DNA from: an uncultured archaeon
GTDB taxonomy: Archaea; Asgardarchaeota; Thorarchaeia; Thorarchaeales; Thorarchaeaceae
NCBI GenBank assembly: GCA_964558645.1
Contig: CAZLEV010000006.1
Location: 96,001-160,000, forward strand
DNA length: 64,000 bases
Reading direction: 5' to 3'
The position numbers and the translations under genes were made by a program. Positions 1 to 64,000 of this stretch are shown one piece after another; positions within the stretch are counted from its first letter, which is position 1; each line of letters starts with the position of its first letter. The notes below the pieces were generated by a model. That model did no database searches. It was not told the DNA's origin and saw only the letters and a list, made by a program, of their open reading frames with translations.

Positions 1-41
1 CGTTACCGACGACTCTATAAGATAGATACAGAATCGGCCAA

Positions 42-659
42 CTATAGCCATTCGATCTGGTCAAGGTATGGGCTGAGGCCGCGTGAAACCTTGGTCTTTG
101 TCTTGAATTTGGTGTCTGCAGTGAGTTTGATGTCTGGGTCCAAGTCGAGCGTTCTGAGATTCGAGCAACGGAATAGTGCCGAAACATCCATTTCGCTTAT
201 GTCGTTCTTGGTTAGGGTCAACGTACGGAGTTTTCGGCAATTCTTTAGGGGTGAAAGGTCAATGTTACTCAGCCTGTTTTCGTAGAGGTGCAGAGACCTG
301 AGATTCTTACAGGCAGACAGCGGCTTCAAGTCTATTTCTCTGAGTCGATTGAAGGAGAGTCCTAAGTATGTGAGGTCAGGACATGCTCTCAGAGGTCCCA
401 GGTCAATTGCAATGAGCTCGTTTCCGCCCAGAGAGAGCTCCACCAGTGATGGGCACTGCTCGAGAACAGAGAGGTCGATACTCTCAAGCTCATTCCCGGA
501 CAGGGTGAGAACCTCGAGATTCGGAAACTCTTCTAGCGGCGACAGGTCAGTCGAACCAATCCGTTTGTCATTCAAGTCAACTACAGTAGTGCTTGGGTCG
601 AATCGTTCGACCACCTTTCCACCCTTTTTGGTTTCGCTCCAGATAGTAATCTCGTCCAT
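42..659 (-). CDS. Leucine-rich repeat protein
   Basis: Tandem 22-aa repeats LxxLxLSxNxLxxIDLxPLxxC; start probably MDEIT at 659 (ORF open to 719). Confidence 0.9.
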   Translation of the reverse strand: MDEITIWSETKKGGKVVERFDPSTTVVDLNDKRIGSTDLSPLEEFPNLEVLTLSGNELESIDLSVLEQCPSLVELSLGGNELIAIDLGPLRACPDLTYLGLSFNRLREIDLKPLSACKNLRSLHLYENRLSNIDLSPLKNCRKLRTLTLTKNDISEMDVSALFRCSNLRTLDLDPDIKLTADTKFKTKTKVSRGLSPYLDQIEWL

Positions 660-842
660 GTGTGCCATGTCCCGGAGAGTGGTTAGAGCGCCTCCTAATA
701 AAGTGACGGCACCAACCAAGACGATTCCAATGACTCATTACTCAATGGAAGAGCAGATCGATTACTCTATAGCACTTCGTCTACGTCTTTCCTCTCAGCC
801 GGGAGGTGTAATGCGATTCTCAGCTGGACGCTTCTCTGTGGA

Positions 843-1064
843 CTACTTGACCGCACCCACTATCAAGAGGATGACTCCAAGCCCTGTGAGTCCCAGCATC
901 ACCTCAGTGAAGTTGTATCCTGCTAGAGCGATGGAGTAGATGCCTTGATCGAAGTAGACGAGTATTGCACTCAGGTCCACGTATGCTGTGAGAAATGTAG
1001 CCCATATCGGTAGTAGTCCTGCTACAATCAGTAGCAGACCCAGAATAGCTAAGCCTTTACCCAT
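843..1064 (-). CDS. Small membrane protein (2 TM)
   Basis: 73 aa with two hydrophobic helices. Confidence 0.7.
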   Translation of the reverse strand: MGKGLAILGLLLIVAGLLPIWATFLTAYVDLSAILVYFDQGIYSIALAGYNFTEVMLGLTGLGVILLIVGAVK

Positions 1065-1189
1065 GTTCAGTCCTCAGTTTCGTTTCGTACTCTGTGTACA
1101 AACACCTATATCAGCTGTTTGGATTTTCAACGACCAATTGGAGTTGGGCTCTCAGAGTTGTGACCGAATGTTTGTATCAAGATAGCAAT

Positions 1190-1198
1190 CTTAATATT
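1190..1198 (+). promoter_or_regulatory. Putative TATA box of tRNA-Asn
   Basis: CTTAATATT about 30 nt upstream of the tRNA 5' end. Confidence 0.45.
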
Positions 1199-1226
1199 GA
1201 ATCCGTGGCCGTTCTCCGTTGCACTT

Positions 1227-1422
1227 GCCGCCGTGGCTCAGTCGGTAGTTGTTGTTCCTCTTGAGGAGCAGCAGCTGAAAGCGACAACCCTTTGCACTTC
1301 GCAAGGGTTCGCTCAAGCCTGTTACCTTTCGGTCAGGTGGCCGAGAGCCAGACAGTTGTAGTGCATCACGCTTCGTGATGCGTGACGTATGGTCCCAGGT
1401 TCAAACCCTGGCGGCGGCGCCA
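1227..1422 (+). tRNA. tRNA-Asn(GTT) with four introns (approx. 1249-1279, 1286-1315, 1325-1353, 1360-1389)
   Basis: Acceptor GCCGCCG/CGGCGGC + G73 + CCA; T arm CCAGG-TTCAAAC-CCTGG. Removing four hairpin inserts (31+30+29+30 nt) gives a 76-nt cloverleaf with anticodon loop CTGTTAA. Confidence 0.9.
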
Positions 1423-1607
1423 CGTACATCAGTTCTTTTCAGTCCAATCGGTCTGCATCAGTATCCTGCAATCATGCACAAAGAAAGTGAGCCCACCATT
1501 CCCCTTCAGGGGATCGGCTGAAAGGGCCATCCAAGCGTGTTCTGGTACAGTAGAAGTGTTCCGTGAAGTACGAGGACCAGAACGATAACAGAGAGGAAGA
1601 TGTCAAG

Positions 1608-2198
1608 CTAGGGCCGTTCCTTGACGGGTGAGGGGCGGAGGAATCCGGTTCTCTGCATATACTCCGCATACTTCTCATTCTGAGTCCTGAGCAGATACTG
1701 CTCCTCCGCCACGGCAAGAAGGACATATGCAAGCAGCTCGGCATACCAGACAGAGATGGTCACTCCGCCGCTCCAGTAGCTCTTCGCATAAGGTAGTGTG
1801 CCGATCCATATACTTCGTGTTGTGAGTGTCAGGGTGAACAAGAGCACACCGAGATACTGTGGATGACGCACGAACCTGTATGGCCCCATCCTCACAAGAC
1901 CGAGTTCTCTATTCGTCCTGAGATAGGCAATGGAATAGGTCCAGAGAGAGAATCCAAACAGTGCCAAGATGACCTCAAGAAGAAATCCACCTAAGATGAG
2001 ATATATCAAGAAGAACGGGAGCGCGAGCAGTCCAACTGGAGCGGTGGTGGCAATGCCGACCAGAAAGACTAGGAAGGGCATGACCATGAGCCCAGCGTAG
2101 CCGAAGGGTATCGACTGAAAGAGAGGGACTATGTATCCCGTGCCGTCTAGGAATCTCTTCGGGATTCTCTGCCTTAGAGTTGGAGAAGTGTCTTCCAT
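1608..2198 (-). CDS. ICMT/PEMT-like membrane methyltransferase family protein
   Basis: GPYRFVRHPQY motif, C-terminal EEqyL..Y.eY pattern, several TM helices. Confidence 0.8.
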   Translation of the reverse strand: MEDTSPTLRQRIPKRFLDGTGYIVPLFQSIPFGYAGLMVMPFLVFLVGIATTAPVGLLALPFFLIYLILGGFLLEVILALFGFSLWTYSIAYLRTNRELGLVRMGPYRFVRHPQYLGVLLFTLTLTTRSIWIGTLPYAKSYWSGGVTISVWYAELLAYVLLAVAEEQYLLRTQNEKYAEYMQRTGFLRPSPVKERP

Positions 2199-2393
2199 TC
2201 AGTCATCATCCCCATTCCTATCTTCACTGAGGAATAGATGCAGAGCCATTTAACCATATAGTGCAGTACTGTGTGGATGCAAGAGGTGTTTGGAACACGT
2301 GTTCCAATTTCATTAGGCAATGTGGTGTTCGGACTATGTTGACACCCCAATGTCCAAAAGGGCCTCTTCAATATAGTTTACTGAGAGATACCT

Positions 2394-2597
2394 GTGAGTG
2401 TAGCAAAAGTAATCGAGCTTATCGGTCAGTCAGAGAAGAGTTTTGATGATGCTATCGAGAATGCACTGGAGATTGCATCTGAGTCGATCAGAAACATCCA
2501 TGGTCTCGATGTGCTCGATCTGACTGCTGATGTTGAAAATGGGAAGATTGTCAAATACAGAGCAAACGTGAAGGTAGCCTTCCGTTACGAGGAATAA
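2394..2597 (+). CDS. Dodecin family flavin-binding protein
   Basis: 67 aa; KVIELIGQSEKSFDDAIENAL...YRANVKVAF. Confidence 0.9.
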   Translation: MSVAKVIELIGQSEKSFDDAIENALEIASESIRNIHGLDVLDLTADVENGKIVKYRANVKVAFRYEE

Positions 2598-2607
2598 ACA
2601 ACTCATA

Positions 2608-2643
2608 GAGGGCCGTTCGGCCCTCGTTCCCATCTCTTTTTTT
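2608..2643 (+). terminator. Hairpin + T-tract after dodecin
   Basis: GAGGGCCG-TT-CGGCCCTC followed by T7 at 2637-2643. Confidence 0.6.
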
Positions 2644-2800
2644 CGACTCGCCAACCGTAATCGATGTCACCCCCTACAGCAGTGAGAGCCTGTAGGATCA
2701 AGACCCAGCAGGATTCTGTCGCTCTTCCGTCATGAGAGCGGTCATCTGGGAGAGTACAGACTGATAATGCTGAAAAGAGCAGGCCCGGCTCTGGAGAGGT

Positions 2801-3421
2801 ATGGCGCACCGCGATGATGAACGGGTCCACATGGACGTTTGGTGTCCGTTAATTCCACCCCAAGACTTCTCGAAGCTGGAAGGGTATGAGGGGGAATTGA
2901 ACAAGGTCAGCAACGCCTATGATGACTGGCAGGCCTTCATGCGTGGTAAGCCCTTCATTGAAACAGACGTTGGTGTTCTCTTAGACCGTATCAGGATGCT
3001 CATGATTGGGATAGGTGTCGCCTGTGCTCAAGACCGAGATCTCGCAGAGGTTGTTCAGTCCATCCTTTCACATAATCTACGGAAGACGGCCATCGAGCTG
3101 GTAGAGAGGGTGTCAGATACAGGCCAGTACGATGGCCGAATCAAGGGGATTCTGACCAATTTCTTCTCTACAATCAAGTTCACTCGAGACCTCTATCCCC
3201 GTGAAGAGATAGAGAGGGCAATGGCGAATCATAGAGAGGAACAGAGGGGTGGCACACTGCTCTCGTCATTGAAGAAAGCAGCTGCCGAGGCTCGAAAGAA
3301 CAAGGACGATGCCGATAGTGAAAGGGAACCGGTCATACAGGCTGCACTATCTGAAGCTGCGAGTGTGGCAAAACGGATTTACCTACGTCTTCTCAGCCCC
3401 GATCCGTGGGGCATTCAATAG
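2801..3421 (+). CDS. Hypothetical helical protein
   Basis: 206-aa ORF with GGAGAGGT RBS upstream; no motif recognised. Confidence 0.7.
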   Translation: MAHRDDERVHMDVWCPLIPPQDFSKLEGYEGELNKVSNAYDDWQAFMRGKPFIETDVGVLLDRIRMLMIGIGVACAQDRDLAEVVQSILSHNLRKTAIELVERVSDTGQYDGRIKGILTNFFSTIKFTRDLYPREEIERAMANHREEQRGGTLLSSLKKAAAEARKNKDDADSEREPVIQAALSEAASVAKRIYLRLLSPDPWGIQ

Positions 3422-3425
3422 GATT

Positions 3426-4010
3426 TCATCCAATCCGCCTGATGCCAGCCGATGTCCTGATGAAGCGCGAGACTGATTTTTCTACACGCTTCCAGTCTGA
3501 AACAAAGAGGATGACCGATACCTTCTCTTGACTAATATATAGTTCAATGAAGCTGGCCTCTTTTCTACCTCCTCTACCTCCTGTGGCACCAGTGATGGTC
3601 CCGGGATTGAGTAAGAGGCGACTCTTGTAGAGATCAATGGAGGGGTCATGAGTGTGGCCATGAATAGCAATATCCGCTCCGACGTTCTGAGCTATCTCCC
3701 AGAGCTCGGATATGTTTCCGCGAGGACTCAATTGAGTGCCATGAAGAAGAAGAATATGGAACTCTTCGATATCCATGGTCTTCTGGAAGTCATGCCCACC
3801 ACCAAAGTCCATGTTGCCTTGGACCATATGACTCGGAGGGAGGGGCGGAAGACTGTCGCGCATCGCCTGTTCTTGGACTAAGTCGCCCGTTATCAGGGCT
3901 AGACTGTAGTCCGTATCCTCGATGTGAGAGTAGAATTCCTCAGGAATTGAAGTGGCCCTGGTGGGAATGTGTGTGTCCCCAAATACTAAGAGTTTCTTCA
4001 ACTCAGCCAT
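3426..4010 (-). CDS. Metallophosphoesterase, YfcE/MJ0936/Vps29 family
   Basis: GDTHIP, TGD, GNMD, HG, HGHTH and NPG motifs. Confidence 0.9.
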   Translation of the reverse strand: MAELKKLLVFGDTHIPTRATSIPEEFYSHIEDTDYSLALITGDLVQEQAMRDSLPPLPPSHMVQGNMDFGGGHDFQKTMDIEEFHILLLHGTQLSPRGNISELWEIAQNVGADIAIHGHTHDPSIDLYKSRLLLNPGTITGATGGRGGRKEASFIELYISQEKVSVILFVSDWKRVEKSVSRFIRTSAGIRRIG

Positions 4011-4013
4011 GCC

Positions 4014-6206
4014 TCATGAGGACTTTCGCGCCTCAGTAAGATGATCAAGTATCTTCGTGAAGACCTCTCTCTTGGGGCCTTTAGCCAGTTTGGCAAGGCG
4101 CTCTACTATGAGTTCAGGGGTGCTTCTTGCCAAATATCCAAACCTCGGCGTTCGGTCCACTATCAGCTCAAGTTCCTCGTTCAAACCCTTGGCCTCAATA
4201 CCATCAATCCGAACAGGAACCTGAGTGACCTCCTTTATCTCGCGAGCAAGATGACTACAGATGACTGTTGCACTGTTTGGGTCGTCTTGGAGAATCTCGA
4301 TGAGTCCTGCAATCACATTGGCCGCACTGCCTGGTTCTGTGATAGCCTCTACCTCGTCGAAGAGTACTAGTTTTGACTTATCCGATACTACAATGTCAGC
4401 AAATTGCTCCAACGTTGTTTCAAAGGCTCCTGCATTCACCATTCCCTTACTCTTGTAGAAGAAGAAGAGTTCCTCAAAGACTCTCAGATGTACTTCTTCA
4501 GCAGGGACAGGGAGGCCGGTCTGTGCCATAGTGACTATCTGTGCAAGTGTCTGAATCGTGGTGGTCTTGCCACCGCTATTTGCTCCCGAGAGGATCGCAC
4601 AGTTCTCACCATTGGTACCCTCAGGTCGAATGGGTGTGACTCCAATGGCATAGTCGATAGGCTGAACCGGGCCATGTTTGCCCTTCAGCATGCTCTCAAC
4701 TAGAAAGAGATTACGCGCGTTCTTGACACCTACGCCTGAGTACCCCAATGAGATGTCAGGAATATGAAGATCATATTCTCTGGCAAACGAACCAACTGCT
4801 AGGAACAGGTCGAACTCAAGCAGCGTCTGGACCGCCTCGTCAACCGGATCTTTCAGCTGGTCCAGCTCCCCCGCTATTTTCTTGATGATTCTGAACTGTT
4901 TCTCAGCAAAGAGACGCCTGAGGCGGTCTTCTAGCTCGTTGATTCGGGTAGCAACCATCTGGACAGGAAGTGAAATCTCTTCGCTGATTATGCCCGTTAC
5001 CCAGTCCGCCTCACGAGGTGTGAGCCCGAGCATATTGACTAGGCGATCTTCTGCCTCTTGGATTGTGGTCGTGAAAGTTTCCACTATCTCTGCAGGCAGC
5101 ATGTTTCTCAGTGCCCCAGCGTCTGCACCATCCATATCAGCAGACTGCAAAATACTGATAATCTGTTGCCCTCCAAGCGTCACTTCGCTACTAGATATTC
5201 TTGAGTTTATCTCATCATTTAACCAAGCTTCAATCTCTGCGATAGCGGTTGGGAATGCTTTTACTGACTTCCTAAATCGATCAAGCTCACTATTGACCCC
5301 CATAGCTATGGAACCGGATTCTTCTATGAAGTCCAGTAGCTCACTGACCTTTGTCAGACTTTCAAAGTCTATGCCATCTATGAATTGCTGGACTGTCGTG
5401 TTCGAAGGAATACTCTTGAAGATCTTGGCTATCTCACAGGCAGCATCAATGACACGATAATTCTTGGAGTAGAAACTCACTGTCTGCTCGGGGATGACAT
5501 CGCCTACCTTCCAGTCCTTGCCAAGGATTTCAACATTCTCCATTAAATCCAGCGAGTCATCATATACTCCATATGGAGAGATATACATCACAAGATCGTA
5601 ACCCTGGGCGTAATCAGTTGCACTCTCGTCTTCGGACAGAATATAGACTGGACACCATTTGTCAACTTTCTCCTCCACCAGTCTATCAAATGTCTTCTCA
5701 TCATTGGTGAGGACAACTCGGCCATCCAAGCGTTGGTGCTGTATCCTCTTGAAGAGAGCTCGCACTTGACCCAAGTTCTTTCGAAGCTGTGCTCCTTGGT
5801 CCTCCGTCAATCCTTGGGCCATCTCTGATGCATCAGCGAAATACGCTTGACGTTCTCGAATCACGTCGATCTTGTCGGGGGGGAGTGGGAAGTACAAGAC
5901 AAGCTTGTCCTTAGCATAAGTCGTGTTGGTATATCCCCGGATAATGTCCAGGATAGACTCGAAGATTCTTCGGATGTCGTGGCTTCGCATAATGGTATAC
6001 GAGTTGGCGCCAAACTCGTGTTCAAAGGCACCCTTCACAATATTGACAGCTTGACGGTCACCTATTCCCGGTACGGCAGCTACAAGGTCAACACGAGAGT
6101 CCATAATGACCTTGAGTGCAACGGCCTCATTTCCGAAGTGCTCTATGAGAGCTTGCTTCATCTTCTTGCCCACACCAGGAATGTCAGATAATCTAGATAT
6201 ACTCAC
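4014..6206 (-). CDS. Archaeal MutS-family ATPase (N-terminal HhH, MutS domain V)
   Basis: IPGVG/VPGIG HhH motifs; Walker A SGANSGGKT; GAFETTL; LFDE..AITEPG; SHL. Confidence 0.85.
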   Translation of the reverse strand: MSISRLSDIPGVGKKMKQALIEHFGNEAVALKVIMDSRVDLVAAVPGIGDRQAVNIVKGAFEHEFGANSYTIMRSHDIRRIFESILDIIRGYTNTTYAKDKLVLYFPLPPDKIDVIRERQAYFADASEMAQGLTEDQGAQLRKNLGQVRALFKRIQHQRLDGRVVLTNDEKTFDRLVEEKVDKWCPVYILSEDESATDYAQGYDLVMYISPYGVYDDSLDLMENVEILGKDWKVGDVIPEQTVSFYSKNYRVIDAACEIAKIFKSIPSNTTVQQFIDGIDFESLTKVSELLDFIEESGSIAMGVNSELDRFRKSVKAFPTAIAEIEAWLNDEINSRISSSEVTLGGQQIISILQSADMDGADAGALRNMLPAEIVETFTTTIQEAEDRLVNMLGLTPREADWVTGIISEEISLPVQMVATRINELEDRLRRLFAEKQFRIIKKIAGELDQLKDPVDEAVQTLLEFDLFLAVGSFAREYDLHIPDISLGYSGVGVKNARNLFLVESMLKGKHGPVQPIDYAIGVTPIRPEGTNGENCAILSGANSGGKTTTIQTLAQIVTMAQTGLPVPAEEVHLRVFEELFFFYKSKGMVNAGAFETTLEQFADIVVSDKSKLVLFDEVEAITEPGSAANVIAGLIEILQDDPNSATVICSHLAREIKEVTQVPVRIDGIEAKGLNEELELIVDRTPRFGYLARSTPELIVERLAKLAKGPKREVFTKILDHLTEARKSS

Positions 6207-6313
6207 TCTAAGTTCCCCTGTAGCTAGGCTGTCTTTTGCATTCGTGATGCTTGTCCTAAAAACATTGACTCTCGGTCAAATGGAGAGAGCAGCATGCGCT
6301 CATTCTTTTCTGG

Positions 6314-7300
6314 TTAGTATCCAAGATCGAGATCAACGATGTTTAACGGCTTCTCACCACGAATAAATCGTAGAAGATTCTTCCCTACGAATCTAATCTG
6401 GTCATGCATTATATGCTCCGAGTAAGCGGCCCTATGTGGGGAAACCACAATGTTATCTAGTTCATGAAAAGGGAAGTGCTTAGAGGGAAGAACACCTGAC
6501 CCACCCCACTCTCGAGGGTAATCCCACCAGACATCTAGAGCGGCACCACGTATTCGCTTCTCGTCTAGGGCATGAAAGAGTGATTCTTCATCAACGATGT
6601 GTGCTCTTGAAACGTTCACCAATACTGATGTCTTCTTCATCCACGACAGAAACTCATCATCCACCAGTCCGTGGGTTTCTTGAGTTAGAGGCAGGGCTAG
6701 AAACACAAAGTCTGAATCCGATACTGCCTGTGCTAGCTTTTCAGGGCCAAGCATCTTATCCACTAGATGTGCATGTGGCGAATGACCAGACCGTGTCACA
6801 GCTTCCAAGTGGACACTGAAGCATCGAAGGCGTTTCGCCAGTTCAGAACCTACACTTCCTAGCCCAACGATTAGCGCTCGCTTGTGTCGAATCTCGACAT
6901 TGGGACTGGGACCTCCCCAACCATATCTCCAGTTACCTCTGCGCAGCTCCCTGTCATTTACGATGATATTCTTTGCGACAGCAAGGAGAAGCATGAGTGC
7001 ATACTCTGCGACCTCTGCAGCATTGACATGAGAATTGCACACGAAAACGTCACCTCGTTCACGCACTGCATCAAGATCTATCTTGTCGATGCCGGCTCCA
7101 AACGCTTGTATCATCCTGAGTTGCTCAGCACGTTGTATGTACTCCCTTGGGACGCGACCTGAAGCGACAGCAATGGCATCAGGCCCCTTCTTGAGCATAT
7201 CCTCAGCCGTACGTTCGGATTGCACAATCTCAGCCTGTGACCCGATTGTGTCTCGAATCTGTTCTACTATGTCATCGCCATACGGGACCAATATCTTCAT
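6314..7300 (-). CDS. D-isomer-specific 2-hydroxyacid dehydrogenase
   Basis: GAGIDKID, VAEYA, GLGSVG, VNVSRA, LDVW, SPHRA; start MKILV. Confidence 0.9.
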   Translation of the reverse strand: MKILVPYGDDIVEQIRDTIGSQAEIVQSERTAEDMLKKGPDAIAVASGRVPREYIQRAEQLRMIQAFGAGIDKIDLDAVRERGDVFVCNSHVNAAEVAEYALMLLLAVAKNIIVNDRELRRGNWRYGWGGPSPNVEIRHKRALIVGLGSVGSELAKRLRCFSVHLEAVTRSGHSPHAHLVDKMLGPEKLAQAVSDSDFVFLALPLTQETHGLVDDEFLSWMKKTSVLVNVSRAHIVDEESLFHALDEKRIRGAALDVWWDYPREWGGSGVLPSKHFPFHELDNIVVSPHRAAYSEHIMHDQIRFVGKNLLRFIRGEKPLNIVDLDLGY

Positions 7301-7388
7301 CGTGGAACTCTCCCAAACTCCTGAGAGATTAGCCAAGACCGGTGATAAATGACTACTAAGATGGGGCACAGAGCCGTTCCTCTCGCTG

Positions 7389-8870
7389 CTAGTACGATCT
7401 CGCCACATAGACGATGGCTTTAGCCGACTTCCCGCATACAACACAGACGCCGTCAGCCTTATCATCTACGTCAATTCGGGTGCCGAGGACATCTCCAGCG
7501 GTCTTGTCCTTTATCTCTTCGGCGCAGTGAAGACCATCCATATCGGTGCTGCAGAATTGGAGTCTTGCAATCTTGCCATCTTCCATTGCATCTTGAATCC
7601 CGCCAATTGTTTCTATATCCACAACAAGATTCTCGAATTTCGACTCGGCTTGAGAACGAAGCGTCTTATCAATCTCAGCACCAAGTTCTTCGGTGAAAGA
7701 TACTACTCTGTCCAAAGGAATGGTTTCTCGTTCAAGGAGGTCTCGCCGAAAGACAGCCACTTTCTTCTGCTTTACCTCCCTAGGACCCACTTCCATTCGT
7801 ATCGGAACCCCCTTCATCTCCCAGTAGTTGTATTTCCAGCCCGGTGTAGAATCATCATCGTCAAGATGAACGCGGATACCAGCGGCGGATAGAGTGCCCT
7901 CCAATTCTCTACAATAGTCCAGCACCTCGTCTATGTCATCACCTCTAAAGATGGGCACAATAACGACTTGGTAAGGGGCGAGCCGATAGGGCAGTCTAAG
8001 GCCCCGGTTGTCCCCATGAATCGAAATCATGGCGCCGTAAATTCGTGATATTGCAGGACCGTAACAGGTCTGCCAAGCATATACAGGCTCATTGTTCTCA
8101 TCCACATACTTCACGTCGAAAGCACGAGCGAAGTTGTCGCCCAAGTCGTGTGTGGATGGAAGCTGGATGACCTTTCCGTCAGGCATGAGTGTGTCTGCCG
8201 CATATGTATTCAGTCCACCAGGGAATTTGTCCCATTGGGTTCTCTTGAACACCATCACGGGGATTCCATAGTACTCTGTCACAACCTCCTTGGTGGTTTC
8301 GAGGTCTTCCATGACCTGTGCCTTTGCCTCTTCATGGGTCGCAAAGACATTATGAGACTCTATCCAGAGGAACTCTCTCCCTCTGAGAAACGGACGGGTA
8401 CTCTTTACCTCGGAACGAAAGACGCTGCATCGCTGATAGCGTTTCATGGGCAAGTCGCGCCAGCTTCGAACCCATAGGGAATACATCGGATATATTGCAG
8501 TCTCGCTGGTTGGCCTTAGGGCCAGCCGCTCCTCTAGTTCTTCCTGATCCCCGATTTCACTGATCCAAAATACCTGTGGGGTGAATCCTTCAACGTGGTC
8601 AGCCTCTCGTGTAAGATTGCTCTCAGGAATCACAGTGGGAAATATCATGGGTTGGTGACCTTTTCGATGGAGCACTGACTCGAGGAGGTCAAACATGATC
8701 TCCATCGAAATAACGCTCCAGGGCATGAAGGGTGTAAACCCTTTCACACCATACCTGATATCAGCCAGTTCCGCGGATTTGCAAATCTCTCCAAACCAGT
8801 TCGGGAAGTCTTCGGTCTTGTCGATGTCGAATATGACCTGTCTTGAGTCGTTCTTGTCATCATCGTTCAT
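7389..8870 (-). CDS. proS: Prolyl-tRNA synthetase (archaeal/eukaryotic type)
   Basis: LRPTSET, FLRGREFLW, HGDNRGL, PGWKYNYWEMKGVP, C-terminal ARSY. Confidence 0.97.
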   Translation of the reverse strand: MNDDDKNDSRQVIFDIDKTEDFPNWFGEICKSAELADIRYGVKGFTPFMPWSVISMEIMFDLLESVLHRKGHQPMIFPTVIPESNLTREADHVEGFTPQVFWISEIGDQEELEERLALRPTSETAIYPMYSLWVRSWRDLPMKRYQRCSVFRSEVKSTRPFLRGREFLWIESHNVFATHEEAKAQVMEDLETTKEVVTEYYGIPVMVFKRTQWDKFPGGLNTYAADTLMPDGKVIQLPSTHDLGDNFARAFDVKYVDENNEPVYAWQTCYGPAISRIYGAMISIHGDNRGLRLPYRLAPYQVVIVPIFRGDDIDEVLDYCRELEGTLSAAGIRVHLDDDDSTPGWKYNYWEMKGVPIRMEVGPREVKQKKVAVFRRDLLERETIPLDRVVSFTEELGAEIDKTLRSQAESKFENLVVDIETIGGIQDAMEDGKIARLQFCSTDMDGLHCAEEIKDKTAGDVLGTRIDVDDKADGVCVVCGKSAKAIVYVARSY

Positions 8871-9023
8871 TCTATCATCCTCACAGATTTGCTAGAAGCG
8901 GAGAACAGACTGGAATACAGAAGGAGTCTATTGGAGGGGTGGAACGTATTCACCTTGTGTCATTGTGCATTCTCCAACTTGTGCATCGATATGTACGCCT
9001 TATAAACTGTAGCTTACTAGTAG

Positions 9024-9545
9024 TCATCGCTTTGTCGTGACCTCACCTACTTCTCGGATTCTTTCATCAAGTTTCCAGTCCTTGATCAGCTTGACAACAA
9101 CTGGTGGAACAAGATGCTCCCAATCACCGCCCTTTCGTATCACACTACGGATGTGGCTTCCGCTGTAGGTCTTTCGTTTGAGAAGATCGGTTTCGTCAAT
9201 TTCTATGCCTGCATCCTTGAAGAGGCTTCTTACAAGGGGATTGTGCGTGTATGCCAGATCGAAGGGTGGCACGTAACTCCTCAAGTGAGATACCCAGAGG
9301 GGATGGATGTGAATGTCTGAGAGAGGAATGATATCAATGCGGTCTAACGGAAGACTCTCAGCAATCAGGGCCCTCTTGATGAGGTGGACTCGTTCACCAC
9401 CACTGAATGGGTTGTCTGGCGTGTGCGAATACTGTGAGCTACCGATGACTATTATCAGGTCCTGTTCCTTATCGAGAATCTGAGTTATGGTATGGAGATG
9501 GCCCTTATGGATGGGTTGGAATCTCCCTATGAAGACAGATCGCAT
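9024..9545 (-). CDS. nadM: Nicotinamide-nucleotide adenylyltransferase
   Basis: FIGRFQPIHKGH, GSSQ.SHT..NPFSGGER, SGSHIR. Confidence 0.92.
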   Translation of the reverse strand: MRSVFIGRFQPIHKGHLHTITQILDKEQDLIIVIGSSQYSHTPDNPFSGGERVHLIKRALIAESLPLDRIDIIPLSDIHIHPLWVSHLRSYVPPFDLAYTHNPLVRSLFKDAGIEIDETDLLKRKTYSGSHIRSVIRKGGDWEHLVPPVVVKLIKDWKLDERIREVGEVTTKR

Positions 9546-9644
9546 ATTGACCACATAATGCTGAGGCTTGTACCACATAAGCATTCTGAAGCCATGTCTT
9601 AGTAATCCATGAAAGGGCTTAACTGTATCTCGACCGGTTTAATC

Positions 9645-10724
9645 ATGGATAGCACAATGATTGAGATTGATGGCTCGTATGGCGAAGGAGGCGGACAGAT
9701 TCTCCGTACCACTGTGGCACTGTCAGCTCTCACAATGAAACCTGTAAAGGTCACCAACATCAGGGCTGGGCGCAAGAATCCTGGACTTAGAAATCAGCAT
9801 ATTGCGGGTATTGAACTCACTGGTCAGATAGTCAACGCAGATACGGCGGGCCTTTCTGAGGGAAGCATGGAGATTCAGTTCAGACCTCGCGAGAGAAAGG
9901 GAGGAAGATTCACATATGATATAGGCACTGCGGGATCTATCTCACTGGTTCTGCAGGCCGTCATCCCGGCAGCGGTATTTGCCCCTGAACCAGTCGAATT
10001 TGAGATACGGGGCGGTACAGATGTGGCATGGAGTCCACCCATTGATTATATGAAGAACGTATTCGTTCCGATGGTCGAACATTTTGGTGTTAACCTTTCA
10101 ATTGAGGTAATACGCAGAGGGCATTATCCGAAAGGTGGAGGTCTTGTGAGATGTCAGGTGGAGCCAACAACCGAGATAGTATCAGAAGACATGATAGAAT
10201 TCGGCGAACTACATAGGATTGTGGGGATATCGCATTGTGTCAGGTTGCCGCGTCATGTTGCTGAGAAACAATCCAAGACTGCGGAAACTAGCTTACGACA
10301 GAAGGGGGTATCAGACATTGATATTGAAATCGAGAGTTACACGAAGGATGAAGATCCTCATCTTGGCCCGGGCTCCGGTATAGTGATCTGGGCTGAATCT
10401 AAGGATGGCGTCCGAATTGGCAGTGACAGTCTTGGGGCTCGTGGAAAACCCGCCGAGAAAGTGGGAAGAGAGGCGGCGGATCGTCTCATCGATGGGCTCT
10501 CAACAGGGATGGCAGTGGATTCCAATCTCGGAGATATGCTCGTCCCCTACATGGCACTCAGCAGTGACGAAACGCAGATAGGGCTTGCAGAAATCACAGG
10601 ACATCTGAAGACGAATGTGTGGGTTGTTGAGAGGATTCTTGGCTGTTCTACAAGATTGGAGGGAAAACTAGGTCGTAGCGGCATTCTCTCAGTTACCGGA
10701 ACCGGACCACTTCTCTCTGAGTGA
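9645..10724 (+). CDS. rtcA: RNA 3'-terminal phosphate cyclase
   Basis: IDGSYGEGGGQILR, GGTDV.WSP, RGHYPKGGG, HLKTN. Confidence 0.95.
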   Translation: MDSTMIEIDGSYGEGGGQILRTTVALSALTMKPVKVTNIRAGRKNPGLRNQHIAGIELTGQIVNADTAGLSEGSMEIQFRPRERKGGRFTYDIGTAGSISLVLQAVIPAAVFAPEPVEFEIRGGTDVAWSPPIDYMKNVFVPMVEHFGVNLSIEVIRRGHYPKGGGLVRCQVEPTTEIVSEDMIEFGELHRIVGISHCVRLPRHVAEKQSKTAETSLRQKGVSDIDIEIESYTKDEDPHLGPGSGIVIWAESKDGVRIGSDSLGARGKPAEKVGREAADRLIDGLSTGMAVDSNLGDMLVPYMALSSDETQIGLAEITGHLKTNVWVVERILGCSTRLEGKLGRSGILSVTGTGPLLSE

Positions 10725-11792
10725 TTCCAGATACTCGTCAATGGCCTGCTGCATAGGCTCAACATCAATCTCATCAAGTGCAGTCTTCATCAGTGTTTCA
10801 ACGCCTCTTCCTTCGGTTGCGACAATCTCGATTGCGCCAGGTAGCTTCTGCCTTGCAATCTCTAGTCTATCAGGAGGGGTAATGTCAACTTTATTGAAGG
10901 CGACGATGATGGGGCTCAAAGGAAACATTCTCCGAACCTCATTGTATAGGTTGATCTGTGCGTCAATAGACCAGCCACAGGCCTCAGACGGGTCTAAGAG
11001 AAATAGTATCACTTGAGCGAGATATTTCAGGGCGGCAATTGCCTCCCTTTCGATCTCGTTTCGATCTGACATGGGGCGATCCAGTATTCCCGGAGTATCA
11101 ACCACCTGTATCTGATGTCCCTCCATGGTCAGATGACCTACAATCACCTCTTTGGTCGTGAATGGGTAGTAAGCAACCTCAGGAGTGGCTGTAGAAACAC
11201 CTCGAACGAGTGTTGACTTTCCCACATTCGGGAATCCCGCACACACCAAAGTGGGAGAGAGAGGGCTGACCCCAGGTAGCCGGGCGAGTTTTCTCTTGGC
11301 ATCAATGATGAAGTCCAAGTTTTCTGCAGTTCCTCGCACTATGGATGCGATTCGCCCTTTTGCCGCACTTCGGAGACGTTTCATCTTTCGGGAGTCTTCA
11401 GCGAGTTTAAGAGCCTCGATATGATCATCAGCAATAGCATTGATGGGGGGAATACAGTTGTACACGGATCCAAGTGACTGCTTCAACTTGTCAGTACCCA
11501 CGATGATCTCTGCGAGTTCGCGGTAGAAGGGATGAAGCCTATCAAGAGAGGGAAACTCTTCTACGGCAATCTTAAGTTTGGTCTTTACTTGCTTCACGAA
11601 CTCCTGTACACGACCAATCTCTCGAATCTTAGCACGTTGTTCTCGTGTGATTCGGAGTGAGCTCTTCCTACTTATCTTCTTGGACTTTCTGTGGGCAAAC
11701 TCTATGATTTCATCTGCCTTCATCACTGTTGGCATACTGGCGAAAGGATTGAGTTTGCGCATTCTCATCACATCAGGAATGAGTGATTCCAT
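10689..11792 (-). CDS. NOG1-family GTPase
   Basis: LHPFY, GFPNVGKS, YPFTT, DTPGILDRP, NKVD. Confidence 0.93.
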   Translation of the reverse strand: MESLIPDVMRMRKLNPFASMPTVMKADEIIEFAHRKSKKISRKSSLRITREQRAKIREIGRVQEFVKQVKTKLKIAVEEFPSLDRLHPFYRELAEIIVGTDKLKQSLGSVYNCIPPINAIADDHIEALKLAEDSRKMKRLRSAAKGRIASIVRGTAENLDFIIDAKRKLARLPGVSPLSPTLVCAGFPNVGKSTLVRGVSTATPEVAYYPFTTKEVIVGHLTMEGHQIQVVDTPGILDRPMSDRNEIEREAIAALKYLAQVILFLLDPSEACGWSIDAQINLYNEVRRMFPLSPIIVAFNKVDITPPDRLEIARQKLPGAIEIVATEGRGVETLMKTALDEIDVEPMQQAIDEYLESLREKWSGSGN

Positions 11793-11875
11793 ATATTGGT
11801 GTTAAGTAAACGTTTTAAAAAGGAATGGAACTGACCATAGCTAACCCGAATAAAGGCGTCGGAGGCCACAAACTA

Positions 11876-12469
11876 ATGTCACTCCCAACAGGTGCAACCG
11901 TAGTAGGAATCAAGTGTAAGGACGGCGTGGTGGTAGCTACTGATTCACTCATTAGCTGGGGAACGATGATTCTAACAGATAAGGGAATCAAGGCATTCAA
12001 GCTGACAGAAACCATCGTTCTGGCATCTGCTGGACTCACCTCAGACTACCAGATGCTAGTCAATCGGCTCAAGGCTCAGATAAAGCTGTATGAGCTGAGA
12101 GAGAAGAAGGACATGAGTGTGAAAGCACTGGCCAAGATGGTTGCAAACACTCTCTACGCGCGGAGATTCGCTCCTCTTTTCGTTCAGACTGTCATAGTTG
12201 GGGTTGATGATGACGGTCCTGCACTGTATTCACTAGACATGGGTGGGTCACTCCTCCCGGAAGATGTTACCGCAGCAGGGAGTGGAACCCAGATGGCATT
12301 CGGTGTTCTTGAGAAGATGTATGAGGAAGATCTGACTGTCAAGGATGCCGAGGATATTGCTGTAGAGGCGGTTCGAGCAGGGATTGCCCGTGATGCCCAG
12401 TCAGGCGGAAAGATTAACCTCATGATTGTGACTGAGAAGGGCGTCAAAGAGAAGAGCCTAGAACACTGA
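11876..12469 (+). CDS. psmB: Proteasome beta subunit, probably non-catalytic
   Basis: TGATVVGIKCKDGVVVATD, GSG, RDAQSGG; GGAGG RBS before ATG 11876. Confidence 0.93.
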   Translation: MSLPTGATVVGIKCKDGVVVATDSLISWGTMILTDKGIKAFKLTETIVLASAGLTSDYQMLVNRLKAQIKLYELREKKDMSVKALAKMVANTLYARRFAPLFVQTVIVGVDDDGPALYSLDMGGSLLPEDVTAAGSGTQMAFGVLEKMYEEDLTVKDAEDIAVEAVRAGIARDAQSGGKINLMIVTEKGVKEKSLEH

Positions 12470-12485
12470 AGATTGTGTCCCAATA

Positions 12486-13733
12486 TTGCCAAGAAATAGC
12501 CTTATCTTTCGCTTTCATAGACATTCCAGATACAGTGCTGCGGCCCTGCTGGGGGCTGTTGAGGTAGACCCGCTACTGAATGAGTGGGATATCTATACCC
12601 CTGAAGGAGTTCCTGATTCTCTCGTCACCGATTGTATTGCAAGTGGAGAAACGGTCATAGCGCACTCAGTAATGAGCACCCAACTCAAGCGTATCAGAAG
12701 AGAGGTCAAATATATCAGACAGACCTTTGGAGACCGGGTGACCATTATTGGGGGCGGTCCTCACGCCAGTGCGAACCCTCGTAGCCTGCTTGACGAGGGT
12801 TTTGACTACGTTGTAGTTGGAGAGGGAGAAATGGCTTTTCCGAAGCTACTCTGGCACCTCGCTACCGACCGTGAGCCAGATTCAATAGCGGGGGTTGTTG
12901 GACCTGATTCGGAAACCTATCCTATCCCAAAAGATTTGGATCATATCGACTTGGACCAGTATCCCCCCTTCGCACTGAACATGAATGTCGTTGGCCCCAT
13001 TGAAGTCACAAGAGGGTGCCCATTTGGGTGCAAATTCTGTAGTACACCCTTCCTGTCTGGCGGGATTGTTCGCCATAGGTCAATCGAGGCTGTCAAGCAT
13101 TGGTTGACTCGGGCGGTAGACGAGAGGGGGTTTTCCAGAGCGTGGCTTCTGTCGCCAAACGCATTATCCTATGGGGGCAGAGGACGAAGTGTTGAAAGGA
13201 GAGAGCTTGAGCGCCTGCTAAGTGGGTGTACGTCCATCAACGGATTGGATGAGCTGTTCTTTGGGTCTTTTCCGTCCGAGGTGCGACCTGAGTTTGTTGA
13301 TAGACCAGTACTAGAAATGATGCGACAGTATGTTGCCAACGAAACATTACAGATAGGTCTGCAGTCGGGAAGCGATCGGGTACTTAGAATATCTAACCGC
13401 CATCATACTGTACAGCAGGGAGTAGATGCAGCACGGATTGCTCTCGATTGTGGGTTTCGTGCTCATGTTGACATCATATTCGGCCTACCAGGTGAGAGAA
13501 AGGAGGACTTGGACCTCAGCTTGAAGACCTATAACGAGCTGATTGACATGGGCGCCATGTTACACGGACATGTCTTCATGCCATTGCCCGGCAGTGCATT
13601 TGAGAATGAAGAACCGGGGGCGTTGGATGCAGAAACTAAAGGAATACTCGGCGAACTCTCTAGGAAGGGCTTGATGACCGGTTCATGGTGCAACCAAGAA
13701 CAGCTGGGTGAAGACCTGGCGATTGGACAATAA
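12486..13733 (+). CDS. B12-binding domain radical SAM protein (TIGR04013-like)
   Basis: GGGPHAS, VVGEGE, RGCPFGCKFC, FPSEVRPE, FMPLPGS. Confidence 0.88.
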   Translation: MPRNSLIFRFHRHSRYSAAALLGAVEVDPLLNEWDIYTPEGVPDSLVTDCIASGETVIAHSVMSTQLKRIRREVKYIRQTFGDRVTIIGGGPHASANPRSLLDEGFDYVVVGEGEMAFPKLLWHLATDREPDSIAGVVGPDSETYPIPKDLDHIDLDQYPPFALNMNVVGPIEVTRGCPFGCKFCSTPFLSGGIVRHRSIEAVKHWLTRAVDERGFSRAWLLSPNALSYGGRGRSVERRELERLLSGCTSINGLDELFFGSFPSEVRPEFVDRPVLEMMRQYVANETLQIGLQSGSDRVLRISNRHHTVQQGVDAARIALDCGFRAHVDIIFGLPGERKEDLDLSLKTYNELIDMGAMLHGHVFMPLPGSAFENEEPGALDAETKGILGELSRKGLMTGSWCNQEQLGEDLAIGQ

Positions 13734-13806
13734 TGATTGTGCCAACTGGTAAATGCTGATAAACAAGCTTTGGAGAATCTTAACTGGTGTTCTATTGACT
13801 CGTGAT

Positions 13807-14766
13807 ATGCCCCCAGAACTCGAGGAGAGATTCCAAAGCCAAGGGTATCATCTGCTTGGCAAGAGAGGGGCATTCAAAGCTTGTCAATGGCAAAGAAAGA
13901 GCCTAATTGAAGGAAAGACCTGCTACAAGCAGAGATTCTATGGGATAGAATCGCATCGTTGCCTTCAGATGACACCCACGGTGGACAAATGCACCCAACA
14001 GTGCGAATTCTGTTGGAGAATCTTACCGGGCGACGTAGGGGTAGAATGGAACCAGACTGATGTGTACGCAGAAGATGTATTGCCTGCGGAAACTCTATTG
14101 GAGGAAACGCTCAAGGCCAACCTCATGTCATTGGGAGGCTATAATCCAGAAGCAGGTGCTGATGTGCTGGAGAAGAAATATCGCGAGGCCAGGAATCCAA
14201 AACATGTGGCTATTTCCTTGGCTGGCGAACCAACACTCTATCCTTTCCTCAGCGATTTCATTGAGGCTGTAAAGAAGAGGGGCATGACCTCGTTTCTGGT
14301 CACAAATGGTACACAACCCGACACCCTGAGAAGACTCACCCTTCCAACTCAGTTGTATGTCACCCTGGCTGCGCCCAATGAACGAATCTATAAGACGTTG
14401 TGCAGGCCATCGATGGTGGATGGCTGGAAGAGAATTCAGGAATCACAAGAGCTGTTGCCGACCCTACCATGCAGAACAGTGAATCGACTCACCATGGTTG
14501 AGAAATACAACATGACTGACGTGCGTTCATATGCAGAAACAATCCTAACAGGAGAGCCCGACTTCGTCGAGGTTAAAGGGTACATGTTCATTGGATCATC
14601 GCGAAACCGATTGCAAGCAGCCAATTCGCCCCCGCACAGATCAATACGGGCCTTCTCAGATAGATTAGAAGCAATAACAGGTTATCATGTAGTGGATGAA
14701 CAGGTAGAGAGTCGAGTCGTTCTCCTATCGCGAGAGGTCGACTATGATAGAATCAGTGGAGTATGA
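13807..14766 (+). CDS. taw1: 4-demethylwyosine synthase Taw1/TYW1
   Basis: CYKQRFYGIESHRCLQMTP, CTQQCEFCWR, AISLAGEPT, FVEVKGYM. Confidence 0.95.
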   Translation: MPPELEERFQSQGYHLLGKRGAFKACQWQRKSLIEGKTCYKQRFYGIESHRCLQMTPTVDKCTQQCEFCWRILPGDVGVEWNQTDVYAEDVLPAETLLEETLKANLMSLGGYNPEAGADVLEKKYREARNPKHVAISLAGEPTLYPFLSDFIEAVKKRGMTSFLVTNGTQPDTLRRLTLPTQLYVTLAAPNERIYKTLCRPSMVDGWKRIQESQELLPTLPCRTVNRLTMVEKYNMTDVRSYAETILTGEPDFVEVKGYMFIGSSRNRLQAANSPPHRSIRAFSDRLEAITGYHVVDEQVESRVVLLSREVDYDRISGV

Positions 14767-14772
14767 AGAAAC

Positions 14773-15414
14773 ATGGAGTTAGCAGATCAACTAGATGAAC
14801 TCAGAACAGAGATTGAGCATGATGACAGAGTCAGAGAGAGTATCATACCAATGGCACGAGAAGCAACTCGGAAATGTAGTGAGGCAGTAAAGGAAATACA
14901 TCGAGGTAATTATGATGCAGCTGAGGGTCTCGTGAAGCAAGCGCATTCGGTTCTGAAGAGCGCGGAGGAGAAGTGCGATGAGAGTGAGTTCATCTCTAAG
15001 AACAAGTACCTTGATACAGCTTATCAGGAACTCACGGAGGCGGCTAACCTCCTTTCGATACTCAAGAGTGGTGAGTACACACCGGGTTCCGAGTATGGAA
15101 TACTGACAAGGCCATATCTGACAGGTCTAGGAGATACCATCGGAGAGCTCCGAAGAGCAACTCTAGATGCATTGAGGCGCGAAGATGTCAGTCGAGCCGA
15201 GAATCTCCTCGGCTTCATGGAGGATATCTTAGAAGAGCTCAGTGGCTTCGATTTCCCCGACTCCTTGATTCCTGGTCTACGAAGGAAGGTTGACGTTGGG
15301 AGACGCATAATTGAAAAGACTCGTGGGGACGTCACCAATGCAGTACTGCAGCAGGGCCTGATGAAACAGCTCAGAGAGTTCGGAAGTAAGATACGAAGGA
15401 GGAGAGATGAGTAG
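14773..15414 (+). CDS. Translin/TRAX family protein
   Basis: YQELTEA, YLTGLGDTIGELRR, LRRKVD. Confidence 0.9.
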   Translation: MELADQLDELRTEIEHDDRVRESIIPMAREATRKCSEAVKEIHRGNYDAAEGLVKQAHSVLKSAEEKCDESEFISKNKYLDTAYQELTEAANLLSILKSGEYTPGSEYGILTRPYLTGLGDTIGELRRATLDALRREDVSRAENLLGFMEDILEELSGFDFPDSLIPGLRRKVDVGRRIIEKTRGDVTNAVLQQGLMKQLREFGSKIRRRRDE

Positions 15415-15416
15415 GG

Positions 15417-16097
15417 TTGACAACACCAGAGATCTGGTTTACGCTTTACGAGCTTGCAAAGCGAGGAGCTGTGCATAGATACTGCGAGATAACAACGGGT
15501 GAACTTGGGGATGCTCTTGATGTGAGTCAGCAGACTGCCTCAAGGAGAATACGAGACTCTGTGGAAGGAGGATTTGTTCAGAGAGTTCACACAGCAAGCG
15601 GCATGATGCTGAAGCTGACTGAGCAGGGTAAGAGTGAGCTAGTGAACGTTCTCAATGACCTTGAGGTCTCACTAGCCCCACCTAGTGACGAGATCGAGTT
15701 TGTGGGGATGGCCGTCAGTGGTATTGGAGAAGGAGCGTATTATGTGGATGCCTATTCGAATCGTTTCAAGGAGGCTCTGGGCTTTGAGCCATTCTCGGGG
15801 ACTCTGAATGTCAAGGTGTCAGATGAACAATCACACGCAGCAGTCAAGAAAATGAAACACAGTCCCCCCATCATTGTGCCCGGATTCAGCAAGGAAGATA
15901 GAACATTTGGTGATGTGATCTGTTATCGCGTCAGAATAAACGAGAAGGTGGAGGGGGCTATAGTGATTGCACAGAGAACACATCATAGTAAGGACATACT
16001 CGAAGTGATTGCGCCATTCAACCTGAGAGAGAAGCTCGGTATCAAGGACAATGACAGGGTGAGATTGAGGGTGATTCCGCTCCATCTTGCAACCTGA
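15417..16097 (+). CDS. ribK: CTP-dependent riboflavin kinase with N-terminal HTH (RbkR-type)
   Basis: SQQTASR HTH; SGIGEGAYY, PFSGTLN, RTHH, EVIAP.NLR. Confidence 0.92.
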   Translation: MTTPEIWFTLYELAKRGAVHRYCEITTGELGDALDVSQQTASRRIRDSVEGGFVQRVHTASGMMLKLTEQGKSELVNVLNDLEVSLAPPSDEIEFVGMAVSGIGEGAYYVDAYSNRFKEALGFEPFSGTLNVKVSDEQSHAAVKKMKHSPPIIVPGFSKEDRTFGDVICYRVRINEKVEGAIVIAQRTHHSKDILEVIAPFNLREKLGIKDNDRVRLRVIPLHLAT

Positions 16098-16098
16098 A

Positions 16099-16773
16099 TC
16101 AATGACCGTAATCACCAGTCATTGGTACAAAGGCCACACCGCCCCAACGCTTCTTTGAGATGCTCAAGTCGTCGTTCTTATGCACGATCATGAGGTCTTG
16201 GAAGAATCCCCTTGCTCCAACTGGAATCAGCATTGTTCCGCCGGGTACGAGCTGGTCTACGAGTGGTTGAGGAACATCGGGCGCAGCTGCAGCAACTAAG
16301 ATGCGATCAAAAGGAGCGTATTCCGGAAGACCCTTCCCGCCATCCCCATGAATCATAGAAACCCTGTCCGAATATCCGGTCTTCTCGAGATTCTTCTTTG
16401 CAGATTCAACGAGTGCTTTTACGATTTCAATCGTGTACACGTGCCCAGGATTTTTGCTGCCTGCAGGAGCCACAATCTCGGCACAGAGCGCTGCATGATA
16501 TCCTGAACCTCCTCCGACATCTAAGACTGACAGCCCCTCAGATAGTTCAAGAAACTCGCACATGATGGCACACATATGAGGGGCAGAGATCGTCTGGCCG
16601 TGCGCAATTGACAGAGGTGTGTCTCTATAGGCGTAACGTCTGACCTCTGGAGGGAGGAACTCTTCGCGAGGGACCTGCCTCATGGCCCGTTCCACTTCCT
16701 CACTCTTTATGTATCCGGAGGCCTTAAGGCGTTGAATCAGTCGTTCGCGTTCCCTATTGATAGAGTCGTTCAT
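16099..16773 (-). CDS. pcm: Protein-L-isoaspartate O-methyltransferase
   Basis: VPREEF, GQTISAPHM, LDVGGGSGY, APFDRI, VAFVPM. Confidence 0.95.
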   Translation of the reverse strand: MNDSINRERERLIQRLKASGYIKSEEVERAMRQVPREEFLPPEVRRYAYRDTPLSIAHGQTISAPHMCAIMCEFLELSEGLSVLDVGGGSGYHAALCAEIVAPAGSKNPGHVYTIEIVKALVESAKKNLEKTGYSDRVSMIHGDGGKGLPEYAPFDRILVAAAAPDVPQPLVDQLVPGGTMLIPVGARGFFQDLMIVHKNDDLSISKKRWGGVAFVPMTGDYGH

Positions 16774-16833
16774 ATCAATTCTGTAAGAAGTAGGATGTGC
16801 ATTGATAAAAGACTTGGCGGTCAGGAAAACCAG

Positions 16834-17265
16834 ATGAAATGCGAGGTAGTATTTGAAGCAAGTGGGCATAGGAATGTTGTAGGAACCCATCGAACTACTC
16901 TTGAGATTACCAAAGAGTCTCATCTCACACACGGCGGTACCTGCATAGTAGCTACAGATTCAACGCTTGCTCTTGGAGACCTAGATGAACATATTCGGAA
17001 CCTCGCCCAGAAGAGTGAAACGCGGATAATCCTTAGGATGTCTGTCAATGGCCTGACGGAGACGATTATCGGGCGGGGCAGTCCAGGGCTGAAATATAGG
17101 AGTGGCACATGCATGGTGGCACGGACCAGTGAATTCGAATGTGACAGAACTCTGATGATCAACGCTGACAGGGCAGCAGGGGACCTAGACCGAGATTTTG
17201 TCAAAATGTTAAGAGATTCTGAAGTACGAGTACACTGTGAGCTGACCTTCATCAGTGAACAATGA
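16834..17265 (+). CDS. DUF371 family protein
   Basis: GHRNVVGTHRTTLEITKE.HLT.GGTCI, RTL.INADRAA.DL.R. Confidence 0.88.
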   Translation: MKCEVVFEASGHRNVVGTHRTTLEITKESHLTHGGTCIVATDSTLALGDLDEHIRNLAQKSETRIILRMSVNGLTETIIGRGSPGLKYRSGTCMVARTSEFECDRTLMINADRAAGDLDRDFVKMLRDSEVRVHCELTFISEQ

Positions 17266-18307
17266 TATCTGCAACCATCTGGTATTCATATGGAGCACTG
17301 TCCCGTACTCGTCGCACCTTCTTGATTAGAGCCACCCGGCGACCTGCCTCTTCGACTAGGCGTTGAATCTTTGTCTTGAGCAAGGATTCCGCATTCTCTC
17401 CGCCCAAGAAGTCATAGTAATGAATTATTCCCCCCTCTCGTATCGCTGTACAGGCATCTGCAACAAACGCTTCAGCTCCGGAGGGGTGATTCATGATGAC
17501 TCTGTCAACGTTGTGGTCGAAATTACGGGGCACATATTCGGACGCATCTGCCACCACAGGAATGATCTCCCCCTCAAGTCGATTCATGGTGATGCTCTTC
17601 TCCAAGAGTGCAATGGCATCTGGATTGATGTCAATCGCATATACTGTGCACTCGGAGCGACCAGCAATATGGATGGCAAATGGTCCAACCCCGGTGAACA
17701 TGTCTACTACTGTTTCGCCGCTGTCCACCTGTTGTGCGATTCGATGGTGTTCTTGAAGAAGTCGTGGACTGAAGTAGGCTTTTGCAAGATCCACCGCAAT
17801 ACGGAAACCATACTCGGTGTGGATTGTATGAGTCTTCTTCTCTCCATGGAGATGTTCATACTCACGTACTCGACGAGTACCACCGATAGCACTGCTCTTT
17901 GCCAATACTGTAGAAAAGTTGGGGCGTAGCTTATGGAATGCCTCCCCGATGACATCGGTGTGGTGTTGAATCTCATCAGGAATCTCCAATACCGCAATGT
18001 CTCCAATCAAATCATAGGCCCGAGGGAGATGCTCCAATTCTAAGGGGCTCATCTTGTCCTCCAAGGCCTCCTCTAGTGAGCGTGGCCCATCTACTGTAGA
18101 GGCAAAAACCCGCTCCCCAAAATCCACCTCCTCTGAGGAGAACTGAGACCTTATCGCCTCATCGTAACGCGTCAAGGGGATATACAGGAATCCGCCTTCT
18201 GAGATGATGCGGTGTTCTTTGTCGAATACTCCCATGTCTACACTCATCTGCCGTATTCGCTCTCCAGACTCTACCGGCACTCTCACAAAGGGTCTTCTAT
18301 CTGTCAC
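17252..18307 (-). CDS. trm5: tRNA (guanine37-N1)-methyltransferase Trm5 family
   Basis: YDLIGDIA, YFSPRL..EH.RI, DMFTGVGPF, DINP, RVIMNHP. Confidence 0.92.
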   Translation of the reverse strand: MTDRRPFVRVPVESGERIRQMSVDMGVFDKEHRIISEGGFLYIPLTRYDEAIRSQFSSEEVDFGERVFASTVDGPRSLEEALEDKMSPLELEHLPRAYDLIGDIAVLEIPDEIQHHTDVIGEAFHKLRPNFSTVLAKSSAIGGTRRVREYEHLHGEKKTHTIHTEYGFRIAVDLAKAYFSPRLLQEHHRIAQQVDSGETVVDMFTGVGPFAIHIAGRSECTVYAIDINPDAIALLEKSITMNRLEGEIIPVVADASEYVPRNFDHNVDRVIMNHPSGAEAFVADACTAIREGGIIHYYDFLGGENAESLLKTKIQRLVEEAGRRVALIKKVRRVRDSAPYEYQMVADIIVH

Positions 18308-18349
18308 ATTAGCAGAGAATCATCCCATACCTAAGACCCTTGCGCTATA

Positions 18350-19405
18350 TCAGAGGAGCCTGATGTATTCTCTGCCTGCTCCAGCCTTGGTGCCCACCAT
18401 GAGTTGATAGAGGGCTGTCTTGCCAGATGGTTTCATGACTCTCTGAACAGTACCTGCGACTTCAAGTCGGTCGCCTGCTTGTGCTAGCCCTCTAAAGGCA
18501 CCCTCATAGATCATGAGTCTGCTTGTCTTCTGTCCATTGATGCATTGCAGCTCGTCAGACTCACCGATGTAGAGTGAAGGAAGAAAAAGGCCATACGTTG
18601 CATCACGGACATCAAAGGTGGCCTTCACAGGTTTGGAGGATACATCTTGATACCTCTCATTGAGGTATGGAATTGGAGCCTCATAACTCAGCAGTACAGG
18701 AGTGACGCCGATACACTGATTATCAAGATGCAGAGCTCGTCGCCTCTCAAAGAGTGAATGTATGTCCTCGACATCCAGTCTCGGAACCCGTGATAGGACT
18801 CTCGACTTCGCAGCACGCCAATCTGTACTCTTCCTAAGAGAGACCCTACTATCTTTGTCAGGTAGTTGTTCGTAGGATTCCTGCAGTCGCCAGGCGTTCT
18901 CCAGACCATAGACACACATGTTGATGTCCGAGTGTTTGGGGTCATGGGCATGCCACGCAATGCTACCGGCCACCCCTAAGAATTGGGATTTGATTCCAGC
19001 CGTATCGGATAGTATTTCTGCAAGTGTCAGGGCACTCTCTTCGAGCGGATCTCTGGGGCCAAGTTCGAGTATCTGTCTGAGGCGAACCTCAGGTTTGAAG
19101 TGTTTCGTTATGTATTGAATGGGTATACTTGGAAGCAGTGTGCGAAAGTGGGGATCATTGAAAAGGAACGCAGCAGTCATCTGGTCCATCCCGTTGGCTA
19201 CTGATTGGACGCCGCCCCAGAAGACACGACGGAATCGCCTCTGACCTTTGGACCATCGACCATCTTTGTCTGGCACATACTTCAGGAAGGCAATGACACG
19301 GTCTGCAGGCTGAATATGGCCAAGAACAACCCAGATACGCCCCTTATTGTCACGGACCACATCTCGATCAAGAAAGCCTCTCCGTGATCCTTCAGCAGTT
19401 GTCAT
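18350..19405 (-). CDS. Uncharacterised archaeal nucleotidyltransferase-domain protein
   Basis: V.G..QP.DRVIAFLKYVP; GVAGS...SDIN..VYG. Confidence 0.75.
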   Translation of the reverse strand: MTTAEGSRRGFLDRDVVRDNKGRIWVVLGHIQPADRVIAFLKYVPDKDGRWSKGQRRFRRVFWGGVQSVANGMDQMTAAFLFNDPHFRTLLPSIPIQYITKHFKPEVRLRQILELGPRDPLEESALTLAEILSDTAGIKSQFLGVAGSIAWHAHDPKHSDINMCVYGLENAWRLQESYEQLPDKDSRVSLRKSTDWRAAKSRVLSRVPRLDVEDIHSLFERRRALHLDNQCIGVTPVLLSYEAPIPYLNERYQDVSSKPVKATFDVRDATYGLFLPSLYIGESDELQCINGQKTSRLMIYEGAFRGLAQAGDRLEVAGTVQRVMKPSGKTALYQLMVGTKAGAGREYIRLL

Positions 19406-19497
19406 GAGATGTGCCAGCCTTGATTTCGTCAAGACTCCCAGAAGATAGATAGGTGTCACGCATCTAGATGATGACAGCATCCCTTGGAAGCCATACA

Positions 19498-20709
19498 ATG
19501 AGAGTCCTTCATCTCTGTGATAGTCTTAATCCTGCCGGTCTGGGAGGATACGAGTCCTACCTTCACTATCTCTCAGCGGTCTTGAACCGAGCAGGGCACA
19601 AGTGCATTATCACCAGCCAGAAACCAAGACGGAACAGCCCCGGCTGGATTGAGTCGGAACACTATCAGATTCGGTATCTTGAGGGAAATCTACTAGAGGC
19701 AAGAAAATGGGAGTATCTAGCCCTGCCTCAGGAGAAGCGGCGAGGTGCGGTCGAGAAGCTCTTCTCCCCTGATGACCTCGAGAGGAACGTTCAGTTGCTT
19801 GCAAGAGAGCTCCTGAGTCTGATTGATAGTTTCAGACCAGATGTGGTACATAGTCACAGTACATACATTATCTTCAATCGTGTCCTTGAGTGTCTTCATT
19901 CTGAAGTAGGTGCCAAGAAGCTGCCCCTAATCGCCACTATTCACGGGTTGCCGAAATCGCTGGTTCTTCCGAATGGTACTGAAACTACCGACTATGACCA
20001 GCTCGCCGTCCACTGCCCGTTTGACTTGGTTCTCGGAGTGAGTAATTGTGTCACTTCCGAGTTGGAGAACCATCTGCCGAAATCAGTAGAACACATCCAG
20101 AGAGAATACCTTGGGATAGATCTTGATGTCTTCCGACCCGGTGGACGTCCCAAGCAGTGGGACCTAGCATTCATGGGTAGAATGGAACACATGAAGAGTG
20201 TGGATATATTCCCATCTCTCTTTGGAAACCTGATTGAGAAGTATCCATCATTGAGGATTGTCATGACGGGAGAGGGGTCATATAGAGAAGATATTATGAA
20301 AGACTTCTTTGAAAGAGGATTGGACAGGAATATAGACTACCTTGGTGTGGTTCCAAATGCAGATGTGCCTAGCGTCATAGACCAGAGTAGGGTGTTTCTC
20401 TACCCGTCTCGAAGAGAACCATTTGGGCTCTCGATTGTCGAGGCAATGGCCTGCGAAGTACCAGTTGTGGCAGGCGATGTCTTCGGGCCAAGAGAAATTA
20501 TCACAGACAATGTAGATGGCGTTCTCGTTGATCCTGAAGAGTTTGACATTCTCGTGGATTCCATCTTGGCCCTGCTCAATAACTCCAAGAGAAGGAATTT
20601 GCTGGGAACTAGTGCACGCAGAACGGTTCAACAGAGATTCAATATTCAAGATCATGCGAAACGGCTAGTCAACTACTACGGGAACATGATATCTGGAAAG
20701 AAAACGTGA
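19498..20709 (+). CDS. Glycosyltransferase family 4
   Basis: GG.E, FMGR....KS, PSRREPFGLSIVEAMACEVPVV. Confidence 0.92.
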   Translation: MRVLHLCDSLNPAGLGGYESYLHYLSAVLNRAGHKCIITSQKPRRNSPGWIESEHYQIRYLEGNLLEARKWEYLALPQEKRRGAVEKLFSPDDLERNVQLLARELLSLIDSFRPDVVHSHSTYIIFNRVLECLHSEVGAKKLPLIATIHGLPKSLVLPNGTETTDYDQLAVHCPFDLVLGVSNCVTSELENHLPKSVEHIQREYLGIDLDVFRPGGRPKQWDLAFMGRMEHMKSVDIFPSLFGNLIEKYPSLRIVMTGEGSYREDIMKDFFERGLDRNIDYLGVVPNADVPSVIDQSRVFLYPSRREPFGLSIVEAMACEVPVVAGDVFGPREIITDNVDGVLVDPEEFDILVDSILALLNNSKRRNLLGTSARRTVQQRFNIQDHAKRLVNYYGNMISGKKT

Positions 20710-20728
20710 GGGGGCTTCACTGCCCCCC
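20701..20728 (-). terminator. Hairpin between convergent GT4 and peroxiredoxin genes
   Basis: GGGGGC-N6-GCCCCC; T-rich tail on the minus strand. Confidence 0.5.
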
Positions 20729-20755
20729 GGTTTAGGTTGAAACAAGTCTAGTGTC

Positions 20756-21445
20756 TTATTCGAAGACTTTGGCAGCCCGCTCAAGGAACTTCCTAGCAGC
20801 TGACGCTTCTTCCTTTGGGACTTCTTTGTGGCACAGCCACCAGTCCAAACACTCGTACTCTTTGGTGCGCTTCTCTGCTTCTTCCATGGATTTTGGAGGC
20901 GGCACAATTACGTGCTCCCCAACAATCTCGTTGTTTGGCCAGTTAGCAGGCATAGCAGCCTTGTGTTCGGCACCTACTTGGAAGGCTTTGATCATTCGTA
21001 GAAACTCATCTATGTTCCGACCCAGCTCCAACGGGTAGAACAGGATTGCACGGATAGTCTGGTTGGGGTCTACAATGTAGACAGCCCTTACTGTCGCGGT
21101 CGAGGACTGTGCATGAATCAGACCAAGCGTCTGTGAAACGTTCCCCATTGGGTCTCCAATCACAGGGTAGTCGATCTTTTCGCCGACGGTGTCCTCAATC
21201 CACTCAACCCATTTCATGTGGCTTATCGTACTATCAACACTCAGCCCAATAAGCTCAGTATTCAGTTTCCTGAAATCCTCATGTCTCTTCGCAAAAGCTA
21301 TGAATTCCGTGGTGCACACTGGAGTGAAATCGCCAGGGTGACTGAACAAGACAAACCACTTGCCTTTGTAGTGGTCTGGCAGTTTCAACGGGCCAAATGT
21401 AGTATCTACTTCCATCTCAGGGAATTTCTCACCGATTGTTAGCAT
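20756..21445 (-). CDS. Peroxiredoxin (archaeal Prx6/TDXH type)
   Basis: [33 protein letters not shown]-terminal CLDWWLC. Confidence 0.95.
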
Positions 21446-21494
21446 TCTTTTCTTCTCCTCAAACTGTTGTTTGCGTCAGATAGTATTCAAATCA

Positions 21495-21640
21495 GTCCCA
21501 CAAGAAACGGTCCACTCAATCATTTGATGTCGGGTCTTACCGCGAACTGTGGGACATGCTAGTCTAACCAAGAATTATTATTACTTAAACTTTACTATCG
21601 ATAAGTAACAAGTTGTAACAAAGAATGCTTTTATATGTAG
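21495..21640. promoter_or_regulatory. Divergent prx/fur promoter region with structured prx leader
   Basis: AT-rich boxes (TTTAAGTA on minus, TTTTATAT on plus); near-palindrome TTACTATCGATAAGTAA; inverted repeat GTCCCACA/TGTGGGAC. Confidence 0.5.
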
Positions 21641-21648
21641 GATTCCAC

Positions 21649-22086
21649 ATGGAAAACACAATGAAGGCCAAGAAGTCCAGACAAGCGATTGCCGAGGTAA
21701 TCCGGGAGCACGGATACAGAGCCACACCCCAGAGACTTGCAATCTACGATGCCCTGCATGAGTCCGGCTCTCATCCTACTGCACAGGAGATACACCAGAC
21801 CGTCTTAGAGAGAGATCCGTCCGTCAGTTTGGCCACCGTCTACAAGACATTGCAGCTGTTTGTAGAGCTGGGTCTGGCTGGAGAGATGGGTTTTAGGGAT
21901 CAGACTCACTATGACCCTGATACGGGATATCACGTCCACCTCGTCTGTACCAACTGTGGGAGAATCGAAGATTCTCATGTTGACGATTTAGAGAGATTCA
22001 TATCCCAGATAGAGGAGGAAACCGAGTTCAAGATAACAGGACAACGTTTTGATATGTACGGTCTTTGCTCCGATTGCAGGAGTTAG
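21649..22086 (+). CDS. Fur/PerR family transcriptional regulator
   Basis: TPQRLAI, HPTA, SLATVYKTL, HVHLVCTNCG, CSDC. Confidence 0.93.
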   Translation: MENTMKAKKSRQAIAEVIREHGYRATPQRLAIYDALHESGSHPTAQEIHQTVLERDPSVSLATVYKTLQLFVELGLAGEMGFRDQTHYDPDTGYHVHLVCTNCGRIEDSHVDDLERFISQIEEETEFKITGQRFDMYGLCSDCRS

Positions 22087-22110
22087 AGGGGGCTGGAGGG
22101 CCACTAGTAC

Positions 22111-22725
22111 CTATCTTGATGCTTTCGATACGATTACCGGAGCCGTAAGACTCCAAATCCTCGCCAGCACAGGCGTCATGAATATGACAGTTGGGAGGCC
22201 GGCTGTCAGAACAGGCAGCAAGACAAATCCGATAGCCACCAATGTAGCATACCCCTCAATCACCATGCCAATGATGACCAAGAGAAGCGCTGTCATGATA
22301 AGACCAAATGCCGAGAGGAGGGACATCTTGACCAGCGATCTCCCGCTGGAGAGTTCGTAGGATGCCATTCCCACTACAAGACCTAGGACACCATATGCCA
22401 GAGCAGGTAGTGTGAAGGTCACAACAACGTTGTAAACTAGGAGCCCATAGATCACCTCGCCCAGGTATCCTGCCAGAAGACCTGCGATGGGTCCTCTGAT
22501 GGCGCCTGCAAAGGCAATGAGCGCTAGAGCAGGAACAAGTCCCAGAGTCAAGAGGCCCTCCATGATGAAGGGCATCGGAATTGTTGAAATGAGGGCATAG
22601 ATGCCCGCCACAGCCACGGCGAAGAGGACTGTTTCTACTGCCATTCGTGCATCCCTCATTCGAAGGAACTCGAGTACGGTGGATATTGTCACGGGGGTTT
22701 CGGTTCCTTGGTCTTCTTTACTCAT
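22111..22725 (-). CDS. ECF transporter S-component-like membrane protein
   Basis: 5-6 TM helices; GPIAGLLAGYLG motif. Confidence 0.65.
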   Translation of the reverse strand: MSKEDQGTETPVTISTVLEFLRMRDARMAVETVLFAVAVAGIYALISTIPMPFIMEGLLTLGLVPALALIAFAGAIRGPIAGLLAGYLGEVIYGLLVYNVVVTFTLPALAYGVLGLVVGMASYELSSGRSLVKMSLLSAFGLIMTALLLVIIGMVIEGYATLVAIGFVLLPVLTAGLPTVIFMTPVLARIWSLTAPVIVSKASR

Positions 22726-22737
22726 TCTCGGATCACC

Positions 22738-24378
22738 TCATTTTATCACAAGCTGATACGCTCCCGGCTCCAGTGACAGGTCGTAGTCTGTACCAGAAGC
22801 AGTGAGTACGCCCAAGACGGAACCAGACGAATAGGCTGTTGGTGCCGAGGCGAAATTGGTGAATGATAGCGTTGCCGACTGGTCAACCCGCACATTGAGA
22901 ATGAAGGCGTTTCTTGCTGCATCCCATTCTGCTTGATAGACCCAGATACGGTCGTCATCTGCGGAACTAATATAGGGATAATCCCAGAACTCTGCGGGCC
23001 GGGCATCCCCAAGGTCCATCACGGTGACAGGAGTATGAGCCCAGATCCATCCAAATGCCGCTACTGATTGCAGGAATGGTTCCAGCGACATGGTGTCAAA
23101 GTGTAACTGCCGACCATCTGGAGACCAGACCTTGTTGTACGAGTTGAAGAAGAAGTTCGCCAGTCGGTCTCTCGTGACATAGTCACCCATTTGATTCGCA
23201 AGATGCATGGTGAAGAGTGTGCCCAAGATGTCAAAGGTGCCAAATCCACCGGGGTTATTGTAGGTGTCCATGATGTATGCTGAATCGGCAGAGACGTCCT
23301 TCATGAAGTACTCTAAGAAAACCGGATAGTCTGCAGCACTCGCTTCTGGCTGAATATACTGCAGAAAAGCAAGAGCCCATCCATTGCAGTAGGACGAGAC
23401 CTTCGGACTGCCGTCGTCGGCATAAAGCGACTGTTGAGGTCCGGGAATCTCGTCCGGGACGCGACTCGTGTCATACAGTGAAGAGGTGGGTCTGTCGACG
23501 TAGTACCCATCAATGAAGAGGCTGTACTTATCCTGGGCTACAGTGTTCATGAAATTGAGTCCATAGTCCCACATGCCTCCCTCCCAGTATTGGGTAGCGT
23601 ACAGATTGTCATACAGCCTTGTACAGAGCATTGGGATTGAGTTACATTGTACAAACACTATGTAGGGTTCACAGGGAATCAGTCCGGTTCCCCAGAGACC
23701 GCCCTCTTTTGGATTGCCTCGCCTATCACTTGTAAGAGAAATGTTCCAATCGTCAACAAAGTAGTCGAGGTCACTCTTCATGAGGCCGGTGTTGAAACTG
23801 CGTTCATACATGGCCTCCATGAGGGCGATGTGAGCAGTCCACATGATATTGGCTGGACCACGGAAGCCCCCTGTGTAGATGGCTTCAGGGTCCGAGGCAT
23901 TATTGGGGTACCAGTAGTCCACATAATTATAGGACGGATGCAGCCACTCCTTGTATTCGATACTGTTGTTACCCCACTCGTCAAACGTTGTATTCATCTT
24001 CATTATCAGATCGTACAGGAAGTCGTGATAGTGATCGGTCCGATAGCCCGAAGTTGCCTCGAACATCATCGCGACCGTATAGGCCATGAACGCCAACACA
24101 TAGTGGTGCAGTCCGTGATACTGCTCAGCAAACCAACCGTCCCATTCCCCGTATCCCTGGTAGTCGCTGCTCACAATCGTGTCCAGATAGTTGAAAATTG
24201 CAAGCATATCGTGGTCAAGAGCCTTGTACTCAGCAAAGTCAAACTGGATGCCATCAACCGTCTGAACGCCTCTCGCTACGGGAGTAGCCGGCAGGTTACC
24301 CACGGTAAGACCACCAATGACAAGTGTCATGACAAGGGCCACCAAGAAATACTTGTTACTCATCAGTCTGTTGCTCAT
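22738..24378 (-). CDS. Secreted linalool dehydratase/isomerase (LinD)-like protein
   Basis: N-terminal signal/TM; YVLAFMAY, NIMWTAHIALM, CEPYIVFVQCNS, SSYCNGWALA resemble LinD motifs. Confidence 0.75.
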   Translation of the reverse strand: MSNRLMSNKYFLVALVMTLVIGGLTVGNLPATPVARGVQTVDGIQFDFAEYKALDHDMLAIFNYLDTIVSSDYQGYGEWDGWFAEQYHGLHHYVLAFMAYTVAMMFEATSGYRTDHYHDFLYDLIMKMNTTFDEWGNNSIEYKEWLHPSYNYVDYWYPNNASDPEAIYTGGFRGPANIMWTAHIALMEAMYERSFNTGLMKSDLDYFVDDWNISLTSDRRGNPKEGGLWGTGLIPCEPYIVFVQCNSIPMLCTRLYDNLYATQYWEGGMWDYGLNFMNTVAQDKYSLFIDGYYVDRPTSSLYDTSRVPDEIPGPQQSLYADDGSPKVSSYCNGWALAFLQYIQPEASAADYPVFLEYFMKDVSADSAYIMDTYNNPGGFGTFDILGTLFTMHLANQMGDYVTRDRLANFFFNSYNKVWSPDGRQLHFDTMSLEPFLQSVAAFGWIWAHTPVTVMDLGDARPAEFWDYPYISSADDDRIWVYQAEWDAARNAFILNVRVDQSATLSFTNFASAPTAYSSGSVLGVLTASGTDYDLSLEPGAYQLVIK

Positions 24379-24655
24379 TCTGAAACCTCTTCTGGATGAT
24401 GTTACATCTCGTTGCTGTAGATTGCCAGATAGCTTTCTTCTGCGATGGGAAACGCTCCATAAATACTTTACAAATTCGTCTACAGACGTATCGACATATG
24501 ACGAAATAGACGGGACCTTAGAGAGGAACGAAAGGTGAATTCGGAATGTCTGTCAACCCCGTCGATGCTCGGTTCGCTGATTGACAAAACACTGATTAGT
24601 TGCTTTCGAAATCCCAACACCTTGGTCTTGCCTTCACGGGAGACTGAGGAGAGCA

Positions 24656-25066
24656 ATGAAAGCCAGAAACAAACTCATCTGCATCGGTATCCTGATCATG
24701 GGAATGCTTGCGTCGACAGTAGTCTTTCTGGTCACGGACGATGCAGAAGGACCGATGATCTATCAGATAGATGTTCTTCCGGGCAGACCCCGCCCTGGAG
24801 ATATCGTCAATATAGTCATCTACTGTATAGATCCGTCAGGAGTATCAGGGGCAACGTTGTACTACTCGGTGAATAGCGCCGAGTGGAAGGAACAGACTAT
24901 GTACTTCTATGCGTGCTTATGCATTGCTGGTGGGCGATGGGTCGGAGAGGTTGGGCCCCTTGATGCCGGGGACAGCATCCAGTTCTATATCACTGCGTTT
25001 GACAATTCGGTCACAAAGAACTCCGCAGATACCCAAGCGTTCACAGTGGAAGTCATTGAAATATAG
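24656..25066 (+). CDS. Membrane-anchored/secreted Ig-like protein with CxC
   Basis: N-terminal TM; beta-rich DPSGV..ATLYY...YITAFDN; YACLC insert. Confidence 0.7.
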   Translation: MKARNKLICIGILIMGMLASTVVFLVTDDAEGPMIYQIDVLPGRPRPGDIVNIVIYCIDPSGVSGATLYYSVNSAEWKEQTMYFYACLCIAGGRWVGEVGPLDAGDSIQFYITAFDNSVTKNSADTQAFTVEVIEI

Positions 25067-25073
25067 AGGAGAG

Positions 25074-25268
25074 ATGTTATTGAGATTCGACAGCATGATA
25101 TACTTGTCTTTGATGATTCTCGGAATCGTGGTAGCAATAGCACCATGGACTTTCGCACCAGTATGTGTCAGCGAGATGCGATGTTGGTTCACGCGAGATG
25201 TCGAAACGGTTCTGGGAGCGGTCATAACCCTGTTAGCTGTAGTGGGGCTATACAGGAGCTTGGCGTAA
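25074..25268 (+). CDS. Small membrane protein, DUF4418-like
   Basis: TM-APVC...MRCWFT-TM; GAGGAG RBS. Confidence 0.6.
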   Translation: MLLRFDSMIYLSLMILGIVVAIAPWTFAPVCVSEMRCWFTRDVETVLGAVITLLAVVGLYRSLA

Positions 25269-25290
25269 GAAGACAGGAAGTCACATACCC

Positions 25291-25755
25291 ATGAATAGCG
25301 AACAGCGTAGGGCAGTACAGGTAATCCTAGTGGTTCTGTCTTGTTTTGCAGTCTTCACGTATACCTACGCTCTGGAAACAAAGCGTTACTGTGATTGGAC
25401 AGGCCTAGAGATCCAGGAGAGACTGGGCCACGAAGTCACATTTACTCTCACAAATGGCACTATACGTCACTATTGCGGCGTCAACACATCACTTGAAGCC
25501 CTACATGATATGACGGAGCGAAACGAGGAGATGTACATTGAAAGGATACAGGTTCGATGCCCTATGTGCGGAATGTTGATGGATTCGGACGACCCGATGA
25601 TAGTCTGGATATACTCAGAAGAGTATCTGAATCCGACCACCCACACTGCCACTATTGTGGGAGTCTGCGAGGATGCTGGTGATCAAGCCATGTGTGAAAC
25701 CCATTTTCTCGATCGGTACGGGGGAATAGTGATATCCAACCCCTATGTAGTCTAG
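25291..25755 (+). CDS. NosL-like membrane-anchored metal-binding protein
   Basis: N-terminal TM; CDWTG, HYCG, CPMCGM, C-terminal F..RYGG. Confidence 0.6.
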   Translation: MNSEQRRAVQVILVVLSCFAVFTYTYALETKRYCDWTGLEIQERLGHEVTFTLTNGTIRHYCGVNTSLEALHDMTERNEEMYIERIQVRCPMCGMLMDSDDPMIVWIYSEEYLNPTTHTATIVGVCEDAGDQAMCETHFLDRYGGIVISNPYVV

Positions 25756-25758
25756 GGA

Positions 25759-26172
25759 GTGACCGGGGTGAAAAAGGGAATACTTCTCGTTGCGGCCTTT
25801 GTCTCAACGACTCTAGTTGTGGGTATGACCCTTGCTGCGATTTCGTCTCAGCAAGTCGGAGGAGCCTGGCTGTTTCCCGATCTAGGCCCTGCTGTGATTC
25901 AAGATACTCAGTACGGTCGAGCACCAATACTAGAGTCACCGTTCAGTCCATTCGGAGATATTCCAGGCGGATATTCGCCCTACTGGGGAAATCTACTCGT
26001 TGATGAATTGCTGATAGAACCCTGGGAGTGTATTGAACTGCAGGGACTAGAACCGAGGGCACCTACACCTGATACAAGCACGATGTTACTAGGACTGCTG
26101 ATCACGACTCTTCCGTTGACAGTGGTCTCTCTTGCCGGGAGGCGATCATATGGGGCTTCGAAGACACGCTAA
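25759..26172 (+). CDS. Hypothetical membrane protein
   Basis: TM helices at both ends; in operon. Confidence 0.6.
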   Translation: MTGVKKGILLVAAFVSTTLVVGMTLAAISSQQVGGAWLFPDLGPAVIQDTQYGRAPILESPFSPFGDIPGGYSPYWGNLLVDELLIEPWECIELQGLEPRAPTPDTSTMLLGLLITTLPLTVVSLAGRRSYGASKTR

Positions 26173-27364
26173 CCTCACAGACTATGCCATCGGCAATGTG
26201 TTCAAGTATCGAACAAAGAGTATTGCAATCATATCGATATTGGTAATCTCATCAGGTCTCCTTGCCTCACTGGAGTTCATCAGAGAGGGGGTCGTACAGG
26301 ATGTGATTGCCTCAATGGACGAGGGGCCGGATGTGATAGTTCAGAGGCTCGAAGGGGGGAGACAAGTGGCAGTTCCAGTCGACTGGCGAACGAATATCAC
26401 ACAGATATCGGGATCCAGACTCGCCTCCGCCAGAGTATGGGGATATGTCAACATAGGAGGAGGACAGCTCCTCACGGTCATGGGAATCAATGCATCCGAA
26501 TACTCTTCGATACCGGGGATGGTCGGTACGAACATAGTGGGACAGGGAAGGTTTCTGGGAAACAACGATAGCAAGAAGATGGTTGTGGGGGAGGGAATCA
26601 TAGATTTGATGCGGGGTGCAGCACACCCCGTGGAGGTTGGCATAGGTAGTAGAATCCAGCTGATTGCCTACGATAACTCATTGGTCGAATTCGAGATTGT
26701 TGGAGTGTTTGCATCGGAGTCAAAGGTGTTCAGCTATGACCTCATAGTCACCGACACAGATAGTGCACGCCAAGTGCTTGGGATTGGGCAAGATGAGTGT
26801 ACAGACATAGCAATCTGGGTGAACTATGGTACGAATGTGGATGCAGTGGCATTGGTCATAGATACGGACTTCCCCGAAGCCAGAGTTCTCACTAGGCAAG
26901 GGATGACGGATATGAGTCTGAGAACATACCTTGGGCGTTCTGGCATTCTTGCTCTCATGTGGGCTGTGTTAGTATTGGCTGTGGTCATGACTGCCATTAC
27001 ATCATCAGGTATAGGATCGGAAGAGGCCAGACGGGAGGTGGGACTCCTCAAGGCTCTTGGATTCGATACGGCAAGTGTTCTCGAGATTAGACTCATAGAG
27101 TCGCTCGTCGTCAGTGTCCTAGGAGGTAGTCTGGGCATCTCATTGGCAATCGTGTTTGATTTTGTGTTCCAGGCCCCTCTGCTCTCAGGATTCATTCTTG
27201 GATGGAGCCTCGTCCTGATAAACGGAGGAATACCGCTGGCAATCTCCGTTGAGACGATATTCATGGTCTATACTGTATCCGTAGTGCCAGTTCTTGTTGC
27301 CACCGTGGTACCAGCATGGCGAAATGCAATCACAGACCCCGACATTGTATTGAGGGGGGTGTAG
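26150..27364 (+). CDS. ABC transporter permease, FtsX/LolCE/MacB type
   Basis: TM, large extracellular domain, then 3 TM; RREVGLLKALG, PAWR.A..DP. Confidence 0.9.
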   Translation: MGLRRHANLTDYAIGNVFKYRTKSIAIISILVISSGLLASLEFIREGVVQDVIASMDEGPDVIVQRLEGGRQVAVPVDWRTNITQISGSRLASARVWGYVNIGGGQLLTVMGINASEYSSIPGMVGTNIVGQGRFLGNNDSKKMVVGEGIIDLMRGAAHPVEVGIGSRIQLIAYDNSLVEFEIVGVFASESKVFSYDLIVTDTDSARQVLGIGQDECTDIAIWVNYGTNVDAVALVIDTDFPEARVLTRQGMTDMSLRTYLGRSGILALMWAVLVLAVVMTAITSSGIGSEEARREVGLLKALGFDTASVLEIRLIESLVVSVLGGSLGISLAIVFDFVFQAPLLSGFILGWSLVLINGGIPLAISVETIFMVYTVSVVPVLVATVVPAWRNAITDPDIVLRGV

Positions 27365-27365
27365 A

Positions 27366-28049
27366 ATGGATACAGCAGTTCGAACCGAGAGCGTATCCAA
27401 GCTATACAGGTCGGGTAGAACTCAGGTTGCAGCCCTCAGAGATGTGAGTCTGACAATCAAGAAGGGGATCGTGACAGTGATTGCAGGCCCAAGTGGTTCT
27501 GGAAAGACCACACTTCTGAGCATCATTGGCCTGCTAGCAAGACCATCTGAAGGGCATGTGTATCTTCGGGACAGAGAGGTGTCAGGCATATCAGACATAT
27601 TCCGAAGCAAAATGAGACAACAAGAGATCGGGTTCGTGTTTCAGAACCAGTATCTGCTCCCTCAACTCACTGCGGTTCAGAACGTGGCTCTTCCCTGTCT
27701 GGCTACGGATATGGCACGGGGTGAGGCTGAGAGGCTTGCAAGAGAACAACTCTCTCGTCTTGGCTTGGAAGACCGACTCGACTTCCGGGTGGCAGAGCTG
27801 AGTGGCGGAGAACAGCAACGAGTGAGTATTGCACGGGGGCTTATGAACAATCCTTCCATTCTTATTGCAGACGAGCCGAGTAGTTCAATGGAACAAGACT
27901 TGGTGGAGTACCTCCTCGACCTGCTCCGAGCAATGTGTGAAACGAGAGGATTGACAGTCATTGTGGCATCACACGACCCACTGGTGCTGGACTGGGGAGA
28001 TGAGGTCTACCGCCTCTCACAGGGAGAGCTGGTTGATTCTCAGCAGTAG
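27366..28049 (+). CDS. ABC transporter ATP-binding protein (LolD-like)
   Basis: GPSGSGKT, IGFVFQ, LSGGEQQRV, ADEP, SHD. Confidence 0.95.
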   Translation: MDTAVRTESVSKLYRSGRTQVAALRDVSLTIKKGIVTVIAGPSGSGKTTLLSIIGLLARPSEGHVYLRDREVSGISDIFRSKMRQQEIGFVFQNQYLLPQLTAVQNVALPCLATDMARGEAERLAREQLSRLGLEDRLDFRVAELSGGEQQRVSIARGLMNNPSILIADEPSSSMEQDLVEYLLDLLRAMCETRGLTVIVASHDPLVLDWGDEVYRLSQGELVDSQQ

Positions 28050-28075
28050 TCACCGTTCATTGTATGTTAGGCAGA

Positions 28076-28125
28076 CTTGGACTTCAGAGAGTTGTCCCCC
28101 CAGCTAACGGCACTGGGTGATCTCA
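28076..28125 (-). repeat. Stand-alone copy of the TnpB 3'-end double hairpin (putative omegaRNA scaffold end / IS right end)
   Basis: Minus strand TGAGATCACCCAGTGCCGTTAGCTGGGGGGACAACTCTCTGAAGTCCAAG aligns with 40122-40165 (about 39 of 44 nt); both stems preserved. Confidence 0.8.
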
Positions 28126-28235
28126 GTCGTGGTGAGCGATAGTGTGTGAATGACCAGCTCTCAGTCATGGGCTGGAAGCTATAGACTCCTGCGCTGAACT
28201 GCCCAACTCTGTCCACGTTTTCGGTAGCTGTTGGT

Positions 28236-29222
28236 CTACCCTGTCAGTGAAACGAGAACGTGGGTGAGAAGTGAGACCATACTGAACAAGATACTCACCG
28301 TCGAAGTCTTCAGAAGAAGTGTTGACAGGGGCTGGATTGATTCACCATCGAGGGAGCGGTCTTGCCAGCTCCAGTCCATGATTGCTCTCCAGCCTGCTGA
28401 GGCGATACCAAGCCAAAAGAGAGCTGTGAAGAGGGCCGTGTCGGGGAACTCTTGGAAAAGGCAGTACGGACAGTGATGACTTGGGAGACCAAGAACCAAC
28501 GGGGCGTAGGTATCATGGAGCACGAGGAGATAGACGAAACCTGCAGAGAGAGCCAGAAGAAGAGTTGGACCTAACCGTATCTTGGGTCTGAGATGACTCC
28601 ATTGAACAAGAATCAAGACGGTTGCCAAGGCAATAAGAAGTGCAAGGAGAAATATCCCGAATTCGGGGCCAAAGAGAGCGGAAGGGGAGAATGGTGGATC
28701 GACATCGTAGACGCTTCCACAGCACGGAGCAAAGACCGGCTTCACAGTCGCAACAAACAGGACGTCCACAGCAGCCTCGATGACAACCATGGGCAGGAGA
28801 ATCAGAAGGAACGAACGGGCCAAGTGTGTCATGAGAGGGAGTTCGGGATGGGTACGGTTCGCCAGTTCAAGCACAATCCAGGCACCGTAAGCAAAGGGTA
28901 GCACAATCTTCAGGGCCAAATCAATGAAAGAATACGGGTTGCCCACATTCATGACACCATATGCACACATCGCTCCGGGACAGAAGGGAACGATAGACTG
29001 AAGCATCCAGAAGAAGACAGGCACTATGAGAAGACGCCCGAGGAGAACAATGATGCCAATCATGGACAGGAGATAGTACTTCTGTTCAGAGGCCTCGTAC
29101 TCCTCCAAGTCGTCCCGTGAGTCCTCCATCATGTCCGACGCCACAAGGCCGCCATAGAGAGCCAATGCCAAGGAGAGAATGGCCACTACAAGGACTACGA
29201 TTGTGGTAACGGTGAATATCAT
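28236..29222 (-). CDS. Cys/His-rich polytopic membrane protein
   Basis: About 8 TM; loop motifs CPGAMCAYG, PCCGS, HHCPYC. Confidence 0.8.
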   Translation of the reverse strand: MIFTVTTIVVLVVAILSLALALYGGLVASDMMEDSRDDLEEYEASEQKYYLLSMIGIIVLLGRLLIVPVFFWMLQSIVPFCPGAMCAYGVMNVGNPYSFIDLALKIVLPFAYGAWIVLELANRTHPELPLMTHLARSFLLILLPMVVIEAAVDVLFVATVKPVFAPCCGSVYDVDPPFSPSALFGPEFGIFLLALLIALATVLILVQWSHLRPKIRLGPTLLLALSAGFVYLLVLHDTYAPLVLGLPSHHCPYCLFQEFPDTALFTALFWLGIASAGWRAIMDWSWQDRSLDGESIQPLSTLLLKTSTVSILFSMVSLLTHVLVSLTG

Positions 29223-29356
29223 GGACTATACCGGATTGTGAGGCAGAGAAAACGACCAATAAAGCGTTCCGCCTGTTCTAGCAGTCTTGAGAGCGGAGAT
29301 CTGTACGAACGGTTAATCAGGATTCTCCTCGAATGAAGACATGGTGATATTATACT

Positions 29357-29593
29357 ATGGCCTTTGCTGTTGCTGCAGCGACACATACCAGCTCCTATCG
29401 TGTGAAGTTCAAAAGAGAGGAGTTTATCAGACTCATAGATCGTGCCGAGCCAGAGAGGATCTACCAGACCGGGCGCATGCATTTCTTTGCATTCGATGGC
29501 TTTGTGATGTATACCTTCGAGTGTGAGGACGAGGACTTTCGGCAGGAAGTCTTCCACAGTATCGAGTTCTCGAACACTCAATGGTCCGAATAG
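29357..29593 (+). CDS. Small hypothetical protein
   Basis: 78 aa; GGTGAT RBS; protein-like composition. Confidence 0.55.
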   Translation: MAFAVAAATHTSSYRVKFKREEFIRLIDRAEPERIYQTGRMHFFAFDGFVMYTFECEDEDFRQEVFHSIEFSNTQWSE

Positions 29594-29653
29594 GCAGTCC
29601 TCTAACCGGGTATTATATCCGGAATGCGCTCATCATGTACTGGCGGGAATCCC

Positions 29654-30151
29654 ATGGCGGATGCAAGTACATCTGACGATGAAGAAGACTTTGGCGAAGC
29701 AGACCTGTTTGAGGCCATCTCTCACGAAACCAGAATTCGTGCCCTCTTTGCACTTCGAGATGAACCCCTTGGCTTTGCAGATCTCAAAAGGAAACTGGGC
29801 ATCTCAAGCAGCGGAAACCTGCAACACCACATCAGGAAGCTCGGAGGGGTCATTCATACAGATGAGACAGGGATGTACGCACTCACAGATCAGGGACGGG
29901 AGGCAATAATCGCGATACATGCAGTCAGGACTCTCGAGAATCGCAGGAAGTCGATTCTGCGCAGTATGACCGTGGTTGCAGTCTTTGCGTACTATGTTGT
30001 ACAGATGAACATACCATTTCTCTTCGGCACGGTGAACGCCATGACTCCTGTGCAAGCATTCTTGAGCTCTGCCGTCTTTGGGATCATATTCTATGTGCTA
30101 TGGAGAGCTTCATTGAAGCTGAATCCAGACCGGATTCCACCACAGAACTGA
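29654..30151 (+). CDS. ArsR-like winged-helix regulator with two C-terminal TM helices
   Basis: FEAISHETRIRAL...FADLKRKLGISSSGNLQHHIRKL...YALT..G, then hydrophobic C-terminus. Confidence 0.85.
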   Translation: MADASTSDDEEDFGEADLFEAISHETRIRALFALRDEPLGFADLKRKLGISSSGNLQHHIRKLGGVIHTDETGMYALTDQGREAIIAIHAVRTLENRRKSILRSMTVVAVFAYYVVQMNIPFLFGTVNAMTPVQAFLSSAVFGIIFYVLWRASLKLNPDRIPPQN

Positions 30152-30165
30152 TGTGAGGCCACGAG

Positions 30166-30594
30166 ATGTCCGATGAATTCAATATTTCAGAGGGGCTGAC
30201 ACACGAAGACTGGGAAAAAGTTCGAGCCCGCTTTGCAGCCTACAACGCCGAAAAGAGTGACGGACTATCAGGGGAGCCCGGCCTAGCTGTGCAGCTTGGC
30301 CTGAAGGATGAAGATGGAGAAATCAGAGGAGCGCTCGCAGGACGGGCGACGTACAGGAGTTTCTGGATTGACCTGCTCTGGATAGACGAGGGCTGCCGCG
30401 GAAGAGGGCATGGGACACGGCTTGTGCACGAGGCAGAGAAGATTGCCAAGGAACAGGGCTGTATATCTGTTCAGACCTCCACCTACTCGTTTCAGGCTCC
30501 CAAGTTCTACCGAGCCCTTGGCTACGAGGTCTTTGGGGAGTTCGATGACTATCCAGATGGCATCAGGAAGTACTTTCTCGGAAAGAAACTCTGA
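30166..30594 (+). CDS. GNAT family acetyltransferase
   Basis: IDLLWI....RGRGHG, TYSFQAPKFY..LGY. Confidence 0.93.
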   Translation: MSDEFNISEGLTHEDWEKVRARFAAYNAEKSDGLSGEPGLAVQLGLKDEDGEIRGALAGRATYRSFWIDLLWIDEGCRGRGHGTRLVHEAEKIAKEQGCISVQTSTYSFQAPKFYRALGYEVFGEFDDYPDGIRKYFLGKKL

Positions 30595-30651
30595 TACACC
30601 AGGTCCCGCAGTTCTTAAATGGAGAAATGACTGAGTTGAATCGGTGGTAGA

Positions 30652-30903
30652 ATGGCTGGAAGATGGTCTTTCGCAGTCAACGCACTTTCCTTTGCCATAG
30701 GATCTGCGCTTCTCATGATCTCTGTAGCAAGTGTCGTGCTTGGTGCTGCCTTCATAGTGGACCCGCCAAGTCACTTCAACTATTATTCCTACATGTATTG
30801 GACCACGATAAGTAGCGGTCTGGGAGCATTCCTCGGCACGCTGTTGATGTTTGTCGGGTGGAAGAGAGAGAAGGCAGAAACATTTGTAGGCACGGCTCAG
30901 TAG
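30652..30903 (+). CDS. Small membrane protein
   Basis: 83 aa with two TM helices. Confidence 0.6.
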   Translation: MAGRWSFAVNALSFAIGSALLMISVASVVLGAAFIVDPPSHFNYYSYMYWTTISSGLGAFLGTLLMFVGWKREKAETFVGTAQ

Positions 30904-30925
30904 TGAATGACGAACTAAGATGAAT

Positions 30926-31783
30926 TCAGACCTCGGAGTCCGAAACCGTATATTCGACGTTACCTTCTAAGGCGTATATCACTCCACAGTCCCACTGTCC
31001 GTAGGTCTCACCATTTCCCAAGGTCAGATTCCACGGCACATCGAACCACTCCCCTGTGTGGTTTGTGGCCGTCTGGAAGACACCGAGGGTGTAGTCCGTC
31101 CAATAGTAGCTGAACGATATCATGAAGTTGACCTCATGGCCCGCAATCATCAGAGCATCGCTTCGACTAATCGAGAGGGCAAGAAGAAGAGTAAACACAA
31201 CACTGGAGTCCTCGGGACCCAACCTGGTCAGGTCGAATGCAAGCTCGATGGTACAGAGATGCGTGAGAGAGTTGTTGGATGGCTGGGGCACGTTGTCTTC
31301 CAAGACTATGCCACTCACCTTACCGACATCGCCCTGAGCATCCCAGGTGACAGAGCTCTCAAGACCCGCGTGATACTTCACACTGTTCTCCCCATACTCT
31401 CCAGAAGTGCTGTTGACTGCAGGGGTGTAAGATACGTGGACCGAGTCCCCATCCCCCAGCTGGGTGAGTGATACCGCATCCATCCACGTGAAATCCGTGC
31501 TGCTGTCAGTTGCATCCATTGCGAAGACGTCGATACGGGCCTTTGAGGGAAGTGACATGGTCAGGCCTCTGCGATAACCGGCCACTGCCCCCATGATGAA
31601 CATCGGAAACACATGAGAGGTCTGGTCAACAGGATACCAGAACTCCTTCAGCGTCAGGAATGCCGCATCGCCGCTTCCGCCGTCGGGAAGCGGTGACAGT
31701 CGTGTCCCAAGCAGGACAAATGTGAAAAGAGGTGTGATCACAATCACGAGTAAGAGGACTGCCTTGATTTTGGTTCGTTGCAT
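30926..31783 (-). CDS. Membrane-anchored extracellular hypothetical protein
   Basis: MQRTKIK + TM, beta-rich domain with several N-X-S/T sequons. Confidence 0.7.
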   Translation of the reverse strand: MQRTKIKAVLLLVIVITPLFTFVLLGTRLSPLPDGGSGDAAFLTLKEFWYPVDQTSHVFPMFIMGAVAGYRRGLTMSLPSKARIDVFAMDATDSSTDFTWMDAVSLTQLGDGDSVHVSYTPAVNSTSGEYGENSVKYHAGLESSVTWDAQGDVGKVSGIVLEDNVPQPSNNSLTHLCTIELAFDLTRLGPEDSSVVFTLLLALSISRSDALMIAGHEVNFMISFSYYWTDYTLGVFQTATNHTGEWFDVPWNLTLGNGETYGQWDCGVIYALEGNVEYTVSDSEV

Positions 31784-31982
31784 TGCCCTTCGTATGTCAA
31801 TGTCCTCCTTCTGAATATCAGTCTTTCCAACGACTTGTCTTGATAGATGCGGATGATGAGCCAGAAGACCACAGTATAAGATGGTGGACTGAGAGGGGTT
31901 AGAAGAATCAATGTTCAACTCAGTACTATGAAACCATTGCCACGATAAACACCTGCACCCGTAGGTGAAGAGTATTCTTGTT

Positions 31983-32858
31983 TCATTCCAAGTTCTCGAT
32001 GATCCTCTTGTACTTGGAGAAGGCTTCCTCTGCCTCGGCATCTCTTCCAAGGTGCGAGAGAGCTGCAGCAAGTAAGGCGTAGGCCATTGGATCCGCGTAT
32101 CCCTCCTCGATGCTCGCCCTGAACGCTCTCGCACACTCCCCCCACTCCCTAAACATGAGGAACAACTCTCCCCAATGGAACCAGGTCTTTCCGTATCGGA
32201 CTTCTAGGGAGAGGGACTTGTTGAGGTTCTCCATTGCATCTCTTATGGTATCCCGTTCATCCACCTCTGGGTCTTCCGTCTTGACTCGCTCAATCAGTGC
32301 TTCGGCCAGTCCTGTGTGGGCCTTGTAGTCGTACGGGTCGGTATCGATAGCCCGCCTCAGATACATCTCAGCATCCTCCGGCCTGTCCAGAGAGAGAAGA
32401 TGCGCTCCATACTCCCGCAGAACCTCAGCGTCGTCAGGAGTCAGTTGTACAGCCCGATAGAAGGCACGCTCGGCCTTCTCCGGTCTCCCCAATCTGGTCA
32501 GGGTGAGAGCGAGATATAGATGCGATTGTGCATCATCTGGTATCAGTCCCGTTGCCGTCGCCAAGGCCTTCAAGGCAGGCTCGTAGCGCTCTTGGAGATA
32601 GAGGATTCTCCCAAGGCTCCACCAGGCAACACCGAGAGAACAGTCGATCTCCACCGCCTTCCGCGCCAGCTGTTCAGCCTCCTGATAGTCTCCCAGATCT
32701 GTAAATACCAGGGACATGTTGTGATATGCCTCGGTGGCGCCGGGGGCCAGCTCGATGGACCTACGGAGAGCCTGGATGCAGCCATCGGTATCACCCAGAA
32801 GAAGGCAGCACTCAGCAATGTCGTTCCAGACCACCGGGTCAGGCTCTGTCAGGTCCAT
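31983..32858 (-). CDS. Tetratricopeptide repeat protein
   Basis: Repeated W..LG......G.Y..A...L..A....P pattern. Confidence 0.9.
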   Translation of the reverse strand: MDLTEPDPVVWNDIAECCLLLGDTDGCIQALRRSIELAPGATEAYHNMSLVFTDLGDYQEAEQLARKAVEIDCSLGVAWWSLGRILYLQERYEPALKALATATGLIPDDAQSHLYLALTLTRLGRPEKAERAFYRAVQLTPDDAEVLREYGAHLLSLDRPEDAEMYLRRAIDTDPYDYKAHTGLAEALIERVKTEDPEVDERDTIRDAMENLNKSLSLEVRYGKTWFHWGELFLMFREWGECARAFRASIEEGYADPMAYALLAAALSHLGRDAEAEEAFSKYKRIIENLE

Positions 32859-32950
32859 GAGGGAACAGGGAGTCTAACTTCTTCCGAAGAATCTCGAAAT
32901 GCTTCTGCTTGTAGTTGCTCGGATCTGTCAAGATACCCCTCAATTGTGAG

Positions 32951-33065
32951 TATCAACCGCGAACTATCGTGATACTGCTATGGATTCTGAAAGAGAGTAT
33001 TCCGAAACTTCTATAACCAGAAAGCCAGCAGAAACGACCCAGTTGGCTAGGTGATGTAGAAGCGC
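32951..33065 (+). repeat. Degenerate inverted copy of the tRNA-Lys upstream/promoter region and 5' end
   Basis: 32994-33023 AGAGTATTCCGAAACTTCTATAACCAGAAA vs minus strand 40381-40352 AGAGCATTCCGAAACCTCTATAACCAAAAA (27/30); weaker similarity on both sides. Confidence 0.75.
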
Positions 33066-33127
33066 TGTCTTGCCAAGTCGCCGGAAGTTGCGATGGTTTC
33101 TGCTTCTCAGATAGTTGTTTCAGTCAA

Positions 33128-36100
33128 CTAGTTTCCATTAAATCCCTCAGAAACGAGTAGGTCTACAAGCCGTCCAGTCCGGAGTGCTGCAGGCAGTCGT
33201 ATATCCTCAATTGAACTCACATCAAGTCTAACTGAATGTATCAATCCACTCGATACATCTATGAACTGTTCCACCTCTGCAAGCAAGGCCACATCATAAA
33301 TGTTCATTCTTTCCTCCTCGAGCTTCTTCAGTTGTGAATTCTCGGACAAGCCATCTAACTTGACAGTAAGCACAGGATGTCGGAGTCGGTGCATCGCCAT
33401 GATTTTCTCATCATAACGAATATACATGGTCACCGGAGGGGACATTTGCGCAGAGAGAAGCTGTTCTACATTCTTCGGATAGACATAGCTCTCCAAGAAA
33501 TGCCTGCGATGCACCAGCGGTTTTAGAAATGATAGGCTGAACCACTCCTCCTCTTTTCCGCCATATCCATACTCAATATCAGTGAGATGATCCCACGTCA
33601 AGATTGCGCCCTCTTCAGTAGTGACACTGCGCCCATCGAGGGCAGTTGACCGAAGAAAGGCCACAACCTCCGCGGTTCGGGGAGTTCGGAACTCGTACTG
33701 CGGCTCCCGCGATGACCTGCACGTGACAACGTAGGTTTCTTGACTCAAATCCACGGTCACCTCACATGTGACAGACATCACTCTATGCTGTTGTTCTGCA
33801 ATCCTCTCCAGCACCGGATGAAATCTCTCAAGACTGTGTGTGGGTGCTCCAATGGGGCACTCTTCCAGATTGAGAGCCGTTTTCATAGAGAGAGGGGAGA
33901 GTCGAACCCACAAGAGAGAGGTGACCCCCTTTGAATCTTGGTGGCTTCCGTAGTCTAGTCTGCCAACGAGCCCCCATTCATCGTTATCATGACTCCATTC
34001 CCATAGAATCTCTTGGCCGCCTACATTGGTCACGGCCAGTGACTCTTCAATCCAAAGGCAAGACGCATCAAGCAGCTCTTGTGCACCGTCACTGAGTTCT
34101 GCTGGATTGCTCGAACACCACTGGAATCCCAAACGTAGCCTCTCCTGTTTTTCTCTCATAAGACCACAGACAGCTTGACCGTCTGGGCGTTCGAAGAGGA
34201 ACCATAGATGGTATTCATCACCCACTAGAAGCCCTGGCCTATAAATGGCAGGCAGGGAAGATATCTCGCTAACACGGTCGTCCACTTCGGTTTCTCTGGT
34301 TGTGAGGTATTCTGCACGCGAGAGGAGATTTGCGAAGATTGTCTGAAAGTCGTACACTGACTGGATTCTCTCCTGAGATGCCTGAACCGGGGCGAATCCC
34401 ATCTGATACGGTAGCCATTCAACCACAGATTCCCAGAGGGGAATCGCAGCCGAGTGCCCCTCATCCCGAACCGTCTTGGCCAGTGCAGCCATGATTCCCA
34501 AGAGGAGATTATTCCCATAAAGAGCAAGGGCATCCGGATTCTCACGGCGAATATCGGCAAGGAGCAGACGATTCTCCGCACTGAGAGTCTCACCTACCAG
34601 CTCACGATACGGCTCAATCAGTTGCCAGGCTCGTGCACGACTGGGGTGACGGATGAGGAGGTCTCTGACTTGGAGAAGTACACCAACGTAATTACCGGGC
34701 TCATCGGAGTTGCTCAGGGCACCCTCGCACAGTGAATGCACCTGTCTACACAGAACATACATGTCATCGTGTGCAGGGAACTGGCATTTCAGGAACCTTG
34801 CCGCATCTCGTAGCCGTCTAATCTCTCTCCTCCGTGCAGTCGGACTATCCAGAAAGATCAGCTCGGTCTTCCCGTAGAGGGGAGGTTTTCGCGTGTAGTG
34901 CTTCTCAGCTTCAGTTTCTCTCTGTGTCTTATGATGCCAGTGGCGTGGGATGCCCACAGGACCTGCATACATCTTCGCTTCAGTTGCTCGTTTCGGAATT
35001 GGGGGAGGGTGAATGGGACAGAGATGAAGTCGTTCTCTTAGAGGAGGGCTCTCCGTCTTCCTTACCAAGTGGCTAGAGATGGAATACGGTGTGCTTTGCG
35101 GTTCAGCCACCGCTACACTCATTGATCCGTTCCTAGATCGAAGAAGAGTCGGCGAAACAGTCATTGCCTCAGCCTGGAGATCTTGGACTGCGTGTTCAGT
35201 GAGGTAGGAGATTGTGCTCTGGATGTTTCCCAGTATCACATCTCGTCCGTGCATTGATTGCGAAGTGACCATCTCTTCCATGATATCTTCCTCGGCGACT
35301 ATCTTATCGCGCTTCGAACCACCCCTAAACTTTCGCGCCCACTTCCTTAGGACGGGCACCTCAATCATAGTGCTCCAAGGAGGGGCGCTCGTCGGTGTGT
35401 CCTGTACGATTATTCGTTTCTCATCGGCATAGGGAGTCTGCCAGCCGAACACTCTGGGAGCAGTGGGTATATTCCAGATGACTTCATCCAGCTGGAAACG
35501 CCTGGGAGAGTCATGGGGCAGAACATCAAGACACGGTCGTTGGTACGTTTCATTCATTCTTGTGGCTTTCACGCCACTATCCACCCAGATGATATTGACG
35601 TTGTTGTCAGGGAGCGTGTCAAGAATGGAACATTCGAGCGCCAAGAGTCGTTCCTTCTGCGAGGTAGGAGTCATCTGATTCAGGTCCGCCCAGCCATCTA
35701 CGATGATGACACGCTCCGTTTCTTCCAACCCAGAGATGGCAGTGAGGCTCTGAATTGTGTTTGATTCGCCTTTGAGAAACGACTCGATGTCACCGCTCAG
35801 GTCCATGAATATGATATTCTCAAGCAAATCCGAAGACTTGTCGTCCAGTCCCAAACGCCGGGTGCGCAGCCTCTCAGGAAGACTCCCCAATAGGTCAAGC
35901 CAATAGACTGAGGGAGACGACGAGGAGTGTCTCACGACTTCATCAATGTGATGTAAGAGGTGCCAGTTCTTGGCGTGCCATGCAGCAGCATTTCCTCCAG
36001 AGGTGGGCGAGGGCACAGAGATATACTGGGTGAGGATGCGTTCGTCAGCATTCCGATTCTCAAAGGGATTGTCTACCTTGATGTTGTCTGCTATGGCCGC

Positions 36101-37813
36101 CTCTCGCATCGCACCTACGGGTCCCGAACAGGGAGCCATGAGGAGAGCTATTCGGCCACCTCCTGTCGATCTATTGAACCTGTGGGAGGTCCATCCCTTT
36201 GTAGAAACGAAGTCTGCAGGATTTGCCTGTAGGCTGGAGAGCATTCCTTCAAGAGCATCTAATATCGACTCGTAGCTCTCAGCCGTATCCAAAATGACGA
36301 CGCCCTTCCATAGCTCGCGCGGAGCAAATGTGTCCTGAGGCACTAGTTGTCTGTACTCACGAACCAGTGTCTTCTCATAGAGAGCTAGCTGGTCACGTGT
36401 CCGTTTGATGGGGAGAGAGGTCGATATGGTTGACCATTCCTGAGGCATCAGCCGCGTCTTCCAACAATGCAATACCGGGGCAGAGTGGTCTTTCTTCGTC
36501 CGTGGTCGCATCCAATAAAGATTGTAATCGAAGGCAGTCTTCGTCTTGAGTTCAAGGATCATCACAGGAGTCCAAACAATACGCAGTCCAACACTCCGTC
36601 GAACAAAGAGCACCAGGTCCGCCTTGCCATGACCTCTGTTTGAACGGATGGGCACCTCAGCAAGGAACTGTCTGTCTGTGGGACACTCCAGCATCGAGTC
36701 CCCGGCAAACAGCACCGACTTCAGAGATCGTGGATGATGGAAGACCGAGAGGAGTACCCTGTGCCAGTCATTGCCCTCGCGCTGGCTGATGGCCGAAACC
36801 TGCTCTCGGAGTCTCATCAAGTCTGGCTCCGTGATGTACTCCGAGCCGATGTAAGCGAGGATCCTGTCACAAGCATCCCGGACCTCTTTCGATGTCGAAC
36901 TACTGCGAAGTGACTGTGTCTTAGACTTGAGGAACTCTACCGTAAGGGGGGCCGTGTCCTCCCACTCAAGTTGGTCAGAAAGACGCTCTCGTCTACCAGC
37001 GCGACGCCCATACACGGCCCGTATCTCCAGAACGATATCTCTCAGTTCTCTGTCCGCTTCGGGGTAGAAGTCCTTTCGTCCTGTCATTCCCTCAGAATAG
37101 AACCAGTCAAGGAATGGCTTGAGTCTGTGGATAAGGAGGCGGATGTATCGATGTGCCTCGTTTCGCGGAACGTTGTAGATGAAGAGCTGCCGACAGAGCT
37201 CCTGTACGTGTCCGCGGATCATGTCTACAAAATCGAGTTCTGGAAGTGTGGGGTGTGAGAGCAAGAAACGTGGGCTCTTGGAGTCACCAGGATAGCCTGC
37301 TCGCCAATACTCCCTCACGGCATCGTCAGGAGTGTCTTCTGATACAACTGAACGAGGAACGAATGTCTTGCGCCCATCGGCATACTGCAAAAACAGGTAG
37401 TACTGCGGTTCGGGAAAGGGGTAGTGAGTTGTAGCGAGATCTCGGAGACGAGCTCCCGCATAGTTCAGTAGACTATTCAGCGGACCCACACTTCCCTCCC
37501 GCCAGCTGTATACCCGTTTGAACTCTCGATTGCCGTACCGTTTCGTGCTGTGCCAGATGATGTCCAGCCACCTCTGACGCAAGAGATGCTCGATATTCTG
37601 GACAGAAGAGAAGTCATGGGGGCTCAAGACCTGATTCTCTTTCAGCTCCTTCTTCGCACTAGTCCAGACCTTAGTCATGGAGTTGACATACTTCTGGGTC
37701 TGGGAGCTACCTCGGGCCTGCGCTAGTCTGACTAAGGCAGCAAGCCCGGTCATGACTGATTGGGCCAGAATCTGGCTTGGTTTCCCTGAACTCCCTAGAC
37801 GCGACACTTCCAT
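33128..37813 (-). CDS. Large hypothetical protein with PD-(D/E)XK nuclease-like domain and possible degenerate P-loop-like domain
   Basis: AEVPI..GKADLVLF..ILELKT..DQLALYE; later VYWLD and RVIIVDGW without a canonical Walker A. Confidence 0.65.
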   Translation of the reverse strand: MEVSRLGSSGKPSQILAQSVMTGLAALVRLAQARGSSQTQKYVNSMTKVWTSAKKELKENQVLSPHDFSSVQNIEHLLRQRWLDIIWHSTKRYGNREFKRVYSWREGSVGPLNSLLNYAGARLRDLATTHYPFPEPQYYLFLQYADGRKTFVPRSVVSEDTPDDAVREYWRAGYPGDSKSPRFLLSHPTLPELDFVDMIRGHVQELCRQLFIYNVPRNEAHRYIRLLIHRLKPFLDWFYSEGMTGRKDFYPEADRELRDIVLEIRAVYGRRAGRRERLSDQLEWEDTAPLTVEFLKSKTQSLRSSSTSKEVRDACDRILAYIGSEYITEPDLMRLREQVSAISQREGNDWHRVLLSVFHHPRSLKSVLFAGDSMLECPTDRQFLAEVPIRSNRGHGKADLVLFVRRSVGLRIVWTPVMILELKTKTAFDYNLYWMRPRTKKDHSAPVLHCWKTRLMPQEWSTISTSLPIKRTRDQLALYEKTLVREYRQLVPQDTFAPRELWKGVVILDTAESYESILDALEGMLSSLQANPADFVSTKGWTSHRFNRSTGGGRIALLMAPCSGPVGAMREAAIADNIKVDNPFENRNADERILTQYISVPSPTSGGNAAAWHAKNWHLLHHIDEVVRHSSSSPSVYWLDLLGSLPERLRTRRLGLDDKSSDLLENIIFMDLSGDIESFLKGESNTIQSLTAISGLEETERVIIVDGWADLNQMTPTSQKERLLALECSILDTLPDNNVNIIWVDSGVKATRMNETYQRPCLDVLPHDSPRRFQLDEVIWNIPTAPRVFGWQTPYADEKRIIVQDTPTSAPPWSTMIEVPVLRKWARKFRGGSKRDKIVAEEDIMEEMVTSQSMHGRDVILGNIQSTISYLTEHAVQDLQAEAMTVSPTLLRSRNGSMSVAVAEPQSTPYSISSHLVRKTESPPLRERLHLCPIHPPPIPKRATEAKMYAGPVGIPRHWHHKTQRETEAEKHYTRKPPLYGKTELIFLDSPTARRREIRRLRDAARFLKCQFPAHDDMYVLCRQVHSLCEGALSNSDEPGNYVGVLLQVRDLLIRHPSRARAWQLIEPYRELVGETLSAENRLLLADIRRENPDALALYGNNLLLGIMAALAKTVRDEGHSAAIPLWESVVEWLPYQMGFAPVQASQERIQSVYDFQTIFANLLSRAEYLTTRETEVDDRVSEISSLPAIYRPGLLVGDEYHLWFLFERPDGQAVCGLMREKQERLRLGFQWCSSNPAELSDGAQELLDASCLWIEESLAVTNVGGQEILWEWSHDNDEWGLVGRLDYGSHQDSKGVTSLLWVRLSPLSMKTALNLEECPIGAPTHSLERFHPVLERIAEQQHRVMSVTCEVTVDLSQETYVVTCRSSREPQYEFRTPRTAEVVAFLRSTALDGRSVTTEEGAILTWDHLTDIEYGYGGKEEEWFSLSFLKPLVHRRHFLESYVYPKNVEQLLSAQMSPPVTMYIRYDEKIMAMHRLRHPVLTVKLDGLSENSQLKKLEEERMNIYDVALLAEVEQFIDVSSGLIHSVRLDVSSIEDIRLPAALRTGRLVDLLVSEGFNGN

Positions 37814-38002
37814 CCATTGGTGATGATTATTTATATAGATATTCTAGACTATCTGTAAGAAATTAAATTCTCTCATAATCCTTTATTCTGGGTAAAAACG
37901 CCTAATAATCCTTCTAGACCGATAAGAAGCAATCTTGCTTGGTAGCTTTATAACGGTTTATGAGATTATAACTTCTGAGCCACACAAGAGAGAGGTGTAC
38001 TG
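37814..38002. promoter_or_regulatory. AT-rich divergent control region between the large nuclease-like gene and tnpB
   Basis: Markedly AT-rich; TTTATATA/TTTATAA boxes; short direct and inverted repeats. Confidence 0.55.
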
Positions 38003-40159
38003 TTGATGACGAAAGAAGCCCGGCGTCGTCCCCGGGAGCATGCTGCGAGGGACCCCTCGGAGAAGCAACAGACAATGGATGACAGCTTTATATCGGTCAC
38101 GTCAACAACGCACCACGGTACGGGTCTGAAGTATCTGACCACCGAGTTCTCCCTCTGCTCCGTTCATCGGGGGGTGAACAAGAGGGGGAAGGGAAGGGGA
38201 CCAGACCCACGATTCCGAAGGGGTGAGCTTGCTGCACTCCAGGAGCGCCTCTCGGCGACCACCGGGCGGAAGGTCAACGACATCGACCTCTCTCTACTTG
38301 GCTCATATTTCGAAACGTTTGTCTCACTGGTGAACCAGGTCCTTGAACGCGTGTATGCTGACAAGGGACGGTTTGCGTTTCTCGGCGAGGAGCTGGCCGG
38401 TTATCCAAGGCAGGGCTATGCCCTTCTCAAGAGTGAGGATTCTGTGAGATACAGGAGTCATCCTGAGGTCCAGGAGCAGTGCTTCGAGCGGCTGTACCGC
38501 AACGCTCTGGAGCATGCTGCGCGTATCATCCAGTCCAACTGGTTGCGACGGCAGCTGATGAAGGCAGCTATCGAGTATCTCTGCGAGAACGAGAGCGACC
38601 TGACCCGGCTGCTGAAGAACCGGTATATCGCAAGCGACCTGACCAAGGCAGTTCGGGGAGCATGTGAGTCCACGAAGAACAACGGGACCGGGTTCTACTA
38701 CAGTCTCTCGGTCCTGAAGCAGCTCCGTCGAAGACTGGACCACTCGATCCTCGAGAAGCGAGGGGAACCGCTTAGCACTCGCCCCTATCAGCGGGGGAGG
38801 ATTCGCAGGTATCTCAAGGAGAAACCGACAGCCAACAGCATCCTCAAGATTGCAAGAGGGAAACTCCGTCAGTGGCACAAGAGGGGCTATCCCTTCGCCA
38901 CTCCAAGGATGTACTCCCACACCGAAGACTTCTCGGCCAGCACGGAGAACTCTCCCAGTCAAGGATACTGGTACTCACAGGACTTGGAGAAGGAGAACGA
39001 GGTGCTGTTTTTCCTGAAGCTCCCTGAGCCCATGGAGGGAGAGGCACATGAAACCTCCCCCTACAAGACCAGGACTCTTGCGTTTCGTTTCCTTGATTGG
39101 CTGCCCCGGGCCGCAAGAGAGGACAGAGCGAGGGCAGAGGAGGCCAAGGCTCAGGGCAAGCACCTGAGAGCAAAGAAGCTTCGATTTCGAGCACGGAAAT
39201 ACGAGGACCAGCATGAGCAGTTGATCAACACCATCGAGCTTCAGCATGCCGTCTATCAGCTGAACAGATGGAAGAACCGCAAGAACGCCGACTCCGAGAA
39301 GCTAGCACAACTGAAGGAGAAAGTGCAGCGACTGAGAGAGTCCCGTACCTGCGGTCCACCCGCTCTCCTCTTGCGGGGTCATCGTGTCATTCTAGACATA
39401 CCCTTTCTCCCACCCACTCAGGAGATGGTGGATGAAGTCCTTGGAACGCGGGAGTACACCCGCAAGGCTGGTGCTGATCGTGGCATCCGTGTACCCATCG
39501 TGCTCTCGGTGCGGAACGGTGAGGGCTACGTGGATGAGTTTCTCTCTCTGGAGGAACTGGTGAAGAAGCGCAATCTCCTCAGGCATCAGACCAAGGCACT
39601 CTCCTCACGGGTTGCTCTCATGCGCAACAACTGGGAACGTAAGCATGGCAAGGACTATTCGAGACCGGGCTCTCTCAGGAAGAAGGAGCGACATCTGGAT
39701 GCTCTCTGGAAGAAGGTCCGCAGACTCGATCGCGAGATTGCCCGACAGATTGCCTCGAGGGCTGTGTGGTTCTGCGAGAGGTACGGTGTCAAGACGCTCT
39801 ATTTCGAGAACCTGAAGAACTACCAGGCACCAAAGGGCTACGGGGATCTATCATGGCGGCTCTCATTCAATCTCTGGTCGCAGGTGCTTGAGGCCGTACG
39901 ATATATGCGTCAGGTCCTGGGGCATCGTTTCGGTGGCGTCTGGACGGTGACTCCAGCGTGGACCTCTCGAAAATGCCATGTCTGCGGGGAGACAGGTGTA
40001 AGGGTGGAGCGAGAGGGATCGAAAGAGGAGTACCGTGGGGGCGAATACTTCTACTGTGAGAACTGCGCTGCATACTTCCATGCCGATGTCAATGCGGCAA
40101 GGAACATCATTGAAGTTGATATGAGACAACCCAGTGCCGTTGCTGGGAGGACGAGCTAG
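38003..40159 (+). CDS. tnpB: Large TnpB/Cas12-like RNA-guided nuclease candidate (718 aa)
   Basis: RuvC-I GADRG, bridge helix, RuvC-II YFENL, TSRKCHVCG...CENC zinc ribbon, RuvC-III HADVNAARNI. Confidence 0.88.
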   Translation: MMTKEARRRPREHAARDPSEKQQTMDDSFISVTSTTHHGTGLKYLTTEFSLCSVHRGVNKRGKGRGPDPRFRRGELAALQERLSATTGRKVNDIDLSLLGSYFETFVSLVNQVLERVYADKGRFAFLGEELAGYPRQGYALLKSEDSVRYRSHPEVQEQCFERLYRNALEHAARIIQSNWLRRQLMKAAIEYLCENESDLTRLLKNRYIASDLTKAVRGACESTKNNGTGFYYSLSVLKQLRRRLDHSILEKRGEPLSTRPYQRGRIRRYLKEKPTANSILKIARGKLRQWHKRGYPFATPRMYSHTEDFSASTENSPSQGYWYSQDLEKENEVLFFLKLPEPMEGEAHETSPYKTRTLAFRFLDWLPRAAREDRARAEEAKAQGKHLRAKKLRFRARKYEDQHEQLINTIELQHAVYQLNRWKNRKNADSEKLAQLKEKVQRLRESRTCGPPALLLRGHRVILDIPFLPPTQEMVDEVLGTREYTRKAGADRGIRVPIVLSVRNGEGYVDEFLSLEELVKKRNLLRHQTKALSSRVALMRNNWERKHGKDYSRPGSLRKKERHLDALWKKVRRLDREIARQIASRAVWFCERYGVKTLYFENLKNYQAPKGYGDLSWRLSFNLWSQVLEAVRYMRQVLGHRFGGVWTVTPAWTSRKCHVCGETGVRVEREGSKEEYRGGEYFYCENCAAYFHADVNAARNIIEVDMRQPSAVAGRTS

Positions 40160-40165
40160 TCCAAG
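40122..40165 (+). ncRNA. Putative 3' end of the TnpB omegaRNA scaffold / element right end
   Basis: Overlaps the tnpB stop; hairpins CCCAG..CTGGG and GGAC..GTCC; boundary after AGTCCAAG defined by the second copy at 28076-28125. Confidence 0.6.
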
Positions 40166-40255
40166 AAACAATCAGCGGCCGATTGCTCAGCCGGTATTGA
40201 TCTGCATTAGATATGGAAGACGATTGGAATTGACCTATACCCATTAAGGAGTTGA

Positions 40256-40332
40256 TGGCGGGCCAGGAGGGATTTGAACCCTCGACCAACAAGTTAAGAG
40301 CCTGTCGCTCTGCCTAACTAAGCCACTGGCCC
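40256..40332 (-). tRNA. tRNA-Lys(CTT), intronless, CCA encoded
   Basis: GGGCCAGTGGCTTAGTTAGGCAGAGCGACAGGCTCTTAACTTGTTGGTCGAGGGTTCAAATCCCTCCTGGCCCGCCA. Confidence 0.97.
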
Positions 40333-40351
40333 ACTCGTCCGCTGTGCCTCT

Positions 40352-40381
40352 TTTTTGGTTATAGAGGTTTCGGAATGCTCT
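40352..40381 (-). promoter_or_regulatory. BRE/TATA promoter of tRNA-Lys
   Basis: CCGAAA + CTATAA about 25-40 nt upstream of the tRNA. Confidence 0.6.
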
Positions 40382-40442
40382 GGTTCATTGATCCGTAAGT
40401 CGGACTTACAGTTCGATGTTGAAAGGAAGTCCTCAGTCCACT

Positions 40443-41417
40443 CTACTCGAATCGACCATGCAACCGCGAGATTATCTCCTCGGTTTCGCCCATTATCCTA
40501 TCAAGTAAATCCTTGACGCTCGGGATGTCCCCGACCAGACCGACACCCTGACCGCAACTCACGACCCCTAGGTCGGTATCTCCCTCATCGTACATCTTCT
40601 GTGCTTTGGTTCCAGCGGCAGCCTGCACGAGGGAGAATAACGATGCACCTTCAGCCTCTAGTTCGAGCACCTTCTGCGCAGCCTCATTGTTCCATATCCG
40701 GTGGGTATTCCCGATGGAACGCAAGGCTAGTACTGTATCGGTCTCCTTCGCCTCCACAAAGGCCTGTTTGAGATTGTCATGGATGGGGCACTCCTTTGTG
40801 GCCATCATCCGTGTACCCATGATTACCCCTTCAGCACCCAGTGCCAGCGCCGCCGCGACCCCTCTACCGTCTGCTATGCCACCCCCGGCAATGACAGGGA
40901 TGTCCAGAGCATCAACTACTGATGGTGTCATCACCATGGTCCCTATATCCAGTTTCCCGGTCGCGCCTCCATTCTCGTATCCAACAACCGTGACTATGTC
41001 TGCGCCCAGAGAGGCCCCTTTCAACGCGTATCTCACTCCAGCACATTTGTGAATCCAGATAGCGCCACCATCCTTGAACTTGGGAACCAGGTCCTCTGGA
41101 GCCTTGTGGCCGCTTGTCTCGATGATTTCCACGCCCTCAGCCAGAGTCGCATCCACATAGTCCTCCAGCTTGTCCTGAGGCATCAGAGCAGGAAATAGGT
41201 TGATATTCACTGCAAATGGTTGGTCGGTGAGGGACTGGGTTGCTCTGATGGCATCGCGCAATTTGTCAGGAGTGTCATAGTTTGCACTGGCTAGCACAGC
41301 GCAGGCACCAGCATTACTCGCGGCAGCTACAAACTCGGGATTGGTGATCCTTGCCATGGCCCCCACAATGATTGGATATTTGCATCGCAGCATTTCAGTT
41401 ACTCTCGTCTTTATCAT
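40443..41417 (-). CDS. Nitronate monooxygenase / FabK-like flavoprotein
   Basis: PII.GAM, PFAVN, G.ENGG, PVIAGGGIADGRG, LGAEGVIMGTR. Confidence 0.9.
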   Translation of the reverse strand: MIKTRVTEMLRCKYPIIVGAMARITNPEFVAAASNAGACAVLASANYDTPDKLRDAIRATQSLTDQPFAVNINLFPALMPQDKLEDYVDATLAEGVEIIETSGHKAPEDLVPKFKDGGAIWIHKCAGVRYALKGASLGADIVTVVGYENGGATGKLDIGTMVMTPSVVDALDIPVIAGGGIADGRGVAAALALGAEGVIMGTRMMATKECPIHDNLKQAFVEAKETDTVLALRSIGNTHRIWNNEAAQKVLELEAEGASLFSLVQAAAGTKAQKMYDEGDTDLGVVSCGQGVGLVGDIPSVKDLLDRIMGETEEIISRLHGRFE

Positions 41418-41639
41418 GCAGCTCACTCAACCTTTTCCTAGGGACTCTTGACAAGATTCCTACAAATAAACTACGTCATCAGTTTGTCAGTTCAATGCGA
41501 TGCAAATCTCCTGCTCGGAAGGACTGCAGAGGAGGGCTCTCTCATTCACTGGTTGCGAATCGGCTGTGTCGTAAGTCATATAACGAAGGCGAAACATGCG
41601 ACATGTCGTACACAGACTCTACTGTTGGGAGTGTCCAAT

Positions 41640-42962
41640 GTGAGCAAGCACAAAAAGCGGTATGATGAGATCTTCGATCTTTTGGAGAAGCATGACAACT
41701 GGATGAGCAATACAATCAATCTCATAGCCTCTGAGAACGTGAGTTCGCCAGCGGTGCGGTCGGCCATTGTGAGTGACTTTCGCGACCGGTATGCAGAGGG
41801 CTGGCCGGGTGAGCGAGTCTATGCAGGCTGTGTCTACATAGATGAGGTTGAGAAGCTCTGCATCGAGATGGCAAAGGACCTGTACAATGCGGAATTTGCT
41901 GATGTACGGGCAATATCGGGTGTCGTTGCAAACCTCATGATGTATACTGCATTCATGGATCCGCTTGACCGGATGATGGCGCTCTCCATCGCTCATGGTG
42001 GGCACATCTCACATGCGCGTTCGAGTCTGGGGGGAACGGCGGGATCGATTCGTGGTCACAAGGTCAGGACGTGGGACTTCGATGAGGATGAGTTCAACAT
42101 AGACGTTGATGCCAGCAAGAAACAGATCCGCGAGCTGTTCGACAGCGGCAATGAAGTGAAGTTTCTGCTGTTCGGCGGAAGCGTGTTCCTGTTTCCACAT
42201 CCCGTCAAAGAGTTCCGAGAGATTGCTGACGAGTACGACATGAAGATCGGGTACGACTCGGCACACGTTGCAGGGTTGATTGCAGGTGGGAAGTTCCAGC
42301 AACCGTTTGAGGAGGGGGTAGATGTGGTCACCGCGTCGACTCATAAGACGCTTCCCGGGCCACAAAAGGGGTGCGTTTTGTCGCGTAAGGAATACGCCGA
42401 TGCCATCAAACGCGCAGCTTTTCCAGGCCTAATGAGCAATCATCATCTCCACAACGTCGCTGGATTGGCCGTCGCCCTAGCTGAGATGGCTGAGTTCGGC
42501 GAGGATTATTCTACGCAAATCATCAAGAACGCGAAAGCCCTAGCCCAATCCCTGCATGACAGAGGATGGGAGGTCGTTGCAGAACACAAGGGTTTCACCG
42601 AGTCGCACATCGTTCTAGTAGAGGTGTCCGAGACCCCCATGAAGAACGGGCGAAAGGTGGAGGAGGAGCTCGAAAAGGCAAATATCATCATCAATCGGAA
42701 TCTATTGCCCTGGGACAAGAAAGAGGGGCGGGACTACCGCAAGCCTGGCGGTATCAGGCTGGGCACAAGTGAGATGACCAGACTGGGGATGAAGGAGTCC
42801 GAGATGGATCACATAGCCGAGCTGATGACCCGAGTGGTCATGAAGGGTGAGGACGTCAAGAAGATCTCAGACGAGGTCGGCACATTCCGTGAGGACTTCC
42901 AGCATGTCCACTACGCCTTCGACACGGAGACCGAGGCCTACAAGCATCTCAGATTTAAGTAG
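41640..42962 (+). CDS. glyA: Serine hydroxymethyltransferase (archaeal type)
   Basis: LIASEN, RYAEG, GGHISH, STHKTLPGP, GGIRLGT; GTG start inferred. Confidence 0.96.
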   Translation: MSKHKKRYDEIFDLLEKHDNWMSNTINLIASENVSSPAVRSAIVSDFRDRYAEGWPGERVYAGCVYIDEVEKLCIEMAKDLYNAEFADVRAISGVVANLMMYTAFMDPLDRMMALSIAHGGHISHARSSLGGTAGSIRGHKVRTWDFDEDEFNIDVDASKKQIRELFDSGNEVKFLLFGGSVFLFPHPVKEFREIADEYDMKIGYDSAHVAGLIAGGKFQQPFEEGVDVVTASTHKTLPGPQKGCVLSRKEYADAIKRAAFPGLMSNHHLHNVAGLAVALAEMAEFGEDYSTQIIKNAKALAQSLHDRGWEVVAEHKGFTESHIVLVEVSETPMKNGRKVEEELEKANIIINRNLLPWDKKEGRDYRKPGGIRLGTSEMTRLGMKESEMDHIAELMTRVVMKGEDVKKISDEVGTFREDFQHVHYAFDTETEAYKHLRFK

Positions 42963-42993
42963 AGAGGTTATTAGTCCCTCCTGAGGACTCCTC

Positions 42994-43290
42994 ATGGAGA
43001 TACGGGAAGCTCAGAAGATGATGCGCCGAATCTATCTTGAAAGAGATAGAGAGCGCGGTGTCGAACGGACAGTTCTACGAACGTATGAAGAACTTGCTGA
43101 GCTAAGTGAAACAATTCAGAGAGCCGGGACGCGGGATGAAATAGAGAGTGAATTTGGAGATGTGTTTGCCTGGCTCTGTTCCCTCGCGAATCTCTTGGAT
43201 GTTGACCTTGAGAAGGCACTGTTGAACAAGTACAATCATGTCTGTTCTAGGTGTAGGAAGACACCGTGCGAGTGTATCGATACTCCGTAG
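42994..43290 (+). CDS. MazG-like nucleotide pyrophosphohydrolase
   Basis: EELAEL...EFGDVFAWLCSLAN, C-terminal CxxC..PCxC. Confidence 0.88.
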   Translation: MEIREAQKMMRRIYLERDRERGVERTVLRTYEELAELSETIQRAGTRDEIESEFGDVFAWLCSLANLLDVDLEKALLNKYNHVCSRCRKTPCECIDTP

Positions 43291-43410
43291 AATGGAGAGA
43301 GAGAACCAAACGAGTATCAATCCTCCGCGACAGCTTATCTCCAAGAGTGTAACAAAGGGTTTTTATCCACATCAGAGTCCGGAGAGGCAACGCTAGGAGA
43401 CAGACAGGCA

Positions 43411-43602
43411 ATGCCAAAGACTGCCAAGAAACGTAAGAAGAAGAAAAAGGGCGAGACGCCAGTCACAGGTGGTGCCGGTCTAATCAGATTCTTCGAGGAT
43501 GAAACACCCGGGATTAAGGTTGGGCCCACGTTAGTGGTAGTCTTCGCAGCAATCCTGCTCATTGTCGTCATAATTGCACATCTGAACATCCTGTCGTTTT
43601 AG
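43411..43602 (+). CDS. secG: Preprotein translocase Sec61-beta/SecG subunit
   Basis: GAGLIRFFEDETPGIKVGP + TM. Confidence 0.92.
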   Translation: MPKTAKKRKKKKKGETPVTGGAGLIRFFEDETPGIKVGPTLVVVFAAILLIVVIIAHLNILSF

Positions 43603-43675
43603 GCGGCTGGTGCTACTCCCTAACGGTTATAAAGCGCGGGAATGCCAAACGCAGACCAGAATCTGGTGATTGGAA

Positions 43676-43957
43676 ATGAATATCAAGAGTGAGCTTCGAA
43701 AGCATTGTCCACGATGCAATACGCATACTATGCATAAGGTCAGCATATACAAGAAAGGACAGACCAGACCTCTAGCTGAGGGTAGCCGACGAATGGACAG
43801 GAAGACTAAGGGCTACGGGTCATTTCCAAAACCAATCCAGAAGCGATTCGCCAAGACCACGAAGAAGACCATGCTTCAGTATGAATGCAAGGAGTGCGGG
43901 CATATGTTCCAGAGTGATGGAATACGCCTAAAGAAGGTCGAGATTCAACGCATCTAG
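43676..43957 (+). CDS. rpl44e: 50S ribosomal protein L44e (eL42)
   Basis: CPRCNTHT.HKV, GYG..PKP, KTTKK, CKECG. Confidence 0.95.
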   Translation: MNIKSELRKHCPRCNTHTMHKVSIYKKGQTRPLAEGSRRMDRKTKGYGSFPKPIQKRFAKTTKKTMLQYECKECGHMFQSDGIRLKKVEIQRI

Positions 43958-44300
43958 ACCAATCTTATTTCACGATGTCACCTCTGGCAGTTAGTTTACC
44001 GTGAATTACACAGAATGCAATCTCGATTACAAGAGATTCTTACGTCCATTAGAACGGCCAAGAGGGAAGCTCTGTCAGGGCTAGACGCTGAAATGCAGAC
44101 TCTATTTCGAGTGATTGCAACCAGGCAAGAGAGATCTCGATAGTCCGCTGCCAAGGTAAGTTGATTGTGTTCGAATTTTGCCAAGCTGACTGTAACCTAT
44201 GTCGATACAGTTATAATGAGAGTCATCGCCGACGATACGAAGTCCCTCCGGGATGCTCTTCTGCTATCCAAGCAGGTTTACAACGCTGTCTAATGCGGTG

Positions 44301-44507
44301 ATGATGTTGAGTAAGAAAGAAGTAGTCCAGCAACCAAGCTCGCGATTTATCCGAATCAAGTGCCTTGAATGCGAGCACGAGCAGATCATATTCGGGAGTG
44401 CCTCAACTGAGGTCAAGTGTGTTGAGTGTGAAAGAGTGCTCGCCAAGCCATCAGGCGGAAAGGCGAAGTTAGAACCGATTGCAAGAGAACTCGAGATTCT
44501 TTCGTAG
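44301..44507 (+). CDS. rps27e: 30S ribosomal protein S27e
   Basis: PSSRFIRIKCLEC..EQIIF...V.C.EC...LAKPSGGKA. Confidence 0.95.
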   Translation: MMLSKKEVVQQPSSRFIRIKCLECEHEQIIFGSASTEVKCVECERVLAKPSGGKAKLEPIARELEILS

Positions 44508-44545
44508 AATTCGGGGTCCAATTCATTGAAGGAGGATAGATTCTC

Positions 44546-45340
44546 ATGGTCTTGAAACGTACTGAATGGCCCGAACCGGATGAGTATGTTGTGGCGGTGG
44601 CGTCCAAAGTTGCACCCTATGGCGCATATGTGACTCTCCCAGAATACGGGGACAAGGAGGGATTCATACACATCTCAGAAGTTAGTAGTACGTGGGTCAG
44701 GAACATACGGAACCATATCCATGAGAACCAAAGGATAGTTGTGAAGGTACTTCAAGTTGACAGGTCAAAAGGCCACATTGATTGTTCGTTAAGAAGAGTA
44801 TCCAGTGAGGCAAAACGAGCCAAGAATACGGAATGGAAACGTACTCAGAAGGCGGAGAAGTTCTTGGAACTGATTGCACATGAAAACAACACAGACCTCG
44901 ACGATATCTATGAGAAGGTTGGTTGGCCTCTAGAGGAGCATTTTGGGGAGATCTACAAGGGTCTCGAAGCCGCAGCGGATTTGGGTTATGAGGCGCTCAA
45001 AGATGTGGATGCTCCAAAAGATCTACTGAAGCAGATTGCCGAAAATGCTGAAGCACGTATCGAGATTCCTTCTGTAGAAGTTGACGGTGAGTTGAAGATA
45101 CAAGTGCCGGGGCCAGAAGGCGTCGAAGTAATCAAGTCGGCCCTGACGAAGGGACTTGATATCGGGAAGGCTGATGAGAAATCTGAAGTAGAGATATACA
45201 CTCTGGGTGCGCCAAGATACAAGCTCTCGATCATTAGTCCCGACTACAGAGAGGCGGAAGAGCTGCTTTCCGGCATTATTCAAAGTATCAGAGCTGCTAT
45301 TGAGAAAGCTGAGGGTGTCTTTGAGTTCAAAAGAAAATAG
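44546..45340 (+). CDS. eif2a: Translation initiation factor 2 alpha subunit
   Basis: S1 domain YGAYV.L.EY..KEGFIHISEV; GAPRY. Confidence 0.95.
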   Translation: MVLKRTEWPEPDEYVVAVASKVAPYGAYVTLPEYGDKEGFIHISEVSSTWVRNIRNHIHENQRIVVKVLQVDRSKGHIDCSLRRVSSEAKRAKNTEWKRTQKAEKFLELIAHENNTDLDDIYEKVGWPLEEHFGEIYKGLEAAADLGYEALKDVDAPKDLLKQIAENAEARIEIPSVEVDGELKIQVPGPEGVEVIKSALTKGLDIGKADEKSEVEIYTLGAPRYKLSIISPDYREAEELLSGIIQSIRAAIEKAEGVFEFKRK

Positions 45341-45343
45341 GTT

Positions 45344-45520
45344 ATGAGTATGCCATATATTTTCAAATGTTCAGAGTGCGGTGAGTACACTCTCGAACGA
45401 AACAGATGCCCAAGATGCGATGGGCTCGTCAAGACCCCACATCCGCCGCGATTCAGCCCAGTGGACAAATATGGTGAATACCGAAGAAGGGCAAAGCGAA
45501 AGCAACGGGACGAAGAATAG
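45344..45520 (+). CDS. nop10: H/ACA RNP protein Nop10 (below the ORF-track cutoff)
   Basis: Manual translation MSMPYIFKCSECGEYTL...CPRC...PHPPRFSPVDKYGEYRR; follows aIF2alpha as usual in archaea. Confidence 0.93.
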   Translation: MSMPYIFKCSECGEYTLERNRCPRCDGLVKTPHPPRFSPVDKYGEYRRRAKRKQRDEE

Positions 45521-45550
45521 AAAGGGGGCGATTGGCGCTGCCAATCACCC
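45520..45550 (-). terminator. Hairpin between convergent nop10 and stt3
   Basis: Minus strand GGGTGATTGGC-AGC-GCCAATCGCCC then CCTTTC. Confidence 0.55.
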
Positions 45551-45559
45551 AGAATGTTC

Positions 45560-48325
45560 TCAATACAAGTCTACAGGCACCCATATGGTTGTCCATGGAG
45601 CTGCAAATGTCGGTTCGCCGGACTGTATGTTGTCCCAGAACAGAAAGCGAATCTGATAGTTCATCCCTGGAATCATCCTTAGGTCTTGAGGGTCTGAGGA
45701 GTTCAGTGGCAACAGGAATTCCACAGTCCGATTACCGATGGCGTATTCTGACGGGTTGGAGCCAGACGAGTCTGGTACCCAATCGCCTTCGAAGTTCACG
45801 TATCCGTCAAAATAGTCATGGCCATCATAATTCAAGATGCGGATGTCGGGACTCGAGAGGGTTCCGAGCTCGGATAGCTGAATCCCGAAGGCATCATTTT
45901 CGACGTCGAGCTGGTCCATCTCGATTCCGAAGTATACATGTGTGCCGTTGGCACGTGTGTACACCGTCGCCTCATAGCCGCCCCCGAAGACGACCTCAAA
46001 GGTGGCGAAGTTCTGCTCGAACGCTGAAACATTACCATCCATATCCACGTTGAGAGTACCCTTCTCAATGGGCCAGTCTGAATCGAGCTTGTTCTGATAC
46101 TGTTCTAGCATGGTGTAGTCGATTTCATAGATTTTCACGAGACCGTATTCACCACTGGTGAAGACCAGATCAAATGCACCATAGAGACTCTGAGGAACAT
46201 TGTTCTTCCAGCGTGTATCGGGATTGTTCTGCTCACTCAGATATTGCATGTCGGCCTGCTGCCGCGATTGAGGCAGGTTCATCTGGCCGAGCTCCTCCTG
46301 ACTGCGTGGTTCTCCATATAGCATCAGTTTGTAGAGCGTTGTTTCGAAGAACGCATTCAGAGTGTAGTCGGTCTCAGTCTGAGGCGTATCAGGATTGTCA
46401 CCGAGATAGGTCTTGTCGTCAATCACGGAACTTCCGAGGCGATCCTCAGCAATGCGCACCATCCAAGGCCATTTCCCCTCGTCTCCACCGAAGCCCGATA
46501 CACGATGGCCCCAATACACTAGGACATGCGACGCATTCCACTTCTTGAACGTTTCCAAGGATGCTGTTAGGTTTCGCGCCATCATTGCATAACCCATGAG
46601 AGCTATCTGTGTGCTATTATGTGTAGAGTTGTCCACTATCGTTTGGGCACCCCCGGCACTGTTGATCCAGTAACCGTAATCCCACCAGCTTGCAATAGTA
46701 GCACTTGGAGGGAGAACATTTCGGATGAAGTTCATTGCCGTTTGCCAGTCGGTATTACTTGCACCGGTAGAAATTTGGCCAGATGCAAATTCGGGCCTTC
46801 CTGCTTGATTTGTAGAGTAGTTCACACCGCCGAATATTGTCATTGAGAGTAGCAGTCCGACGAAAACATAGGCAGCAAGAGCGTGTTCTGAGGTTAGAGA
46901 TGAACTCATTCGTAGTCGTCGTCGTTCAAAAACAGACTGCTGAGTGAAGATTCTGGAGAATGGGGATAGTATCTGATTCACAGCAATGGCTGATAGCACT
47001 GCAACTCCAGGGGCGAGGATAAGACCAAGACGAATCATACTCCCTGCGAAATACACAGCAGTGACCCCGTACAGAACAATCAGCCAGTCCTCGTCCTTTC
47101 CTCTCTTGAAGGCGAAGTACATGCCCAATGGGAAGAAGAAGATGAGAACTAGGAGGGTGTTATAGAAGCTGCTCCATGGAGTTGGCATATGTTCTGCCAC
47201 TGATGCGAATATCCTCTGGTCAAGCCTGTAGAAGGGGTTGATGACTGTCAGGAACTTGCCGCCAATGGTTAGAATAGGGTTTGCATTGGCCGTGGAAATA
47301 TCTAGCTCGGAACCACTGGCATAGATGAAGTACGATGCTGCTGCAATCACAGGAGCACCTATCGCGAGAAGTATGGGTTTCATGTGGGGCGAGAGTGCTT
47401 CTGCAGTGGTTTCTCTGTAGCTCTCCACCCTCAACCATATCTCATATATTGCCAATAGAGCAGCAACGCCGATGGGCACCAATGTTGAGAATTGCGTCAG
47501 ATTGTTGAAGCCATTCCTCGGAACTAACCCCCCAATGAACATTCCAATAGAAACTGTGGTCAGATATGATGAGAGTAATCTCTTGCTGTAGCGACCTGCG
47601 ACCAACAACACAAATGCATAGAGGGCAAGCAGGTCAAGAAGAAAGTCAGCTGCACCCCATGAAGCTAGGAGATATGCCAGAGACAGACCCGACCCAACAG
47701 CAGAGGGAAGGGAATTCCTTTTGATACTTCGGGTAAAGAAGAACATGGTAAGAACGATAGCAAATACACCGATACATTCGTTGTCATAGAATCCTACTAT
47801 TGTTCTCTGTAGAAATGCAGGCATGAATCCCATGAAGAGTGCACTTAGAAGACCAACTGAATTGTTCGAGATCTCTCGTCCCAGAAAGAAAGCTGCAATG
47901 GTTGTGAGCGCGCCCAGTAATGCTGGCATCAAGACCGAAACGTAAGTCACACTAACGGGTATACCAAGTCCATTTGCAGTAAAGTATAGGAAGGCACTTG
48001 TGAAGGGCACTCCAACATAGGTAGTCCTACCTATCTCTCTGCCAAAGGGCACCCAGGTATAGGCGTCGTGCCAGCCAAAATACGCACCGTATCCGTTTTC
48101 GACTACATACTCGGTCGCCTTCAACTGAAACCATGGGTCAAATGCACGGACAATAGGTTGTGCATCAATAAGAGGAACAAGTCTCAATGCTAGAGAAGCT
48201 ATGAAGATGATAGTCAGCGTAACGGCAATGATGATGGATCCTCGTGAAATCTTTGCTTTTGGCCTGTGGAATGCTCTTCTCAGAAACCTTCCAGTTGACC
48301 GCTTGTATTTGTTGAACTTAGACAT
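45560..48325 (-). CDS. aglB: Oligosaccharyltransferase STT3/AglB
   Basis: FDPWF, YDNE, SVAEH, SWWDYGY, DNST, DEGKWPWMVRI; about 13 TM; extra C-terminal beta domain. Confidence 0.96.
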   Translation of the reverse strand: MSKFNKYKRSTGRFLRRAFHRPKAKISRGSIIIAVTLTIIFIASLALRLVPLIDAQPIVRAFDPWFQLKATEYVVENGYGAYFGWHDAYTWVPFGREIGRTTYVGVPFTSAFLYFTANGLGIPVSVTYVSVLMPALLGALTTIAAFFLGREISNNSVGLLSALFMGFMPAFLQRTIVGFYDNECIGVFAIVLTMFFFTRSIKRNSLPSAVGSGLSLAYLLASWGAADFLLDLLALYAFVLLVAGRYSKRLLSSYLTTVSIGMFIGGLVPRNGFNNLTQFSTLVPIGVAALLAIYEIWLRVESYRETTAEALSPHMKPILLAIGAPVIAAASYFIYASGSELDISTANANPILTIGGKFLTVINPFYRLDQRIFASVAEHMPTPWSSFYNTLLVLIFFFPLGMYFAFKRGKDEDWLIVLYGVTAVYFAGSMIRLGLILAPGVAVLSAIAVNQILSPFSRIFTQQSVFERRRLRMSSSLTSEHALAAYVFVGLLLSMTIFGGVNYSTNQAGRPEFASGQISTGASNTDWQTAMNFIRNVLPPSATIASWWDYGYWINSAGGAQTIVDNSTHNSTQIALMGYAMMARNLTASLETFKKWNASHVLVYWGHRVSGFGGDEGKWPWMVRIAEDRLGSSVIDDKTYLGDNPDTPQTETDYTLNAFFETTLYKLMLYGEPRSQEELGQMNLPQSRQQADMQYLSEQNNPDTRWKNNVPQSLYGAFDLVFTSGEYGLVKIYEIDYTMLEQYQNKLDSDWPIEKGTLNVDMDGNVSAFEQNFATFEVVFGGGYEATVYTRANGTHVYFGIEMDQLDVENDAFGIQLSELGTLSSPDIRILNYDGHDYFDGYVNFEGDWVPDSSGSNPSEYAIGNRTVEFLLPLNSSDPQDLRMIPGMNYQIRFLFWDNIQSGEPTFAAPWTTIWVPVDLY

Positions 48326-48453
48326 GCAGAGTGCTCTCTCCGTTCTGACTCGAATCCAACGGAGCAGATTTAGGACGTGCTAAAAAGGTTGTGTTTGGAG
48401 GTAGAGGTGTACTACCTAGTATGACCTATTGGCGGCAAAGAGATTGGATTATT

Positions 48454-48493
48454 GAAAAGAAGAGTGGTGATGGCCGACCACAGAAGGCCATCA
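48454..48493 (-). terminator. Hairpin + pyrimidine tract after gcvH
   Basis: TGATGGCC-N10-GGCCATCA then CCACTCTTCTTTTC on the minus strand. Confidence 0.55.
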
Positions 48494-48508
48494 GTTACTA
48501 TCTGGAGA

Positions 48509-48895
48509 TTACTCCTCGATGAACTCGGCGTATGCTTTTGCGTCCATGAGTTTCTTCAGTTCCGCATCTAGGTTGGAGGGTTTAATCTTGAACATCCAGC
48601 CCTTACCATAAGGGTCTTCATTGACAATCTCTGGAGCATCCTCCAAATCGCGATTGACTTCAACAATCTCACCGGAGAGTGGAGAGAATATGTCAGAAGA
48701 GGCTTTCATGGACTCTACCAGACCAATCTCATCACCCGCATCAACAGCAGTACCTTCTTCGGTTATCTCCACAAAGGTTATCTCGTGTAAAGAGTTCTGT
48801 GCGTGGTCTGTGATTCCAACCACGGCTATGTTGTCCTCAACTCTCACCCATTCGTGTTCTTCGCTGTATACTAAATCATCTGGAACTTTCGTCAT
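48509..48895 (-). CDS. gcvH: Glycine cleavage system H protein
   Basis: HEWV, GITDHAQ, VESMKA lipoyl-Lys, PYGKGW. Confidence 0.96.
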   Translation of the reverse strand: MTKVPDDLVYSEEHEWVRVEDNIAVVGITDHAQNSLHEITFVEITEEGTAVDAGDEIGLVESMKASSDIFSPLSGEIVEVNRDLEDAPEIVNEDPYGKGWMFKIKPSNLDAELKKLMDAKAYAEFIEE

Positions 48896-48951
48896 ATGGC
48901 TCCACCAACTAAGCAAGTCTGAACTTCTGACTCATTTAAATGACTTCTCAT

Positions 48952-50097
48952 TCAGTCCTTTCGGCTCTCGCCGTATTCATCCTGGTCGTAGAATGGCCAT
49001 TGAGTAACTCTGGCTTTCCTCATGCGGCCTTTGATATCAACTTCGATGGAATCGCCTTCTTCAACCAGATCTGGCTTTACGTATGCCATACCAATTCCAT
49101 TTCTGAGCACTGGAGACATGGTACCACTGGTCACTTCTCCAATCTCCTCTCCATTCAGAACCACGGGATAGTGCTGTCGAGGTATTCCTCGGTCAACCAT
49201 GACTAGTCCAATGCGGGTCTTCTCAACACCTTCCTCCTTCTGTTTCCGCACGATATCATAGCCAATATAGTAAGGGTCAACCTTGAACTTAACTGCGTAA
49301 GGAATCCGGGCTTCGATGGGCGAAGTTTCTTCGTCTAGTTCATGTCCGTAGAGAACGAAACCTGCCTCTAGGCGAGCAGCATCGCGCGCGCCCAGACCAC
49401 AGGGCTTGATACCAAATTCAGCCCCCAAGTCGAGAATCCCCTCCCAGAATGCAGTGGCCTTCTTCTTTCCGGCGTTGTCAAATGGTGTGTTTAGAAGAAG
49501 AATCTCACCACCTGCTTCGCCAGTATAACCTGTCCGACAGAGATAGCATTCTTCATTGAGCAGCTGAACCTTATGTGCACTGAACCGGGGCTGGTCTGAA
49601 ACGTCATGTTCACCCATTCTTGAGAGGAGTTCCAAGGCCTCTGGCCCTTGGACAGCAATCATCACTATCTCACGTGATTTGTCCTGAACCTCTACGTCAA
49701 ATCTGCTCCGATGTTGAAGCATGTGTGCCCATATCTTGGGCCCATTAGCCGCATTAGTCACCCAGATGTATTGGTCCTCAGCAACCCTGTACAACATGAG
49801 ATCGTCTTGAGTTCCACCATGCTCGTTGAGACAGGTCGAATAGTGACCATCATTTACATTCAGTTTCTTGACGTTGTTTGTTGTCAGATATTGAAGGAAA
49901 TCTGCAGATTCAGGACCCTCAATCATAAAACGAAACATGTGACTGGTATCGAAGATGCCAACCTGCTCGCGCACGGCCATCGTTTCTTCTCGGATGTCCG
50001 TGTATCTTACCGGCATCTCCCAGCCAGCGAATTCAACCACGTTCCCATTTGCTTTGTGCCAGTCATAGAGATGTGTTCGCTTTGGTTCCTTGGTCAT
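48952..50097 (-). CDS. gcvT: Glycine cleavage system T protein (aminomethyltransferase)
   Basis: FAGWEMP, FDTSHM, RTGYTGE, GLGARD..RLEAG, VTSGTMSP. Confidence 0.96.
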   Translation of the reverse strand: MTKEPKRTHLYDWHKANGNVVEFAGWEMPVRYTDIREETMAVREQVGIFDTSHMFRFMIEGPESADFLQYLTTNNVKKLNVNDGHYSTCLNEHGGTQDDLMLYRVAEDQYIWVTNAANGPKIWAHMLQHRSRFDVEVQDKSREIVMIAVQGPEALELLSRMGEHDVSDQPRFSAHKVQLLNEECYLCRTGYTGEAGGEILLLNTPFDNAGKKKATAFWEGILDLGAEFGIKPCGLGARDAARLEAGFVLYGHELDEETSPIEARIPYAVKFKVDPYYIGYDIVRKQKEEGVEKTRIGLVMVDRGIPRQHYPVVLNGEEIGEVTSGTMSPVLRNGIGMAYVKPDLVEEGDSIEVDIKGRMRKARVTQWPFYDQDEYGESRKD

Positions 50098-50184
50098 CTT
50101 GTTTCACCACGAGCTGTGTATGGGGGTCAAATCCGCTATGTTTTATCTTCTTCCATGTGTCATCTATGATAGAGGTCTTCCGCA

Positions 50185-51405
50185 TTGCATGATAATACTG
50201 TCGATATCAGTGGGCTCTTGATAGGCAACAGATATCCAGCAAGAGTTATGGGCGTCATCAATCTTTCCCCTGAATCGTTCTACAGGGGTTCTGTACAGCA
50301 GAGCGTTGAAGAGGTTGTTTCCACAGCAATTCAGATGGAGAAAAATGGGGCGGATATGATTGACATCGGGGGCACATCTACCGCACCTAAGGAGATTTAT
50401 GGAACGCAGGGAACCAGCATTGAAACAGAGCTAGAACGTGTCAAGGGGGCCTTGCAAGCCCTGGATGGAAATGTGAGCATCCCCATCTCGGTAGACACTA
50501 CGTCCGCAAAGGTTGCAGAGATGGCATTGGAGCTTGGCGCAGATGTTGTGAATGACGTCACTGGATTTCAGAGAGATGCTGAGATGATTGACGTGATTCG
50601 TGAGTATTCGGTTCCTGCGATAGCTATGGCTCACTGTGAACCACACTGTCAAACATTGGCTGCCAGCATGGACGCTCTCAGGAAGAGCCTGGAGATTGCT
50701 GAACAGAGTAATGTCGAGGCCAGTCAGCTAATACTGGACCCTGGTGTTGGATTTGGAAAACCCACAGAGGCAGATCTTCGAATTATTAGATTCCTTAATC
50801 GATTCGTGATGCTTGGGAGACCCTTGCTTGTTGGTGTTTCACGAAAGGCCTTTGTTGGAGAGATGCTAAATCAGGAACGTCCAGAGGACAGGCTTGTTGG
50901 TAGCCTTGCGGCCACAGCAATTGCTGTTTCAAAGGGTGCATCTGTCATCAGAACACATGATGTCAGAGAAACAGTCATGCTTCTCAGAGTGAGTAATGCA
51001 GTAAGAGGCAGAGAGGAGTTGCAGACAGAGAGGGCCATGTTGCTTGATGTGGAAGATGAGTCAGGTATCGAAGTGCTACTAGAACGAGTGGGAACACGAA
51101 GCGATATAAGAAACGCTCTTGCGAAGAAAGGAGTTATGCTGACGGCCCTGTTGAAAGACATCACGGTGCCAGGGGCGCTGATACTGAAGCAGGAAATACT
51201 TGCACTGGGGGGTGATGCAGCCTATCATCATGACACCATCGACTTTGAGAGGAAGAAGACAGATGTCTTGCTCATGGGTACTGTACTCCAGATCGGGCGA
51301 CTCTCCTCGAAAATAAGGGGTATGGACTACTTCGGACTGCCAAGGATTGGGCAAGATTTACAGATGCTTCTGAAGCAGAGGATGAAAGAGATGTGTAGAG
51401 CATGA
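50185..51405 (+). CDS. folP: Dihydropteroate synthase with C-terminal extension
   Basis: MGVINLSPESF, DIGG.ST, DPGVGFGK, GVSRK, RTHDV. Confidence 0.92.
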   Translation: MHDNTVDISGLLIGNRYPARVMGVINLSPESFYRGSVQQSVEEVVSTAIQMEKNGADMIDIGGTSTAPKEIYGTQGTSIETELERVKGALQALDGNVSIPISVDTTSAKVAEMALELGADVVNDVTGFQRDAEMIDVIREYSVPAIAMAHCEPHCQTLAASMDALRKSLEIAEQSNVEASQLILDPGVGFGKPTEADLRIIRFLNRFVMLGRPLLVGVSRKAFVGEMLNQERPEDRLVGSLAATAIAVSKGASVIRTHDVRETVMLLRVSNAVRGREELQTERAMLLDVEDESGIEVLLERVGTRSDIRNALAKKGVMLTALLKDITVPGALILKQEILALGGDAAYHHDTIDFERKKTDVLLMGTVLQIGRLSSKIRGMDYFGLPRIGQDLQMLLKQRMKEMCRA

Positions 51406-52115
51406 TGGACTGGTCCCAATGGAAACCGATCTATGGAACTATTGCTGAGAGGCTTGGGCTTGATCCAGAAGAGGACAGGAAAGCGACTCAATTGCTGACA
51501 CGCCTGCTCCGGGAAACAAGTCCAGACCTGCTGCTGCGCCGACTCCGAGGGCTGATCAAGGGGCAGAGCGTGATAGTATGTGGTGCAGGACCGTCGTTGG
51601 AGAAGCATCTTCTCCGAATCAGGAGTGACTTGGACTTGAAGAAAGCAGTACTTGTTGCTGCCGATGGTGCCGCAGAGGGGATGGTTTTTTTTGATATGAA
51701 ACCAGATGTGGTTGTAACCGATCTTGACGGAGATCGTGGCACACTTCGGCAGTTAGCAGAAGATGGAGCAGTTGTCATTGTCCATGCACATGGAGACAAT
51801 ATGGCCTTGGTCAGACGCATCACTCCTATTCTTCCTCCAGTGCTCGGAAGCACCCAAGTAGAGCCGACGGACAGAGCATTCCTCTGGGGCGGATTCACTG
51901 ATGGAGATAGGGCATGCTATGTGGTGGCAGAGTATGAGCCTTCAATGATTGTTTTGGCTGGAATGGACTTTGGCGATTACGTCGGAAAATGGTCAAAGCC
52001 TGATGGATTACAATCACAGCTGGCAACTGAAAATAAGAAGGAGAAGCTGAGAATAGGAAGGGAACTCCTGAAGCGACTCATTGCATCATCAGAAATCAAG
52101 TTCACCAAGTTGTGA
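51402..52115 (+). CDS. mptE: 6-hydroxymethyl-7,8-dihydropterin pyrophosphokinase (MptE)
   Basis: GAGPSL, AADGA, VTDLDG, HAHGDN, GGFTDGDRA. Confidence 0.92.
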   Translation: MMDWSQWKPIYGTIAERLGLDPEEDRKATQLLTRLLRETSPDLLLRRLRGLIKGQSVIVCGAGPSLEKHLLRIRSDLDLKKAVLVAADGAAEGMVFFDMKPDVVVTDLDGDRGTLRQLAEDGAVVIVHAHGDNMALVRRITPILPPVLGSTQVEPTDRAFLWGGFTDGDRACYVVAEYEPSMIVLAGMDFGDYVGKWSKPDGLQSQLATENKKEKLRIGRELLKRLIASSEIKFTKL

Positions 52116-52139
52116 GAGTGCCCACTTGCGCCCTTCTCC

Positions 52140-52553
52140 TCAATACTTCATTCCAAAGAGGTACGTGATGATAAGGAAAGCAGAACCTGCGAGTATCGCT
52201 CCCAGTATCATCAGTCGGGAAGCATAGCCAGGCTGAAGGACGTACTTGGATGAATAGTAGACTAGTCCAAGACCTAGAGTGCCCATGAAGAACACTACTG
52301 AGGTAACGATCCCCTCCATACCAAGCTGAACTTCAGGAGTTGGAGCAATCAGGATGGGTGTACCACCAGAACCAGTAGCAATAGGCGGCGGGGTCCTGAC
52401 AAGTGTGTATATATTCCCCCCAAGCACAAAGAGGACTACTATAAACATAATGCCAAATATGAAAATGTCAGGTGGACGGGTCGGTGCAGTAAAACGCGGT
52501 CTCGTTAGTCTGACTCTTGGTTTGACAATGAGCCGTAGCCACCGTTGGGTCAC
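52140..52553 (-). CDS. OST3/OST6-family subunit resembling eukaryotic OSTC/DC2
   Basis: GGNIY....PP, Q..MEG......F.MG.LG, 3 TM, 137 aa. Confidence 0.75.
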   Translation of the reverse strand: MTQRWLRLIVKPRVRLTRPRFTAPTRPPDIFIFGIMFIVVLFVLGGNIYTLVRTPPPIATGSGGTPILIAPTPEVQLGMEGIVTSVVFFMGTLGLGLVYYSSKYVLQPGYASRLMILGAILAGSAFLIITYLFGMKY

Positions 52554-52707
52554 TTCTTGTTACCTCAGCGCATCTCTTTGGAGGTCCTCTTTTAAGACTA
52601 TCGTGGTATGAACTGATGTACTAGAGCTGTCGGCTGCCAACAGATAAATTAAGCGAGTGCCAAGCGAAGAAACCTTACACTGAGAGTGAACCATACTGTC
52701 CAAGATA

Positions 52708-54798
52708 ATGGTGATATCAGAAAAACCAATGGCTGCCAAGAAGATAGCGGATGCCCTTGATGAATCCGGAGCGCCACAAGAGATCAAGAAAGGAAAGATT
52801 TCCTATTTTCAGTGCATAAGGGGCAATGATGTGCTACTTGTCGTCTATGCATTGGGTCATCTATATGAACTCAAGCAGACCAAAAAAGGATGGAAATATC
52901 CGAGACTAGAAACTGAGTGGGTTCCCAAGTACGAAGTTGATAAGAAGGCTAAGAATGTCAAACCCATCATCTCCCTCATCAAGAAGCTGTCAAAGGAGGT
53001 GGAGAGGTATGTTGTGGCAACCGACTATGACGTCGAGGGGAGCCTCATCGGTTATCTCACGCTCAGATACGCATGCAAGAGCGATGCTGCGAATGCGCAA
53101 CGGATGCGATTCTCAACTCTCACCAAGAGGGACCTCCAGGTCTCCTACGATGAACAGCTGAGCAGCCTCGATCTCCCAATGATAGAATCAGGACATGTGA
53201 GGCATGAAATCGACTGGTTATATGGCATAAACCTGACCCGTGCTCTTACACTAGCAATCAAGAATGCATCGGGCTGGTTCAAGATAGTATCTACAGGCAG
53301 AGTACAAGGCCCGACACTTGCCTTTGTAGCTGAGCGGGACCAAGAAGTGAATGTCTTTGTGCCACTGCCCTACTGGATAATAGGGACCACCGGATTGTAT
53401 GAAGGAACGGAACTAGAACTTGAATACTCGAGGAAGAGGATTGACCAGAAGACTGAGGCTGAGAAGATTGTTACAGCAGTCAAAGGAAGAACAGCAGTAG
53501 TTCAAGACATCAAGAAGAGAGAGATATCTCAGTCAGCCCCGCCCCCCTTCAACCTGAGTTCGCTTCAATCAGAGGCTTATCGACACTTTGGTTTTAAGCC
53601 AAGTCGCACACTCGCGATTGCTCAGAAGCTGTATCTTGATGCACTCATCTCCTATCCACGAACAAGCAGTCAAAGAATACCAGAGAGTGTGGATGTCAAG
53701 ACTATTCTCGAATTGCTCGAAAAAATGAGAAACTACAGGAGTATTGTGAAGACCATAGTGACTGCCGGGAACTTGGTGCCACAGCAGGGGGAGAAGTCGG
53801 ATCCAGCACATCCAGCCATTCATCCAACAGGGGAGAAGGCAACAAGAAAGCTCACTTCTGCCGAGAAGCAATTATACGATCTAGTGGTCAGAAGATTCTT
53901 GGCTGCATTTGGGGAGAACTCGGTAAGACAGTCCATTAGGGCCGATGTTCATTGTGAAGATCATGTATTCTACTTGAGAGGAATAAAGACACTGATTGAA
54001 GGCTGGACGGAATTCTACGGTCAGTATGCCTCCCGGGAGGAGAGAGAATTACCACCATTGGCCGTAGGTAGCAAGATAGAGATTGCTTTTGTTCAGGACG
54101 AGGAGAAGAGGACTCCACCGCCATCACGATACAATCCCTCTAGCCTGCTCAAGACTCTCGAAAGAGAAAAGTTGGGTACAAAGGCCACTAGATCAGGAAT
54201 AGTTGACTCGTTGAAATCACGCGGGTATGTTCTCAATGAGCGGTTTGAGATGTCAACCCTGGGATATGCCGCTTATGAAACCCTCCAGCGCTATATTCCG
54301 GAACTACTGTCAACGGACTTCACCCGAAGACTTGAACAGCAGATGGAAGAGATTCAAGAGGAGGGATGTAGCCGAGAACAGGTCTTAACCAATGCCAAGA
54401 AAGAGCTTGCCGGATTGCTGAAAACGTTCAGCGAGCAAGAGGAGAGAATTGGGCAAGATCTTGTTGCAGGGTTGAAACGCTACTGGAGAGAGAAGGAGGA
54501 GATTGGGGCATGTCCAAAGTGTGATGACGGAACACTCCTCATCATCCGCTCACCAAAGAGTGGAAAACGCTTTGTCGGTTGTTCGAATTACCGTAAAACA
54601 GGTTGTGATCAGACCTATCCGTTGCCTCAGAAAGGATTGATACAACCTCTTGAGGAGAAATGTGAGTACTGTGGTCATGCTATGCTCAAGGTGAGTTCAA
54701 GAAGACGCTCATGGGAAACCTGTGTGAACTGGGCAGACTGCCCGGGCAGACAGGAAGATCTTGAGGAACTAGAAAAGAGGAGGAAGGGTAGTGACTAG
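52708..54798 (+). CDS. topA: DNA topoisomerase IA (archaeal Topo I/III)
   Basis: SEKP, ATDYDVEG, STGRVQGPTL, ISYPRT catalytic Tyr, C-terminal Zn ribbons. Confidence 0.95.
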   Translation: MVISEKPMAAKKIADALDESGAPQEIKKGKISYFQCIRGNDVLLVVYALGHLYELKQTKKGWKYPRLETEWVPKYEVDKKAKNVKPIISLIKKLSKEVERYVVATDYDVEGSLIGYLTLRYACKSDAANAQRMRFSTLTKRDLQVSYDEQLSSLDLPMIESGHVRHEIDWLYGINLTRALTLAIKNASGWFKIVSTGRVQGPTLAFVAERDQEVNVFVPLPYWIIGTTGLYEGTELELEYSRKRIDQKTEAEKIVTAVKGRTAVVQDIKKREISQSAPPPFNLSSLQSEAYRHFGFKPSRTLAIAQKLYLDALISYPRTSSQRIPESVDVKTILELLEKMRNYRSIVKTIVTAGNLVPQQGEKSDPAHPAIHPTGEKATRKLTSAEKQLYDLVVRRFLAAFGENSVRQSIRADVHCEDHVFYLRGIKTLIEGWTEFYGQYASREERELPPLAVGSKIEIAFVQDEEKRTPPPSRYNPSSLLKTLEREKLGTKATRSGIVDSLKSRGYVLNERFEMSTLGYAAYETLQRYIPELLSTDFTRRLEQQMEEIQEEGCSREQVLTNAKKELAGLLKTFSEQEERIGQDLVAGLKRYWREKEEIGACPKCDDGTLLIIRSPKSGKRFVGCSNYRKTGCDQTYPLPQKGLIQPLEEKCEYCGHAMLKVSSRRRSWETCVNWADCPGRQEDLEELEKRRKGSD

Positions 54799-55057
54799 TC
54801 AAGAGAAACCACCACAGGAACAGTGTTCCGTCTGCGGAAGACCAACGAAATCGTTCTTCTTCTGTGAGTATCATAAGACTGCACTTCATAACCTTAGAGA
54901 CGCCTTCGCGACCTGGCAAAACGCCCTGTCTATCGATTGGGCAACATTCTTGAAAACAATAGAAGAGGCTGATGAAACAGGCGACTGGGTACTTGAGGTG
55001 ATTGAATTCATCAGGTCAGAAGACGCTCCTTCAGACTTGATACAACCTCCATCATAG
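54791..55057 (+). CDS. Small Zn-binding hypothetical protein
   Basis: CSVCG...FCEYH; overlaps the topA stop. Confidence 0.7.
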   Translation: MTSQEKPPQEQCSVCGRPTKSFFFCEYHKTALHNLRDAFATWQNALSIDWATFLKTIEEADETGDWVLEVIEFIRSEDAPSDLIQPPS

Positions 55058-55367
55058 TAGTGCGGTCGAATTCACTTACGGCAACGATTGCCATACATGG
55101 CTGACCAGTCCACGCACTGATACGTTCCGCAATGGTCCGAACGAGAGTGGTATCGACACCCATAGTGAACAGTCCGGTAGAAGTTGGCCCTGAGTGACCT
55201 GTGCCCGACGGGATAGCAACTGCAGAAGGGCCAATCTTGTATCTGTTTGAATCAGATATCATGACCATCAAGCCGTTCTCCAGCTCCATCATGCGGAAAA
55301 TGAGTTTCCCCTTGCTAGTTTCTGCTGTGAAATCACTGATGTTACTCGGCAATTCAGTCTCACTCAT
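55011..55367 (-). CDS. Proteasome assembly chaperone 4 (PAC4/PSMG4)-like protein
   Basis: F....L.NG....I..., AVAIP, R.IAERIS..TGQP pattern; 118 aa. Confidence 0.6.
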   Translation of the reverse strand: MSETELPSNISDFTAETSKGKLIFRMMELENGLMVMISDSNRYKIGPSAVAIPSGTGHSGPTSTGLFTMGVDTTLVRTIAERISAWTGQPCMAIVAVSEFDRTTMMEVVSSLKERLLT

Positions 55368-55560
55368 TCTGGATTCGCTCGCCGAGGAATATCAGAGAGA
55401 TTGTAAATAAACTAGCGGGATATACGGCAGTCATGGTGGAACTAGACGGGTCTGATCGCCTATCAGGAAGCTCAGATACCTGTCTAACTCACCGAATGGT
55501 ATGGGCTGATAGAACAACAGTGTTATCAAGCTCGGTAATTCGATTAGCGCTGGAAAGAAG

Positions 55561-57504
55561 ATGAGTCAGCAGGAACTATCCTATGAAGATTTCTTCCCTT
55601 ATTCCTCCAAGAGGGCTGGACAGGCAGACATGATGGATAGGATAGAGGACTGTGTACGTGCTGGAAGAAATATACTCTGCGAGGCGCCAAATGGATTCGG
55701 GAAGACATGCGCCACTTTGTGTGCTATTCTGCCGTGGACTCAGAAACATAGGGGGAAGATTCTCTATTGCGCACGAACACATAGACAACTGGACCGCGTT
55801 GTCGAAGAACTTGGGCAAATTGAGGAAATGAGAAATGTTTCGGGACTGTCATTCCGTGGACGAAGCCATATGTGCATCAACAAGTTCGTGCTTGATAATG
55901 CGGATATGGTGGTTTCGATCAGCGAGATGTGCCAACAACTGAAAGCAGATGGCAAATGTGCCTTCTATGAGAGAACCCGGAAACTTGGTGACCCGGAGAA
56001 CCTTCTTGCAGAAATGCCGACGAAGATTCTGACTGCACCCGAAATAGCGAAGCTTGCAAGAAAACGAAGCTTATGTCCATACGAGCTGGCGAAAAGACTT
56101 GCAAGAGCTGTCGATGTGATAGCTCTTTCATACCTCTATGTATTTGATCCTTCCATTAGAGAAACCTTCATACCGGAGCTTGACTTTCCCATGTCTCGAG
56201 CAGTGCTTGTTCAAGATGAGGCTCACAATGTCCCATCCACTGCACTCGACTCAGCAAGTGAAAAGCTGACTCTGGGAACGATTCGCCAAGCAATGCGCGA
56301 AGGGCGCACCTACAACGATCAAGTTACCTATGACTTTTGCAGAGCTCTCGCGCAGTCTATCATCGATATATCCGCGGGTATCTCGAATAACGATGAAATG
56401 ATTGTGAACCCAGTTGGCATCTACGAGAAGGCAGTGGAGGAATCGGGAATTGGGGAAGCATCTCATCCGTTGACACATATGAACGAATTGGGCGCCAATA
56501 TTAGGAAGAACCAACTTCGCCATAGTAAACCTCCAAAATCAGCAATATACCGTGTCGCTGATTTCATGATAAACTGGCTGGACTATTCTGACAGAGATGA
56601 CTATGCATTTGTTCTTTCATCTGAGCTTAGAAGAACTCAGAGTAGAAGAATTGCCCTAGAAAGAGTAGCACTTGACCCCACCGCGATTACTACTCCCCTG
56701 CTTCAATTCCTCCGTTGTTCTATTGCTGTATCGGGTACGGCATCTCCGCTCTCTGCTTACGCTGAAATGCTTGGATTTGGGAAAGCCTCTGCGCAGGTGT
56801 CCTTTCGTAGCCCATTTAGCGATCAAACGAGGGTTGGCGTCGTTGTCGAGGGGGTGGATACGTCCTATAACGCACGTTCTGATGAGATGTTCACAAGGAT
56901 GGTTGAACATTGTGCTGTAGTAGTGGAAGCAACTCCCGGAAATACAGGGATTTTTACTACCAGTTACGGAATAGCTGCCGCCCTGCGGAAAGCAGGCCTG
57001 GAACGAAGAGTTTCAAAGAAGTTGTTCTTGGAAAAGCAGGGAGCTGCAGGAAAAGAGAATGATAAGATGATTGAAGAATTCAAGCTCCAAGGACAGAGTG
57101 GTGGCGCCGTGCTTTTAGGAGTACAAGGGGGTAGGAACTCGGAGGGAGGAGACTTCCCCGGCCCCACAATGGAGAGTGTTGTGGTTGTGGGGGTTCCTTA
57201 TGCTAGACCTACTCCACGTACTGAGGCTCTTATTTCCTACTATGACACACGTTTCAATGGCCGAGGGAGGGACTATGCATATGTTCTCCCTGCGATGACA
57301 AGAGCCATTCAGACTGCAGGGAGACCCGTTAGAAGACTTGACGATCGTGGAGTGATAGTCTTACTGGATCAGAGGTTCAACACGCCCTATCTCAAGAGGT
57401 TCATGCCGCATTGGCTTGGAGAGATAGTTCATAGTATTCCGGATAGCCCAACAATGCTCTCTTCTGTAGTGACAGATTTCTTCAGAGGGGCACATGTGGA
57501 GTGA
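55561..57504 (+). CDS. xpd: XPD/Rad3-family Fe-S DNA helicase
   Basis: FPY..R.GQ, APNGFGKT, Fe-S cysteines, DEAHN, QTAGRPVR, LDQRF. Confidence 0.92.
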   Translation: MSQQELSYEDFFPYSSKRAGQADMMDRIEDCVRAGRNILCEAPNGFGKTCATLCAILPWTQKHRGKILYCARTHRQLDRVVEELGQIEEMRNVSGLSFRGRSHMCINKFVLDNADMVVSISEMCQQLKADGKCAFYERTRKLGDPENLLAEMPTKILTAPEIAKLARKRSLCPYELAKRLARAVDVIALSYLYVFDPSIRETFIPELDFPMSRAVLVQDEAHNVPSTALDSASEKLTLGTIRQAMREGRTYNDQVTYDFCRALAQSIIDISAGISNNDEMIVNPVGIYEKAVEESGIGEASHPLTHMNELGANIRKNQLRHSKPPKSAIYRVADFMINWLDYSDRDDYAFVLSSELRRTQSRRIALERVALDPTAITTPLLQFLRCSIAVSGTASPLSAYAEMLGFGKASAQVSFRSPFSDQTRVGVVVEGVDTSYNARSDEMFTRMVEHCAVVVEATPGNTGIFTTSYGIAAALRKAGLERRVSKKLFLEKQGAAGKENDKMIEEFKLQGQSGGAVLLGVQGGRNSEGGDFPGPTMESVVVVGVPYARPTPRTEALISYYDTRFNGRGRDYAYVLPAMTRAIQTAGRPVRRLDDRGVIVLLDQRFNTPYLKRFMPHWLGEIVHSIPDSPTMLSSVVTDFFRGAHVE

Positions 57505-58258
57505 TAATCTCCTCTAGTGAGAGAGTGCCTGATAGCAGTTCTTCTGCTTCGCCCGTAGATATCTCAACACATCCATTGGTTAGTCTGCTGACGAGCCGCT
57601 TGAGCGAACGGATATAGCCAGTTCTTGGTTCCAGCTGCAGACTCGCAGATGTAATCGACTCGCCAGGTCTAAGGGCGATGAGCATAGCCGATGATATATC
57701 CGCATCGGGGCCTTTGGTAATGGTGGTATGATGCTCGTCTACCAGTTCGATGTCAGTCGATGATTTGGCAGCTAGTATCGGTCGAACAACAAGCACTCTA
57801 TAGAGAGGGGATCCTGACCCTACTCGGACTAGAAAACGACACTCAGGATAGGTTTCCGAGATGTAATTGTTCCAGCCAGATACGATATTTGCAGCCCTCA
57901 GAGGGGATCGAGTGACATGTGTCGATACCGCTATCTCATCCATATTCAGTGCAAGACCGTATCTGAAACCGGGGTCAATGCCTGCAACGACCAACGATGG
58001 CGCGGAGATATCATTCAGACGCATAAGAATCTCGATTCGCACTTGTTCCTCATCTGGTATCTCTCCGAGTAGAACAAGACGCGGATCGGACAGATCTGGC
58101 GCTTCATCTTGAGTAGACAAGAGAACCTTGGTGAGAGTGCAGGCCTCATCATCCGGCGTACAGACTATGGAAGAGAGCTCAAGTTTCTTAAGAATCTCCA
58201 GAGTCAAATAGAGAGTCTTGGGTTTTTCCGTAGCAACAGCAATCTCTGGATGTGACAT
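57482..58258 (-). CDS. Hypothetical protein with RNase H-like motif
   Basis: VAGIDPG..YGLA, RVG.G, VDEHHTT, D..SA..IA. Confidence 0.7.
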   Translation of the reverse strand: MSHPEIAVATEKPKTLYLTLEILKKLELSSIVCTPDDEACTLTKVLLSTQDEAPDLSDPRLVLLGEIPDEEQVRIEILMRLNDISAPSLVVAGIDPGFRYGLALNMDEIAVSTHVTRSPLRAANIVSGWNNYISETYPECRFLVRVGSGSPLYRVLVVRPILAAKSSTDIELVDEHHTTITKGPDADISSAMLIALRPGESITSASLQLEPRTGYIRSLKRLVSRLTNGCVEISTGEAEELLSGTLSLEEIITPHVPL

Positions 58259-58328
58259 GCTCTATTTGTCCTCTCTTGAGCTAACCTTATCACTCTGATG
58301 ATATATGCCGCTTGTGGTGATATTATCC

Positions 58329-59018
58329 TTGACTCTTCCGTCGAGAATCTCAAGACTTGATTTGATGCTCGGGGGTGGAATTCGTACAGGTGATATCACA
58401 CATGTCTACGGAATGGCAGGTTCGGGAAAGACAACTCTAGCACTTGAATTCGTCATGTCAGCTGTTCGAATGGGCTATCACACAATATACGTGAACTCGG
58501 AGGGGTCTTCGCCAATTGAGAGAATAGAACAGATGTCTGGAAGTCCCTACCAGGAGCTTGTGGACTCCATCAACATCATTGTGCCCAAGAACTTCGGAGA
58601 ACAAGGAGAAATCATCGAGGATCTCAATCTATATGCCCCAAAGACTACACGTCTTATCGTGGTTGATACTCTGACACGGTTGTACAGGGCCTCATTGGAT
58701 GACAAAAAGACAAATTACGCCGCGCATAGAGAACTGAACAGACAGGCAGGTTTGCTGAAAGGGATTGCTAGGCAAAGGGATATTGCAGTCTTGGTTTTGA
58801 ATCAAGTCAGAGCAAAACTAGATGGTTCTGATGATTTCGAGCCTGTGGCAAGAAATATCATGGAATACTGGTCAGACGTGACATTGAAAGTGTTGATTGG
58901 AAAAACAGACGCTGAGAGACTGATAAAGAGAACCGACTTCCCATCAGATAGACTCTGTATAAGAGTCACAATTCAAAATCAAGGATTGGTCGGCGAAGAT
59001 AACACACAGCAAGAGTGA
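58329..59018 (+). CDS. radB: RadB/RecA-family ATPase
   Basis: LDLMLGGG, YGMAGSGKT, IVVD, VLVLNQV; no N-terminal RadA domain. Confidence 0.85.
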   Translation: MTLPSRISRLDLMLGGGIRTGDITHVYGMAGSGKTTLALEFVMSAVRMGYHTIYVNSEGSSPIERIEQMSGSPYQELVDSINIIVPKNFGEQGEIIEDLNLYAPKTTRLIVVDTLTRLYRASLDDKKTNYAAHRELNRQAGLLKGIARQRDIAVLVLNQVRAKLDGSDDFEPVARNIMEYWSDVTLKVLIGKTDAERLIKRTDFPSDRLCIRVTIQNQGLVGEDNTQQE

Positions 59019-59057
59019 AAAACACAGAATCAGGAAACGGAAAGGGAGCGCCACTAG

Positions 59058-59618
59058 ATGTACGAGGAGATAGTAATCATCGAGCTAGCATTGTGGCTCG
59101 GCTTACCTGCTTGGATAGCCAATTCTACCCCCGTAGTCTTTGGGGGTGGTGCTCCCATTGATAGAGGAAAGACACTCAGTGACGGAAGACGAATACTGGG
59201 GGATGGAAAGACCCTTCGCGGGTTCATCGCAGGGGTTCTGTGTGGAACTCTTACGGGGATAGTACAGATCTCCATCGCACCACTTCTCTTGCCGATACTT
59301 TCCAACTATGTGGTTGTCACGGTAGTCATGGAGGAGATTCTCCTCATGTCAGTGCCTGTTGTTATGTTACTCTCAGTGGGGGCCCTTCTTGGGGACATGA
59401 TAGGGTCGTTTCTCAAGAGAAGAGTTGGACTTCAAAGCGGAGGCCCTGCACCTGTACTAGATCAGCTTGGGTTTATCATTGCAGCACTTGCATTAGCCTC
59501 TCCACTCATACAACCTAGTGCCATTTACGTCATTGTACTCGTTTCCGTGACCCTACTAGCACACTGGATAACCAATGTACTGGGATACCTTTTGGGACTG
59601 AAAGAGAACCCTTGGTGA
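59058..59618 (+). CDS. carS: CDP-archaeol synthase
   Basis: PAWIANSTPV, DGRRILGDGKT, GDMIGSFLKRR, LDQL, K.NPW. Confidence 0.95.
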   Translation: MYEEIVIIELALWLGLPAWIANSTPVVFGGGAPIDRGKTLSDGRRILGDGKTLRGFIAGVLCGTLTGIVQISIAPLLLPILSNYVVVTVVMEEILLMSVPVVMLLSVGALLGDMIGSFLKRRVGLQSGGPAPVLDQLGFIIAALALASPLIQPSAIYVIVLVSVTLLAHWITNVLGYLLGLKENPW

Positions 59619-59783
59619 GAAGAGCACCTGAAAGAAGCATACAGATGTGTAGGTAAGCCCAAGGATAGATTAAAAAGGTCGGCGAGTGTCCTTATCACAT
59701 TCTGTTGTGTCGGCTAAGACCAAAGTATCCCAGCAGAGTCTAATCGACCCACTAAATTTCTCAGTACCGGAGTCGCTTCAACA

Positions 59784-60635
59784 ATGAAGGTATCAGATTG
59801 CATGCAGTCAGACATAGTCTATGTGTCCGTTCCTGGCACGAGAGAAGACGTTCTGCAGATTATGGCAGAACAAGAAATCATGGGCTTGCCAGTAGTAAAG
59901 AAGGGAACCAAGAAACTCGTAGGAATTGTGACCAGGACTGACCTATTGAAGAAGGCAGATGAGAATCAACTGGCTATGTTGATGGTGCGAGACCCAAAGA
60001 CCGTCACCCCAAGATCGGAAATCAAGACAGCCGCAAAGATAATGTTAGAGAACGACTTCCGCAGACTTCCAGTTGTTGACAATGACGAATTGGTTGGGCT
60101 CATCACTATAGCCGATATTTTGAGTGCGGTATTGGTAGGCAACGATAAATTTGAGCAGATGGATGTACGCAATTTCGTGAAGAAACAAGTGAATGCGGTC
60201 TGGGAAGAAACCCCCCTGCCGCTTTCGTATCTCATTATGGAAATGGCAGATGTTACAAGTTTAGTGGTACTGAATGCTGCTGGCGGAATCACAGGGATGA
60301 TTTCTGTTAGCGATTTCGTGCGGCTATCTGAAGTGACCATAGAAGACAATATCTCGAAGACCTATAGCGGCTCTGATAGCGCGGCGGACTGGGGTTGGAC
60401 GTCAAAGGACTTCTTAGTTGTAACTAAGAAACTACTGAAACTGCCGAATGTGTCCATAGAAGCCATTATGACCAAGAACATAATAACAGTGAGTGAGGTC
60501 ACAACTGTTTCGGAATGTGTTCAGATACTTAGAAAGAATAACATTGACCAAGCACCCGCTATTTCAGCCACGGGTAACCTCATTGGTATGATTGAAGACA
60601 GAAGTCTGCTGCAGCTAGCGCTGGAGCATTCTTGA
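59784..60635 (+). CDS. CBS-domain protein (two Bateman pairs)
   Basis: LPVV...LVGIVT.TDL, FRRLPVVD..LVGLIT.ADI. Confidence 0.92.
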   Translation: MKVSDCMQSDIVYVSVPGTREDVLQIMAEQEIMGLPVVKKGTKKLVGIVTRTDLLKKADENQLAMLMVRDPKTVTPRSEIKTAAKIMLENDFRRLPVVDNDELVGLITIADILSAVLVGNDKFEQMDVRNFVKKQVNAVWEETPLPLSYLIMEMADVTSLVVLNAAGGITGMISVSDFVRLSEVTIEDNISKTYSGSDSAADWGWTSKDFLVVTKKLLKLPNVSIEAIMTKNIITVSEVTTVSECVQILRKNNIDQAPAISATGNLIGMIEDRSLLQLALEHS

Positions 60636-63600
60636 TCAATTGAGGAAATCTTCAATGCATGTCTGTTCTGAAATGAAGAGAGAGTCCAAAGCTGACTGTA
60701 TCAGGCGCAACCTCTGCCCAAGATAACCGCCAAGTCTATTATCAGCAATAATCTTCTTTGATATTTCAAGGTACTTCGAGATGTTCTTCTGACCAACCGT
60801 CAGAGAGAGTGGAGAGCCACATTCACAAACACCAGATAACGGAATTCTTCTGTATACACGATTACACCTTCGGCATTGAATCTTCTGGGTAGAATATGCG
60901 CGAAGATTACCACGGATATCGCGAATGAAATGATGGGAGATGACTCGTTCGGCCACATCTTCTTCATCTACTGCAGCAATCAGCTTCGCAAGCTTCAGCT
61001 GTGCCTCAAGCTTCTCAATCATGCTACCCAGAGTCTTATAGCGCGAGTTCTTGGGTCCAAGGTCAAAGGAACTTGTTCCGTGGGTGAACTGAAAACCCTC
61101 ATACTGTGCTTCTGAGTCCAAACGGTTGGCAACAATATCTACAAGCGATTCCACCTCTCGAGGATGCTTTGCCTTTGAAACATGCCGATAGAATTCTGCA
61201 GGATATCGGCTACAAACCTCCATGTTATGACTCTCATCATCGACTTCTTCCGGGTTCAGAATCACAGACAACACTAGAGGGGCATCCATGAATCCTCCAC
61301 GTCCAGCAGGGAGATATGCCTTTGAGAAGTTGATGAGGGCATCCATCACGAGTATCAAGGCGTCTTCATCACCATCACAGTTGCGTCTCTTTGCAGCATG
61401 CCAGTATGGGTGTGCGTAGCAAACACTAGCGTTGGTGAATCCAATAATCCGACCAATGATTCCTGCAGAAGTGTGTGGAGCAAGTCCAATGACCAGTGCA
61501 CCAAGGATATCTTCTTGATTCTTGAACTCGTAGTACCGATCCAGTCCATAAATCTTCTCCAGACAGTCATCTATGAAAAGAGCGACCCGTACCATGTAGT
61601 CTGCACACTTTTCGGGTACTATGAGATCTTGCACCTTCAGTTCGACTACTTGCTCCTCAGAGGTTAACTTTTCACCATTGATATCTATGCTGTATCCCAG
61701 ATCACTCAGTTTGGAAACCGAAACACCAGTCTCCCTAGGTATGAAGTGAGTAAGGGGAGCGTCTGTTGCATCAAATCGAGCAGTACCGTCCCGGTAGCAG
61801 TACACGTCATGCTTCGCCCTTAAAATCCCCTTTCCTAAGTATTCTGGGATTTTGTAGTCATTGGTGAGCCCAAGCACACCCTTGACGCCGTATGTCTGGT
61901 GCTCTCCAAGGTCTTCTTTAACGCGTTCAATGAGTGAGCTAAGATATAGAGGTAATGGAGTCCACTTTGTTGCTCTTATTAGATTTATATCATGATTGCG
62001 GGAACAGCGACCTGTATTTTCGTCAATGGTTTCACCGCAGCCTTCATGGGAACACCATCTTCGGATTAGAGTATGGATTCCGCATCGATAGCATCTAGAC
62101 TCGAAGGTTTCTTCCCCACAACTTGGGCAGACTCTAGAAACCAATTCAACATCAAAACCAGATTTGCGATGCACCGGTGGATTCACTTCATAGAGAGTTG
62201 TCTGATTCCGGGAGGGGTCGTTCTCTCTTGCAACCTTCTCGATTTCCCGTTCAGTCCCCAATGCACGACCAACGGGGAAAAGTGCTTGAACTGCCGGACG
62301 CATCTTTCGGGCTTCAGCTTTCTCAGGACGACCCATCCGGGCACCTATAGAGAACCCGAGTTTGTCACGGATCTCAACAGTGGAATGGGAATTGATGAAT
62401 TCAACCACCGGTCTGTTCGAGGGAGGAGAGTTCCTATCACCTATCTGAGCTTGGACTGTAACAGGATGATCGAGCAGTTCCATATGTCGTCCTCTATCCC
62501 GCAACGTATGAGAAACACCGAGGCGCTCTAAGTACTCTTTATGTTGAATACTGGCTGGCAATACTATCCGTTCCAGACCTTCAACCTTGACGGTGTTTCC
62601 CTCATCCAAGATCCAGTTACGGAGTTCTGCGGCCTCCTCTGTGGACAATACTCTCCATCTGTAAACATAGCGTGGATGAAGAGGCACTTCAAGGATATCA
62701 GAAGTAACAACGGCCTCCTCAGGAGATGGTATTTCACCGAGTGGAGATTGAATCCAAGACTCAAGTCGGTCATAGTCAATCCCTATCTCTTCCAGTGCCT
62801 TTTCAAGGGCCTTCTTTGTTTTCTTGCTGCAGGCCTCCTCCAAGTCATGAGACCACCACTCCTCGCAATACCCTGCGGGCACCAAAGGATGATTATTCTC
62901 CAGAAACTCTCCAAGGGCAACCAAGATGTCTCCCAGAAAGATAATTCGTTCGAGACTCTCGCCTATCGTTCTTGCCTCTTCAACATCACTAACTTGTTTG
63001 ACTGTGCCATCTCTTAGAAGCACAACCGGGCCCTCAATAGTATCTACAGGTGCGACAATCGATCCTTTTCCAGGGCGTTCTGTCCGAATGTGAGTTCCGG
63101 GTGCCAGAAACTCGTCAACCATATACATGGTCGCAGGGTGAATGCCTACTCCCGCCAATCCCGTGTTTCTGGATCGTCCATATCGTAGACGAAAACCCCC
63201 GTTTCGAGAGGGGTGGGAGAAGACAGGGCGACCACCAATGACGTCTGCTAAGTAATCCTCCTTGGGAGAGAGCGGACTCTTTTGTGACTTCTTCTTAGAT
63301 GAGTCAGACTTAGACATCTTTCTTGCTATCTCTTGGAGCCAGTCCCAGCCCGGCATTTCTAGTCTATTGACAATCTTCGCAAGCTTGGCAGCCCTACCGA
63401 CCACTCCATCATTCAACACAAGAACCGATCCACCTCTGACACGATTCGTCTCTATTCGTTCCAAATCCCGACTCCCTGATACCTCAAACTCTTCAGTGGG
63501 TTCGCCTGTTAGCATTATGGGTAGGTTAGAGGCAGCAAACCGTATCAATTCGGGGTGCACAGGATACTGAAGGTGCACATTTCGTGCATAGAGTTCCACC

Positions 63601-64000
63601 TCCTCGAGAGCACGTTCAACCTCGTCGTCGGTCGGTAAAAGAGGGGGTAGACCCAAAACTTGCCGAACGTAGTCAGCAACAAGGACTGTCACTGCAGCCT
63701 CCGTACCCCCGGCAGCTCTGATTGGTCCTGCGAGGTAGAGTGCAAGATACTTGGAATCGCCTGATCCACGGATTCGTACTTTGGAAATTCCCTCCAAGGG
63801 GGCAGCCGTTATGCTCTCAGTGAGTATTGCTAGAGCAACGCGGACGGCTTTGTCTGCTGCTTTCTCTGAATCTTCAAATTCGCCCAGTGACTTCTCAGCT
63901 ATCTCTCGGGCGATTGTGAATGCAACTTCTTCCCTTGACATGGTCTTCTGGAGCTCACGAATGCGCCTTGCCACCCCAACTGGCCCTTCAAGAGTTGCTT
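60636..64000 (-). CDS. polC: DNA polymerase II large subunit DP2 (5' end outside the window)
   Basis: APLEGI, GPIRAAGGT, RLRYGRSRN, RMGRPEK, HAAKRRNCDGDED; frame open to the window edge. Confidence 0.97.
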   Translation of the reverse strand, partial: ATLEGPVGVARRIRELQKTMSREEVAFTIAREIAEKSLGEFEDSEKAADKAVRVALAILTESITAAPLEGISKVRIRGSGDSKYLALYLAGPIRAAGGTEAAVTVLVADYVRQVLGLPPLLPTDDEVERALEEVELYARNVHLQYPVHPELIRFAASNLPIMLTGEPTEEFEVSGSRDLERIETNRVRGGSVLVLNDGVVGRAAKLAKIVNRLEMPGWDWLQEIARKMSKSDSSKKKSQKSPLSPKEDYLADVIGGRPVFSHPSRNGGFRLRYGRSRNTGLAGVGIHPATMYMVDEFLAPGTHIRTERPGKGSIVAPVDTIEGPVVLLRDGTVKQVSDVEEARTIGESLERIIFLGDILVALGEFLENNHPLVPAGYCEEWWSHDLEEACSKKTKKALEKALEEIGIDYDRLESWIQSPLGEIPSPEEAVVTSDILEVPLHPRYVYRWRVLSTEEAAELRNWILDEGNTVKVEGLERIVLPASIQHKEYLERLGVSHTLRDRGRHMELLDHPVTVQAQIGDRNSPPSNRPVVEFINSHSTVEIRDKLGFSIGARMGRPEKAEARKMRPAVQALFPVGRALGTEREIEKVARENDPSRNQTTLYEVNPPVHRKSGFDVELVSRVCPSCGEETFESRCYRCGIHTLIRRWCSHEGCGETIDENTGRCSRNHDINLIRATKWTPLPLYLSSLIERVKEDLGEHQTYGVKGVLGLTNDYKIPEYLGKGILRAKHDVYCYRDGTARFDATDAPLTHFIPRETGVSVSKLSDLGYSIDINGEKLTSEEQVVELKVQDLIVPEKCADYMVRVALFIDDCLEKIYGLDRYYEFKNQEDILGALVIGLAPHTSAGIIGRIIGFTNASVCYAHPYWHAAKRRNCDGDEDALILVMDALINFSKAYLPAGRGGFMDAPLVLSVILNPEEVDDESHNMEVCSRYPAEFYRHVSKAKHPREVESLVDIVANRLDSEAQYEGFQFTHGTSSFDLGPKNSRYKTLGSMIEKLEAQLKLAKLIAAVDEEDVAERVISHHFIRDIRGNLRAYSTQKIQCRRCNRVYRRIPLSGVCECGSPLSLTVGQKNISKYLEISKKIIADNRLGGYLGQRLRLIQSALDSLFISEQTCIEDFLN

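Follow-up and report, generated by a model that had tools for sequence, protein, structure and literature searches.

The stretch analysed here (hereafter the window; 64,000 nt of an uncultured member of the Thorarchaeaceae) carries, at positions 1227–1422, a real tRNA-Asn(GTT) gene made up of five exons and four introns of 29–31 nt (31, 30, 29 and 30 nt for introns 1 to 4 respectively), which sits between two minus-strand protein genes. Removal of 1249–1279, 1286–1315, 1325–1353 and 1360–1389 leaves a 76-nt product with a GTT anticodon, G73 and an encoded CCA that ARAGORN calls as tRNA-Asn(gtt) with a full cloverleaf, and the spliced tRNA set out in a preliminary description of this DNA is thereby reproduced. 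Three of the four introns are non-canonical in position, 37/38 being the canonical site, and since the five exons are collinear over 196 nt the gene is neither split nor permuted. The features of the locus, with BHB standing for bulge-helix-bulge, are as follows.

1184..1198, plus strand: putative BRE/TATA-like promoter (TATA-like box 1191–1198), 28 nt upstream of the tRNA, recognised by the archaeal consensus
1227..1248, plus strand: exon 1, tRNA positions 1–22, placed from the spliced product, free-placement alignment and MAFFT
1249..1279, plus strand: intron 1, site 22/23, 31 nt, canonical (strict) BHB with 4/4 central pairs, a 10-bp inner and a 2-bp outer helix
1280..1285, plus strand: exon 2, a 6-nt micro-exon, positions 23–28
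1286..1315, plus strand: intron 2, site 28/29, 30 nt, four Watson–Crick central pairs, without outer (exon-side) helix
1316..1324, plus strand: exon 3, positions 29–37, anticodon GTT at 1321–1323
1325..1353, plus strand: intron 3, canonical site 37/38, 29 nt, relaxed, 3/4 central pairs
1354..1359, plus strand: exon 4, a 6-nt micro-exon, positions 38–43
1360..1389, plus strand: intron 4, site 43/44, 30 nt, relaxed, 3/4 central pairs, 10-bp inner helix, no exon-side helix
1390..1422, plus strand: exon 5, positions 44–76, with G73 and the encoded CCA
1433..1439, plus strand: T-rich run seen in the sequence, a possible terminator

The TATA-like box is unchanged in seven aligned orthologues and present upstream of nearly all tRNA-Asn orthologues, and 1184..1198 would act as a promoter judging by the archaeal promoter consensus; T-rich tails likewise lie 3' of most tRNA-Asn orthologues. 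Other genes of the window encode a leucine-rich-repeat protein (42–719, minus strand), a dodecin (2394–2597, plus strand) and a MutS-domain-V protein whose N terminus bears a helix-hairpin-helix (4014–6206, minus strand), none of which showed any connection to tRNA splicing.

As had been anticipated for standard scanners, those run here miss the gene: neither ARAGORN nor Rfam detected its unspliced form, the window yielding tRNA-Lys alone, and neither reported any tRNA-Asn in the 3.63-Mb source genome (G000), in which the tRNA-Asn 5' pattern occurs once. No second tRNA-Asn gene was found in this assembly, whose completeness is 92.8% and contamination 6.3%; a second copy could sit in the unassembled part. 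The present gene fills the place of an asparagine tRNA, which both scanners had failed to detect in this genome.

Exons, junctions and the orthologue family

Because four free deletions could yield a tRNA-like string, an independent test of the gene structure was needed. The spliced product matched intronless orthologues at 74/76 positions (G035, locus L018), 72/76 (G013) and, in two further cases, 69/76, the first two values being counted after removal of one extra D-loop base. An independent assembly from the same genus (G001) carries the same four introns at 94% identity, and a further genome of that genus (G002, locus L003) lacks precisely intron 1. MAFFT, which is blind to splice motifs, opened gaps at the junctions originally proposed, with a one-base A/A ambiguity at intron 2, and the boundaries obtained by free-placement spliced alignment agree with those of MAFFT. 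The preliminary description had allowed the junctions of introns 2 and 4 to shift by 1–3 nt. Any slide of introns 1, 3 or 4 alters the product, whereas for intron 2 the sequence permits a 1-nt slide (A/A); four Watson–Crick central pairs form at 28/29 alone, and intron 2 can be fixed there because of this pairing register and because the corresponding G002 intron begins with T, which forbids the slide. The coordinates, isotype and four intron positions first put forward all hold.

A search of 60 relatives recovered the locus in 31 of the 36 genomes of the family, showing it to be conserved. Ten of the 12 named records with an orthologous gene are Candidatus Thorarchaeota, and two of the 12 (L032 and L033) are identical to same-genus genes, which places the host in the Thorarchaeia (Asgard archaea). 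A class-wide pattern search of 87 genomes, together with retrieval, gave 62 distinct complete tRNA-Asn genes, all of which splice to tRNA-Asn and which between them use six fixed intron sites (22/23, 28/29, 37/38, 43/44, 50/51 and 59/60) in 21 presence patterns. The genes contain none (4 genes), one (7), two (17), three (16), four (15) or five (3) introns, with a mean of 2.65. Exon invariance is partly built into this parse, which used fixed exon anchors; free-placement alignment returned the same six sites, with placement unstable in the T-loop only. The interrupted architecture recurs in 15 genera, mostly as the sole full copy retrieved. No intron requires another: 22/23, 28/29 and 37/38 each occur as the sole intron of some genes, and 43/44 occurs in genes that lack 37/38. 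The three five-intron genes (G031, locus L005; G036, loci L006/L040, record RDOC01000003.1; G078, locus L065) are 221–228 nt long and equal the highest count that we found reported for Asgard tRNAs. With a near-invariant tRNA body, six sites and 0 to 5 introns, the family is a compact test set. Among the 62 genes, which are relatives and not independent samples, none has introns at both 50/51 and 59/60 (0 vs 5.6 expected), and introns at 22/23 and 28/29 co-occur (17 vs 9.3 expected); shared ancestry may explain both.

Splice motifs, enzymes and proposed processing

Scored for a 4-bp central helix (exon −6..−3 with intron −6..−3) and 3-nt bulges, introns 1–4 show 4/4, 4/4, 3/4 and 3/4 central pairs respectively. 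Intron 1 alone has the strict motif with both flanking helices, introns 3 and 4 containing one central mismatch each and introns 2 and 4 lacking the exon-side helix. Membership of the strict class alone is thereby excluded, relaxed motifs being a known class of substrates of the splicing endonuclease EndA (PMC6379350). Central pairing was then compared between registers over the distinct orthologue introns (23 at 22/23, 24 at 28/29 and 19 at 43/44). The BHB register scored above the slid registers at all six sites, whilst the intron sequences diverge, the values in the BHB register and in the best slid register being 0.90/0.48 at 22/23, 0.98/0.61 at 28/29, 0.77/0.68 at 37/38, 0.82/0.53 at 43/44, 1.00/0.57 at 50/51 and 0.84/0.61 at 59/60 (full slid ranges of 0.11–0.48 at 22/23 and 0.09–0.61 at 28/29). 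The peak at 37/38, where most orthologues retain the central mismatch, is modest, its competitor lying at −4; the inner helix at this site reaches 0.94 in register vs ~0.5 when slid, and that at 43/44 reaches 0.96 in register (19 introns). At 22/23, exon base 17 and intron base −3 form C-G in seven introns, A-T in six and T-A in two, with a mismatch in eight, so that the partner follows in 15/23; introns at this site average 43% mutual identity, and structure is therefore kept while sequence drifts. The proposal that EndA recognises BHB motifs here is thus supported by the central-helix register in the orthologues, as well as by the EndA genes described below.

Relaxed motifs alone do not define introns: when a greedy picker was given motifs only, its parses made no sense for most genes, and a time-limited search parsed tRNA-Asn wrongly. 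In ViennaRNA sampling of the 16 splicing intermediates, the BHB register was hit exactly in ≤15% of cases for intron 2 and ≤2% for the other introns, so that this model, which ignores enzyme binding and tertiary structure, does not predict the motifs as the ground state; the sampling gave no splicing order beyond a hint that intron 3 adopts its expected fold after intron 2 is removed.

The source genome encodes two EndA paralogues. The alpha protein (C4; 188 aa) gave a best match to solved splicing endonucleases with an E value of 1.4e-42, and the alignment includes the loop that precedes the active site, the lysine in that loop and the Tyr/His/Lys triad; the best-matching solved entries we take to be those of the Aeropyrum enzyme. 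The second paralogue (C20) lacks the histidine and reads as a structural (beta) subunit. As RtcB is also encoded, the genome combines a broad-specificity EndA (an alpha subunit with loop and lysine, plus a beta subunit) with an RNA ligase. The ability of EndA to cut relaxed motifs comes from the loop and lysine (PMC6379350), and both are carried by Asgard EndAs (PMC5829648).

We consider it very probable that this is a functional, essential tRNA-Asn(GUU) gene with its own TATA promoter, spliced by a two-subunit EndA and RtcB. Its structure, junctions, conservation, motif register and enzyme complement being as observed above, we infer transcription, cleavage and ligation, and their order, as follows. 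Transcription from the gene's own TATA promoter would yield a precursor with a length of at least 196 nt; the two-subunit EndA, whose catalytic subunit has a crenarchaeal-type specificity loop, would cut every intron, whether its bulge-helix-bulge is strict or relaxed; and RtcB would ligate the exons into the 76-nt tRNA. Exon 2 (positions 23–28) serves two motifs, contributing the 3' bulge and outer helix to intron 1 and the central helix and 5' bulge to intron 2; exon 4 (38–43) likewise contributes the outer helix to intron 3 and the central helix to intron 4. Because each 6-nt exon is needed by both of its neighbours, introns 1 and 2, and likewise introns 3 and 4, cannot both fold fully at the same time. 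Removal is probably stepwise, with refolding between cuts, a pattern already described for archaeal introns that lie close together, of which one must leave before the next motif forms (PMC8450103), and the 37/38 intron would tend to leave late by analogy with Cyanidioschyzon merolae.

Three other explanations were weighed. That the locus is a pseudogene loaded with hairpin insertions, the working tRNA-Asn lying in the unassembled part of the genome, draws on the incompleteness of the assembly and on the imperfect motifs (two of the four with a central mismatch, two without outer helix), yet the exons are near-identical to those of intronless orthologues while the introns diverge, promoter and CCA are intact, and the same architecture is found across 15 genera, where it is mostly the only full copy; we judge this explanation most improbable. 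Nor is it at all likely that processing takes fewer steps and gives a different mature tRNA, for example by excision of introns 3 and 4 together with their 6-nt exon as one 60-nt piece. A blind profile search trained on the intronless tRNAs of G000 did choose this merger and still called the product as Asn, but that product breaks the anticodon stem and departs from the intronless orthologues, the 6-nt exon is retained between 37/38 and 43/44, and the two introns occur separately (37/38 without 43/44 in 34 genes, 43/44 without 37/38 in five). An assembly artefact or chimera, which a metagenome-assembled genome with 6.3% contamination might lead one to suspect, can be practically dismissed, being refuted by the independent G001 assembly with its same four introns.

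Possible intron movement and comparison with known systems

Introns at 43/44, a class that includes intron 4 of the window, and those at 50/51, found in relatives only, share 67% mean identity (maximum 83%), compared with 71% and 79% within the two classes and 19–45% for the other site pairs tested. This likeness is not forced by the central helix, because the hairpin alone still gives 65% vs 16–39%. Two genes hold introns at both sites, which lie 7 nt apart, and the exon segments of both sites can pair with one and the same 3' end. The two classes look like copies of one another, and represent a candidate for an intron move within one gene. Such a move bears on how introns arrive, the open question in the field, and we lean slightly towards viewing the tRNA-Asn gene of Thorarchaeia as an intron hotspot that records site-to-site copying within the same gene (43/44 and 50/51). 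Copying between isotypes was sought in G000, where the best match of the Asn introns to other tRNA introns was 50% and the best pair overall 60%; introns near-identical across the tRNA types of one genome, the transposed type of Thermoproteales, were thus not seen there.

G027 (four introns) and G035 (none), of the same genus, have 47 of the last 50 promoter-side bases in common (by eye), and the sequence of the 37/38 intron is identical in the window, G001, G002 and, in another genus, G027. The simplest reading, an informal one taken from a single event, would be a loss of several old introns in the line of G035 and G013; they may have gone together, through recombination with a copy that was spliced or intronless. 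With the near-identical G027 and G035 loci, tRNA-Asn would, if it is such a hotspot, be a natural series for testing how Asgard tRNA introns arrive and leave.

Relatives, mostly of genera g6 and g7, also contain extra copies of the tRNA-Asn promoter with the first 16–22 tRNA bases only (L098:6629-, L099:1545+, L100:10525- and 12311-, L101:9614+ and 12606-, L038:163+, and further copies in L102, L103, L104, L105, L106 and L107). They are separated from the intact gene by 3–11 kb and in many cases form an inverted repeat with it, with unannotated genes of 670–810 aa and a HerA-like ATPase gene in between. The D-loop, which adjoins the site of the 22/23 intron, seems to be a hotspot of recombination. 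A PF00589 integrase was not found in four genomes (themselves incomplete) with partial copies, and no partial promoter-plus-5' copy was present in G000.

By hand count, G000 has ~41 introns in 48 tRNA genes (~0.85 per gene), with ~29/48 genes interrupted and Asn holding the most. A Poisson distribution at ~0.85 per gene, itself a hand-counted input, expects 0.54 four-intron genes among 48, and four introns were not taken as an outlier. Judged on this one genome, the genome-wide intron load of Thorarchaeia is only moderate. Of the 35 G000 introns extracted, 26 measure 29–32 nt despite their unrelated sequences, and nearly all Asn introns of relatives fall in the same range, as if a length rule applied. 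Other interrupted tRNA genes of G000 include the following.

C2:420049-420214, plus strand: tRNA-Gly(GCC), three non-canonical introns
C20:7643-7807, minus strand: elongator tRNA-Met
C10:36207-36372, plus strand: tRNA-Trp

The latter two each have an anticodon-loop insert of ~58–59 nt, which may be two nested introns, plus one of 30 nt. Elsewhere in G000 are two related 80–81-nt elements with an acceptor-like stem and CCA end and no tRNA core (C4:126620-126699 and C5:221764-221844, both minus strand), a tRNA-Phe present as a partial tandem copy and, after it, a copy that contains a run of N (C2:409119-409500, plus strand), possibly an assembly artefact, and, outside the window, an EF-1alpha-like gene (C6 ~187,350, minus strand) with a short in-frame hairpin insert that contains a stop codon and is shaped like a tRNA intron.

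With an Asgard host, at least two introns and several non-canonical sites, the gene belongs with the heavily interrupted Asgard tRNA genes. The cautious suggestion in the preliminary description that four introns might be unprecedented did not stand: four-intron tRNAs are predicted in Freyarchaeia (Ile2-CAT, Arg-TCT, Leu-GAG) and Atabeyarchaeia-2 (Trp-CCA; PMC11291895 Supplementary Data 4), and the main text of the census of Goswami, Ghosh and Sinha (bioRxiv 10.64898/2026.10.13.758758) gives up to five introns per Asgard tRNA gene, with ~0.9 per gene in other Asgard families. The present data extend four- and five-intron genes to Thorarchaeia. Atabeyarchaeia and Freyarchaeia (Valentin-Alvarado 2024, PMC11291895) similarly have several short introns at non-canonical sites, described computationally only, but are a different class in which tRNA-Asn genes have two introns, and 92–95% of their tRNA genes are interrupted vs ~29/48 in G000. 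The census, which is limited to genes detected by tRNAscan-SE, agrees with G000 in the lack of cross-isotype copies; its main text does not name Thorarchaeia, directs its test of copying at different tRNA types, and states that splicing has yet to be demonstrated for any newly identified Asgard insert and that the arrival route is open. Thermoproteales (Sugahara 2008; Fujishima 2010; via PMC8450103, PMC4090602) share BHB/relaxed, non-canonical, closely spaced introns and a two-subunit EndA with loop. The parallel previously drawn with their up to three introns is right as to number, three being the maximum per archaeal tRNA given in reviews (among them PMC8450103), but not as to host, which is Asgard; moreover, their introns are common to several isotypes, whereas here no match to other G000 tRNA introns exceeds 50%. 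In the tRNA-Ile of Cyanidioschyzon merolae (PMC3728597) stepwise removal with 37/38 last was seen by RT-PCR, and this is the model for the order proposed here; that gene is, however, eukaryotic, with three introns and a different enzyme. Set against these systems, what this analysis adds is the series of 62 orthologues at six sites and the likeness of the 43/44 and 50/51 introns, which may be new, and the value of the locus rests on that series and not on the number four.

Follow-up and report, generated by a model that had tools for sequence, protein, structure and literature searches.

The repeat at positions 28053..28240 (minus strand) of the analysed stretch of Thorarchaeaceae DNA (64,000 nucleotides, hereafter the window) is, judged from its ends and its target, a non-autonomous IS607 derivative. 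It is a gene-less mini-element of 188 bp, counting both GG cores, with boundaries that are common to 14 copies and a site that is empty in the congener G001. We think it probable that this IS607-family mini-transposon doubles as a self-contained omegaRNA cassette, which would be moved in trans by TnpA, loaded by TnpB and able to guard its own insertion. The type of element is already known, and the present copy is decaying and matters little as a single locus. New here are the empty site, the family-wide promoter spacing, a stem that is specific to the minis and the test for neutral decay.

Extent, target and mobility of the mini-element

A sequence-only reading had pointed out an orphan match, 12 kb away, to the scaffold end of the window tnpB. 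Both sequences are found where it located them, and the match is genuine (local score 42, whereas 100 query shuffles over the window reached 31 at most); no TnpB coding is seen in the DNA upstream of the copy, as had been noted. The match makes up the 3' third of the 188-bp repeat (28240-28053, minus strand). The orphan is not a lone one: searching the genome with it and its flanks, a step that the same reading had proposed, yields 14 near-full copies of ~190 bp with 75-87% identity. When aligned, their boundaries are sharp at the start (G-GG-TATACC) as well as at the end (AATGAAC-GG-T), and their flanks are unrelated, including those on the 3' side. The right end of the mini-element matches ~38 places in the genome at E<0.01, including tnpB gene ends and other mini sub-families. 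The mini-element carries neither an effector nor a transposase in cis, its 3' flank varies between copies and it bears signs of mobilisation. Over 38 minis, total lengths cluster at 177-179, 186-190, 198, 208-210 and 219 bp.

Two further arrangements were seen. At L080 (G000 C6 15508-15773) two minis adjoin back to back, apparently through insertion of one into or against the other, and L006 (G000 C16 ~23814-23883 and ~25582-25651) holds two ~60-bp elements in which left- and right-end repeats are fused directly, without an RNA core.

The right boundary lies further out than was thought. Similarity had been said to stop sharply after AGTCCAAG, but once a gap is placed for a lost 10-nt repeat, CATACAATGAACGG aligns to AAACAATCAGCGG. 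About the same holds throughout the family: ~29 tnpB loci share this type of right end, and tnpB-linked ends extend to AAT(G/C)AAC-GG. Hence the two differing downstream sequences that were named as guides are both conserved element end, and the guides start at 28052 and 40179. In the earlier reading the boundary and the two guides were off by 14-24 nt, and the family is IS607. In the window tnpB, the cis omegaRNA core and the shortened right end, from which one 10-nt repeat has been lost, occupy 40130..40178 (plus strand).

The left junction (28239..28244, minus strand) reads ACAG-GG and combines a target- or TAM-like (A)GGG with the crossover GG. Insertion occurred at an AG-GG-T site and split the last Gly codon of a membrane gene. 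The congener G001 has the same genes without the element, which is the empty-site allele that the earlier reading had advised looking for. If the element and one GG are removed in silico, ACA GGG TGA (Thr-Gly-stop) is restored, as in G001, and a single GG is left without duplication, in agreement with the initial remark that no target-site duplication can be seen. The element brought its own stop codon, so the host membrane protein is unchanged. The position first given for the copy, about 110 nt after this gene, fits the scaffold match, which starts 111 nt past the stop, but not the element, since the stop itself (28238-28236) lies inside it.

The same pattern recurs in other copies. For a mini on C15 there is a near-identical empty site, which retains one GG and shows no target-site duplication. 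The target consensus of 38 minis is (A)G-GG-T, with G before the core in 32 and T after the core in 33; the right core is GG in 36 of the 38, and GG is found at both junctions. Two direct repeats TGGACA with a 10-bp period (28200..28215, minus strand), the presumed TnpA sites, lie ~24 nt inside the left end, and their reverse complement lies ~14 nt inside the right end, also with 10-bp spacing. The end repeats are inverted between the ends and stand at unequal distances from the termini. In these respects the family resembles known IS607 elements: short inverted repeats at unequal distances have been described for IS607 ends (IS1535; PMC6188088), and GG cores, absence of duplication and G-rich TAMs for CboIStron (PMC10690162) and ISXfa1 (10.1101/2023.08.09.552727). 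The differences are that this copy is gene-less, that the TnpB of the family measures 700-730 aa and that in full elements of the family tnpA and tnpB are separated by a gene for a cargo protein of 1500-1900 aa.

In complete elements of related genomes, tnpA is followed by the large reversed cargo gene, then by tnpB and the right end. An intact IS607 tnpA above the NCBIfam cut-off (NF033518) is present in G036, G021 and G009, beside left-end-like sequence, and the left end of the minis also stands 5' of tnpA in related genomes wherever this could be scored. All tnpA copies found in the host genome are broken, just inside such left ends. Given that no intact tnpA was found in the host assembly (93% complete), the 188-bp copy is probably immobile now. 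L002:2111-7014 (G000 C5) is a 4.9-kb IS607 element in which tnpA and tnpB are broken and the cargo ORFs are intact.

Other classifications were tried and rejected. Membership of IS200/IS605 disagrees with a target that is G-rich rather than an AT-rich TAM, and a search of the genome for PF01797 gave no match, which also argues against a Y1 transposase as mobiliser. The minis share with classical MITEs that they are short, gene-less, present in multiple copies and moved in trans, but they have neither terminal inverted repeats nor target-site duplications. Like the aCas1-TnpB loci of Asgard archaea (PMC10691335) they involve a TnpB in an Asgard host; here, however, no Cas1 is nearby. The tnpB has no linked aCas1 gene and the sole Cas1 of the genome belongs to a CRISPR locus, with none near the tnpB loci, and aCas1 was rejected as mobiliser as well. 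A long CRISPR array, accompanied by cas1, cas4 and other cas-like genes, is located at L009 (G000 C4 100000-118000).

Structure and putative promoter of the candidate omegaRNA

Several helices can be assigned to the putative mini-element RNA (coordinates on the minus strand). The 5' hairpin P0 spans 28130..28156 and has one C-C mismatch in this copy. Stem P1 (28085..28126, with arms 28126-28121 and 28090-28085) surrounds the pseudoknot hairpin and shows one U-U mismatch here. This hairpin, P2 (28099..28117, CCCAG/CTGGG), is intact, and its loop CCGTT (28110-28106) pairs with the terminal AACGG (28053..28057), which represents both the 3' strand of the pseudoknot and the right GG core. The segment 28066..28097 contains the GGAC/GTCC stem together with two right-end repeats GTCCAA, the inverse of the left-end repeats, of which the second is degenerate in this copy.

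A covariation check, likewise suggested beforehand, reveals compensatory changes in the pseudoknot, in P1 and in the GGAC/GTCC stem. Over 30 ends, the pseudoknot and its hairpin are paired in 98% of the cells with 20 two-sided changes, which is reached by 0/500 shuffles, although related sequences are not independent and the shuffle counts are therefore not probabilities. A sixth pair of the pseudoknot adds 17 compensatory cases. The two stems that were initially proposed, CCCAG/CTGGG and GGAC/GTCC, are thus real, and both covary in tnpB-linked ends. P1 shows 27 two-sided changes over 36 gene-less minis from ~ten genomes and is absent from the tnpB-linked ends. These ends also lack the 5' hairpin, which is of variable sequence in the minis (mean z -1.4). 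RNAalifold on a rough alignment of the minis recovered part of the structure only; the helices were obtained via a column scan and counted with controls. Rfam holds no model for the mini-element RNA.

Similar features are known from the TnpB and omegaRNA of IS607 elements, in which the scaffold ends in GG and a pseudoknot joins a hairpin loop to the guide-adjacent bases. The activity of ISXfa1 needs this pseudoknot (10.1101/2023.08.09.552727). Its loop lies ~130 nt from the guide in ISXfa1, against ~55 nt here.

A TATA-like box (28179..28185, minus strand), weakened to TCTATAG in this copy, stands ~70 nt upstream of the pseudoknot hairpin. In an A+T profile of 40 ends a peak of 0.80-0.88 is seen at -69 to -64 relative to the hairpin, and tnpB-linked ends are without it. 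The distance from TATA to hairpin amounts to 68-71 nt in 29 of 38 minis; here the picker broke ties towards 70, a bias from which the A+T profile is free. The spacer between the left end and TATA varies in steps of ~10 bp (near 5, 15, 25, 35 and 45). From these spacings we infer a promoter at a constant distance from the RNA and on a constant helical phase relative to the TnpA sites. The TATA box would speak for expression indirectly. A scan for sigma-70 promoters and terminators returned nothing, and such a scan does not cover archaeal promoters.

The minis can be regarded as stand-alone candidate omegaRNAs, with a pseudoknotted scaffold homologous to that of a tnpB locus which the genome also carries. 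Homology is lacking between the 5' half of their RNA and the corresponding half of the cis RNA, which codes for TnpB, and loading by the family TnpBs is therefore an assumption. In tnpB-linked copies a hairpin over the ADxNAA codons of tnpB (window 40082-40098) covaries at wobble positions (22/35 Watson-Crick, 9.4 expected). This hairpin is probably part of the cis omegaRNA, and it may play the role of the 5' domain there. The same scaffold is found in two settings, namely in a cis RNA overlapping tnpB and in a stand-alone cassette that is driven by a promoter and has another 5' domain, and as such marks the core that the unusually large Asgard TnpB likely needs.

Predicted guide, proposed retention and competing explanations

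In the mechanism that we favour, a full-length element would have provided the serine transposase TnpA, which would have bound the TGGACA repeats and moved the mini in trans through recombination at GG. From the TATA box, an RNA of ~100 nt plus a 16-nt guide from the flank would be transcribed, and any 718-733-aa TnpB of the genome, which has at least three intact large ones, could load this RNA. The complex would cut the empty allele only (TAM ~AGGG), and we propose that repair from the filled chromosome copy then restores the element. This cut-and-repair retention is modelled on an IS607 IStron, in which the insertion is maintained because the empty allele is cut and then repaired from the filled copy (PMC10690162). 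Standalone, mobilised omegaRNAs that work in trans have been published (Altae-Tran et al. 2021). As far as they are summarised in PMC10691335, these OMEGA loci have in common with the minis a mobilised scaffold without effector or transposase, effector loci in the genome and a guide provided by the 3' flank. The minis differ in their IS607 parent, Asgard host, archaeal TATA box and 5' RNA domain of their own, and their role in trans is a predicted one.

A trans guide from the minis is plausible in our opinion. The two labels that the sequence-only reading had offered, a non-autonomous remnant and a candidate trans-encoded omegaRNA, seem right in kind, given the pseudoknot, the fixed TATA box and the empty site. 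The family predicts a TAM of ~AGGG and can serve to test whether IS607 minis without genes protect their insertions by using, in trans, a TnpB encoded elsewhere.

The design would be selected in actively spreading master elements, after which resident copies would decay. The present copy has 91% identity to the family consensus, with the pseudoknot and P2 intact; besides the altered TATA box, P0, P1 and the GGAC stem contain a single mismatch apiece, and the second right-end repeat has two changes. Taken alone the copy folds no better than shuffles (z=+1.2), and the function of its RNA may be no more than partial. Among the 14 resident copies, changes are no rarer in stems than elsewhere (12.0% against 12.3%, P=0.95). 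For the set of resident copies, selection was accordingly rejected in favour of neutral decay, although the pseudoknot of this one copy is still intact, and selection on spreading masters rather than on settled copies is indicated.

It might be argued that neutral decay, together with the missing stand-alone folding signal of this copy, simply marks the minis as pure passengers. They would then be substrates of the transposase only, their RNA-like core would be a remnant of the right end of the parent element, and guide RNA would be neither produced nor used; the right-end repeats have to be kept for TnpA anyway. However, binding of TnpA explains neither a TATA box fixed at ~-70 across minis of several genera nor compensatory changes in P1 across genera in which the internal mini sequences differ. 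We therefore consider this explanation unlikely and prefer a cassette that would supply RNA to TnpB.

The predicted guide (28037..28052, minus strand) is host flank, begins with the original TGA stop and has the empty allele as its natural target. Elsewhere in the genome no GG-preceded match is better than 3 mismatches in 16, and none goes beyond chance, which leaves the empty allele as the sole natural target. The 15 exact 16-mer matches in IMG/VR are about the chance level for billions of bases. The predicted guide is also antisense to the last codons of an ABC ATPase gene. This position, along with the intact pseudoknot and P2, could be taken as a sign of domestication, in which case the copy would persist because it directs TnpB to another, useful target, for instance the ABC ATPase gene or a virus. 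Such a role is very improbable: synteny identifies the guide as plain host flank, the 3 mismatches of the next best GG-preceded genomic target speak against it and the congener is without the element. The neighbourhood (window 24656-29222) encodes Cys/His-rich membrane and exported proteins, an FtsX permease and the ABC ATPase, convergent on the insertion-bearing HHCPYC membrane gene.

The earlier suggestion of one nuclease with two guides implied a special pairing with the tnpB 12 kb away. This did not survive, as the orphan end is nearer to the tnpB ends of C14 and C1 (48/66 columns) than to that of the window (43/66). Hardly credible, finally, is the idea that both copies are the ends of a composite element, or terminal repeats, around the 12.1-kb block from which they point outward: both copies represent right ends, the orphan possesses a left end of its own at a distance of 190 bp, and G001 combines an empty site with an inverted tnpB module and a lack of collinearity among the middle genes.

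The window tnpB, its cargo gene and tRNA-like guides

The tnpB gene of the window (38003..40159, plus strand) encodes a 718-aa protein and belongs to a family with at least three full-length members in the genome. Its RuvC triad (D492, E602, D695) is invariant in 19 homologues; the ORF has a Pfam TNB domain, and the best matches among solved folds are Cas12f and TnpB. Two named homologues derive from assemblies of Candidatus Thorarchaeota, in keeping with a Thorarchaeote host. Divergent from it lies a 1561-aa cargo gene (33128..37813, minus strand), which is situated between tnpA and tnpB in complete elements. The cargo protein accompanies tnpB in 16/30 loci and has six homologues in the host genome; Pfam, NCBIfam and Atlas gave no match. 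Its structural model (pLDDT 83) resembles a RecA/Rad51-like fold over ~240 columns at 10-17% identity, and a PD-(D/E)xK-like motif with invariant D399 and K423 was picked by eye. The module of cargo gene, tnpB and tRNA-Lys (window 30110-40440) has the opposite orientation in G001, where collinearity is also lost for the GNAT, hypothetical and TPR genes in between.

The true guide slot of the window tnpB (40179..40194, plus strand) copies the tRNA-Lys(CTT) 5' end of other Thorarchaeia and has 6 differences over 14 nt from its own tRNA-Lys(CTT), which is encoded convergently at 40256..40332 (minus strand). A tail-to-tail orientation of tnpB and tRNA-Lys(CTT) was found without selection in five genomes of three genera. 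The same arrangement is present in further genomes and metagenome contigs; these later loci were picked for tRNA-like guides, and only the first five Lys loci are unbiased.

Beside tRNA-Lys, the tnpB guide copies ~16 nt of the tRNA 5' end after GGG. All nine distinct pairs show 3-6 differences over 14 positions between the guide and the tRNA-Lys allele next to it, and the guide is often closer to another allele; that of the window is identical to the G031 allele at 14/14 positions. Other tnpB copies have guides that copy tRNA-His, -Leu, -Arg and -Ile. At L005:2187-4388 (G000 C2), L174, L180, L183, L191 and G000 C16 the guide copies part of the adjacent tRNA (His 3' end, His or Leu anticodon arm, Arg or Ile 5' end), with the own allele always mismatched. 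The His guide of G001 matches the His allele of the host genome for 12 nt. In a permutation test of self versus non-self tRNA-Lys alleles, comprising six pairs only, no excess self-avoidance appeared (4.0 vs 4.0), and the notion that guides avoid self thus comes from the direct comparisons only.

These patterns suggest RNA-guided homing at tRNA genes, which the tRNA-aimed guide of the window tnpB makes testable. A comparable case is phage T4 SegB, which cleaves tRNA genes (PMC13565253): in both, a nuclease gene is fixed beside a tRNA gene and apparently aimed at tRNA sequence. The window tnpB differs from SegB in being RNA-guided, and cleavage and homing are predictions here. Alternatively, the tRNA-like guide could be a stranded, partly conserved relic of an insertion site.

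A wider scheme, which is speculative and in our estimate rather doubtful, would have the IS607 elements of Thorarchaeia split in two. The promoter-bearing minis, numbering in the tens, would form a dispersed set of trans guides. The immobilised large TnpBs with their cargo would act as RNA-guided, free-standing homing endonucleases that cut non-self alleles of the tRNA gene beside them and spread with their own resistant allele. A second TnpB type, of 561 aa, occurs at L012:9077-10974 (G000 C2), where it is also paired with a large cargo gene and followed by tRNA-Gly.
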